Shown piece by piece: positions 1 to 37,534 of a stretch of 37,534 nt of DNA. Under the pieces are notes generated by a model. That model saw only the letters and a list, made by a program, of their open reading frames with translations, was not told the origin of the DNA and did no database searches. Each line of letters opens with the position of its first letter. Positions within the stretch are counted from its first letter, which is position 1. Source of the stretch: a virus; IMG/VR virus record IMGVR_UViG_3300032373_000053, positions 1 through 37,534 of that record, one strand, 5' to 3'. Both the position numbers and the translations under genes were made by a program.

Positions 1-127
1 AGCCAAAACCAACGGGGCCGAATCAGGAATGCGTTTTATTCGGCTGGCAGGCCATCCCCGACGATGCCCGAGAGGTAACGATTACCGAAGGTGAAATAGA
101 CGCTTTATCGATGGCGGCATACGGCTA
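1..127. repeat. Terminal direct repeat, copy 1 (circular-assembly overlap)
   Basis: Bases 1-127 (agccaaaaccaacgg...gcggcatacggcta) are repeated base for base at 37408-37534. Confidence 0.95.
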
Positions 128-1295
128 TCCCGCGCTCTCCGTTCCGTTCGGTGGCGGTGATGGGGAAAAGCAAAAGTGGGTTGAAAATGACTATGACCGG
201 CTTGAGAGATTCGAAACAATTTTCCTGGCTCTTGATGATGATGAACAGGGTCATGCAGCGGTTAACGAGTTGGTCAATCGCCTTGGGGCGCATCGGTGCC
301 GGATTGTTACCCTGCCACGTAAGGACGCGAATGAATGCCGTATGTCGGGGATATCAGAAGCAGAGATACATCAGGCGATTAAAGCAGCAACGTACAGAGC
401 GCCGGAAACGCTCAGGTGTGCCAGCGAGTACACGGATTCCGTAGTTAGCTTATTCTGGCCGAAAGAGGGTCAGCACATAGGCTACAAACTTCCTTATGTG
501 GGGATGGAAACAAAGCTGTTGTTTCGCCCGTCAGAGGTTACGGTGTGGACGGGGGCAAGTGGATCTGGAAAATCGCAAATTCTCTCTGACTGTTCGGTTG
601 ATTGGATTAAGCAAGGTTCGCGGCTTTGCGTTGCCTCGTTGGAGATGGCTCCCGCTCAAACGCTTAAACGGATGGCGAAGCAGGCGGGGAATATGGACCG
701 CCCTACGACTGAGTTTCTACACGCAATCATGAGCTGGTTGGGCGACGGTTTGTATCTCTATGACCGTGTTGGAAAGTGTGAACTTGAAAGCCTATTGACG
801 GTCTTTGACTACGCCAGGAAACGCTATGGATGCGATCAATTTATTATTGATTCCCTCATGCGGTTGGGTGTGGAGACTGACGACTACAACAGCCAAGAAG
901 CGGTGATGTATCGCGTGGTCGATTGGGCAATAGAGCGCGAAGTTCATGTCCATTTCGTTTGCCACTCTCGGAAGGGTGAGAAGGAACAGGGTCCGCAAGG
1001 AATTGAGGACGTAAAGGGAGCAATGGAGATCGGCGCCAATGCGTTCAACATTGTTTCTGTCTGGCGAAACCGAAAACAAGAGGACGAAATCAAGGCCGCA
1101 GACACCGACGAATTACGGGACGCGTTAAGTAAGAAGCCCGGTGTAATTCTGAACGTTCCCAAGCAACGCAATGGCGATTGGGAAGGCAAGTGCGGACTGA
1201 GTTTCAACTTAGAAACTTATCAGTACAGAACGTCACGATGCGATCGATGGGGTCGGACATATCTTTCATTGGGAGAAGTGAGGGCAGCGGAATGA
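1..1295 (+). CDS. Bifunctional DNA primase/helicase, C-terminal part (TOPRIM plus DnaB/gp4-like helicase)
   Basis: FLALDDDEQGHAA (TOPRIM DxD), Walker A VWTGASGSGKSQ, Walker B-like FIIDSLM, and a downstream HSRKG. Same frame as 36891..37534 across the junction. Confidence 0.85.
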   Translation, partial: PKPTGPNQECVLFGWQAIPDDAREVTITEGEIDALSMAAYGYPALSVPFGGGDGEKQKWVENDYDRLERFETIFLALDDDEQGHAAVNELVNRLGAHRCRIVTLPRKDANECRMSGISEAEIHQAIKAATYRAPETLRCASEYTDSVVSLFWPKEGQHIGYKLPYVGMETKLLFRPSEVTVWTGASGSGKSQILSDCSVDWIKQGSRLCVASLEMAPAQTLKRMAKQAGNMDRPTTEFLHAIMSWLGDGLYLYDRVGKCELESLLTVFDYARKRYGCDQFIIDSLMRLGVETDDYNSQEAVMYRVVDWAIEREVHVHFVCHSRKGEKEQGPQGIEDVKGAMEIGANAFNIVSVWRNRKQEDEIKAADTDELRDALSKKPGVILNVPKQRNGDWEGKCGLSFNLETYQYRTSRCDRWGRTYLSLGEVRAAE

Positions 1296-1585
1296 ACCAG
1301 GGACAGGTAGGCGATTGGAACATGGGCGCTTTCGAAAGGCGGGCATATTATACGAAGCCAGGACAGTCATGGATTTATCTGACGGATGGCGGTAAGGGCG
1401 GTCCACAAATTAAAAAAGCGGCGCGAGAATACATGGAGCGATATGGCGACGTGCTTCTATCGCAGAAGGTCTTACACCGCACAAAGGACGGCGTGGGCAT
1501 TTATCAATATATTGCTACGAAATTGTCCGATACAGCGGCGGTTCGTATTCATGCGTTAGCTGATCTGCCTTTGAGGGCGGCATGA
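1292..1585 (+). CDS. Hypothetical protein (97 aa)
   Basis: ATG 1292 overlaps the helicase stop (ATGA). The stop overlaps the next start. This is the in-frame part of track ORF 1178..1585. Confidence 0.55.
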   Translation: MNQGQVGDWNMGAFERRAYYTKPGQSWIYLTDGGKGGPQIKKAAREYMERYGDVLLSQKVLHRTKDGVGIYQYIATKLSDTAAVRIHALADLPLRAA

Positions 1586-1773
1586 GCGAGATAGGTAAAA
1601 TCTTACGAGATCTTCGTGAAAGCGCTGGATTAAGTCGATCAAAATTAGGGGCGGCATCGGGTGTGAATTGGGAAATGATCAGACGGTATGAAGTAGGCGA
1701 AAGCGCACCATGGAAGCCGTTGGAAAAGACCCTTGATGCGTTGGGCTATGAATTGGAGGTTGTGAGTAAATGA
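1582..1773 (+). CDS. XRE-family helix-turn-helix DNA-binding protein (63 aa)
   Basis: ILRDLRESAGLSRSKLGAASGVNWEMIRRYEVGES fits the HTH_3/XRE pattern. It is translationally coupled on both sides. Confidence 0.7.
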   Translation: MSEIGKILRDLRESAGLSRSKLGAASGVNWEMIRRYEVGESAPWKPLEKTLDALGYELEVVSK

Positions 1774-2129
1774 CATTCGACATTGAGCAAGCGGAGAAGG
1801 ACGGCAAGGCCCTAACGCGGGACGGGCGAGAGGTTGTGATTTACTGCACCGATGCGCCGGGGGGGTGGCCTATTCATGGGAGAATAAGCGTCACGCCCCG
1901 CGCTTGGCTTGCAAACGGTCAATTATGGCCTCGCCCTGGACATGAATCCGACCTCCAAAACATCCCGAAGGTCCATGAGGTGTGGGTGAACTTATATGCC
2001 GACCGGACTGTTACGATCTACCATTCACGGCTATCTGCGGACGCCGCCCCTGGTGGTGCCGTTGCAAGTGCGCACCGCATAGCCTGTAAGCGTATAGAGA
2101 TAACCGAAGGCGAGGGGCTGAATGACTAA
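1770..2129 (+). CDS. Hypothetical protein (119 aa)
   Basis: ATGA overlap with the upstream gene. Last gene before a 370-bp non-coding gap. Confidence 0.55.
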   Translation: MTFDIEQAEKDGKALTRDGREVVIYCTDAPGGWPIHGRISVTPRAWLANGQLWPRPGHESDLQNIPKVHEVWVNLYADRTVTIYHSRLSADAAPGGAVASAHRIACKRIEITEGEGLND

Positions 2130-2225
2130 AGCCCACGCAAAGGACACAGAACTCGGGGGTATGTAAAAAGGCGAACGGCGGCGTCATAATCCTCTCCAGG
2201 CGAAAGCTGAATTTAAGGACAAGTA

Positions 2226-2288
2226 GACTTAATGACGTGCGCCCCCCATAATTGCATAGCGCCAATTAAGTCATCCTCCGTTTTTTTT
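2226..2288 (+). terminator. Imperfect hairpin plus T8 tract; possible end of the replication operon
   Basis: GACTTAAT (2226-2233) pairs with ATTAAGTC (2265-2272), with an inner GCGC/GCGC pairing. TTTTTTTT lies at 2281-2288, but 8 nt (2273-2280) separate it from the stem, so this is not a canonical intrinsic terminator. Confidence 0.3.
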
Positions 2289-2500
2289 AATGCTAGAATA
2301 GGAGAAAATCATGTTAGTTGATATTATAATGGCACTGTTAGGCGTTTTGTAATGTGGATATTAGTGCTTTTGACCATCGTAACGGGTGACAACGTGGAAT
2401 CGATGAAAGTATCAAGTCACCCAACGGTGGCGGCGTGCTTCTTAAAGGGGCGTGAGATTGAAAAGCGCCAGCGCGAGATAAAGCAAAACTCGCGAGTAAT

Positions 2501-2917
2501 ATGTTTAAGGTCGAGATGATGACACCGAAGCAAGCAGCATTCGTGCGAGAATACCTGATTGATAGGAACGGAACGCAAGCCGCCATCCGTGCAGGGTATG
2601 CTAAAAACAGCGCAGACGTGACGGCATGTAAGTTGCTAATAAATCCTAAGGTTAAGGCCGCTGTGGCCAAGGGCACCGAAGAACACGCCGAAAGGTGCGC
2701 TGTGACGCTGGAAAGCCTCACTGACGAGCTAAACGAGGCTGCGGGCATGGCAAGGGGCCAAGATGACTCAAACGCGCTCAGGCAGGCCGTGATGGCGAAA
2801 GCAAAACTGCATGGTTACGATATTGTGAAAAATGAGCACGCAGGCCCTAACGGTGGCCCGGTGAAGACCGAAAAGAGTGTGTTCTTTATTCCAGTGGGGG
2901 CTGATGGATCAGATTAA
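2501..2917 (+). CDS. terS: Terminase small subunit (Terminase_2/P27-like)
   Basis: MTPKQAAFVREYLIDRNGTQAAIRAGY...KLLINPKV is the typical N-terminal signature. It overlaps the large terminase start. The true start may be ATG 2516, which is preceded by AAGG. Confidence 0.8.
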   Translation: MFKVEMMTPKQAAFVREYLIDRNGTQAAIRAGYAKNSADVTACKLLINPKVKAAVAKGTEEHAERCAVTLESLTDELNEAAGMARGQDDSNALRQAVMAKAKLHGYDIVKNEHAGPNGGPVKTEKSVFFIPVGADGSD

Positions 2918-4433
2918 CGTCGAGTACGTCAAAAATCTTTACCCAATATTCACCATGCCGAAGCGTATTAAGATTGTTGTCGGCGGTCGTGGTTCGACCA
3001 AATCAACAGGCATCGCCGACTATGTGGCTGGGAAGGTTTACAGTGGCGACCTATGGTGCTGTGCCCGCGAGCATCAGAACAGCATCGAAGAAAGCGTTCA
3101 CCGGACAATCTTAGACGAAGTCGAACGTCTTAGCCTTGACGGGTTTGAGGACACAAAGACCAGCATCACGCATCGCAGCGGCGGCAGGACGTTCTATCGT
3201 GGCTTAGCCCGCAACGTGACCAGCCTCAAGTCCACGCTATCAGGCGTTGATGGGCTGTGGATTGAAGAAGGCGAGGACATCACCGAAGCGACGTTGCGCG
3301 TCTTGACGGCATCAGTACGTTTGAACGCGACGGACACAGAACGGCTCATTGCTGGCGAAGATGTTAAGATGCCAGAGATTATCATCACGATGAACCGAGG
3401 TGCCCGGACGGGCGCTATCGCTAAGAAGTGGCTATCCCGCGCTGAAAGCGAATTGATGCGGTGTGGATACTATGAAGACGATACGATTATGGTTGTTCAG
3501 ATGAACTACACAGATATGCCGCAGGAATGGTTCGCGGCCTCTGGCCTTGAGCAAGAGCGCAAAGATGACTTCGAACGTATGAGCCGGGCAGAATATAACC
3601 ATAAATGGCTTGGAGCATATTACGATGAGATAGAGGGCAGCATTATCAAGCCGGAATGGTTTGACGCTTGCCTGGACGCACACAAGGACCCGCGCTTAGA
3701 GCGCACGTTTAAACCGCTAGGGCCACGCATTGCTGTGCATGATCCGTTTGACGATGGCAACGACGCTGGTGGGTATTGTTTACGGCATGGTTCTGTAATT
3801 GAGTTTGTGCGGTCGAAGGCCACGGGCGAGATAGACGAGGCGTGCTCATGGGCGTTAGACCACGCTAAGCAAGACGGGGCTGATTGGTTTGTGTGGGACG
3901 GTGACGGCATGGGAACGGGCCTCAAGGGCCAGATTAAGACCGCGCTAGAAGGTACTCGGGTGCAATACCATATGTTTCGCGGGTCATTGATGGGTATGGC
4001 GCAAGATTATGCAGAAAGGCTTTATGAATCGCCGGGCGAGAATGAAAGCGCGGAAAGCAAACGACATCCCAAGACTTACGCGGCGACGTTCAGAAATAAC
4101 CGGGCGCAGTATTACATGACGCTGGCAAATCGCATGTATAATACGTTTCGATGCAGGGAACGCGGCGAGTATGTTGATGTCGACACGATGATTTCGTTTA
4201 ATACGGATGGCATTGAAAGCGTGGATGGTCTACGCTCTCAGTTGTGCCGGGTTCCGACAAAGCCCAACGGTAACGGATTGATCCAGATTATGAACAAACA
4301 AGAGATGAAAAAGTTAGGCATACCGTCGCCCAACGAAGGTGATTGTATTATGATGAGCATGTTTGCGCCAACGGATCGGCCAAGCGAGGAAGAAAACTAC
4401 GGACATATGGCAGGGCCGTCATGGATGGGGTGA
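2904..4433 (+). CDS. terL: Terminase large subunit (509 aa)
   Basis: Walker A-like VVGGRGSTKSTG, Walker B-like GLWIEEGED, and a C-terminal nuclease-like region with acidic residues (VHDPFDDGNDAGG). ATG 2904 lies inside the end of terS. Confidence 0.85.
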   Translation: MDQINVEYVKNLYPIFTMPKRIKIVVGGRGSTKSTGIADYVAGKVYSGDLWCCAREHQNSIEESVHRTILDEVERLSLDGFEDTKTSITHRSGGRTFYRGLARNVTSLKSTLSGVDGLWIEEGEDITEATLRVLTASVRLNATDTERLIAGEDVKMPEIIITMNRGARTGAIAKKWLSRAESELMRCGYYEDDTIMVVQMNYTDMPQEWFAASGLEQERKDDFERMSRAEYNHKWLGAYYDEIEGSIIKPEWFDACLDAHKDPRLERTFKPLGPRIAVHDPFDDGNDAGGYCLRHGSVIEFVRSKATGEIDEACSWALDHAKQDGADWFVWDGDGMGTGLKGQIKTALEGTRVQYHMFRGSLMGMAQDYAERLYESPGENESAESKRHPKTYAATFRNNRAQYYMTLANRMYNTFRCRERGEYVDVDTMISFNTDGIESVDGLRSQLCRVPTKPNGNGLIQIMNKQEMKKLGIPSPNEGDCIMMSMFAPTDRPSEEENYGHMAGPSWMG

Positions 4434-4434
4434 T

Positions 4435-4707
4435 ATGAATAAGAAAACGGCAGTTGATAGCTCATTAGTTCAAGAAAATGGCAACGTAAGTGAGGTTGTT
4501 AACCTAATCCCACAAATCAACGGGACAATTAAACGCCCTTGTGTTTTTGGGGATGCTGTTATTGTTCAGTTAATTTACTCACACGATGATGAAATAACAG
4601 GCAATCCACAATATAGACGATTTATCAGCCTGATGGTGCAAAACGAAAAAATGAAGCCCGAATTGACGAATGAGGCGCGTCGGATAATGGAGAAAGATGA
4701 TGAATGA
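4435..4707 (+). CDS. Hypothetical protein (90 aa), AT-rich moron-like gene
   Basis: ATG 4435 lies 1 nt after the terL stop. The stretch is visibly more AT-rich than its flanks (aataagaaaacggcagttgatagctcattagttcaag). Confidence 0.55.
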   Translation: MNKKTAVDSSLVQENGNVSEVVNLIPQINGTIKRPCVFGDAVIVQLIYSHDDEITGNPQYRRFISLMVQNEKMKPELTNEARRIMEKDDE

Positions 4708-4960
4708 CGTGCTACCTTTTGAGACCACAGACCCGCATCAGCGGCAGCTAACGATGGCCCGGTATGCGATGCACTGCATGAGGCTGCGCGATTATGCCAT
4801 GTTGCACACTACGGGCAAGTTGACGTTTGAACAGGCTGCCGAGGAATACAGAAAGGCGATGGAAAACTTCGATCAAATACTTGAATTAGCCGTTACTGAG
4901 CCGGGCCGGATGCCGCCTATTGAGGATGACATGGAGCGGGGTTTTTACATTCCTGAGTAA
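4697..4960 (+). CDS. Hypothetical protein (87 aa)
   Basis: GGAGAAAG lies upstream of ATGATG at 4697. It overlaps the previous stop. Confidence 0.55.
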   Translation: MMNDVLPFETTDPHQRQLTMARYAMHCMRLRDYAMLHTTGKLTFEQAAEEYRKAMENFDQILELAVTEPGRMPPIEDDMERGFYIPE

Positions 4961-5052
4961 CATCGGGCGGCGGTCGTTTACTTTTGTCGGAAATATGCGT
5001 AAAATACACCAAACCCGCTGCGAAGCGCGTTATCCCTTTGATGGAATGAACC

Positions 5053-7374
5053 ATGGCCAAATCTACCGACACCACTATGCAGGACGCACTTGAGCGGTTC
5101 AGAGAGAGCCAGGAGAGTTCAGACTTCAACCGCACGAACTATTACGACGACACAAAGTTCGCTAGGTTGTCGGATCAATGGCCAGAGGATATTTACAAGC
5201 AGCGAATGCAAGAGGGCCGTCCCGCGCTTGTCGTCAATAAGATGCCGATGTTGATCCGTTCCGTTGTGAACGAGGCCCGGCAGAACAAGCCGTCTATCAA
5301 GGTTTCGCCAGTTGACAGCAACGCAGACGAGGACACAGCCGAGGTTATTGGTGGGTTAATCCGAAACATCGAACGGCAGTCTGTGGCAGGCGTTGCCTAT
5401 GATACGTCGGTTGATCATGCCGTTACAGGCGGGTTTGGTTTTTTCCGCATTGATATTGATTACGCCCACGATGAGACGTTCGAGTTAGAGGCCAGGATCA
5501 AGCGTATTGCTAACCCGCTTTCAGTTCATTGGGACACGTCCAGCACCGAATTTGATGCAAGTGATTGGGATTATGCGTTTATCTCTGATATGCTTTCGAA
5601 AGATGAATTTAAGGCCCGCTATCCCAAAGCGTCACTTGTCCCGTTTGAGGGTGACAGCCGCGACGAAAACAGCGAGTTATGGCTGAAAGAGGACCAGATC
5701 AGGGTTGCTGAATGGTTCCAGCGCGACAAGAAAGAAACTAAGCTGCTTCAAATATCCATCCCCACGCCAGACGGCCAGCCTGACTTACAGGCCGTTCGTG
5801 AAGCCGACATTCCTGCAATTGCTAAGCGGTTTTTCGAAGCTGGCAACATTCCAACCGAGGGCATGAGCGAAAAGGACTTGCGCGAGGGCTTCATGGACTT
5901 ATCAGGTGTTCAAATTCTACGTGAACGCATGGTCGAGGGTTATGACGTAAAGCGGCGCATTATCAACGGTATAGAAGTGTTAGAGGAAGATGATTGGCCC
6001 GGCCAGTCTATTCCCGTTTGTCCGGTCTGGGGTGATGAGGTTTATATTGATGGTCGGCGGCACTTTAGAAGTCTGATTCGTGACGCTAAAGACAGTCAGA
6101 TGATGAGCAACTTCTGGAGATCGGCAACGACTGAGTTAGTCGCATTGGCACCCAAAGCACCGTGGGTCGGCCCTAAAGGCTTTGTTCCAAAGGGGCAAGA
6201 GCAGAAATGGGCGAGCGCAAACACGCGGAACCACGCATACCTTGAATATGAGCCGATCGGCGCAGGGTCCCCGACACGGCAACAGTTTGCCGGGGTGCCT
6301 TCGGGTGCATTGCAAGAGATCAACCTTGCAGACCAAGCCATGCAGGACATTACTGGTATTTATCCGGCTGCCACAGGTGGCCGGTCGAACGAGACCAGTG
6401 GCAAGGCTATTCTTGCCCGCGAGCGTCAAGGCGATGTTTCAAACTTCCACTTTATCGACAACTTAAACCGCGCCATCACATACGCCGGTAAAATCTTGGT
6501 GGAAATTATCCCGGCTGTTTACAGCCCGAAGGAGGCGGTTCGCATCCTGGGTGAGGACGAGATGGCCAAGGTTGTGAATTTGACGCAAGAAGATGGCGGT
6601 AGCAATAAACCCGGCATTGATGGCCAGCAACGGCTTTATAATCTTGCGGTCGGTAAATATGATGTTGACGTTAAGACCGGGCCAAACTTCGCAACACAGC
6701 GTGAAGAAACCCGCGAGACGCTTATTGAGATTATGCGACAGGTTCCTGATGCCGCCGCGTTTATTGGTGATGTTTTGCTCGATCATATGGACTTCGTTGG
6801 TGCTGATAAGGTTGCGAAACGTCTTAAATCGTTGTTGCCCCCCGAAGTGCGTCAGGCCGAAGACGCCGCCGAGAATAGCGAAAATCCAGAAATGGCCGCG
6901 ATGCAGCAACAAATACAAGCCAAAGACCAAGAGATGAAGCAAGCCCAACAGGCTGTTATGGCAGAGATTCAAAGGCTGCAATCTGAGAACGAGGCCATCA
7001 AACAATCAAAGCAGGCTGATATGGCCAAGGCCCAAATGGACGGCCAAGCCAAGATGAAAGAACTTGCGCTAAAAGAGCGTGAGTTAGCCTTGAAAGAGGC
7101 CGAAGCGCAAAAGCCGGAACCTGATGAGACGGTCAAGATTATGGTTGATACGGAGATGCAACGCGAGCGGATGATGTTCGATGCTTCGGAAGCTGAGAAA
7201 GACCGCCAGCTAGAAATTATGAAGCTGATTATCACCAAGCGCGACGAAGGCATGACCTACGACGATGCCAAGGTCGAGGCCGAGCGCGAAGTGTCTCAGA
7301 TCGTGTTCCAGCGTGACGAAATGGGCAACATCGTGAGCGCGACCAAGATGGATGTTGAAAGCGGTATGCAGTGA
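5053..7374 (+). CDS. Portal protein (773 aa) with a long C-terminal coiled-coil
   Basis: Its position after the terminases and its size fit a portal. The last ~150 aa are E/K/Q/A/M-rich helix (AAMQQQIQAKDQEMKQAQQAVMAEIQRLQSENEAIKQ...), reminiscent of the P22 portal barrel. Confidence 0.8.
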   Translation: MAKSTDTTMQDALERFRESQESSDFNRTNYYDDTKFARLSDQWPEDIYKQRMQEGRPALVVNKMPMLIRSVVNEARQNKPSIKVSPVDSNADEDTAEVIGGLIRNIERQSVAGVAYDTSVDHAVTGGFGFFRIDIDYAHDETFELEARIKRIANPLSVHWDTSSTEFDASDWDYAFISDMLSKDEFKARYPKASLVPFEGDSRDENSELWLKEDQIRVAEWFQRDKKETKLLQISIPTPDGQPDLQAVREADIPAIAKRFFEAGNIPTEGMSEKDLREGFMDLSGVQILRERMVEGYDVKRRIINGIEVLEEDDWPGQSIPVCPVWGDEVYIDGRRHFRSLIRDAKDSQMMSNFWRSATTELVALAPKAPWVGPKGFVPKGQEQKWASANTRNHAYLEYEPIGAGSPTRQQFAGVPSGALQEINLADQAMQDITGIYPAATGGRSNETSGKAILARERQGDVSNFHFIDNLNRAITYAGKILVEIIPAVYSPKEAVRILGEDEMAKVVNLTQEDGGSNKPGIDGQQRLYNLAVGKYDVDVKTGPNFATQREETRETLIEIMRQVPDAAAFIGDVLLDHMDFVGADKVAKRLKSLLPPEVRQAEDAAENSENPEMAAMQQQIQAKDQEMKQAQQAVMAEIQRLQSENEAIKQSKQADMAKAQMDGQAKMKELALKERELALKEAEAQKPEPDETVKIMVDTEMQRERMMFDASEAEKDRQLEIMKLIITKRDEGMTYDDAKVEAEREVSQIVFQRDEMGNIVSATKMDVESGMQ

Positions 7375-7508
7375 AACTGGCCGAAAACAAGTGCTGCACA
7401 TGCGGTTATGAGTGGAATGACAAGCCGGGCGATCATACTCAGTGTGCAAGGTGCGGTAGTTTGTATGTGAAATGGCTGAATTATGAGCGGAACTTTGTGA
7501 AGAAATGA
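7371..7508 (+). CDS. 45-aa zinc-ribbon micro-protein (GTG start)
   Basis: Translation is VKLAENKCCTCGYEWNDKPGDHTQCARCGSLYVKWLNYERNFVKK. It has two CxxC knuckles 13 residues apart. GTGA overlaps the portal stop and ATGA overlaps the next start. It is absent from the track (under 60 aa, non-ATG start). Confidence 0.5.
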   Translation: MKLAENKCCTCGYEWNDKPGDHTQCARCGSLYVKWLNYERNFVKK

Positions 7509-8737
7509 CCGATTCATTTATTCCGGTTCAAGGCACAGGAAAGAACCTCAACACAAACGAGGTTACGACCAGTGCGGGAACGGTTCATAACGAAGTTGTT
7601 GAGCAATATTCCTTTGAGAGTGCGGCCAACACCACGCTTGCGCCGCTAGATGCTTCGGCCACGTTCACAGGTGAATGGGAGCAGAACAATCAGTCCGAGG
7701 TCATGGTGTCGGTCAAGACTGACGGTGCTGGCACCCTGTACTTTGACTTTTCAAACGATGGCGTCAACGCCGACAGCACATTCCCGGTCGCCGGGTTTGC
7801 TGTTGCAGCGAATATCCATGAGTTTCACATAGCGGTTAAGGGGCCGCGATACTTTCGACTGCGTTACGTAAACGGCACAGATGCTCAGACCTATATGAGG
7901 ATCTACTGTTACTTCGGCACCTTCCGCGCATCCAACACACCAAATAACCAAAGTATCGGATTAGACAGTGACGGAAGTTCTACTCGCCCGACCGACTATC
8001 AGGACGAGGTTGTTCGTAGTCTGCGCTCCGGTGTATCAAGCTGGAACAAGTTCGGCTATCGCGAAGCCCTAACAGATGGCACAGAGCAAGCGATATGGGC
8101 GGCAACACCAAACGACTTTACCATCATCACGACTGCATCGACGTTCACAATCACATACGACAATACCGTTGACGGCCTTGGTCGGACGGGTGCGTTGTCT
8201 CTGGTGATCTATTACCTTGATGCTGATGGCAATCAGGCAATCGCGGTTCATACGTTAAGCAACACGGGTAGCGACGTGACATCGTTCACGGGTCTAGGTA
8301 TCAACCGGGTAGCGGTGAACCTTAACGGTGGGCTGACATACAACGCTGCGACTATCACGCTCACGGCGACAACAGGTGGATCAGTGCAAGCCGTTGTCCC
8401 TGCGCTTGGTTCAGTGACACAACAGATGATTTTTCATACTGGATTTAATCAGACAGCCGCTGCTGCGATGCTTTATTTTAAGGCCGTGTCGAGCAACAAA
8501 GCCAAGACGATTGATCTGCGAGGCTATTCATACAGCCGACTTGTCGGGTCACGATATGAGGTATATCGGGACAGTATCGACACATCCGTAACGCTCGAAG
8601 CAACTATAACCGACCCGATGCGATTCCGTCTGAATGCTAGAGATGTTCTGTATTTTACGGCAACATCGTCTGGTGGCGGCCAAGGTTCGGCAGACATCGC
8701 TGGTCGGTTCAGCCTCAACTTGTATGATAACAGTTAA
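7505..8737 (+). CDS. Hypothetical virion-module protein (410 aa), beta-rich
   Basis: A long ORF coupled on both sides, lying between portal and scaffold. I recognise no motif. Confidence 0.7.
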   Translation: MTDSFIPVQGTGKNLNTNEVTTSAGTVHNEVVEQYSFESAANTTLAPLDASATFTGEWEQNNQSEVMVSVKTDGAGTLYFDFSNDGVNADSTFPVAGFAVAANIHEFHIAVKGPRYFRLRYVNGTDAQTYMRIYCYFGTFRASNTPNNQSIGLDSDGSSTRPTDYQDEVVRSLRSGVSSWNKFGYREALTDGTEQAIWAATPNDFTIITTASTFTITYDNTVDGLGRTGALSLVIYYLDADGNQAIAVHTLSNTGSDVTSFTGLGINRVAVNLNGGLTYNAATITLTATTGGSVQAVVPALGSVTQQMIFHTGFNQTAAAAMLYFKAVSSNKAKTIDLRGYSYSRLVGSRYEVYRDSIDTSVTLEATITDPMRFRLNARDVLYFTATSSGGGQGSADIAGRFSLNLYDNS

Positions 8738-9105
8738 TGCTTGCGGCGCTGCTAGGCAATATCCCGGTTGTTTCACAATACGGCACCCCTGCGCCAGTTC
8801 GGTCTAGTTCGTCATGGAACCCCAAATGGTCGGAGCAATACGGTCCAGACGCCCGCAGGCTCGCCACAGAGCGCAAGTCCGTCGAACGGGCAGTCTCAGA
8901 CCTAAAGAACGCAGATTACGTCCCCACGGCGATTATCGAGGCAAAGGATATTGTCCACAGCCGTTCGTTGGTCGATGAATTGACGGCCCGGCAAAGTGAC
9001 ACAGACGAAACTTTGGTGTATGTTCTTGAGGCGTGGTTGTTCTTTATTGAGTGGCGGAATCGTGACGATGAAGCAATTGCAACAACAATTCTAATGATGG
9101 ATTAG
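8737..9105 (+). CDS. Hypothetical protein (122 aa)
   Basis: TAATG overlap with the upstream gene. Confidence 0.6.
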   Translation: MLAALLGNIPVVSQYGTPAPVRSSSSWNPKWSEQYGPDARRLATERKSVERAVSDLKNADYVPTAIIEAKDIVHSRSLVDELTARQSDTDETLVYVLEAWLFFIEWRNRDDEAIATTILMMD

Positions 9106-9109
9106 GGCT

Positions 9110-9700
9110 ATGATGAACAATTCAATGTCATACGGGGCCGGAAATAATTACTACGATATGCTGGCCCGGTATGGCCGGGGTGGCGATACTGAATTAGCGC
9201 ACATTAACCCGCAAGAGGCTGAGATGCTCAAGCGAATGGGCGGCGCTGGAACAGTCAACCCGCAAACGGGCTTGCGTGAATTTTGGTCCTCTGGCCCCGG
9301 TGGCGAAGGCCCTGGTGATCCGGGATCAAGTTCTGACCCTGGCGGAACACGCGGCGGCTCTGGTCGGGGCTTGGCAGATACCCCAGCCGGCGATCCTAAC
9401 GCGCCAAACGCAAATGCAGCGAACGCAGCGGCCCACGCAGCGCGGGCGGAGGCGCAATCAAGGGCAACCCGAGGCCGTATTGGCTACTCATTAGCGCCCA
9501 TGACCCCCGCGCAAGCTACTGTCATGGGCATGTTATCTCAGGTGTCGACGCCGATGACTATCGGTATCAACGGAAAGGCGCATATGGGGCAGGTGGCAAC
9601 GCCTGATTTCAGCGGCGCAGATGACACTAACAGCGATCCAAATAGAAGCGGTTCGCCGCAGCTTAGTCGCTACATGCTCCGCCAAAACAGGCGATATTGA
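9110..9700 (+). CDS. Hypothetical protein (196 aa) with a Gly/Pro/Ser/Ala-rich low-complexity centre
   Basis: The N-terminus reads GDTELAHINPQEAEMLKRMGGAGTVNPQTGLREF, followed by GPGGEGPGDPGSSSDPGGTRGGSGRG and ANAANAAAHAARAEA. Confidence 0.6.
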   Translation: MMNNSMSYGAGNNYYDMLARYGRGGDTELAHINPQEAEMLKRMGGAGTVNPQTGLREFWSSGPGGEGPGDPGSSSDPGGTRGGSGRGLADTPAGDPNAPNANAANAAAHAARAEAQSRATRGRIGYSLAPMTPAQATVMGMLSQVSTPMTIGINGKAHMGQVATPDFSGADDTNSDPNRSGSPQLSRYMLRQNRRY

Positions 9701-9774
9701 CAGTTTGTTACAGTAACGTTATGTTTTAACCAGGTCGGAACGTCGGATGACGTGCCTATCCCATAGAAGGAATT

Positions 9775-10731
9775 TTGACAGTGAGTGACAGTGATCTAGA
9801 CGTAGTTCCCCAAGAAAGCGTCGTTGATTCCCCATCTTCATATGAATCTGCCGACAATGAACCAACCCCGAAAGAGGTTGTTCAAGCAGAGCCGGACGAG
9901 GACGGGCCTGTTTCGTTAGATCAGCCAGAACCCGAATCTGATGATGCCGAAGCGAAAGCCGAGGAAGAATCAGACGAAGGCGACGAGGAACCCGAGGTTA
10001 TAGAATTTGACTTTGGCGGAAACAAACTATCGGTGAATAAGGCGGACGTTCCGACCGAAGTCGCTGAGACGATTGATAAGTTTTCCAAAGATATTTGGGC
10101 TGATTATACGAAGAAGTCACAAGCCAACGCAGAAACCGCCAAGACGATCAAGGCCCGTGAGGAAACTCTTGCCAAGATCGAGACGTTGGGCGGAGATGCG
10201 TTGGAAGCCTTCACAAGAGGCAAAAGCATCAAAGCAGAAATTGAGCAACTTTCGCAAGTCAATATGCAAGCATTGTGGCAGTCCAACCCGGACCAAGCCC
10301 GGCAGCTTTCAGACCGACTCAGCGCAAAGCAGGCTGAATTGCAAAGCATCATCCAAGCCGTTGACCAGTACGAGCACGCCATCACTGAAAGCCGACAACA
10401 AGACGTTGCGCGGCGAGCAGAGGAAGGTAGGCAGGTTCTGGATCGCAAGTATAAGGGTTTCTCAACTGAGATTGCTCCGAAACTTGAGGCTTATGCAGTC
10501 GAAAACGGCATATCTCAAGATGAGGCGGCTACGTGGGCGTCTAATCCAACGGTGGCTGAATTTGCCTACAAGGCGATGCTTTACGATCAGATGCAGCAAG
10601 CGCGTAAACCGAAAGCGACTCCAAAACCATCAACGCCAGTACGGTCTATGCCTAACAAGGGCAGCAACCGACAATCAGCAAACCAAAACGATATGTCGTT
10701 TGGTGAGTTGGCGAAGGTTTTGGGTCTTTAG
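9775..10731 (+). CDS. Scaffolding protein (about 318 aa; non-ATG start TTG 9775 or GTG 9781)
   Basis: It lies immediately upstream of the coat gene. It has a very acidic N-terminus (DDAEAKAEEESDEGDEEPE) and then a helical, coiled-coil-like Q/E/K/A-rich body. AAGGA precedes the TTG. Confidence 0.65.
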   Translation: MTVSDSDLDVVPQESVVDSPSSYESADNEPTPKEVVQAEPDEDGPVSLDQPEPESDDAEAKAEEESDEGDEEPEVIEFDFGGNKLSVNKADVPTEVAETIDKFSKDIWADYTKKSQANAETAKTIKAREETLAKIETLGGDALEAFTRGKSIKAEIEQLSQVNMQALWQSNPDQARQLSDRLSAKQAELQSIIQAVDQYEHAITESRQQDVARRAEEGRQVLDRKYKGFSTEIAPKLEAYAVENGISQDEAATWASNPTVAEFAYKAMLYDQMQQARKPKATPKPSTPVRSMPNKGSNRQSANQNDMSFGELAKVLGL

Positions 10732-10756
10732 ATCTCAATTCTGAAAGGGTGTAGCT

Positions 10757-11980
10757 ATGACTACAAACGTAACTCTAACCGCTGACATCATCGCCAAAGC
10801 GGCTGTGATGCAGTTGGACAATAACCTGGTCATGGGAAAAAAGGTTTTCCGTGGCTATGAAGAAGAATTTGCGAAAAACATTAACGGTTATGAGGTCGGT
10901 TCTTCAATCACGATTCGCCGTCCTATGGACTTCACTGTTCGCGATGGCGCAACGATGAATGTTCAAGACGTGACCGAAGGCAAGTTGACCATGAGCGTCG
11001 ACCAACGCAAAGGCGTTGATTTTGCTTTCACGTCGCAGGACTTAACTTTAAACATCAAGCAGCTTTCAGAGCGGGTTATTAAGCCAGCAATGATTCAGCT
11101 TGCCAACCAGATCGACCGCGATTTGATGGCTCTTTATGCCAAAGTACCAAATTGGGTCGGTACTCCAGGGCAGACCATCAACAGTAACCAGGACTTTTCG
11201 AAAGGCCCGGAACGGCTGGACGAATTGGCAATCCCGATGGATGGCCGCTGTGCTGTTCTATCGCCTGCCGATCATTGGGGCCTTGTTGGTGCTCAAACCA
11301 GTTTGTTGAATGACAAGCTAGTTGGTGACGCTTATCGGAACGGCTCTCTTGGTATGATTGGCGGCGTTGATACTTACATGAGCCAGAACGTGCCTACGCA
11401 CACGGTCGGCGCTGATGTAACCACTGTAACGGTCAACCAATCGGTCACGACTTCGACCATTTCCTACACGGATGTTAAAGATTCCGACCAGCAAACAATC
11501 ACCATTGCAGGCGGCGACCTTAACGCAGGCGACGTGTTCACAATTGCTGACGTGTATGAAGTCAATCCGGTTTCCAAGGTATCGACGGGCACTCTAAAGC
11601 AGTTCACGGTGGTTTCTTATGCCGCGAACAGTTTGGTGTTCTCGCCTGCTATCGTCTGGACCGGTGCGCATCAATCGGCGGCCATTACGTCTGGCGTGAC
11701 TGACCTGAATACCAAAGCGATCGTCGCCAAGGGTACGGCAGCCACGGCATACCGTCAGAACATGATTTTCCGCAAAGATGCCTTTGCATTGGTCACTGTT
11801 CCTTTGGTTGCCCCTCCGGGTGCTGTTGACGTTTCGCGTCAGTCGTACAAGGGCTGCAATGTTCGCGTCATCCCTGTTTACGACGGCACGAACGATGTTA
11901 GCAAATGGCGTCTTGATATTCTCTACGGTGTGAAAGCCGTTGACCCTCGTCAGGCCGTTCGTCTTTCTGGCACAGCATAA
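10757..11980 (+). CDS. Major capsid protein, P22 coat-like family (407 aa)
   Basis: The N-terminus ADIIAKAAVMQLDNNLVMGKKVFRGYEEEFAKNINGYEVGSSITIRRP matches the pattern I associate with P22-type coat proteins. Size and position also fit. Confidence 0.8.
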   Translation: MTTNVTLTADIIAKAAVMQLDNNLVMGKKVFRGYEEEFAKNINGYEVGSSITIRRPMDFTVRDGATMNVQDVTEGKLTMSVDQRKGVDFAFTSQDLTLNIKQLSERVIKPAMIQLANQIDRDLMALYAKVPNWVGTPGQTINSNQDFSKGPERLDELAIPMDGRCAVLSPADHWGLVGAQTSLLNDKLVGDAYRNGSLGMIGGVDTYMSQNVPTHTVGADVTTVTVNQSVTTSTISYTDVKDSDQQTITIAGGDLNAGDVFTIADVYEVNPVSKVSTGTLKQFTVVSYAANSLVFSPAIVWTGAHQSAAITSGVTDLNTKAIVAKGTAATAYRQNMIFRKDAFALVTVPLVAPPGAVDVSRQSYKGCNVRVIPVYDGTNDVSKWRLDILYGVKAVDPRQAVRLSGTA

Positions 11981-11992
11981 GGAACCTGAATC

Positions 11993-12220
11993 ATGTCAGC
12001 CACTTCGAACACAACGACCAACACTGAATTTGTTGGTGATGGTAACTCGGTCGGGACCGTTCTCGGTCAAACAGCCTCGGAACTCGTCGGGTTCCACGGC
12101 GCAACCCCGTCTGATCAGTACGCAGTCGTCACAAACACGACTGGTACGTTGGGCAACACAAACACGGCAGTTTCTGCTATCATTGCGTTGCTGCAAGAAA
12201 AAGGGCTTATGGCTACTTAG
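11993..12220 (+). CDS. Thr/Asn/Ser/Gly-rich 75-aa protein (possible capsid-associated protein)
   Basis: AAGGAA RBS. The sequence is MSATSNTTTNTEFVGDGNS...VVTNTTGTLGNTNTAVSAI. It lies directly after the coat gene. Confidence 0.6.
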   Translation: MSATSNTTTNTEFVGDGNSVGTVLGQTASELVGFHGATPSDQYAVVTNTTGTLGNTNTAVSAIIALLQEKGLMAT

Positions 12221-12223
12221 GTC

Positions 12224-12925
12224 ATGCCCAAACTGACCATTCACGCTGAGTGCTGTTGTTCGCCTGAGAAAAGGGCGGCCAACACGCTCCGGTCAGAAGG
12301 ATGCCCGTCACCGCCGCCGATTAAGGGAAACCTTGCGGTAGTTGGTGGCGGGCCTTCTGTTTTAGATTACGTTGACGAATTACAAAATTTTGACGGCGAG
12401 ATTTGGGCTATTAATGGGGCTTATAATTGGTGCCGAGAGCATGGAATTAATTGCACCTTGTTTAGCGTTGATCCTGACCCGTTGATGGTTCCGCTTTGTC
12501 ATGGCGCAGAGCGGGCAATTTTTGCGGCTCATTGTGACTTTGGGTGCTTTGAATCCGTTGATGAGGTTTATCGATATGAAAAAGACGTTCCAGGCCCTAC
12601 AAGCGCCGTGGCTGCGTGTTTCATGTCTATGGACCTTGGTGCCGACCATGTGTTATTTTATGGATGTGAAAGCAGTTACGGCGGGCAGACGCATATTTAC
12701 GGGGATCAACCCCTGAATAACTCCCTGGTTCGAATCGAAATTGGCGGTGATGTTTTTCTCACTAAGTTAGAATTGATATTACAAGTTGAACAAATGTCTG
12801 CGGTCTTTCGTCGGTTTCCCGATAGGTTCACAGATAAAAGCGGCGGATTTTTAGGCATGGCTGTTGCTGGATTGGATTATGACGTAACGCACGTTCATAA
12901 GAGTATGGAGGTCACGGCAATATGA
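12224..12925 (+). CDS. DUF115/MptE-like (Maf-type glycosyltransferase-like) protein (233 aa)
   Basis: LAVVGGGPSVLDYVDEL...IWAINGAYNWCREHGINCTLFSVDPDP and GPTSAVAACFMSMDLGADHVLFYGCES resemble the GxGPS...D.D and G.s...A...a..lGa..i.l.G.D layout of DUF115. The gene is more AT-rich than its neighbours. Confidence 0.5.
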   Translation: MPKLTIHAECCCSPEKRAANTLRSEGCPSPPPIKGNLAVVGGGPSVLDYVDELQNFDGEIWAINGAYNWCREHGINCTLFSVDPDPLMVPLCHGAERAIFAAHCDFGCFESVDEVYRYEKDVPGPTSAVAACFMSMDLGADHVLFYGCESSYGGQTHIYGDQPLNNSLVRIEIGGDVFLTKLELILQVEQMSAVFRRFPDRFTDKSGGFLGMAVAGLDYDVTHVHKSMEVTAI

Positions 12926-13140
12926 GAAAGATTTATAACATCGTCGGCACGAACGTATCAGAGGCATGGATCGGTCAGACCGCCCCTGTTCCTGATGGCT
13001 GGCATCTGGACACGGCCTCTGCGTTAGCCGCGAGGACTGATCGACGTGAGGTTGATCGCGTCGTTATGACTAATAATCAGCCAGATATGAATGAGGCATT
13101 TTCTCCGCCGCGCAAGCGTGGCCGTCCTAAAAAGGGTTGA
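12922..13140 (+). CDS. Hypothetical 72-aa protein with an AT-hook-like C-terminus
   Basis: ATGA overlap with the upstream gene. The protein ends PPRKRGRPKKG. Confidence 0.55.
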   Translation: MRKIYNIVGTNVSEAWIGQTAPVPDGWHLDTASALAARTDRREVDRVVMTNNQPDMNEAFSPPRKRGRPKKG

Positions 13141-13143
13141 ATT

Positions 13144-13866
13144 ATGACTTTGCTATCAATCGTTAACGGCATTGCGGATTATACAAGCGGACCTCGTCCT
13201 GCGTCGATTGCGGGCAATACCAACCCGGACGCCCAAAACTACCTACGGGTCGTGAATAAGGTCGGCAAAAAGCTGATGAAGGTTTACCCGTGGAACATTC
13301 TGCGTAAGGAAAACACGTTTACGGCTGGCGGAACGGAAACCCTCGTCGCGGCTGCGTCTATGCCGTCTGACTTTGATCGGTTTATAGCTGAGACGTTTTG
13401 GGACCAAGGTACTGCTAGATTAGTGTCCGGGCCGATCTCTGCAACGGAATGGCGCGGCTTGAAGGCGTCGTCTTATAACGGCGATGAGATTAAATTTATT
13501 TATCGCGGCGGTGACATTCTCGCTACGCCGACGGTAGGTAGCGGAAGTTCGATGGTGTTTGAGTATATCTCAAATCAGTATGTCGAAAGCAACGCTGCAG
13601 CGCCGCAAACGTCATTTCAAGCTGATACCGACGTGTCGATCCTCGATGAAGAATTGATAACCCTGGCGGCGACTTACGACTGGTTGGCTTCCGAAAGCCT
13701 GCCATCGAATGCGGCGTTTAAGGACTTCAAGGATTATTTCGATATGTTACAGGATAATGAGAACGCTACGGCTATGATTGCGGTCGCTGGTGACATCTTC
13801 TCCCGTGATAGCCGACACTTCTCAGGTGCGCCGGTTGCGTCTCGAACAACCGTTTATTCATACTAG
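13144..13866 (+). CDS. Hypothetical virion protein (240 aa), possible head-tail adaptor
   Basis: Its position downstream of the coat module is the only basis. No motif is recognised, so the function is positional inference. Confidence 0.6.
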   Translation: MTLLSIVNGIADYTSGPRPASIAGNTNPDAQNYLRVVNKVGKKLMKVYPWNILRKENTFTAGGTETLVAAASMPSDFDRFIAETFWDQGTARLVSGPISATEWRGLKASSYNGDEIKFIYRGGDILATPTVGSGSSMVFEYISNQYVESNAAAPQTSFQADTDVSILDEELITLAATYDWLASESLPSNAAFKDFKDYFDMLQDNENATAMIAVAGDIFSRDSRHFSGAPVASRTTVYSY

Positions 13867-13874
13867 GTGACACC

Positions 13875-15071
13875 ATGCCTGATATACGCGATGCCATGCT
13901 CGGCAAGCCATACCAGCCACGCAGCGCACGGGCTAGGTCTCTGGCGGCGACACCACGCGAATTTGCTATGGAGCAGTTTGGACTAGACCCTACGCTAGAC
14001 AGGGCGACGTTGTGGCCGTGGGCGACAGGGCAAGACGGTTTAGAGTTTGCCATTCCCGAGATGGGTGTGGAGTTTCTAACGGCGGTCGGTATGCCTGATT
14101 ACGCATTGCGCGGCGGGAATATTACACCAGAAGACGCTTTTAATTCCGCACTGAGTATTAGCGGCGGTGGTTTGGCTGCGAGTGCTGCAACCCGGTCAGT
14201 GCCGCGAGGTGCTTTGGGCGCTAACGTATGGCAGGGCGGGCCTCACAAGTATGGACCGGAAGGGGCAGCGAAGTCACTTGACCACATCAGCAAGGGCGAA
14301 GGCGCGCAGGCTTATGGCTGGGGGCGGTATGATGCTGAAAACAAGGCCGTTGCTCAAGAATACGAGCGGGCGCTAGGCGTCCAAAACAAGCTAATAGCAG
14401 TTTATGGGCATCCTGATTTCCCGAGTCATCATGTTGTCATGCGCGGGGAGGAGGTTTTATCAAAGCACAAAACGGCGGAGGCCGCGAATAGGGCATTATC
14501 TAAATTCCCGGCTGTTTCTAGCAACCTCTACAAGCACGACCTACCCGACGAGGACATAGCGCGGTATCTGGATTGGGACGCGCCGCTGAGTGAGCAGCCG
14601 GAAGCTATGCAAGCAGTTCAAAAAGCGTGGATGTCAAGGTATGGCGACGACCAGGACGCTAATTTGTTGCGTGAACTTCTTGGAGATAGCGGCGAAAGCC
14701 TTTCTATGAATGATATGGATATGTTCAACGAGGGGAAAGGCGCCGCTGCTTACAAGGCGCTAACCGGGCGCTTCGGGTCAGACCAAGCCGCCTCCGAAGC
14801 CCTAGCCAAAGCAGGCATCCCCGGCCTTAAATACTATGACGGCATGAGCCGAGGTGCTCGGGGCAAATGGGACATTCAGTCCCCCGCCGAAAATACAACG
14901 GGGAAATGGCGCGTAAAGCAATTCGGTGGCGCGAATGCTCAAACATTTGACACGGAAAGCGCGGCGAGGGATTTCCTGGCGCAAAATGCCCCAACCCGCA
15001 ACTTCGTCACATGGGATCAAGACGTTCTAAACCGCATGAAGCTGTTAGAGCGCAACGGGGAAACATTCTGA
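13875..15071 (+). CDS. Hypothetical protein (398 aa)
   Basis: AGGTGA RBS. A long ORF in the structural block. Confidence 0.65.
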   Translation: MPDIRDAMLGKPYQPRSARARSLAATPREFAMEQFGLDPTLDRATLWPWATGQDGLEFAIPEMGVEFLTAVGMPDYALRGGNITPEDAFNSALSISGGGLAASAATRSVPRGALGANVWQGGPHKYGPEGAAKSLDHISKGEGAQAYGWGRYDAENKAVAQEYERALGVQNKLIAVYGHPDFPSHHVVMRGEEVLSKHKTAEAANRALSKFPAVSSNLYKHDLPDEDIARYLDWDAPLSEQPEAMQAVQKAWMSRYGDDQDANLLRELLGDSGESLSMNDMDMFNEGKGAAAYKALTGRFGSDQAASEALAKAGIPGLKYYDGMSRGARGKWDIQSPAENTTGKWRVKQFGGANAQTFDTESAARDFLAQNAPTRNFVTWDQDVLNRMKLLERNGETF

Positions 15072-15577
15072 TGGCAATGATTAAACCAAAACATTCAGTT
15101 TATGATTTGTTGATTGATGGCCTTATTGAAAGGTTTTCGCGTCATTACAAAAACGACCCTATCTCTGGTTGTTGGGTGTGGACTTCTGGACTTAATAAAT
15201 ATGGGTATGGCAAGTTCAAACTTGCTGGAAAGACTTTGATAGCGTCGCGGGCTGCAAAAGAAATTTTCCACGGTATGCCGGACGATTCAGATATGTTAGC
15301 GCTTCATAAATGCGACAACCCATCCTGTGTAAATCCCAAACATATTTATTGGGGGACTGCGAAAGATAATGCTGAGGATATTGATCGTAGGAATAGGAGA
15401 GTAACGCTAAGGGGCGAGGATGCGCCGTGGTCAAAGCTTACTGAAAAAGATGTTTTTGAGATAAGGTATTTAATTAAGAATAAAAAGATGTCGCAAAATT
15501 TGATTGCCGAAAAGTTTGATATGTCTCAGGAGGCGATTAGTAAAATTAAACGCCGCCTAACTTGGGGTCACCTATGA
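15071..15577 (+). CDS. HNH homing endonuclease with a C-terminal HTH (168 aa)
   Basis: SGCWVWTSGLNKYGYGKF...ALHKCDNPSCVNPKHIYWGTAKDN is an HNH_3-type motif. The C-terminal LIAEKFDMSQEAISKIKRR looks like an HTH. The gene is AT-rich and wedged between two structural ORFs (TGATG and ATGA overlaps). Confidence 0.8.
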   Translation: MAMIKPKHSVYDLLIDGLIERFSRHYKNDPISGCWVWTSGLNKYGYGKFKLAGKTLIASRAAKEIFHGMPDDSDMLALHKCDNPSCVNPKHIYWGTAKDNAEDIDRRNRRVTLRGEDAPWSKLTEKDVFEIRYLIKNKKMSQNLIAEKFDMSQEAISKIKRRLTWGHL

Positions 15578-17082
15578 TGTCTAGTTCTGTAGCAATGCCG
15601 CCCCCGGTCGGAGGCTGGGACGAGCGCGAATCTCTTGCAGACATGCCAGAGGACCACGCCGTTAAGATGGAAAACTGGTTTCCGTCCACGGATAAGGTGA
15701 CGGTTCGCCGGGGCTGTGAAAGTTACGCTACCGGGATGAGCGGTAATGTTGAAACGCTAATCGACTATGTTCCGCCAACGGGTGACGGTGAGATGTTCGC
15801 GGCGAACGGTGGTAATATCTACGACGTGACGACCTCTGGCGCGATTGGCGCTGCGGTGGTTACAGGCATGACGAATAACAGATGGCAACATACGCAGATT
15901 GGAACCGCTGCCGGAAACTTTGCTATATTGGTAAACGGTGCGGACGCTCCGAGGGTTTACAACGGCTCAACGTGGGGCACGACCCCGGCTATCACAGGGC
16001 CAACGGTCGCTAATCTTGCATGGTGTAACGTCCATCAACGGAGGTTATGGGTCGGTGAGAAAGATAGCCTTTCGGCCTGGTATCTTGATGTTAATAACGT
16101 TGGCGGCGCTGGAACAGAGTTCAGCCTTGCGGGTATTGCCAAATTAGGCGGCTACATTATGGCCATGGGGACCTGGACGAGGGATGGCGGTGACGGGCTG
16201 GACGATGTTGCGGTGTTTATTACGAGCGAGGGCGAGGCCGTTGTCTATCAGGGCACTGACCCTGCTGCCGTAAGCACATGGGCGTTAACTGGCGTTTTTC
16301 GCATCGGTAAGCCTCTAGGCCGTCGGTGCTATGTCAAGGCCGGGTCTGATATTATTATTATGACGCAGGACGGATTTGTTCCGTTATCCTCGATTCTGTC
16401 TGTTGACCGCTCACAGTCTCGCCTTGTCGCCTTGTCAGACCAAATCAGTAAGGCCGTCAACGACGCTGTTCGACTGTATAAGAGCAATTTTGGGTGGCAG
16501 CCTATCGTTTATCCAAAAGGCACCTATGTGCTGTTTAACGTGCCTGTTTCATCGGCATCGGAGCAATATGTATTTAATACCATTACCGGCGCGCCTTGTA
16601 AGTTCACGGGCCAAAATGCCCTTTGCTGGGGTATGCTGAACGATGATATTTATTTTGGCACAACTGTAGGGACTATTTGCAAAGCAGACACAGGGGCCAG
16701 TGATGACGGCGAAGACATAGCGGCGGATTGCATCCAGGCGTTTAGCTATTTTGGAAGTCCGCAGGCTCGAAAAGTATTTAAGATGGTGGAATGCGTCTTT
16801 GAGAGCGACGGCGACCCTAACGCTGCAATAGATTGGAATGTTGATTTTAATTTAGCCAACCCAACGGCAACGGCGCAATCGTCGCCTGTTAATTCCGCTC
16901 GGTGGGGTATATCTCGATGGGGTATAGGCACTTGGGGCACCGACGGGCAGATATATAAAGGCTGGCGCGGGGTGCGCGGCGTAGGCCGTTCGGGGTCCGT
17001 TCGTGTGCGAATAAATACTAATTCAGCGCAGCCGTCTTGGATATCAACGAACGTGATTTATGAAAGAGGCGGGGCACTTTGA
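15574..17082 (+). CDS. Hypothetical virion protein (502 aa), possible neck/tail component
   Basis: ATG 15574 overlaps the HNH stop. A large beta-rich ORF; the function is positional inference only. Confidence 0.65.
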   Translation: MMSSSVAMPPPVGGWDERESLADMPEDHAVKMENWFPSTDKVTVRRGCESYATGMSGNVETLIDYVPPTGDGEMFAANGGNIYDVTTSGAIGAAVVTGMTNNRWQHTQIGTAAGNFAILVNGADAPRVYNGSTWGTTPAITGPTVANLAWCNVHQRRLWVGEKDSLSAWYLDVNNVGGAGTEFSLAGIAKLGGYIMAMGTWTRDGGDGLDDVAVFITSEGEAVVYQGTDPAAVSTWALTGVFRIGKPLGRRCYVKAGSDIIIMTQDGFVPLSSILSVDRSQSRLVALSDQISKAVNDAVRLYKSNFGWQPIVYPKGTYVLFNVPVSSASEQYVFNTITGAPCKFTGQNALCWGMLNDDIYFGTTVGTICKADTGASDDGEDIAADCIQAFSYFGSPQARKVFKMVECVFESDGDPNAAIDWNVDFNLANPTATAQSSPVNSARWGISRWGIGTWGTDGQIYKGWRGVRGVGRSGSVRVRINTNSAQPSWISTNVIYERGGAL

Positions 17083-17513
17083 CGGTCATCGTTTCCGGTT
17101 ATACGGATAAGGTCGCGCCATGGGTCGCGCATCATATTCCGCACGTTACCGACTTTGGACCATGCGAGGCGTTGGCTGTGATGCGGGGCGATTATATCAT
17201 TGCAGGGGTTGTTTATCACGACTACCAACCGACTTGCGACAGTATCCAGTTAAGCATGGCCGCAGTTAGTCCGCGATGGGCGAAAAAGGAAATCATCGCA
17301 GGGTTGTTGAAATATCCGTTTGAACAGCTTGGATGTTATAGGCTTTTTACGGCGACACCTATAGACAACGAAAAAGCATTAAAGGTGAATGTTCACATCG
17401 GATTTACGCGGGAGGCCGTCTTGCATAGCGCCTTTGGAAAGAATAGACACTGCGTAATAATGCGTATGCTTTTACCAGGTTACAATAAATTCATTCAGTC
17501 TTGTAATGTTTGA
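17079..17513 (+). CDS. GNAT-like N-acetyltransferase fold protein (144 aa; TTG start)
   Basis: WAKKEIIAGLLKYPFEQLGCYRLFTATPIDNEKALKVNVHIGFTREAVL resembles the motif A/B region of RimJ/RimL-type GNATs. TTGA overlaps the upstream stop, and AGAGGCGGGG lies upstream. Confidence 0.45.
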   Translation: MTVIVSGYTDKVAPWVAHHIPHVTDFGPCEALAVMRGDYIIAGVVYHDYQPTCDSIQLSMAAVSPRWAKKEIIAGLLKYPFEQLGCYRLFTATPIDNEKALKVNVHIGFTREAVLHSAFGKNRHCVIMRMLLPGYNKFIQSCNV

Positions 17514-17577
17514 GCCACAAAATTCAATTCCCTCACACGAACGGCGGCGTAATACCAACCCCGCGCACAAAGAGAAA

Positions 17578-17604
17578 TCCCGGTCAGCTCGTCACTGGCC
17601 GGGA
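17578..17604 (+). terminator. Stem-loop after the GNAT-like gene (weak terminator candidate)
   Basis: TCCCGGTCAG (17578-17587), a 7-nt loop, then CTGGCCGGGA (17595-17604). This gives 10 bp with one G-U pair. Only a weak CTTTCTC tract follows. Confidence 0.3.
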
Positions 17605-17688
17605 CAGGCTTTCTCAAATCAAACTCAACCCCTTTGTGAAAGGGCATTGAAACATGACTATACACGACACTACTCAACAACTCAATAG

Positions 17689-17717
17689 TTGATTGATGTA
17701 ATGTTGTGTATTATGAT
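17689..17717 (+). promoter_or_regulatory. Sigma70-like promoter candidate for the internal-protein, tail-fibre and lysis genes
   Basis: TTGATT (17689-17694), a 17-nt spacer, then TATGAT (17712-17717), inside a 328-bp non-coding gap. Confidence 0.4.
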
Positions 17718-17841
17718 TAAAGGACGTTTCATATAGGCTATCTGATAGCAGTATGTAATTCAATGTTCGGCAAGGGTCGCCACGGCGTCCTAATGCGGTT
17801 TTTAGAACCTGATTACAAGCGACTATATGAAAGATTAGCCC

Positions 17842-18729
17842 ATGGGAAAGCAAGAACCAAGCCAGCCCGCCCCCGTTATTGTAAACCCAACGGCATCGGC
17901 GACGGGCCAAGCGTCTTTTAATAAAGAGGCGGCGTTACAACAACGCGCTTTGAATATGGTTGACAGCTACACACCGCAAGGCTCCACCAAATACGAATCC
18001 ACAGGGGAAGAAGTCGAAGGTATCCCGCAGTACAAGGTCACTCAGTCATTCAGCCCGGAACAGCAAGCACTTTATGATTCAAGCACACGCTTGCAGCAAC
18101 AATACGGTGACATCGGCGAGGCACAATTAGGCGCGGTTCAAAATACGTTATCTGCACCGTTCTCGCTTGAGGATATGGGCGCGGCTCCGCAATTTAATGA
18201 CGAATACCGCACCCAGCAAATGAACAACATGATGACGCGGTTAAATCCTCAAATGGAACAGCGCCGCGCATCGCTGGAAACTTCGCTCGCTAACCAAGGG
18301 TTCAATGTCGGGACTGAGGGTTATGATAATGCGATGGACGAATACAACCGAGCCTATAACGATGCCCTGGTTGCTGCGGATATACAATCGACGGGAATCG
18401 CTGGTCAACAGTACGGATTTGAGACAAACGCCCGCGACCGGGACATCAACGAAATTCTAATGCAGCGCCAGCAACCTCTGGCCGAATTATCAGCGTTTAT
18501 GTCGGGTTCGCAGCCGACGATGCCTGGGTTTATATCATCGCCGCAGGGACAGATCGCCGCGCCTGACTTTATGGGCGCACAGTACGGGTCTGCCAACCAG
18601 CAAAATGCATTCAATCAGAACGCATATAATCAGCAAATGAACTCTTACAATAACAATTTATCCGGCCTTTATGGTCTTGGCGGTGCGGGCGTTGCCGCTG
18701 CAGGTGGATATAATTGGGGTGGATCATAA
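17842..18729 (+). CDS. Q/N-rich hypothetical protein (295 aa), possible internal virion protein
   Basis: A long ORF with a Q/N-rich C-terminus (GSANQQNAFNQNAYNQQMNSYNNNLSGLYGLGGAG). Confidence 0.65.
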   Translation: MGKQEPSQPAPVIVNPTASATGQASFNKEAALQQRALNMVDSYTPQGSTKYESTGEEVEGIPQYKVTQSFSPEQQALYDSSTRLQQQYGDIGEAQLGAVQNTLSAPFSLEDMGAAPQFNDEYRTQQMNNMMTRLNPQMEQRRASLETSLANQGFNVGTEGYDNAMDEYNRAYNDALVAADIQSTGIAGQQYGFETNARDRDINEILMQRQQPLAELSAFMSGSQPTMPGFISSPQGQIAAPDFMGAQYGSANQQNAFNQNAYNQQMNSYNNNLSGLYGLGGAGVAAAGGYNWGGS

Positions 18730-20048
18730 TGCAAAACCCAGGGTCTCGTTTAACGTCACGTAACCGCCTTGCTCGTATGCTCATGGACCAAGAGAGCGCA
18801 GCGCCGCCTATTCAGTCTCATACGCAGGGTTTGGCGTCTATGCTTCGCCAGGGCCTTGCAGGGTATATGCGGGGCGCTGATTCGCGGGATGCTAACGCGG
18901 CGCGAAGTGAGTACATCAAGCAATTGACTGCGGGTGATACCACAAAGAGCGTTGGACATCCCGGTTATGATCAAAAGAGCGTCACAACGTTGGCAGAAGA
19001 AAACGCAGCGCGGGCGATGGCTGGTATGGAAGGCAACGAATACGCCTCACAGTATGGCCAGCAAGCGGCTTTGGCCGGAATGTCACGTAAGCGAAGTCTT
19101 GCGGATCAGGAAAAGGCTCGTCAGCAACAGTTGGCAGACCGGGCAACGGCGCGGCAAAACCAATTACAGGACGCAACCACAGGGTTTGAGCGTAGCCGCA
19201 TTTTAAACGCAGAAGAACGCGAAAACGACATTATGGACAAGCTGGCAGAGCTTCAAGCTAGAGATTCTCTTGCGCGAGGGCGTTCGGCTGATGAGGCTTT
19301 GCGTGATGTCAACCTTGATCGCGCTAAATATGGCTTGGCCCCATTAACATCGCTTCCCGGATCGGGCGGCGGTCAAGGTGCTGCAGTTCCCGCTCAGCAA
19401 GCATACCCATCCATGGTGCAACCATTAACATCTGAGACTAATCCTACGAATCAAGCGCCTCAACCTATGGCCTCGCCCAAACCGCCTAAAACAATGCAAC
19501 AAGCAATACTTGAGGCAGAGGTGGCTAAAACCACGGCAACCGAACAAGCCAAACTCGATGTCGAAGCTAGGGCGGCATTGCCTGGGATTATAGACGAAGG
19601 CAAAAATGCGCTTTCTATTTTGGATCAAATCGCAACATTTGATGAAGATGGGAATGTGAAATCAACGCATCCTGGCTTTAGCGACCTTGTTGGTATCCCC
19701 GGGTGGGGCGGCATAACTGACGCTATCCCTTACATCGGCGGTCCCGTTCGGGGCACTGATGCTTCGGATATGAAAGTTTTGCTTAACCAAGTTCAAGGCA
19801 AGCAATTTTTACAAGCGTATGAGTCCCTTAAAGGTGCTGGGCAAATCACTGAGGTTGAAGGGAAAAAAGCAGAGCAATCAATCGCCCGAATGGATGCGGC
19901 ACAAAGCGAAAAAGCATTCTTAAAAGGACTCAAAGAGTTTCGTGATATTATTTATCAAGGCGTCGAGCGCGCAAGGAATAAGGTTTCTGGTAGTCAATCT
20001 GGCAGTCATGATGAAGATTTACTTAATAAATATGCGCCGGTGAAATAA
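18729..20048 (+). CDS. Hypothetical protein (439 aa), possible internal virion/ejection protein
   Basis: TAATG overlap with the upstream gene. Function is positional inference. Confidence 0.65.
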   Translation: MQNPGSRLTSRNRLARMLMDQESAAPPIQSHTQGLASMLRQGLAGYMRGADSRDANAARSEYIKQLTAGDTTKSVGHPGYDQKSVTTLAEENAARAMAGMEGNEYASQYGQQAALAGMSRKRSLADQEKARQQQLADRATARQNQLQDATTGFERSRILNAEERENDIMDKLAELQARDSLARGRSADEALRDVNLDRAKYGLAPLTSLPGSGGGQGAAVPAQQAYPSMVQPLTSETNPTNQAPQPMASPKPPKTMQQAILEAEVAKTTATEQAKLDVEARAALPGIIDEGKNALSILDQIATFDEDGNVKSTHPGFSDLVGIPGWGGITDAIPYIGGPVRGTDASDMKVLLNQVQGKQFLQAYESLKGAGQITEVEGKKAEQSIARMDAAQSEKAFLKGLKEFRDIIYQGVERARNKVSGSQSGSHDEDLLNKYAPVK

Positions 20049-22111
20049 TGGCTGACATTAACCGTATGATGGAAGCATTGCGAAACGCAGACGCGGCGGG
20101 CGATGTTGAATCAGCGCAACGCATTGCGGGTATGATCCGTTCGGCGCAAAATGATACATCGCCTACACAACAAAAAGGTCCGCAACCAGATACGCGGCCA
20201 GAGGCAGGAATGTCCGAGGGGTTGCTTGATAGCCTCACTAAAGGGCTGTCTATGGGATGGGGTGATGAGCTTACTGCATTGGAATCGGCAGCGTTGGGGC
20301 GGCGTCCTGGCGATGGCACCTTTGACGTAGGTAATTATGAAGGCTCGTTTGGAGACAGATATAATGCCGCTATAAACGCAGAGCGTGGACAGCAAGCAAG
20401 ATTCAGCGAAGAAAGCCCGGTTGCGTCTACGGCGGCAGAAATAGCAGGTGCTATTCCGACTGCGTTCGTTCCTGCGTTGAATATCGCAAGGGGCGGTAAA
20501 TTAGCAAGTGCATTGGCAACGGGGTCCTTACAGGGCGGCGTCTACGGTGCAGGCGCCGGCGATGATGATAGACTTGAAGGCGCGTTGACAGGCTCTGCTA
20601 TGGGTGGAGTAGCCGGCGCTGCGTCTGTCCCTCTTGCAGCCGGTGTTGGCAACCTTGCAAAAAATCTTATGACCGGAACGCAGGCTAACAACTTAGGTTT
20701 GTCTCGCCCATCATATGAGATGATGAATCGCGTGGCTGGTGCTGATGCTGCGGTTAGTGGCCAAGGTGCCGCTAATATCCGGGCGGCTGGCCCTGGGGCG
20801 ATGGCCGTCGATGCCGGACCAACGTCTGCGAGCGTATTAGATATGGTTATGCAGCGCGGTGGTCCGGGTTTGGCCACGGCGTCAAGGAATATTCAAGGGC
20901 GCGTTGCTGATTCTTCTAATAAGTTTGTAAGCGTATTAGATGACGTTCTAGGCAAACCTATCGGCGTGAAGGCAGCTGCCAAGGATATTGCACAACGAAC
21001 AAGCGCGGGCCGTTCTCAGGCATACGGCGAAGCATATGGATCAGCTATTGATTACGCCTCATCGGAAGGCATGAAAATCGAAGATGTTATTTCTCGCGTT
21101 CCTGCTAGGGCTGTCCGTGAGGCATTGGATAATGCAAACGATGAAATGGTTTCGCTCGGTCAAAAGAATTTGCAAATAATGGCAGATGTTGCTGACGATG
21201 GTTCGGTGTCATTTCGAGAAATGCCAAACGTGCAGCAACTTGATGAACTAAAAAAATCTTTGCAGAAAATGGCTGATGTTGCATATGCAAGCGGTAACAA
21301 AGGCAAAGGCGGCATGTATAATCGCCTCGCCAGAGATTTAAGGGACGCAATCATTGACGCCGCCCCTTCATATAAAGACGCTGTTTCAAAAGGTTTCGAT
21401 AAAATTGAAATGGATAACGGGTTAAAATTGGGCCGTGATATGTTGCGGCCATCTGTTACACGCGAGGACGTTTTACTAGGTCTTGACGGAATGTCGCAAG
21501 CGGCAAAGAACGAGGCGAAAATTGGTTTACGCAGATATATTGATGACGCGATGGCGCGCGTTAAAACCGCCATGAGCGATCCAAATGTTGACGCTCGCGA
21601 AACCATGAAGGGATTGAAAGATTTATCTAGTCGTGACAGCCAAGAGAAAATACAGGCGTTGCTAGGTGAATCAGAAACGGCGCGATTATACGATGTAATA
21701 GCAGAATCAGAAAAGACGTTTAATCTGCGGTCTAGCATGGCCCGCAACAGTGCTACATTTGGGCGCACAGAAGCAAACAGGCTTCTTGGTGATTTATCGA
21801 AAGAAGGTGTCGTGAATAAATTAAGAAAGGGTGAGCTTGTCGATGCCGCCAAGGAAGTCGTTCATAGCGTAACAGGTATGAGTGAGGCCGAAGTTCAGAG
21901 GTTGATTGATAGCCACGCAGAAGAATTGGCAGAATTTTTAACAGGTCCGCGCGGCGAGGATGCGGCAACAAAACTTCAAATGCTCGCCCGTTCAACACCA
22001 GCAATCAACGAGGCGGGCGCAAGGGGCGGCAATCTTGCCCGCCAGCTTATGCGCCCTGTTCCGGTTATCGGGGCGGGTTCAATTACGCAATCAGGGGGCG
22101 GCGACCGATGA
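20048..22111 (+). CDS. Hypothetical protein (687 aa), possible internal virion/ejection protein
   Basis: TAATG overlap. It contains Gly/Ala-rich hydrophobic stretches (GGVYGAGAGDD...AMGGVAGAASVPLAAGVGNL). It is the largest ORF before the tail fibre. Confidence 0.65.
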   Translation: MADINRMMEALRNADAAGDVESAQRIAGMIRSAQNDTSPTQQKGPQPDTRPEAGMSEGLLDSLTKGLSMGWGDELTALESAALGRRPGDGTFDVGNYEGSFGDRYNAAINAERGQQARFSEESPVASTAAEIAGAIPTAFVPALNIARGGKLASALATGSLQGGVYGAGAGDDDRLEGALTGSAMGGVAGAASVPLAAGVGNLAKNLMTGTQANNLGLSRPSYEMMNRVAGADAAVSGQGAANIRAAGPGAMAVDAGPTSASVLDMVMQRGGPGLATASRNIQGRVADSSNKFVSVLDDVLGKPIGVKAAAKDIAQRTSAGRSQAYGEAYGSAIDYASSEGMKIEDVISRVPARAVREALDNANDEMVSLGQKNLQIMADVADDGSVSFREMPNVQQLDELKKSLQKMADVAYASGNKGKGGMYNRLARDLRDAIIDAAPSYKDAVSKGFDKIEMDNGLKLGRDMLRPSVTREDVLLGLDGMSQAAKNEAKIGLRRYIDDAMARVKTAMSDPNVDARETMKGLKDLSSRDSQEKIQALLGESETARLYDVIAESEKTFNLRSSMARNSATFGRTEANRLLGDLSKEGVVNKLRKGELVDAAKEVVHSVTGMSEAEVQRLIDSHAEELAEFLTGPRGEDAATKLQMLARSTPAINEAGARGGNLARQLMRPVPVIGAGSITQSGGGDR

Positions 22112-23469
22112 GCTTTAATGGATCAGGTGTATTTTCAATAATCAATACGTTCGTGTATGACACGGTTATCTCTGAAACCGCAGTCAATGCGAATTTCTCT
22201 GACATCGCTACGGGTCTTTCGACGTGCATCACGAAGGATGGCCAGACGACCGTTACGGCTAATATTCCGATGGCGTCAAATCGCTTCACTGGTCTGTCTG
22301 ATGGAAGCGCGGCGGGGGATAGCACGGCACTGCATCAAATTCAAGATCAAGATGGCATATGGTGCGGGACGGCTGGCGGAACGATTAACGCACTGACGAT
22401 TACACCATCGCCTGCTATCACGGCCTATTCTGCGGGCCAAGTGTTCACGTTTAAGGCTGGCGCATCGCCTTCCGATTCGGCGGTGACAATTGCGGTATCT
22501 GGATTAACCACGGTGGCGGCTGAATTGAACGGCGCGGCTTTTTCGGCGTCTGTTGTTATCGAGGCTGATAAATATTACTCAGCATTATATGACGGCACAG
22601 CATTGCAGCTAACTCGGCTATCATCACCCTCTGGCCAGGCTGACGTTATTACAACGCGCGGCGATTTAATCCGTGGCTCATCGGCAGGCGTGGCTGAAAG
22701 ACTTGCGATAGGAACAACAGGGTACACCGTTTTATCTGATGGCACTGACGCGGGTTGGGGCCAAGTTGACACAACCGGCATCGCCGACGACGCAGTTACA
22801 TTGGCCAAAGTTGCAGCGGGTACATCTGGCGAACTACCCACATGGGACGCTGCTGGGGACCCTGCCACGGTTGCAGTCGGTACAGCGGCTCAAGTCTTAA
22901 CGTCAAATGGTGCTGGTGCTGCGCCAACTTTCCAAGATGCTGGCGGTGGTGCTTGGGAGTTTGTCTCCGTGTCTAACCCAAGTGGAGCGGCTACGGTTGA
23001 ATTTACGGCTTTCGCTGCTGGTTATGATTATTGTATTGCGGGTTGGATATACAGTTCTGCGGGGGGTATCTTATCGCTCCAAGTTGGCACAGGTGCTACA
23101 CCAACTTGGCAAACATCCAGTTATAAGGGCGATGTTTCTGGCAGTGGCGGCGGCGGTGCTATTCATACGACTTCCGGTACTGCCGGTATTCAGCTAAACC
23201 CGTCGGGATTCTCGGCGATGAGCACGGCAGATGATACAGCAATGTCGTTTGAGTTCACTGTCTATGATGTTGGCGAAACAACAATCACTCATCCAGTTAT
23301 AGGGCTTCATGCGTTTACTACCGGAGCAAGCACAGGCGGTGCAACTAATGCCGCTACCGTTTGGGCAAAATATGATGTAGTGGGTGCAATTACCGCTCTA
23401 CGATTTAGCCCTGCCAGCGGGACATTAACCGGGCAATGCTCACTCTATCGTCGGAAGGTGACCGCATAA
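22108..23469 (+). CDS. Tail fibre protein (453 aa)
   Basis: The N-terminus FVYDTVISETAVNANFSDIATGLSTCITKDGQTTVTANIPMASNRFTGLSDGSAAGDSTALHQIQD is a pattern common to phage tail-fibre N-termini. The body is Gly/Ala/Thr-rich. Confidence 0.7.
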   Translation: MSFNGSGVFSIINTFVYDTVISETAVNANFSDIATGLSTCITKDGQTTVTANIPMASNRFTGLSDGSAAGDSTALHQIQDQDGIWCGTAGGTINALTITPSPAITAYSAGQVFTFKAGASPSDSAVTIAVSGLTTVAAELNGAAFSASVVIEADKYYSALYDGTALQLTRLSSPSGQADVITTRGDLIRGSSAGVAERLAIGTTGYTVLSDGTDAGWGQVDTTGIADDAVTLAKVAAGTSGELPTWDAAGDPATVAVGTAAQVLTSNGAGAAPTFQDAGGGAWEFVSVSNPSGAATVEFTAFAAGYDYCIAGWIYSSAGGILSLQVGTGATPTWQTSSYKGDVSGSGGGGAIHTTSGTAGIQLNPSGFSAMSTADDTAMSFEFTVYDVGETTITHPVIGLHAFTTGASTGGATNAATVWAKYDVVGAITALRFSPASGTLTGQCSLYRRKVTA

Positions 23470-23723
23470 TGGCTTACACACACAAACACGTTAATGGCGT
23501 TGACATCCGCCTTACGGCGGCGGAAATTGCAGAGTTAGAAGCGCACGAAATCGTAACGACAGCCGCTGCTGTTGAGGCGGAGCGGATTGCCGCTATCAAG
23601 GCTGAGATTACGGATATTGAAGATTATCAGCCTCGCAGTGTCCGCGAGCTTGGCGTCAGGTTGGGTGACCAAGAAAGTCTTAATAAAGATGCTCTCATCG
23701 AAATTGAACGTGCGAAGTTATAG
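23469..23723 (+). CDS. Hypothetical protein (84 aa), possibly tail-fibre associated
   Basis: TAATG overlap with the tail-fibre stop. Confidence 0.55.
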   Translation: MAYTHKHVNGVDIRLTAAEIAELEAHEIVTTAAAVEAERIAAIKAEITDIEDYQPRSVRELGVRLGDQESLNKDALIEIERAKL

Positions 23724-23725
23724 TC

Positions 23726-24067
23726 ATGGACACTCCTCACCGCTCCGCTTTTGAGCGCCATTTACAAACAGCACTAGCCGTGATTATGGTTGGTGTTGTT
23801 GGCTGGGTTGGCGTGACTATCACAAGCCTATCTACCTCGCAGGCTCGCATGGAAATCACGGTAACTTACATCGCAGAAGACGTGGCCGTGCTAAACAAGC
23901 GCCTAGAGGATATGGACTTTGCTAGTCTGGCGGCACAGGTCCGTGCGTTACATACTCAGTATGTAGAGTTAGAGCGGTACCAATCTACAATTTGGCCACG
24001 GCTTCGCGAAATGAAAGACCACATTCGGCAACTTGAACCTAAAGATGCTAATAACTGGAAATACTGA
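23726..24067 (+). CDS. Membrane-anchored coiled-coil protein (113 aa)
   Basis: A single hydrophobic helix (ALAVIMVGVVGWVGVTITSL) followed by a helical region. Confidence 0.6.
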   Translation: MDTPHRSAFERHLQTALAVIMVGVVGWVGVTITSLSTSQARMEITVTYIAEDVAVLNKRLEDMDFASLAAQVRALHTQYVELERYQSTIWPRLREMKDHIRQLEPKDANNWKY

Positions 24068-24396
24068 TGGACGTACTCTCTGAGTTGCGCGCTGTTTGGC
24101 CCATGCTGGTCGCGATGATTGGCCTAGTGGTTTGGCTGGCCCGCCTAGAGGGGTCGGCAAAACGAAACACAGAAGATTTGCGCGAAGTCAAAAAGGCGCT
24201 AGCAAAATCGTTTGACCGGCTTGATTCGGTTCAAGAAGCGATGCCGGTGATTGAATCAAAGATAAAAGTGTTCGGCGATATGCTCAAGCCTGATAAATTG
24301 GCCGATCATTATACAACGACGGCGCGATTCCAAGCGGTCACTGAAAAAGACCTCGAGCGGCTTATGGACGCGGCTAAAAAAGCGGGTGTTATTTAG
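24067..24396 (+). CDS. Membrane-anchored coiled-coil protein (109 aa)
   Basis: N-terminal hydrophobic helix (WPMLVAMIGLVVWLA) followed by a charged helical region. TGATG overlap with the upstream gene. Confidence 0.6.
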   Translation: MDVLSELRAVWPMLVAMIGLVVWLARLEGSAKRNTEDLREVKKALAKSFDRLDSVQEAMPVIESKIKVFGDMLKPDKLADHYTTTARFQAVTEKDLERLMDAAKKAGVI

Positions 24397-24448
24397 TGCC
24401 GCTATTTGTTATTATCATTCTATCGGTGTCACTCATAGGTGCGGGTTG

Positions 24449-24841
24449 ATGTTATATGATCATTGGTCGCAAGTGCCGAATAATTGGGACGCATTCCCGG
24501 CTAAATGGTGGAAACCTGAGGAATTGGCGAGCCGGGGTGATGGAAGTCTGTTTGTGGACCGCGGGTTTGTGTCTGCTCTTGACCTGTTACGCTCTAGCTA
24601 TGGCAGCCCTCTTGCTTGTAATTCTTCTTATCGGGACCCTAGACATAATGCGTTAGTGGGCGGGAGTCCATTGTCACGTCACAAGATGGGCGATGCTGCG
24701 GATATTTCGACCGTTGGTATAGACCGCGACGTGCTGCTAAGATTGGCGCTTGAGCAAGGTTGGGATGGGATCGGGCTTTATAATTCGTTCCTGCATATAG
24801 ACCGGCGCGGCAGCCCTGCCCGCTGGGGAAATTGGAGTTAG
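24449..24841 (+). CDS. Endolysin, peptidase M15 (D-Ala-D-Ala carboxypeptidase-like) family (130 aa)
   Basis: SSYRDPRHNALVGGSPLSRHKMGDAADI...FLHIDRR contains the H..D...H zinc-ligand pattern of Peptidase_M15_3. ATG 24449 is preceded by AGGTGCGGG. Confidence 0.8.
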   Translation: MLYDHWSQVPNNWDAFPAKWWKPEELASRGDGSLFVDRGFVSALDLLRSSYGSPLACNSSYRDPRHNALVGGSPLSRHKMGDAADISTVGIDRDVLLRLALEQGWDGIGLYNSFLHIDRRGSPARWGNWS

Positions 24842-24843
24842 TT

Positions 24844-25326
24844 ATGGGATTTATAGCATCATTGATAGGCGGCCCAATTGTCGGCGTCCTAGGGAGTATC
24901 GTATCTGGGGCCGTTTCGTATTTTGAGCGCAAGCAAAAGATGGAAGAACGGCAACAGGATTATGCTCAAGAGATCAAGTTGCAGGAAATGAACATTGCGG
25001 CGCGATCTAACGAATTGGAGAGCGAGGAAGCGATTGCCCACACAAGCGCCGTGGCTTCCGCTCTGCGGGCATCATACAAGCACGACGCATCCTATGGCCC
25101 TGTGTCGCAGACTATGGCGTCTGTGCTGCGTTGCGTCCGTCCTGCGCTGACGTTCCTTCTACTAGGGTTAACGGCGGCTGTTTATTTCACCATGCCTGAT
25201 GGTCATATTGTTGGCGATGACGGCAGCGTCACAACCATCGGAGAGATGGTGGTGCTAAAAATTATGTTCCTAACGGAAGTCGCTTTGACGTGGTGGTTCC
25301 TTGATCGCCGGAAATCGAACAAATGA
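24844..25326 (+). CDS. Holin-like membrane protein (160 aa), resembles 3-TM GTA-type holins
   Basis: Gly-rich N-terminal helix (GFIASLIGGPIVGVLGSIVSGAV), a charged linker, then two more hydrophobic helices. It lies directly after the endolysin. Confidence 0.45.
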   Translation: MGFIASLIGGPIVGVLGSIVSGAVSYFERKQKMEERQQDYAQEIKLQEMNIAARSNELESEEAIAHTSAVASALRASYKHDASYGPVSQTMASVLRCVRPALTFLLLGLTAAVYFTMPDGHIVGDDGSVTTIGEMVVLKIMFLTEVALTWWFLDRRKSNK

Positions 25327-25402
25327 CATGCTTTGTGAAGATTGCTGCGAACGCGCTACTTGTCATCGGTACTGATGAATTTATGGAGCAGGGGCTTGTC
25401 CA

Positions 25403-25921
25403 ATGATTTACCTAATAGCGCTAATTTTTGGAATATTAAACGGGTTGTGGCGTTGGTCGGACGGGACTAAAGACATTCGCGAGCGGATAAATCGGGAACC
25501 AGCCGCGACGTATGCGCGACTCCCGTGGTCGAATGTGTGGGGGTCTCTAATTCCGGGGCTGGCGTTCGGTGCGGCTATTGCATTAAAGGGCCACGAAAAC
25601 CTAATACTGACGGACTCCCTGATGCTGATCCCGTTGGCCTTGATCATCTGGTCGAACTTAGCGGCCCCTGGGGGTTGGGGTAAGTTTCTCGCCAATAAAT
25701 CGGGTATGGGGTCGCTGTTGCGGTATGTTTGCCCGTTTTTGATTGCATCTTTCGTCGTAATGTGGACACACAGCCCCCTGGGGGCGTGCCTGATAGGCAT
25801 CTATGGTATTTTAGCGGCGATGGTAGGGGCTTACGGAGAGCGTGTCTCTAGCGGCTTCCTGCTCCAGGTTGTTCACCCCGCGTTAGCTGGCTTGCCGGTC
25901 GCTGGTCTGGTTTTATTGTGA
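25403..25921 (+). CDS. Polytopic membrane protein (172 aa), unknown function
   Basis: Several hydrophobic segments. Last gene of the rightward arm. Confidence 0.6.
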   Translation: MIYLIALIFGILNGLWRWSDGTKDIRERINREPAATYARLPWSNVWGSLIPGLAFGAAIALKGHENLILTDSLMLIPLALIIWSNLAAPGGWGKFLANKSGMGSLLRYVCPFLIASFVVMWTHSPLGACLIGIYGILAAMVGAYGERVSSGFLLQVVHPALAGLPVAGLVLL

Positions 25922-25946
25922 GATTCCGCTAAATCCCTGGTTTCAG

Positions 25947-26156
25947 TTACGCCTGTTTAATCTTCGGCGCGTCGTTGGGTTGGTCTTTCAGCCACTCATT
26001 CGGCGCTTCGAGAAATTGAGGCGTGGTGTTTTCCAGCGTAGCGAGTGCCAAAATCATTCCGTTCGCCATGCCCTGCATATACGGATCATAGTTCCAGTTT
26101 CCGTCGGAAGTCTGGATCGCGGTGATGTCTTTGAGGTTTTGGATTCGGTTGTCCAT
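25947..26156 (-). CDS. Hypothetical protein (69 aa)
   Basis: Last gene of the leftward arm. A linker variant, AATCGAGCATTGGAG, lies upstream. Confidence 0.6.
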   Translation of the reverse strand: MDNRIQNLKDITAIQTSDGNWNYDPYMQGMANGMILALATLENTTPQFLEAPNEWLKDQPNDAPKIKQA

Positions 26157-26182
26157 GTCTTTAACTCCAATGCTCGATTGCG

Positions 26183-26410
26183 TCAGATTGCCGATCCGCC
26201 ATCGCCTTGTTGGGCGACCGCGAAACCGTCGTTGTAGGCCAGTACGTCACCAAAATAGTAATCAGGCCCTTGGTGTGGATCAGTGCCCTCACAGTAGAAG
26301 TAGCCTCCAGCGAACGTCGCCTTGGTGGGCGTCTTGTGCAGAGGGTTCGTGGCGTTCGGAAATAGGGTTACTAAATCGCCATCACTTAGATTTTCAAAGT
26401 CGGTTCTCAT
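26183..26410 (-). CDS. Hypothetical protein (75 aa)
   Basis: AAACGAGCCATAAGGAGACGAAC precedes the ATG. Confidence 0.6.
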   Translation of the reverse strand: MRTDFENLSDGDLVTLFPNATNPLHKTPTKATFAGGYFYCEGTDPHQGPDYYFGDVLAYNDGFAVAQQGDGGSAI

Positions 26411-26435
26411 GTTCGTCTCCTTATGGCTCGTTTCG

Positions 26436-26600
26436 TTACCGCGTTTTGATTTCGGCTACGCGCTTCAAAAGCGCAACACGAATGGATGTCGCGGGTTCGC
26501 ATCGCAAAGCGCGCTCGATCTTATGGTAGTCAGGCCGACCGTTTGCGCGGTGCGGCAATCTTCCACACACAATCCATTCGTCGTACTCGTCATCCGTCAT
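26436..26600 (-). CDS. Hypothetical micro-protein (54 aa)
   Basis: Translation is MTDDEYDEWIVCGRLPHRANGRPDYHKIERALRCEPATSIRVALLKRVAEIKTR. CAACGAGCGATTGATTGGAGGATGAC precedes ATG 26600. It fills an otherwise empty gap and is absent from the track (under 60 aa). Confidence 0.5.
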   Translation of the reverse strand: MTDDEYDEWIVCGRLPHRANGRPDYHKIERALRCEPATSIRVALLKRVAEIKTR

Positions 26601-26631
26601 GTCATCCTCCAATCAATCGCTCGTTGGTGAT

Positions 26632-26820
26632 TCAGTCGTCATCATCGATAGGCTCAAACCGGCCATCGAAAAACTCGGCTCTTGGGCGCACCCAAATTTT
26701 GTGATCTTTTAGTGATTGATAGATCACTGCGGGCTCGCCGGTCGCTTCAATGAACACATTTTTGTTCACCGCTCCGTCAATAACCCGGTACTCGCCGCCT
26801 GTCTTTTTGTGTCTCCACAT
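26632..26820 (-). CDS. DUF1653-like small protein (62 aa)
   Basis: MWRHKKTGGEYRVIDGAV...AVIYQSLKDHKIWVRPRAEFFDGRFEPI resembles DUF1653. I prefer ATG 26820, preceded by TAAACGAGCATTTGAAGGGA, over the track's TTG at 26889, which would overlap the upstream gene. Confidence 0.55.
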   Translation of the reverse strand: MWRHKKTGGEYRVIDGAVNKNVFIEATGEPAVIYQSLKDHKIWVRPRAEFFDGRFEPIDDDD

Positions 26821-26843
26821 CGTCAGTCCCTTCAAATGCTCGT

Positions 26844-27065
26844 TTAGTCTGTTAAGTCTGACAGACTGATGTCCGGCAGGTCGGTCCAAATGGTTTTTGG
26901 GTTTCCATCGCTATCCCGAGCAACGCTCTCGTCCGCCTCGTAGCACGTCTGACAGATCGGTTGATTGTTGTACGCCCGCACCATGTCGAGCGGATAGCTA
27001 ATCTCAATTGCGCAATAATCATGCTGGCACGCGACGAGTGCTTGAATTTTCGGATTGTTAGTCAT
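26844..27065 (-). CDS. 73-aa Cys4 protein, paralog A
   Basis: MTNNPKIQALVACQHDYCAIEISYPLDMVRAYNNQPICQTCYEADESV... aligns colinearly with 28917..29138. The Cx5C...CxxC pattern is conserved. Confidence 0.7.
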   Translation of the reverse strand: MTNNPKIQALVACQHDYCAIEISYPLDMVRAYNNQPICQTCYEADESVARDSDGNPKTIWTDLPDISLSDLTD

Positions 27066-27083
27066 TTTTGCACCTATGCTCGT

Positions 27084-27338
27084 TTACCAAAGGTCTTCGC
27101 TGAACAGGTCGCGCGGGTGATCCGCTGTCTCGATCTGCTTGTCGATGAATAGGGCGATGTCGCGGGCTTCGATCCGACCCACGAACCCGCGCTCGCTGTC
27201 GATGAAACCCTGATCGCCCCGGATAGGCGTCGGTAGGCCGACATTCTCGGCCATGTGGTGAATGATGTTGTGATGACGCGCTGGTGCCGGTAGTGCGTAC
27301 ACCTTGCCGTCAAATAAAATCGCCGCTGCAACTATCAT
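27084..27338 (-). CDS. Hypothetical protein (84 aa)
   Basis: TAAACGAGGGAATCAATCCG precedes the ATG. The protein ends LFSEDLW. Confidence 0.65.
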   Translation of the reverse strand: MIVAAAILFDGKVYALPAPARHHNIIHHMAENVGLPTPIRGDQGFIDSERGFVGRIEARDIALFIDKQIETADHPRDLFSEDLW

Positions 27339-27355
27339 CGGATTGATTCCCTCGT

Positions 27356-27697
27356 TTAGCTGTTGCTGATTTCGACACGTTCAGGCAGATCAGATCGCCA
27401 GGATCCAATCTCGGTCACTCGAACGTCATCGGGCCACTGGCCAGTTAGTTGCCCGTGTGCGTGAGCGCGAATGCGTCGAGCGGTTGCGACGGCGGTTGGT
27501 TGGTGGGGGCTGCAATACCGTTCGATCTGGTGACACTCGGCAACAACAACTTTTAAGGCGTCAATCTCACGACGCCGCTTGATCCGGTCGAGTGTTTCAC
27601 GAATACACCAGCCGATCCCCGTTAAGGCGGCGGAGGCAATGAATATCATGCCCAATGCAAGGCCGAGATAAAGAAAAAAACCGCTAAATATTTCCAT
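27356..27697 (-). CDS. Membrane-anchored protein (113 aa)
   Basis: N-terminal hydrophobic segment FSGFFLYLGLALGMIFIASAALTGIGW. Confidence 0.65.
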   Translation of the reverse strand: MEIFSGFFLYLGLALGMIFIASAALTGIGWCIRETLDRIKRRREIDALKVVVAECHQIERYCSPHQPTAVATARRIRAHAHGQLTGQWPDDVRVTEIGSWRSDLPERVEISNS

Positions 27698-27712
27698 AAA
27701 ATCAAACCCTGG

Positions 27713-27901
27713 TTATGGTTTTAGAACGATAGCCGCAGCGATAGCGCACATTCCGTAGAAAATGCTTTCAGCAGTCGACCATGATTTAATGGTGTCGGCA
27801 GTCGGGAATTCCACCGCGATGCCAGCGGCAACAGCAATCACCAGCGCCAGAACGACAACTGCGATAGCTGCAAATTTCCAGTATTTTATAAGAATATCCA
27901 T
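27713..27901 (-). CDS. Small two-helix membrane protein (62 aa)
   Basis: FAAIAVVVLALVIAVAAGIAV and IFYGMCAIAAAIVL. Confidence 0.6.
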   Translation of the reverse strand: MDILIKYWKFAAIAVVVLALVIAVAAGIAVEFPTADTIKSWSTAESIFYGMCAIAAAIVLKP

Positions 27902-27925
27902 TTTCTATCATCCGCTCGTTATCGC

Positions 27926-28444
27926 TCAGGCGATGTGCCTGACTCGCTCCCACATCTCGTTTTTCTCTTGGTCTGCTTTGTTGACCTGCGCGACAAGTGA
28001 CGCGACCTGATCTTCCAGGTCGAGGACTCGTTGATCCTTAATCAGATCGGCGTGAGCGTTTGCGATGTCGCGACGCAGCTTGACCGCGCCTTGCTCGAAC
28101 AACCGCCCGTGGATTACTGGATGCCACTCGTGTTGCTCGCGTTCGCGCATCACTGTCGGGCTGTCGCTACGGCCCGTCCAATAACCTCGGTCACAGCCGA
28201 GATAGCGCACCATTTCACCCTGGTTTCCCTGAAGGATCGCTTCGACGGTTCTCCGCGCCATGTCTTCGACGAAACTAACGAGATCAGGGGCGAGCTCATC
28301 TCTGACGTAGTAACGCATCTCGTCGGCAAACTCTCCGGCGAGATCGCGCATTTTCTTCTGAAACTTCTTGATCGCGTCGTCAGGCATTCCCGCCGCAAGG
28401 ACGCTTTCAAGCCTTTGGCTTAGTTCGGCATTGATGTTGTTCAT
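27926..28444 (-). CDS. Hypothetical protein (172 aa)
   Basis: TAAACGAGCCAATAGGAGAACGAAG precedes the ATG. Confidence 0.7.
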   Translation of the reverse strand: MNNINAELSQRLESVLAAGMPDDAIKKFQKKMRDLAGEFADEMRYYVRDELAPDLVSFVEDMARRTVEAILQGNQGEMVRYLGCDRGYWTGRSDSPTVMREREQHEWHPVIHGRLFEQGAVKLRRDIANAHADLIKDQRVLDLEDQVASLVAQVNKADQEKNEMWERVRHIA

Positions 28445-28466
28445 CTTCGTTCTCCTATTGGCTCGT

Positions 28467-28670
28467 TTACGATGTTTGCTCGTTCGAAAGCGGAAGCCAT
28501 TTGACAGGCATATTTCGCTTCTCGCCGTCTCGATAAACCCAGCGTCGCAATTTCCGCGACCAGTGGCCTATGCTCCAAAGTCCGTTGACGTGACCAAGAT
28601 TGATCTCGGTGCCGTCCCGTGGGACGTCATACATATCTCGCATATCCTCGTGAGGTCCGCGCATTTTCAT
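28467..28670 (-). CDS. Hypothetical Trp-rich protein (67 aa), possibly DUF551-like
   Basis: TAACGAGGGTATGACCG precedes the ATG. The C-terminal VKWLPLSNE resembles the DUF551 tail. This is weak. Confidence 0.55.
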   Translation of the reverse strand: MKMRGPHEDMRDMYDVPRDGTEINLGHVNGLWSIGHWSRKLRRWVYRDGEKRNMPVKWLPLSNEQTS

Positions 28671-28688
28671 CGGTCATACCCTCGTTAG

Positions 28689-28901
28689 TCAGGTTGTTGG
28701 CTGGTCAATATAGAACGGCTCTAACACATGCGGCGGCGGGATACTCTCAGCGCCGCAGCAAACGCACTGAAACGCCGGACTCCATTTATAAAGAACATTC
28801 GACGCCATGCCGTTTTGCCGCCATCCGTGCATGCAAGTGGTGTCACCTCGGTAAACATGCTTGTCTAATACTTTCTGCAATTCGGTTCGCGCGGTATCCA
28901 T
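28689..28901 (-). CDS. Hypothetical Cys-rich protein (70 aa)
   Basis: TAAACGAGGATTGACGCA precedes the ATG. Contains TTCMHGW...FQCVCCG. Confidence 0.6.
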   Translation of the reverse strand: MDTARTELQKVLDKHVYRGDTTCMHGWRQNGMASNVLYKWSPAFQCVCCGAESIPPPHVLEPFYIDQPTT

Positions 28902-28916
28902 TGCGTCAATCCTCGT

Positions 28917-29138
28917 TTACGCTGTTAAGTCTGAAAGTTGGACGGGCGGCAAATCACACCATTTGGTGATAGGCCAGCCGTCCCCATCGCGCGGGACGCT
29001 TTCGGCGTCGGCGTAACAATCGGGACATATTGGCTGCCCCTCATACTTCTTCACCATGTCGAGGGGATAACTCACTTCCTCGGCGCAATAGTCGTTTTGG
29101 CAGACGACGAGTGATTGAATTTTAGGTGTGTCAGTCAT
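28917..29138 (-). CDS. 73-aa Cys4 protein, paralog B
   Basis: MTDTPKIQSLVVCQNDYCAEEVSYPLDMVKKYEGQPICPDCYADAESV... Same length and cysteine spacing as 26844..27065. Confidence 0.7.
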   Translation of the reverse strand: MTDTPKIQSLVVCQNDYCAEEVSYPLDMVKKYEGQPICPDCYADAESVPRDGDGWPITKWCDLPPVQLSDLTA

Positions 29139-29153
29139 TTGCGTATCCGCTCG

Positions 29154-29654
29154 TTATTGGTTTGCAGATTGTTCGACCATGCGACGGGCAATCGAATAAA
29201 GGATAGCCATCTCAGCCGAATGGTTCCGTTCTTTGAACACATGCGCGCGGCCCGATTTTGGCTCATGCACGATGATCTTATTCGCCTCTTGGTCCCACGA
29301 AGTTTTCACGGATTTGGGTGAACCTTTGATGATGCGCACCCTGTCGTTCGCGACCTCTAATAGGCCCCACCCCTCCGGCAGATCATGAGCGCTTAATAAG
29401 CCCGCTGGGGTCATGTACCAACGGTGCGAACCTATCGATTTTTCCGGGGTGCTCTGGTGATGTTTCTTGCGATCCGCGCGGAAGTCCGACCGGGACACTT
29501 TGCATTCGATCAGCCATGTCTCTAGGCCGAAGTTTCGAAATCCGATAGCATCGGGCTGCTGAGATGTGCCCGTCGCTATCTCGGACGCGGTGACGGAGCA
29601 CCCGTTCGATTTCAGCCACCTTTCAGCCCGTTCACAAAGCTCTGCATGTGTCAT
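29154..29654 (-). CDS. PD-(D/E)XK nuclease-fold protein, MmcB-like (166 aa)
   Basis: QPDAIGF...WLIECKVSRSDFRADRKK fits the D...(D/E)xK core. I prefer ATG 29654 (MTHAELCERAERWL), which is preceded by TAAACGAGGGTATGATCCG, where TAA is the stop of the upstream gene. Confidence 0.55.
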   Translation of the reverse strand: MTHAELCERAERWLKSNGCSVTASEIATGTSQQPDAIGFRNFGLETWLIECKVSRSDFRADRKKHHQSTPEKSIGSHRWYMTPAGLLSAHDLPEGWGLLEVANDRVRIIKGSPKSVKTSWDQEANKIIVHEPKSGRAHVFKERNHSAEMAILYSIARRMVEQSANQ

Positions 29655-29670
29655 CGGATCATACCCTCGT

Positions 29671-29898
29671 TTAGTGTGTGAGTGCTTCGATGCGGACGCG
29701 TACAACGTCTCGGCCATCGCTGGTCTGCTTCCAAACCCGCTCTATGATTGCGTCGGTGTCGGAAGCGAGGATCGGAAGACCACAATTTGCGACCAGATGA
29801 TTAACCTTCGCCGCTCGCTCTGTCGGGCTTACGGTACGAACATCGATCTCAGTGCCGTGCTGAACGGCAAACCCGTATGCTGTGTCTGTCATGGTCAT
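29671..29898 (-). CDS. Hypothetical protein (73-75 aa)
   Basis: TAACCAGGGTATGACCATG. By analogy with two sister linkers, the second ATG (29892) may be the real start. Confidence 0.6.
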   Translation of the reverse strand: MTMTDTAYGFAVQHGTEIDVRTVSPTERAAKVNHLVANCGLPILASDTDAIIERVWKQTSDGRDVVRVRIEALTH

Positions 29899-29905
29899 AC
29901 CCTGG

Positions 29906-30154
29906 TTAGCGTTCTATCTTTTCCAGCAGCATTTGCTTCTGGTGTTCCAATTCTCCGATAGCCGACATGAGGGGTAATTTATCGTCATCACCGGACATGC
30001 CGCCTATCGTAAATTCTCCGTCCCGCCCCGTACCGATCAGGACAATCGAAACCAAATCGCCGTCGCGTGCCATCTGTAAGGCGTGCTCAAGACTTGCAAT
30101 TAGGTTGCTTCCAGGAAATGCGGGTCGAATTACGTTCTCAGTCATCTGGCGCAT
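29906..30154 (-). CDS. Hypothetical protein (79-82 aa)
   Basis: It overlaps the end of the upstream gene. An alternative start is ATG 30145 (ATGACTGA overlap). Confidence 0.6.
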   Translation of the reverse strand: MRQMTENVIRPAFPGSNLIASLEHALQMARDGDLVSIVLIGTGRDGEFTIGGMSGDDDKLPLMSAIGELEHQKQMLLEKIER

Positions 30155-30359
30155 CTTTAATCATGTGACGCACCATGTTGACTGCGTCATCGTACCCAAA
30201 AAGATTAGTGCCGGTTGGCTCATGCCGCATTGGATGCGGTGTGTTTTCGTTGAACATCGGCTGAAAACTAATCCCTGCGTCCGGGTTAAAGTCTTCGGGC
30301 AATTTCCAATTCAAAAAGCGTTCCGCCATATGTTTTATCTGTGCTTCGTTCATTTTCAT
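30138..30359 (-). CDS. Hypothetical protein (73 aa)
   Basis: CTAACGAGCCAATAGGAGA precedes ATGAAAATG. First gene after the 180-bp internal intergenic region. Confidence 0.65.
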   Translation of the reverse strand: MKMNEAQIKHMAERFLNWKLPEDFNPDAGISFQPMFNENTPHPMRHEPTGTNLFGYDDAVNMVRHMIKDAPDD

Positions 30360-30442
30360 TCTCCTATTGGCTCGTTAGATGTTTCTCAAAACTCATGTGT
30401 CGTTTCGCCGATGTGGCGGTTTCCTTGATGTCTCTCAAAATG

Positions 30443-30470
30443 GGGGTCGATTCCGTTTGCCGTTGACCCC
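30443..30470. promoter_or_regulatory. GC hairpin nested in an 8-bp inverted repeat, flanked by 14-bp direct repeats
   Basis: GGGGTC (30443-30448) pairs with GACCCC (30465-30470). The outer inverted repeat is GTCTCTCA (30430-30437) and TGAGAGAC (30480-30487). The direct repeats are GATGTTTCTCAAAA (30378-30391) and GATGTCTCTCAAAA (30427-30440). Confidence 0.45.
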
Positions 30471-30541
30471 TGTTTTTCGTGAGAGACCATTGTGAGGCAG
30501 CAAGCGGGCCTGTTCAGCACGCAATTCTTCCAACAGACAGT

Positions 30542-30802
30542 TCATTGTTTTTCCTCCGGGTCACAAACGGAGGTCTGGCCCACTAGCGGTTCATCAAGGG
30601 CGCGTCGTGCGATGTTTTTGTATTCAAACGCTTGAGCGCCGTAGACCCCTTCGCCTACCGCAATCTCATTCAACGCATCCCGCAGCCGTTCAATCTCATC
30701 GGCTGCTTGCCACACAAGAAACTTTTCTTTCTTAGTCCACCCATCTGACGCTGCCAAAACACGGGCGTTATGTCGCAACTTATCTTGCAATGTGTCAGTC
30801 AT
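30542..30802 (-). CDS. Hypothetical protein (86 aa)
   Basis: ORF track entry, in the same orientation as the operon. Confidence 0.6.
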   Translation of the reverse strand: MTDTLQDKLRHNARVLAASDGWTKKEKFLVWQAADEIERLRDALNEIAVGEGVYGAQAFEYKNIARRALDEPLVGQTSVCDPEEKQ

Positions 30803-30832
30803 CGCTCTGACCTTTCGCGTTAATGGAGGTCT

Positions 30833-31225
30833 TCATGCCGCCCGCCTGTCGTCTGGGTGGGGCAGACGTATGCCAAGCTCCGCCGCCTGCCTGTCAATGT
30901 GGTTGAGGTATTCCGACATCTCTTCGACCTTGAGGCGCTTTGTGGAGTAGGTTTCCATTGGCCCATCTGGCCCCTCTGTCACAACAGGCTTAAGGAACCG
31001 CCGCATTAGCGTTTCGTGCATTTCATCTTTGGTGTAGCCGAGCGTTTTCCCTATTAAACTCAACCAATCCCAATAAAGATTGTTTTGCTCCAATGAGCGG
31101 TTTTTCTTGTAGGAGCGAATAACCACTTCAACGGGATTGTCTGGCCCGTAGTTGATCGCGTTAAGCCTGCGTATGGCTTCGTCACGGTGTCGTGGTTCTC
31201 GGATGATGATGGAATGGTTCACCAC
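30833..31225 (-). CDS. ninB: NinB/Orf-like recombination mediator (130 aa; GTG start)
   Basis: [26 protein letters not shown] and [26 protein letters not shown] parallel lambda Orf (IQERNRSLDQNRKLWACLGDV and STSRMRVGEFAELLELIQAFG). It overlaps the ssb stop. Confidence 0.65.
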
Positions 31226-31662
31226 GGTATCTCATCATCTAAATTCGCATCGTCTTGTGGGGCGGGACCACTCTCACCACCTGCGCTGTCACGTTGTGGC
31301 TGTTCACCGTTCCGAGCGTCCAGCATCGTCATGACGCCGTTGAACTTCGGAATGACTACCTCGGTGGTGTATTTTTCTTGGCCGCTGTTGTCGGTCCACT
31401 TGCGGGTTTGCAAAGTGCCTTCGACGTAAATCTTTGAACCCTTCTTGAGATACTTCTCACAGGTGTCCGCTATGCGTTCATCGAAGCAAACAACGCGATG
31501 CCATTCCGTCTTTTCCCTGCGCTCGCCAGATGATTTGTCACGCCAGCTTTCAGAAGTCGCTACGGATAGATTGCAAATCTTTTGACCATTCTGGGTGGTT
31601 CGAATTTCTGGATCACGTCCTAGATTGCCAACCAAAATCACTTTGTTAACTGAGCCTGACAT
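31219..31662 (-). CDS. ssb: Single-stranded DNA-binding protein (147 aa)
   Basis: [40 protein letters not shown]...TEWHRVVCF forms the OB fold. The acidic tail is DDEIPW. Start ATG 31662 (TAATG overlap). Confidence 0.9.
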
Positions 31663-32408
31663 TAAGCAGCTTCCTTCTGTTTTACGCGCTCGCACGCTTG
31701 TTCCATTGTTGCCTTTAGACCTGGGCAATTAGGGGTTCCTCGCCACCAGTCCGGCAGGTGGTCCACGATAATTTGTAGGGTTGGCTTAAAGCCATCTACG
31801 AGTGCGGCGTAATCCTCTTGGGTTTGGCAATCGGCTAAACTTGCTACAAACGTGCCTTGCTCCTTTTTAAGGCTGGACACGGAGAACCCATCGGGTAGAC
31901 CATTTCGATTATCGTGTTGTTGTGCGGGTTCCGCCTGACCATCGTCTTCGCTGTGCAGATCGCCTTTATGCCAAAGGTCTAAAGCAGCACCGAAGCGCAT
32001 TGCCGCGTTACGAAGGGCGTCCCCGATCACTTCCTTGATTGCGTCACCGCCTTTTTTATCGCCAGCATGGCCGTAACCGAGCCGCGTTTGACCGCAGACG
32101 GTAAGTTTAATCCAAAGCCCACCGACGTTATCAAAGGCTGGCAAACCGTTCTCATTTTGACCAACTGGCGCCCAATTCCAGAGGGGATCAGCTTCGAGCA
32201 ATCGGTCTGTTAGCGCGGCATGGCCGACGTAATCCAGGTGGACCACTTGTGGATGGTGCCATCCACCGCACTCTGTACAGCGAACACCTTTTTTGAAGTC
32301 GGCCTTAACATCTTCTGTTTGCCGCTTGGTAGGCTTTGGCAATTTGCTGACTTGGTTCGCCGGGAACGGCTCACGCAGCAACTCAAGCCCTGTTTTGTTA
32401 TCAGTCAT
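31662..32408 (-). CDS. Rad52/Sak-like single-strand annealing protein (248 aa)
   Basis: [22 protein letters not shown]...[18 protein letters not shown]...[19 protein letters not shown] fits the Rad52-type SSAP pattern. It lies next to ssb. Confidence 0.6.
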
Positions 32409-32416
32409 TGCGCCAC

Positions 32417-33217
32417 CTATGCCGCTGTTTTGATTTCGTTGATTTGAAAGCCTGGAATGTCGCGTTTGCCTGCCCGCACGTCCTTCTGTGCGAGTTCCAT
32501 AAAGAACGCTTCCAATTCCTTTTGATTATGAACCCAGTAATGCCGGGCCGCTTCTTTTGCGTCGGTCAGCACTGGCTCATACGATGTTCGCAGGGACACA
32601 GCCCGACCAACACCGCCCGATGATTTAGCTTTGTCGCGTGACGCAATGTTCGCGACGGTTTCCGCTTTCTTGGCCTCTTTCAGAAGGCGCTCAGCCTCTT
32701 CACGCTTAGCCAAGTCGTCCGCCTTAGATTGTCGCATGGCCTCTTCTGCGATACGTCGCTTTTCGTCGGCTTCTTCGCGGGCCTTGCGCTCTTTCTCACG
32801 CTTCTCGACTTCGATCTTTTCCAACCACGGGGCGAGTGCTGCCTTACACCCCTGTGTGATGTGATCGGCGCGGCTCAAGACTGGATTGTATCGCGCCTGA
32901 ACCTCTTTCTTGCCGTCATCAAAGGGCTTTGCTTCGGCCTTTCTAGCTTCGTCTGTTTCCTTTTTTGCCGAACGTACAAGGTTCAACAGCTTTGAAATTT
33001 GGTCTGCCGTGCCTTGGTTCTCGACCTTCTCGCCATCAAGCCAATTGCGGGCTTCGTCGTATAGGTCATTCATGCGACCTTCGACGGCTTCAAAGTCTGT
33101 GCTGGCTGGCGGCATGTTATGCCCCATTGTTGCTTCGCTCATTTCCATCTCCATTGGTATTGTTGTTGGTTCCGGCATGTCTTCGTCCCATGCACAGGGC
33201 GCTTCGCTCTTATCCAT
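32417..33217 (-). CDS. Hypothetical charged coiled-coil protein (266 aa)
   Basis: Start ATG 33217 (MDKSEAP) is preceded by CAAGGGGATTGGTG. The central region is KEKRE-rich (EKIEVEKREKERKAREEADEKRRIAEEAMRQ). The track's N-terminal extension to 33376 is R/H/W-rich and looks non-coding. Confidence 0.6.
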   Translation of the reverse strand: MDKSEAPCAWDEDMPEPTTIPMEMEMSEATMGHNMPPASTDFEAVEGRMNDLYDEARNWLDGEKVENQGTADQISKLLNLVRSAKKETDEARKAEAKPFDDGKKEVQARYNPVLSRADHITQGCKAALAPWLEKIEVEKREKERKAREEADEKRRIAEEAMRQSKADDLAKREEAERLLKEAKKAETVANIASRDKAKSSGGVGRAVSLRTSYEPVLTDAKEAARHYWVHNQKELEAFFMELAQKDVRAGKRDIPGFQINEIKTAA

Positions 33218-33357
33218 CACCAATCCCCTTGAATGTCTGCATGACGGGCTATGGTCTTTGTTCCATCCATGAGTGTGATGTTCCACCAGTCGCCATGAGC
33301 CTTGCTGGTTACGGTGCCTTTTCCTGCACCAATAACGATGACTATTGCGCCAATCAT
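33217..33357 (-). CDS. Micro-protein (46 aa) with a hydrophobic N-terminus
   Basis: Translation is MIGAIVIVIGAGKGTVTSKAHGDWWNITLMDGTKTIARHADIQGDW. ATGA overlap upstream and TGATG overlap downstream. Absent from the track (under 60 aa). Confidence 0.4.
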   Translation of the reverse strand: MIGAIVIVIGAGKGTVTSKAHGDWWNITLMDGTKTIARHADIQGDW

Positions 33358-33512
33358 AACGGCCACCGCGAGTCATAAATTATAGCCAGTGCGGTTGCGG
33401 TGATTGCGCCAAACCCGAGAGTGAACGCAGCCAATCCGATGTAGAACTTACGGTCCTCGTTTTGCCTACTTTTAGGCTTGCGGGGTTTCTCTGATATGGA
33501 TGAGGGGGTCAT
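33354..33512 (-). CDS. Micro-protein (52 aa) with one transmembrane helix
   Basis: Translation is MTPSSISEKPRKPKSRQNEDRKFYIGLAAFTLGFGAITATALAIIYDSRWPL. ATGA overlaps on both sides. Confidence 0.45.
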   Translation of the reverse strand: MTPSSISEKPRKPKSRQNEDRKFYIGLAAFTLGFGAITATALAIIYDSRWPL

Positions 33513-33829
33513 GCGTCACCCCTTGCCTTAGCGATGGCGGCGTCACGCATATGGAGGAATGTTTGGAGGTCGCCACCACCACGCATGCACTCGACTTGAT
33601 ACTCCAGCGCTTCCAACAACTCCGGCGCGGCGGCTATTAGGCGAGCGTTGGCTCTATCTTCCTCGCCAAGATGAAAGTCGTCGCCCGCGCCCACTGACGG
33701 CTGCACATGGGCTATTGACTTAAATTCTTTCGACGGACACTCGCCAAATGCAATCTCAATGATAGGGATGTCTTCTGGGCACTCGTCTTCGCATAGAATA
33801 TACCAAGGTCCTGGCGTGTGGGCGCTCAT
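33509..33829 (-). CDS. Hypothetical protein (106 aa)
   Basis: GPW...ANARLIAAAPELLEALE is a motif I recall recurring in uncharacterised phage proteins. Confidence 0.65.
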   Translation of the reverse strand: MSAHTPGPWYILCEDECPEDIPIIEIAFGECPSKEFKSIAHVQPSVGAGDDFHLGEEDRANARLIAAAPELLEALEYQVECMRGGGDLQTFLHMRDAAIAKARGDA

Positions 33830-34080
33830 GCTGTCCTCACAGGCATGTATTGGTTCATCATCATGCGCCGCACTTCGGCGTCGATAGCCCGCTCTGCCGG
33901 GCTGGACATATCGCCAGCAATGGAGTCGGGATCGTTCGCCGTCTCCATGTCACCGATTAAAGTCTCGAACTGTCCGGTAATGTCGGCAGCTTCCAACTTG
34001 TGCCAGATCGGGTGATCCGGGTGGATACCCTTGATTGACTTGAATGTCGCTTTAAGCTGTGTGATTTCTGCGTCGAGCAT
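33826..34080 (-). CDS. Hypothetical protein (84 aa)
   Basis: AAGGATAGACAG precedes the ATG. ATGA overlap downstream. Confidence 0.65.
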   Translation of the reverse strand: MLDAEITQLKATFKSIKGIHPDHPIWHKLEAADITGQFETLIGDMETANDPDSIAGDMSSPAERAIDAEVRRMMMNQYMPVRTA

Positions 34081-34096
34081 CTGTCTATCCTTTTAT

Positions 34097-34309
34097 TTAG
34101 CCTTCGCCGTCGCCGGAGCCGCCGCCGCGGCCGTAGCCGTAGCCGTCGCCGGAGCCGTCGCCGTCGCCGTCGCCGTAGCCGGAGCCGTAGCCGTAGCCGT
34201 AGCCGTAGCCGTAGCCGTCGCCGGAGCCGTCGCCGCGGCCGTAGCCGTAGCCGTAGCCGGAGCCGTAGCCGTCGCCGGAGCCGGAGCCGGAACCGTTACG
34301 CGGGTTCAT
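34097..34309 (-). CDS. Gly/Tyr/Asp/Ser low-complexity protein (70 aa)
   Basis: Translation is MNPRNGSGSGSGDGYGSGYGYGYGRGDGSGDGYGYGYGYGYGSGYGDGDGDGSGDGYGYGRGGGSGDGEG. Same strand as all its neighbours. It overlaps the upstream gene by 14 nt and stops 16 nt before the next ATG. Confidence 0.55.
   Translation of the reverse strand: MNPRNGSGSGSGDGYGSGYGYGYGRGDGSGDGYGYGYGYGYGSGYGDGDGDGSGDGYGYGRGGGSGDGEG
34103..34290. repeat. Hexanucleotide tandem array (GCCGTA/GCCGTC/GCCGGA units)
   Basis: About 30 consecutive 6-nt units are visible at 34103-34290. Confidence 0.9.
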
Positions 34310-34673
34310 AGGTTTTCATCCCACGAATTGACGTTTCAGCCGCATCGCTACATCGGATAATTTCGCAGTTTTCTGTTAGGTGAATATCAATTGGCGCACC
34401 AACTTTGCTGTCTTCGTGCAAGCCTTCTGCGGCGACACCAGATAGGAAGGCGCTGTTTTTTGCTGCTTTCCAATACCAAAGCCGCCGACTTTCGGTAAGA
34501 ACGCACTCTCGACCATTTGTTTGCGTTAAGACGCCAGCATGAACGCCCGCATCCCGGCACCGTACAATGACGTAACTGCCGATCATGCCATTATCAAAGT
34601 GAGAGGGAGTGTTTTGTCCGACCATTGCAGTGAGTTGCTTGGCTTGGCCGATTGTTAGGTCATCGATATTCAT
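34296..34673 (-). CDS. Hypothetical protein (125 aa); first gene of the leftward operon
   Basis: GGTGGATACGACAG precedes ATG 34673, downstream of the candidate leftward promoter. Confidence 0.7.
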   Translation of the reverse strand: MNIDDLTIGQAKQLTAMVGQNTPSHFDNGMIGSYVIVRCRDAGVHAGVLTQTNGRECVLTESRRLWYWKAAKNSAFLSGVAAEGLHEDSKVGAPIDIHLTENCEIIRCSDAAETSIRGMKTYEPA

Positions 34674-34705
34674 CTGTCGTATCCACCGTTTATTTCGATG
34701 GACAC

Positions 34706-34734
34706 AACATACGAAAGCCTAATTGACGTGTCAA
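34706..34734 (-). promoter_or_regulatory. Leftward early promoter candidate
   Basis: The minus strand reads TTGACA (34734-34729), a 17-nt spacer, then TATGTT (34711-34706), about 30 nt upstream of ATG 34673. The -35 box lies in the near-palindrome TTGACGTGTCAA (34723-34734). Confidence 0.55.
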
Positions 34735-34787
34735 GAATAATTAACGGCAATATAAAAAATATTTCGGGTGATTTAGTTTGCGGGGAT

Positions 34788-34800
34788 GGGGGAATCCCCC
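34788..34800. promoter_or_regulatory. 13-bp perfect palindrome GGGGGAATCCCCC in the divergent control region
   Basis: Seen at 34788-34800, followed by a T-rich stretch (gtcgttttagttttattttt). Confidence 0.4.
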
Positions 34801-34837
34801 CAAGTCGTTTTAGTTTTATTTTTCTCTTAAATTATGG

Positions 34838-34866
34838 TTGACGCCACTTAAAGTGTGGTTTACAAG
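34838..34866 (+). promoter_or_regulatory. Rightward promoter candidate (weak -10)
   Basis: TTGACG (34838-34843), a 17-nt spacer, then TACAAG (34861-34866). The -10 overlaps the RBS, so transcription from here would give a nearly leaderless mRNA. Confidence 0.25.
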
Positions 34867-34873
34867 GATTATT

Positions 34874-35092
34874 ATGAAAACATTAATCCAAAAGGCAGCT
34901 AATATTGCAGGGGGCACCGAGGCGTTAGCGCGGCGTCTTTCCTGTTCGCGTCAGGCTATTTCTCAGTGGCACGGCAAAGTGCCGCGTGGACGGGCGTTGG
35001 AAATTGAACTTATAACTGGCGGTGCAGTAACCCGTCACCAGTTGAGGCCGGACCTGTTCCCGCCAGAGGATTCAAGCGAAAGCGCGGCATAG
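34874..35092 (+). CDS. Cro/YdaS-like HTH transcriptional regulator (72 aa)
   Basis: AANIAGGTEALARRLSCSRQAISQWHGKVPRGRALEIELITGGAV fits the Cro/YdaS HTH pattern. AAGGA precedes ATG 34874. Confidence 0.65.
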   Translation: MKTLIQKAANIAGGTEALARRLSCSRQAISQWHGKVPRGRALEIELITGGAVTRHQLRPDLFPPEDSSESAA

Positions 35093-35143
35093 CTTCTCAC
35101 GGACCTCCCCTAGGCGGGGTGCCTTCATCCCTGCCTACAACTA

Positions 35144-35171
35144 CCCCGGCGCTTCGGCGTCGGGGGCTTTT
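35144..35171 (+). terminator. Rho-independent terminator with a UUCG tetraloop
   Basis: CCCCGGCGC (35144-35152), TTCG, GCGTCGGGG (35157-35165; 9 bp including one G-U), then GCTTTT. Confidence 0.65.
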
Positions 35172-35409
35172 GGAAAGGAGTATTTTGCAGAGCGGCGGCG
35201 TGGAAAGCAGACACGCAGCGTTAGCAGCCACGTAAAGGTGAATGGCGTCAGACGGTAAGGCTCTTTGACATTCCCTTTAGCCGGAGTAGCGCCCGGCCCG
35301 CTCTGCAAAGTGTTCTGAGTTTACGCGCATCCCGCTTCGAACACGGGAGCTATACCCATCAGCTGGGGAGTGGGGCGCAAATCCCCGGCACAGATTTGGA
35401 GAGAGTGAA

Positions 35410-35715
35410 ATGCTAAACCGAAGCCTTAAGCAAGAAGACACGCCACTAAACGCCATGATAGCCAGGAGCCATCCGGGTATGGCGACGTGGGCGGGCGGTG
35501 GCCCTGATGGATGTGTTTGCTGGGGTTGCGGGGACTTCAATCGGCCCACCAAAGACACGAAGAAGGGTTCATGCAATCGCTTCAAGCGGATGACTGGCAG
35601 GGGCCCCTATCAAAAGATCGATCCGAAAACCGGCAAAGAAAAACTCGTCACTCCAGCAAGCCCAACGTTCCCGGCACGCACGCCTGCCTGCCGCTATTTC
35701 GAAGCACGTAAATGA
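35410..35715 (+). CDS. Hypothetical Cys-rich basic protein (101 aa)
   Basis: GGAGAGAG RBS. Contains GCVCWGCGDF...GSCNRF...ACRYF. Confidence 0.6.
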   Translation: MLNRSLKQEDTPLNAMIARSHPGMATWAGGGPDGCVCWGCGDFNRPTKDTKKGSCNRFKRMTGRGPYQKIDPKTGKEKLVTPASPTFPARTPACRYFEARK

Positions 35716-36047
35716 AAGCACGATCCGCAAAAGCCAAGGGCACACGGTTAGAGACATTTCTCGCTAAGGAAATGGACTCACTGCCCGGATGGTCCGCACG
35801 CAAGCAACCGGGTAGCGGTATCTATCAAGCCTTTCCGCATGACCTGTCTATCGTTGACCCTTGCGGGCGTGAGTGGATAGGCGAGGCGAAGTCTTGGAAA
35901 AATGGCTGGCGCACTGGCGACAAGGCACTTGGTCAAGCTGACATTCTTTTCATCAAACGCGATTACGGAGAACCGTGCGTCTATATGCCGTTCTCCAAAT
36001 TCGTTGAAATGGTGTCTCCACTGAATGAGGTTGAGAAGCCCGAATGA
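35712..36047 (+). CDS. Hjc-type Holliday-junction resolvase-like nuclease (111 aa)
   Basis: AKGTRLETFLAKEM...QPGSG...PHDLSIVD...WIGEAKSWK follows the archaeal Hjc-like KG..FE...SG...D...E.K layout. Confidence 0.5.
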   Translation: MKARSAKAKGTRLETFLAKEMDSLPGWSARKQPGSGIYQAFPHDLSIVDPCGREWIGEAKSWKNGWRTGDKALGQADILFIKRDYGEPCVYMPFSKFVEMVSPLNEVEKPE

Positions 36048-36217
36048 CCCTCCTTGATGAACAAGATGACCCGCTAATCGTTCAGTATTTCGAGAAGTAC
36101 AAACAGTGCCAGAGCCGCGCTGACACACGAGGCATGGATAAGTGGGCAGCAAAGGCCAAGGAACTGCGCACCGCGCTCATGCGGGACGCCTACGGGATAA
36201 GGGAGGCGGCTGAATAG
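36044..36217 (+). CDS. Hypothetical micro-protein (57 aa)
   Basis: Translation is MTLLDEQDDPLIVQYFEKYKQCQSRADTRGMDKWAAKAKELRTALMRDAYGIREAAE. ATGA overlap upstream and TAGTG overlap downstream. Absent from the track. Confidence 0.5.
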   Translation: MTLLDEQDDPLIVQYFEKYKQCQSRADTRGMDKWAAKAKELRTALMRDAYGIREAAE

Positions 36218-36894
36218 TGGCGCGCATAAGAACAATTAAACCGGGTTTCTGGCAGCATGAAGACCTAAGCGAGTTACCGCCCGAGGTTCATATGATGGCT
36301 GCGGCATTACTCAATCACTCCGATGATGAAGGGTATTTCAAGGCCAACGATAAACTTGTTAAAGCGGCATGTTGTCCACTCCGTGAGGACTCCGTGAGTA
36401 CTCATGGAGCGCTCATTCAGTTGGAAAAAATAGGGTTTATCGAAATGTTTGAAGGGACTGACGGAAAAAAGTACGGGCATGTTGTCAAATTCCTTGATCA
36501 CCAGACCATCAGCCGCCCAACCGCTAGTAAAATCAAGAAGTTACAGCCACTCACGGAGGACTCACTGAATACTCATGGAGTGCTCCATGAGGACTCCATG
36601 CAGGAAAGGAAGGGAAAGGAAGGGAAAGGAAAGGAAGGGAGAGACGCGCGCGAAAGATTGGAGCCGGAAAACTTCAAACCCATGCAGGCAGATAATTTAG
36701 TTCCCGCGAATTGGCTACCAGACAAAACCGATTATTGGAAAAACGAGGCAGAAAAGTTTGTAGCCCACTATGCCGGGAAGGATGGCACGCCGCACACCGA
36801 TTGGCGGGCAACTTGGAATTTGTGGCGTCTGAGAGCGCCGGAGTTTGCGCCAGCGAAACCGACCGAGGTTGATCACTACGCGGGGTGCATATGA
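36217..36894 (+). CDS. Replication-initiator-like protein (225 aa; GTG start)
   Basis: The ARIRTIKPGFWQHEDLSEL...NHSDDEGYF N-terminus resembles prophage proteins I recall seeing next to primases. It contains iteron-like DNA repeats and is coupled to the primase-helicase (ATGA). Confidence 0.45.
   Translation: MARIRTIKPGFWQHEDLSELPPEVHMMAAALLNHSDDEGYFKANDKLVKAACCPLREDSVSTHGALIQLEKIGFIEMFEGTDGKKYGHVVKFLDHQTISRPTASKIKKLQPLTEDSLNTHGVLHEDSMQERKGKEGKGKEGRDARERLEPENFKPMQADNLVPANWLPDKTDYWKNEAEKFVAHYAGKDGTPHTDWRATWNLWRLRAPEFAPAKPTEVDHYAGCI
36377..36420. repeat. Iteron-like array 1 (4 tandem 11-mers)
   Basis: cactccgtgag, gactccgtgag, tactcatggag, cgctcattcag. Confidence 0.7.
36548..36603. repeat. 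Iteron-like array 2 (5 tandem 11-12-mers)
   Basis: cactcacggag, gactcactgaa, tactcatggag, tgctccatgag, gactccatgcag. Confidence 0.7.
36602..36644. repeat. 43-nt homopurine tract with a 10-bp tandem unit (ggaaaggaag, three copies)
   Basis: aggaaaggaagggaaaggaagggaaaggaaaggaagggagaga contains purines only on the + strand. It encodes KGKEGKGKEG. Confidence 0.85.
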
Positions 36895-37534
36895 GCGATA
36901 TTCACGAGATCAAGCGCGAGTTGGCCAGTCGGGCGTTATCGGTTTGCGAACGTCTTCTCCCTGGTGGCCGGAAGGATGGCGCGGAGTTCAAGGCCGGATC
37001 AGTTTCGGGTGAGGCCGGCAATTCCCTTTCGGTGAGTTTGACGGGTTCGAAAGCTGGCGTCTGGCGAGATTTTGCCGAGAGCGACAAGGGCGGCGATTTA
37101 CTAGACCTCTGGCAACAATCGCAGGGGATTTCGCTGGTTCAAGCATTGGATGAGGCAAGGGATTTCCTCGGATGGGAAAAGCCTAAATTCGTTGGCCAGA
37201 AACGAGAATGGACGCGACCCGAAGCGCCGAAGGGAACAACGAAAGTTAAGGATCGGGTGAGGGATTATCTAACCGAGGATCGGTGTATTCCGGATCAAAT
37301 TCTTGAAAAATACAAGGTTGCTGCGAAGGGCAACGAAATTGTTTTCCCGTTCATTGCTGATGGCGTTTTGCGAATGATCAAAACCCGTACTGCGGAGGAT
37401 GGAGGAAAGCCAAAACCAACGGGGCCGAATCAGGAATGCGTTTTATTCGGCTGGCAGGCCATCCCCGACGATGCCCGAGAGGTAACGATTACCGAAGGTG
37501 AAATAGACGCTTTATCGATGGCGGCATACGGCTA
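36891..37534 (+). CDS. Bifunctional DNA primase/helicase, N-terminal part (open at the window end, continues at 128..1295 once the overlap is removed; about 603 aa in total)
   Basis: ATG 36891 overlaps the TGA of the upstream ORF (ATGA). The frame stays open to the window edge, which is why it is absent from the ORF track. Translation starts MSDIHEIKRELASRALSVCERLLPGG and includes VTITEGEIDALSMAAYG (TOPRIM-like acidic motif). It is in frame with 111..1295 after subtracting 37407. Confidence 0.8.
   Translation, partial: MSDIHEIKRELASRALSVCERLLPGGRKDGAEFKAGSVSGEAGNSLSVSLTGSKAGVWRDFAESDKGGDLLDLWQQSQGISLVQALDEARDFLGWEKPKFVGQKREWTRPEAPKGTTKVKDRVRDYLTEDRCIPDQILEKYKVAAKGNEIVFPFIADGVLRMIKTRTAEDGGKPKPTGPNQECVLFGWQAIPDDAREVTITEGEIDALSMAAYG
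37408..37534. repeat. Terminal direct repeat, copy 2 (circular-assembly overlap)
   Basis: Identical to bases 1-127. An exact 127-bp end overlap is typical of a circular contig from a de Bruijn assembler. Confidence 0.95.

Follow-up and report, generated by a model that had tools for sequence, protein, structure and literature searches.

The window analysed here is the whole 37,534-nt stretch of DNA, a P22-like phage genome from a metagenome, the host of which is probably an uncultured alphaproteobacterium. Its leftward early operon is headed by a sigma-70-like promoter and ends in an accessory block of small ORFs separated by motif-bearing linkers (Table 1), with the phage's own exonuclease, annealing protein, SSB, and NinB encoded just upstream of the block. 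Scanning of the 25.9–34.7 kb region revealed no further good promoter, nor a terminator on the minus strand, and the accessory block, which lies farthest from the start of the early-left operon, is probably one transcript. The block proteins are mostly unrelated, with only one paralogue pair among the 16, and family matches were obtained for some of the ORFs (phrog_631, phrog_839, phrog_796, phrog_23796, and DUF1653). The regulators detected in the phage are limited to a Cro-like protein and a second HTH protein; neither a CI-type repressor nor an integrase was detected among its proteins. TAA serves as the stop codon of 11 of the 16 genes in the block, compared with 11 of 46 elsewhere in the genome. 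The initial annotation had counted 15 accessory genes; its 15 motif-bearing junctions stand, but the block holds 16 genes.

Table 1. Positions of the linker motif copies and associated features in the window (bits are PWM scores; D3, D4, D5, and D8 are repeat families).
Feature	Position	Strand	Remarks
Sigma-70-like promoter TTGACA-17-TATGTT	34706..34734	-	head of the leftward operon ending in the accessory block
Accessory block	25947..30377	-	16 small ORFs (54-172 aa), distal end of leftward early operon, motif-bearing linkers between ORFs
Site 1 TAACGAGC	30370..30377	-	family A linker TAACGAGCCAATAGGAGAATGAAAATG; D5; TAA not confirmed as stop; 16.8 bits
Junction without motif (only one in block)	30138..30154	-	two genes overlap, ATGACTGA type
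Site 2 TAACCAGG	29901..29908	-	CCAG variant, GGTATGACC linker; D4, D8; TAA is stop of 29906-30154; 18.0 bits
Site 3 TAAACGAGG	29665..29673	-	family B; TAA is stop of 29671-29898; motif GAGG is best SD; 21.4 bits
Site 4 TAACGAGC	29149..29156	-	family C, CGGATACGC; TAA is stop of 29154-29654; upstream of X1; 15.6 bits
Paralogue X1	28917..29138	-	73 aa, CxxC...CxxC; 64-65% aa identity to X2
Site 5 TAAACGAGG	28911..28919	-	TAA is stop of X1; 15.1 bits
Site 6 TAACGAGG	28680..28687	-	family B; upstream gene ends at TGA 1 nt before; TAA conserved, unused as stop; 20.6 bits
Site 7 TAAACGAGC	28461..28469	-	family A; D5; TAA is stop of 28467-28670; separate AGGAGA SD downstream
Site 8 TAACGAGC	27914..27921	-	family C; TGA stop of upstream gene 7 nt before; 18.6 bits
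Site 9 TAACCAGG	27708..27715	-	CCAG variant; D8; TAA is stop of 27713-27901; 16.8 bits
Site 10 TAAACGAGG	27350..27358	-	B-like; TAA is stop of 27356-27697
Site 11 TAAACGAGC	27078..27086	-	family D; TAA is stop of 27084-27338; upstream of X2
Paralogue X2	26844..27065	-	73 aa; pair with X1
Site 12 TAAACGAGC	26838..26846	-	family D; TAA is stop of X2; 20.5 bits
Site 13 (CC)AACGAGC	26619..26625	-	without TAA; upstream TGA 9 nt before; strong separate GGAGG SD downstream
Site 14 (G)AAACGAGC	26426..26433	-	family A-like, CCATAAGGAGA; D3; upstream TAA 6 nt before; 11.1 bits (3.3 leave-one-out)
Site 15 AATCGAGC variant	26172..26179	-	family D-like; 14.6 bits
Site 16 AAACCAGG (GAAACCAGGGATTTAG)	25936..25943	-	newly noted degenerate copy; 8.9 bits

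An oriented signal of 7–8 bases, T(A)AACGAG(C/G), lies between the accessory genes, and its reality is confirmed. All 15 sites proposed initially were recovered at their positions in a single orientation: on the minus strand, every one of the 15 junctions listed for 26.1–30.4 kb carries A(A/T)C(G/C)AG(C/G), 12 of them with exact AACGAG. Across both strands of the window, exact AACGAG was observed 31 times against 18.4 expected, 16 of these copies being on the minus strand at 26.4–30.4 kb; the window contains 14 copies of TAA(A)CGAG, and each of the 10 within the region sits at a junction. Within 30 nt upstream of start codons, AACGAG precedes 12 of the 16 accessory genes and the relaxed form 15 of the 16, and the motif is found at none of the other 46 gene starts (0/10 proximal left-operon genes and 0/36 plus-strand genes). 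The block specificity corresponds to a Poisson P of ~2e-21, and Markov-2 simulations gave a mean of 0.27 motif-bearing junctions and a maximum of 3; the motif is non-random. When a position weight matrix (PWM) built from the 15 sites was scanned over the window, these sites scored 11–21 bits with the full matrix and 3–20 bits in leave-one-out scoring (lowest 3.3, at 26430), and every other window position scored at most 12.6 bits. Comparison with the ORFs shows that exactly nine junctions, the number given before, use the motif's TAA as the actual stop codon of the preceding gene.

The degenerate sixteenth copy starts 3 nt past the TAA of the last accessory gene, is followed by no ORF, and fills the gap in which the accessory block converges on the end of the plus-strand gene at 25403–25921. 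In 75 kb, just 11 untrained positions reach 8.9 bits or more, so the probability of meeting such a site by chance in a gap of roughly 10–25 nt is ~0.002–0.004. This trailing copy has no gene to restart, which speaks against the restart reading.

The linkers share a common layout, in which the A/C-rich end of the upstream ORF is followed by T(A)AACGAG(C/G), a variable stretch of 5–15 nt, and the ATG. The spacers are 15–32 nt long, with the motif at the stop-proximal edge of each and the start codon 9–19 nt away; the distance of 8–18 nt reported initially holds when measured from the end of CGAGS. The conserved element is longer than was claimed: the 9 nt upstream of the motif are A/C-rich (0.65 vs. 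0.52, p = 0.002), weaker conserved positions downstream read N-W-W-T-R-A, and the element with its flanks spans ~15 nt, of which 7–8 nt are strongly conserved. Position +4 is exclusively C or G, and the S at this position correlates with linker design. In the six GAGG/CAGG-type linkers, the motif lies 9–12 nt from the start and is the best Shine-Dalgarno (SD) sequence in about four to five of them; in the nine GAGC-type linkers, it lies 11–19 nt from the start and a distinct, stronger SD follows downstream. The C at position 0, which never varies, weakens pairing with the anti-SD, and the share of the motif in 16S pairing is almost nil in GAGC-type linkers (-2.2 kcal/mol). Predicted base-pairing is lower at the motif than at control positions (0.38 vs. 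0.55), and examination of the linkers for a conserved hairpin, promoter, terminator, or Rfam match yielded none.

The paralogues X1 and X2 offer a view of how the linkers have evolved. Their identity per codon position is 0.75/0.75/0.47, and the four cores flanking them are intact while third positions are near-saturated (0.47) and the rest of the linkers has diverged; that an old paralogue pair keeps all four flanking cores argues for constraint on the core. The homology of the X1/X2 cassette begins at the upstream TAA and stops ~17 nt beyond the downstream TAA. Across linker sub-families, the core is identical and the variable parts are unrelated; within them, identities extend over 18–35 nt, and both examples cited initially (the 18-nt repeat at 28450–28467 and 30359–30376, and the repeats at about 28674–28686, 29659–29671, and 29895–29907) were found again as repeat families D3, D4, and D5. 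The linkers of sites 7 and 1 are 93% identical over 29 nt, and those of sites 10 and 3 are 82% identical over 34 nt, first codons included. The sub-families A, CCAG, B, and X+D repeat in the same order at offsets of 1.9–2.3 kb, and the ORFs between the recurring sub-families differ in length and have no detectable similarity, with the ~2 kb periodicity being weakly supported (lag-7 p = 0.03 uncorrected, 0.21 corrected). A core of 8 nt is short for homologous recombination, for which only the 18–35 nt sub-family identities are long enough.

Beyond this genome, the motif is absent from ~20 loci related via the annealing protein or NinB, and exact-match scans of three collections detected no linker array in related or unrelated genomes. 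In other phages, the homologues of three of the genes (73 aa, 71 aa, and 166 aa) lie at overlapping, linker-free ATGA junctions; since related phages express similar arrays by simple ATGA overlaps without the motif, it is not required for such operons. The initial interpretation is partly supported. Among the three roles considered (termination-reinitiation or translational coupling, RNA processing or regulator binding, and a boundary of exchangeable cassettes), the cassette boundary is the only one that gains direct within-genome support, from paralogue limits, sub-family order, the trailing copy, and linker-free homologues elsewhere, but no second genome with a linker array was found, so that cassette exchange between genomes would be hypothetical.

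Judged from sequence comparison, the motif would represent the invariant 5' module shared by the short linkers that punctuate the 16-gene block. Tentatively, this module seems to be under selection as a cis-acting stop-and-restart punctuation of the mRNA, and to have served in addition as the joint where a block was duplicated and ORFs were replaced, a reading that we prefer while having considerable doubt. Under this model, purifying selection would maintain the core, and the motif, acting in cis on the mRNA, would terminate the upstream ORF, keep the junction single-stranded, and supply a ribosome landing or re-initiation site, so that any ORF placed between two linkers could be translated independently. 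The SD is the motif's own GAGG in short linkers and a separate GGAG-type sequence in long ones. As the same oriented sequence is repeated 16 times, the linkers could also serve as joints for duplication of a roughly 2 kb block and for replacement of ORFs. However, a generic restart role fails to explain the exact AACGAG, given that the C at position 0 weakens anti-SD pairing and the GAGC-type motif adds practically nothing.

The main rival, which is possible but on the unlikely side, is an mRNA operator for a trans-acting factor of the phage or host (an RNA-binding protein, a small RNA with a seed match, or a single-strand-specific endoribonuclease), through which all accessory cistrons would be repressed, activated, or cut together. 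The invariant asymmetric core of 7–8 nt, with a C that rRNA pairing leaves unexplained, matches in size an sRNA seed or the binding site of a protein on RNA; predictions leave it largely unpaired, it falls inside the ribosome footprint at each of the 15 starts, and it is confined to one functional block in a regulon-like manner, and the trailing copy is more in keeping with processing or a 3' end than with restarting. Nevertheless, no accessory or early protein matches an RNA-binding or RNase family, the longest complement in the non-coding stretches of the phage (5–6 nt) is at chance level, and Rfam gave no match. The motif does not resemble the known RNase E, RNase III, or RegB sites. A purely recombinational joint or relic without expression function, either crossover microhomology that is regenerated or a remnant inherited from an ancestral linker by repeated duplication, is rather improbable. 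It would account for the long sub-family identities, the recurrence of linker types in the same order ~2 kb apart, the paralogue boundaries inside linkers, the adjacent recombination genes of the phage, and the trailing copy; yet neutral decay would be expected to match third codon positions (47%), whereas the cores are intact beside randomised linker positions. Moreover, only C or G occurs at +4, and this base varies together with the position of the SD, which suggests a connection to expression, and no linker-carrying partner genomes were found.

Two further explanations are given little weight. It is quite improbable that the motif acts at the DNA level like a stoperator, bound by a monomeric protein that would block or modulate transcription across the accessory genes: an asymmetric element of ~15 nt with its flanks, held in one orientation relative to transcription in short intergenic spaces beside stop and start codons, would suit such a protein, but its strongly conserved part is only 7–8 bp, the copies are restricted to 4.4 kb of one operon with none at early promoters, and the phage proteins gave no CI-type repressor or integrase. 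The least probable reading is a plain, possibly host-specific, ribosome-binding site or an alternative-sigma promoter element before each gene. AACGAGG is one base off the extended SD AA(A)GGAGG, and where the motif is the best predicted SD of a short linker the spacing is 8–9 nt; an 8-bp element can also suffice as a promoter, as in T4 late promoters, where it acts alone. The mismatching C is nonetheless invariant, the distance to the start is variable, the nine GAGC-type linkers have their separate SD, and the remaining 46 phage genes have ordinary SDs and no motif, which upholds the earlier view that it is not simply a ribosome-binding site. A second promoter element at constant spacing is missing, scanning for sigma-70 promoters gave nothing consistent, and no sigma-like protein was identified.

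Among known systems, the closest analogues are the start-associated sequences (SAS) of mycobacteriophages and the PeSLs of T4. SAS and ESAS, described in Cluster K mycobacteriophages and Microbacterium cluster EF phages (PMC3203893, PMC7302621), are likewise short, asymmetric, one-orientation repeats with 10–19 copies per genome, confined to the non-structural genome part at junctions before genes of unrelated families, sometimes containing the upstream stop codon, and RBS-like but more conserved than an RBS. The SAS is 13 bp with a perfect AGGAG, located 3–7 bp from the start codon, mostly in gaps >50 bp (PMC3203893, PMC7302621), whereas the present motif has a 7–8 nt core with an SD-breaking C, is stop-anchored at the 5' edge of 15–32 nt spacers at a variable distance from the start, and has a separate SD in nine copies. 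In addition, SAS are conserved across a whole phage cluster with actinobacterial hosts, while the motif was found in one genome with a probable alphaproteobacterial host. PeSLs of T4-type phages combine a sigma-70-like early promoter with a stem-loop terminator, both functionally tested, and their shuffling was demonstrated by sister-phage comparison and mini-circle detection (PMC2839356, PMC4122927). Like the present linkers, PeSLs are repeated oriented signals flanking small, non-essential, mutually unrelated ORFs in a variable region, proposed both as expression signals and as recombination joints for modular shuffling; the linkers here, however, lack a promoter, stem-loop, or terminator, their identities are much shorter, and shuffling would be deduced from within one genome.

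Stoperators are 13–14 bp long and tend toward short intergenic spaces near stop and start codons. In Cluster A mycobacteriophages, a monomeric immunity repressor binds them, and they occur throughout the phage genome (PMC9283540). They resemble the present motif as asymmetric sites at many positions oriented with transcription (PMC9283540, PMC6550527), but here the copies, with their shorter core, all lie in a single block of 4.4 kb, and no repressor was detected. A common signal at many early cistrons and joint post-transcriptional handling of a polycistronic transcript are also features of T7 early mRNA, in which RNase III cuts intercistronically at long hairpins, and of T4, in which RegB cleaves at GGAG within the SD and RegA represses at sites overlapping the AUG. 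None of these looks like a single-stranded AACGAG beside a stop codon, and neither a nuclease nor a repressor gene was identified here. Integron attC sites are imperfect inverted repeats of 55–140 bp with RYYYAAC/GTTRRRY cores that are recombined by the IntI integrase. Although the 15–32 nt spacers lack inverted repeats and have cores of a different kind, and the phage encodes no integrase, the block is reminiscent of an integron in its promoterless, one-orientation ORFs of mixed origin, each bounded by a repeat that is also present after the last cassette.

A short oriented motif, T(A)AACGAG(C/G), marks the junctions of a block of small accessory genes, and the observation is real and well supported: every site proposed in the initial annotation was confirmed in place on the minus strand, and all 16 copies now recognised lie on that strand within 25.9-30.4 kb. 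Exact AACGAG occurs no more than 30 nt upstream of the start codon in 12 of the 16 accessory genes (15 had first been counted), and the relaxed form A[AT]C[GC]AG[CG] in 15 of them. The earlier impression that almost every junction carries the motif thus holds for 15 of the 16 genes and fails at 30138-30154, a plain overlap without it. None of the 46 other gene starts is preceded by the motif (0/10 proximal left-operon genes and 0/36 plus-strand genes), which bears out its reported absence from the structural arm and the recombination genes. The enrichment has a Poisson P of ~2e-21; in simulations on a Markov-2 background, the kind of control suggested with the initial annotation, the number of junctions with the motif averaged 0.27 and never exceeded 3. 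In a full-matrix scan of both strands (75 kb), a weight matrix built from the 15 sites scored these at 11-21 bits and everything else at no more than 12.6 bits. The sub-families into which the linkers had been sorted are also real, as is the use of the motif's TAA as the actual stop codon of the upstream ORF in nine junctions; TAA terminates 11 of the 16 accessory genes versus 11 of the 46 others. A degenerate 16th copy, GAAACCAGGGATTTAG (25936-25943, minus), follows the stop codon of the last accessory gene directly and has no gene downstream; outside the training set no more than 11 positions of the window reach its score, so its placement by chance is unlikely. A possible decayed relative of the linker, TAACGCGAAAGG, one base off TAACGAG, lies shortly before the block in the spacer that follows NinB (30802-30833, minus).

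When the linkers are aligned on the C of CGAG (position 0), positions -2 to +3 (AACGAG) are invariant or nearly so and +4 is always C or G, while positions +6 to +10 weakly follow N-W-W-T-R-A and frequently provide a second stop triplet. Although they encode the C-terminal ends of unrelated proteins, the nine bases preceding the motif are rich in A and C (0.65 vs 0.52, p = 0.002). Because TAACGAG and TAAACGAG forms both occur, the fixed unit is AACGAGS, which the stop codon of the upstream ORF overlaps in two registers. With sites numbered from 30370-30377 (site 1) down to 26172-26179 (site 15), the TAA is nonetheless present at sites 6 and 8, where the upstream gene stops earlier, and at site 1, where no confirmed ORF ends; the distal sites 13-15 keep the core and lack the TAA. 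At all sites the motif is the first element of a 15-32 nt spacer, 0-9 nt from the stop codon, and its distance to the next start codon varies from 9 to 19 nt.

The window has identical termini of 127 nt (1-127 and 37408-37534) and hence represents a complete phage genome of ~37.4 kb, circularly assembled or terminally redundant, with the primase-helicase gene spanning the end joint. It encodes a P22-type portal and coat protein and a Terminase_3 large terminase, and cultured phages are only distant kin, with best terminase and portal identities of 36-40%. An annealing protein homologue in Roseovarius indicus, together with Rhizobium phage RHph_I1_23, which shares 73% nucleotide identity over 163 nt with one accessory gene, suggests an alphaproteobacterial host. 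Promoter and terminator scans revealed no further good promoter and no minus-strand terminator inside the leftward operon, which makes the accessory block the probable distal end of a single early transcript.

Layout of the genome and longest non-coding identities among linkers
Feature	Coordinates	Strand	Remark
Replication, packaging, virion and lysis genes	1-25,921	plus	
cro-like gene	34874-35092		faces the leftward operon
Sigma-70-like promoter TTGACA-17-TATGTT	34734-34706	minus	head of the leftward operon
Leftward operon			in order: DUF6948, exonuclease, single-strand annealing protein, SSB, NinB, 16 small ORFs
16 small accessory ORFs	30,353 down to 25,947	minus	
Site 1 with site 7; site 7 with site 14	30374/28465/26430	minus	sites 1 and 7: 29 nt, 93%
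Site 2 with site 9, plus trailing copy	29905/27712/25940	minus	
Site 3 with site 10	29669/27354	minus	34 nt, 82%
Paralogues with their downstream linkers	28915/26842	minus	

The motif is not simply a ribosome-binding site, as had been argued from the sequence, and a generic one is rejected: other genes of the phage have ordinary Shine-Dalgarno (SD) sequences and no motif, and the separate, better SD that had been noticed at several junctions is present in all nine linkers of the GAGC type (C at +4). In these nine, with a generic 16S tail that may differ from that of the host, the motif pairs negligibly with the anti-SD (-2.2 kcal/mol), and a GGAG-like SD 4-7 nt before the start codon reaches -5.9 to -11 kcal/mol. 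The comparison with the 16S 3' end proposed earlier came out differently in the six short GAGG/CAGG-type linkers (9-12 nt to the start), where the motif is the best match to the same generic tail in about four to five of six. The invariant C of the motif is the very base that breaks an extended SD, AA(A)GGAGG. Predicted pairing of the motif is 0.38 vs 0.55 at random positions of the same transcript, and no conserved hairpin was found, which speaks against a hairpin or RNase III-type structure at the linkers. Nor did the scan reveal, at the gene junctions, any consistent sigma-70 promoter or intrinsic terminator. On inspection against their consensus sequences, boxA (similar on the wrong strand only), the CtrA box, ECF-type promoters and Chi-like sites are unfit in position and/or orientation. 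Rfam produced no match at the gathering threshold anywhere in the window, which also contains no tRNA or tmRNA.

Only one paralogous pair exists among the 16 accessory proteins (28917-29138 and 26844-27065, both 73 aa, 64-65% amino-acid identity), and an origin of the whole array by tandem duplication of one gene is rejected on this ground. The duplication is old, as third codon positions are only 47% identical, and the homology extends from the upstream TAA to ~17 nt past the downstream TAA, so that the duplicated unit was linker-ORF-linker. All four cores flanking the paralogues are intact while the other linker bases have diverged, and across the sub-families the core is identical and the variable parts are unrelated. 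Because the cores persist against this background of diverged third positions and linker sequence, neutral inheritance is insufficient, and selection on the core or its continual regeneration is needed. Linker pairs also recur in constant order at offsets of 1.9-2.3 kb, and the ORFs in between are dissimilar in sequence and vary in both length and number. This arrangement is suggestive of an old segmental duplication of ~2 kb, in ~2.4 copies, followed by replacement of ORFs between kept linkers; it is given as no more than suggestive because a lag permutation test of the ~2-kb periodicity returned p = 0.03 uncorrected and 0.21 corrected. Since about half of the accessory ORFs have homologues or family matches elsewhere, they are real genes of mixed origin.

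The search of related phages that the initial annotation called for did not recover the linker, either among ~20 loci related through the single-strand annealing protein (SSAP) or NinB or by exact-match scans. Relatives fetched via the annealing protein, NinB, the 166-aa protein, the 73-aa paralogue family and the Rhizobium phage match (L001-L011, L018-L021, L041-L043 and L163-L167) lack the motif and join the small genes of their arrays by ATGA overlaps or by linkers with a plain SD; in the SSAP/NinB-related loci, several of which share the overall layout, the motif is not enriched. Readable contexts of accessory-gene homologues (the 73-aa family in three contigs, the domain of the 71-aa gene in the Rhizobium phage and the 166-aa family) are ATGA-type overlap arrays without the linker. 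The exact 18-mer of linker family A, AACGAGCCAATAGGAGAA, has no match in viral_contigs, 6 in genome_contigs and 19 in metagenome_contigs, all of them single copies within chromosomal genes or ordinary RBS contexts and in a number close to chance expectation. For the two-site pattern TAAACGAG-N-ATG-N-TAAACGAG, nothing comparable was found among the matches listed from viral_contigs, which were AT-rich contigs with AAC-GAG as in-frame coding sequence or unrelated repeats. No close relative of the phage was found in the collections searched, the best annealing-protein matches reaching no more than 82% identity over a part of its length, and a neighbouring late gene has no relative in viral_contigs; the linker may be private to an unsampled lineage. 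Repeated junction sequences of other kinds were encountered. In the L165-L167 lineage, three junctions share a plain and strong RBS, AAAGGAGAGAACC; in L165, a phage related via the annealing protein and NinB, it appears as AAAGGAGAGAACC(A)ATG at non-overlapping junctions (2265-2282, 4611-4628 and 5060-5078) with no AACGAG. An unrelated AT-rich viral contig, L131, carries five minus-strand copies of GAGCGTTTAAACGAG, including the palindrome CGTTTAAACG (317, 896, 1131, 2453 and 4080), upstream of gene starts or TTGACA-like promoters; this is a different repeat system in which AAACGAG is contained by coincidence.

Throughout one block, the core is a selected, oriented and single-stranded-looking element at the stop-proximal edge of the spacer; at most junctions it and the SD are separate, and it is associated with the boundaries of cassettes and blocks. 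The reading we prefer, tentatively and at somewhat short of an even chance, is cis-acting stop-and-restart punctuation of the mRNA that has also been a joint for duplication and ORF replacement. The motif would supply or back up the upstream stop, keep the junction open and provide, in front of the SD, a place where ribosomes land or re-initiate; being repeated, it could also have served as the joint. The weak points of this reading are that it does not explain why the sequence has to be AACGAG and no other, that one copy trails the last gene and that relatives do without the motif. Less probable is a role as an operator, recognised in trans by an RNA-binding protein, an sRNA or an RNase. It would account for the invariant core and the trailing copy; no candidate factor was found, the early and accessory proteins having no match to RNA-binding, nuclease-toxin, sigma, repressor or integrase families. 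A phage-encoded antisense or sRNA seed is rejected, the best complement in the non-coding stretches of the phage being 5-6 nt, at chance level. A hairpin, CCCGGTCAG-CTCGTCA-CTGGCCGGG, lies midway through the virion operon, in a 328-nt gap that holds no convincing gene (17514-17841, plus), and its loop CUCGU complements ACGAG, again over 5-6 nt only and at chance level.

A pure recombination joint or relic is rather improbable, as the evidence of constraint on the core speaks against it. Stoperators are asymmetric DNA sites of 13-14 bp. They are bound by the phage immunity repressor and spread across the phage genome, oriented with transcription (PMC9283540), whereas the sites here all fall within 4.4 kb of a single operon and no repressor gene was recognised; a stoperator-like role is accordingly very improbable, and a plain RBS or alternative promoter is the least probable of all. 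A more far-reaching proposal, unlikely on our estimate, is that AACGAG(C/G) constitutes a dedicated recognition code, read either by a factor that switches or cuts all accessory cistrons jointly (putatively a phage or host RNA-binding protein, an sRNA or a single-strand endoribonuclease) or as the crossover site of an integrase-free gene-capture array. The latter would putatively be run by the phage's own exonuclease and annealing-protein system, as a translational-cassette counterpart, in a P22-like phage, of integrons and PeSL (promoter-early stem-loop) cassettes. Integron attC sites are 55-140 bp long, with inverted repeats and RYYYAAC/GTTRRRY cores, and are served by the IntI integrase. 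An attC array proper is rejected here, there being no integrase domain, only 15-32 nt spacers without inverted repeats, and a core that, on inspection, does not fit the consensus.

Among known repeats, the closest descriptive match is the start-associated sequence (SAS) of Cluster K mycobacteriophages and Microbacterium EF phages, which is oriented, restricted to non-structural genes, placed before unrelated genes and RBS-like but over-conserved, with its function unknown (PMC3203893, PMC7302621). Within this one genome, the motif is likewise short, asymmetric, in one orientation, confined to non-structural genes and placed before unrelated ones. However, SAS contains AGGAG and sits in the place of the RBS, 3-7 bp before the start codon, whereas the core here lies 9-19 nt away, has C for the G of the SD, is accompanied by a separate SD in nine linkers and is anchored to the stop rather than to the start. 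SAS is also conserved across related phages; for this motif, ~20 SSAP/NinB-related loci and exact-match scans yielded no related genome that carries it, and the collections contain no close relative of the phage. PeSLs hold a sigma-70-like promoter and a stem-loop terminator; at the junctions here no promoter is consistent, no hairpin is conserved and the block has no minus-strand terminator. Recombination between PeSL repeats inserts, deletes or replaces ORFs, and possible signs of such events exist within this genome in the paralogue boundaries inside linkers, the ordered linker families and the trailing copy. The proposed role as punctuation and joint would parallel that of T4 PeSLs, which combine the two at the transcriptional level (PMC2839356). 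The motif belongs among the phage-specific junction-associated repeats.

Phages acquire, try out and lose new genes in their accessory regions, and to our knowledge it is poorly understood how small ORFs of unrelated origin can enter an operon and still be expressed. If the preferred punctuation reading is true, a concrete, testable rule for ORF insertion and expression would follow, in which a short linker under selection, anchored to the stop codon, serves both as translational punctuation and as the mark of cassette exchange points. Junction-associated repeats such as SAS, stoperators and PeSLs have, as far as we know, come mainly from actinobacteriophages and T4-like phages, and the present case would extend them to a P22-like podovirus of a probable alphaproteobacterial host. 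Should a factor acting in trans instead target the motif, the result would be a new phage regulon, controlled at the post-transcriptional level. In practical terms, the linker could be a compact part for synthetic polycistronic arrays.

Several other features of the genome deserve mention. Early in the leftward operon, a 70-aa ORF (34097-34309, minus) consists almost entirely of Gly/Tyr/Asp/Ser repeats and is built from 32 copies of a 6-nt unit. Past the cro-like gene lies a 317-nt non-coding stretch (35093-35409) with GC-rich hairpins and no Rfam match. A purine-rich tandem repeat, AGGAAGGGAAAGGAA x 2.6 (36602-36640, plus), within ORF 36217-36894 and 5' of the primase-helicase gene, could represent iterons of a replication origin in an initiator-like gene. 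Just past the end of the late operon, two terminator-like plus-strand hairpins (25963-26024) sit inside the last minus-strand accessory gene, where they probably halt late transcription before it enters the accessory block in antisense.
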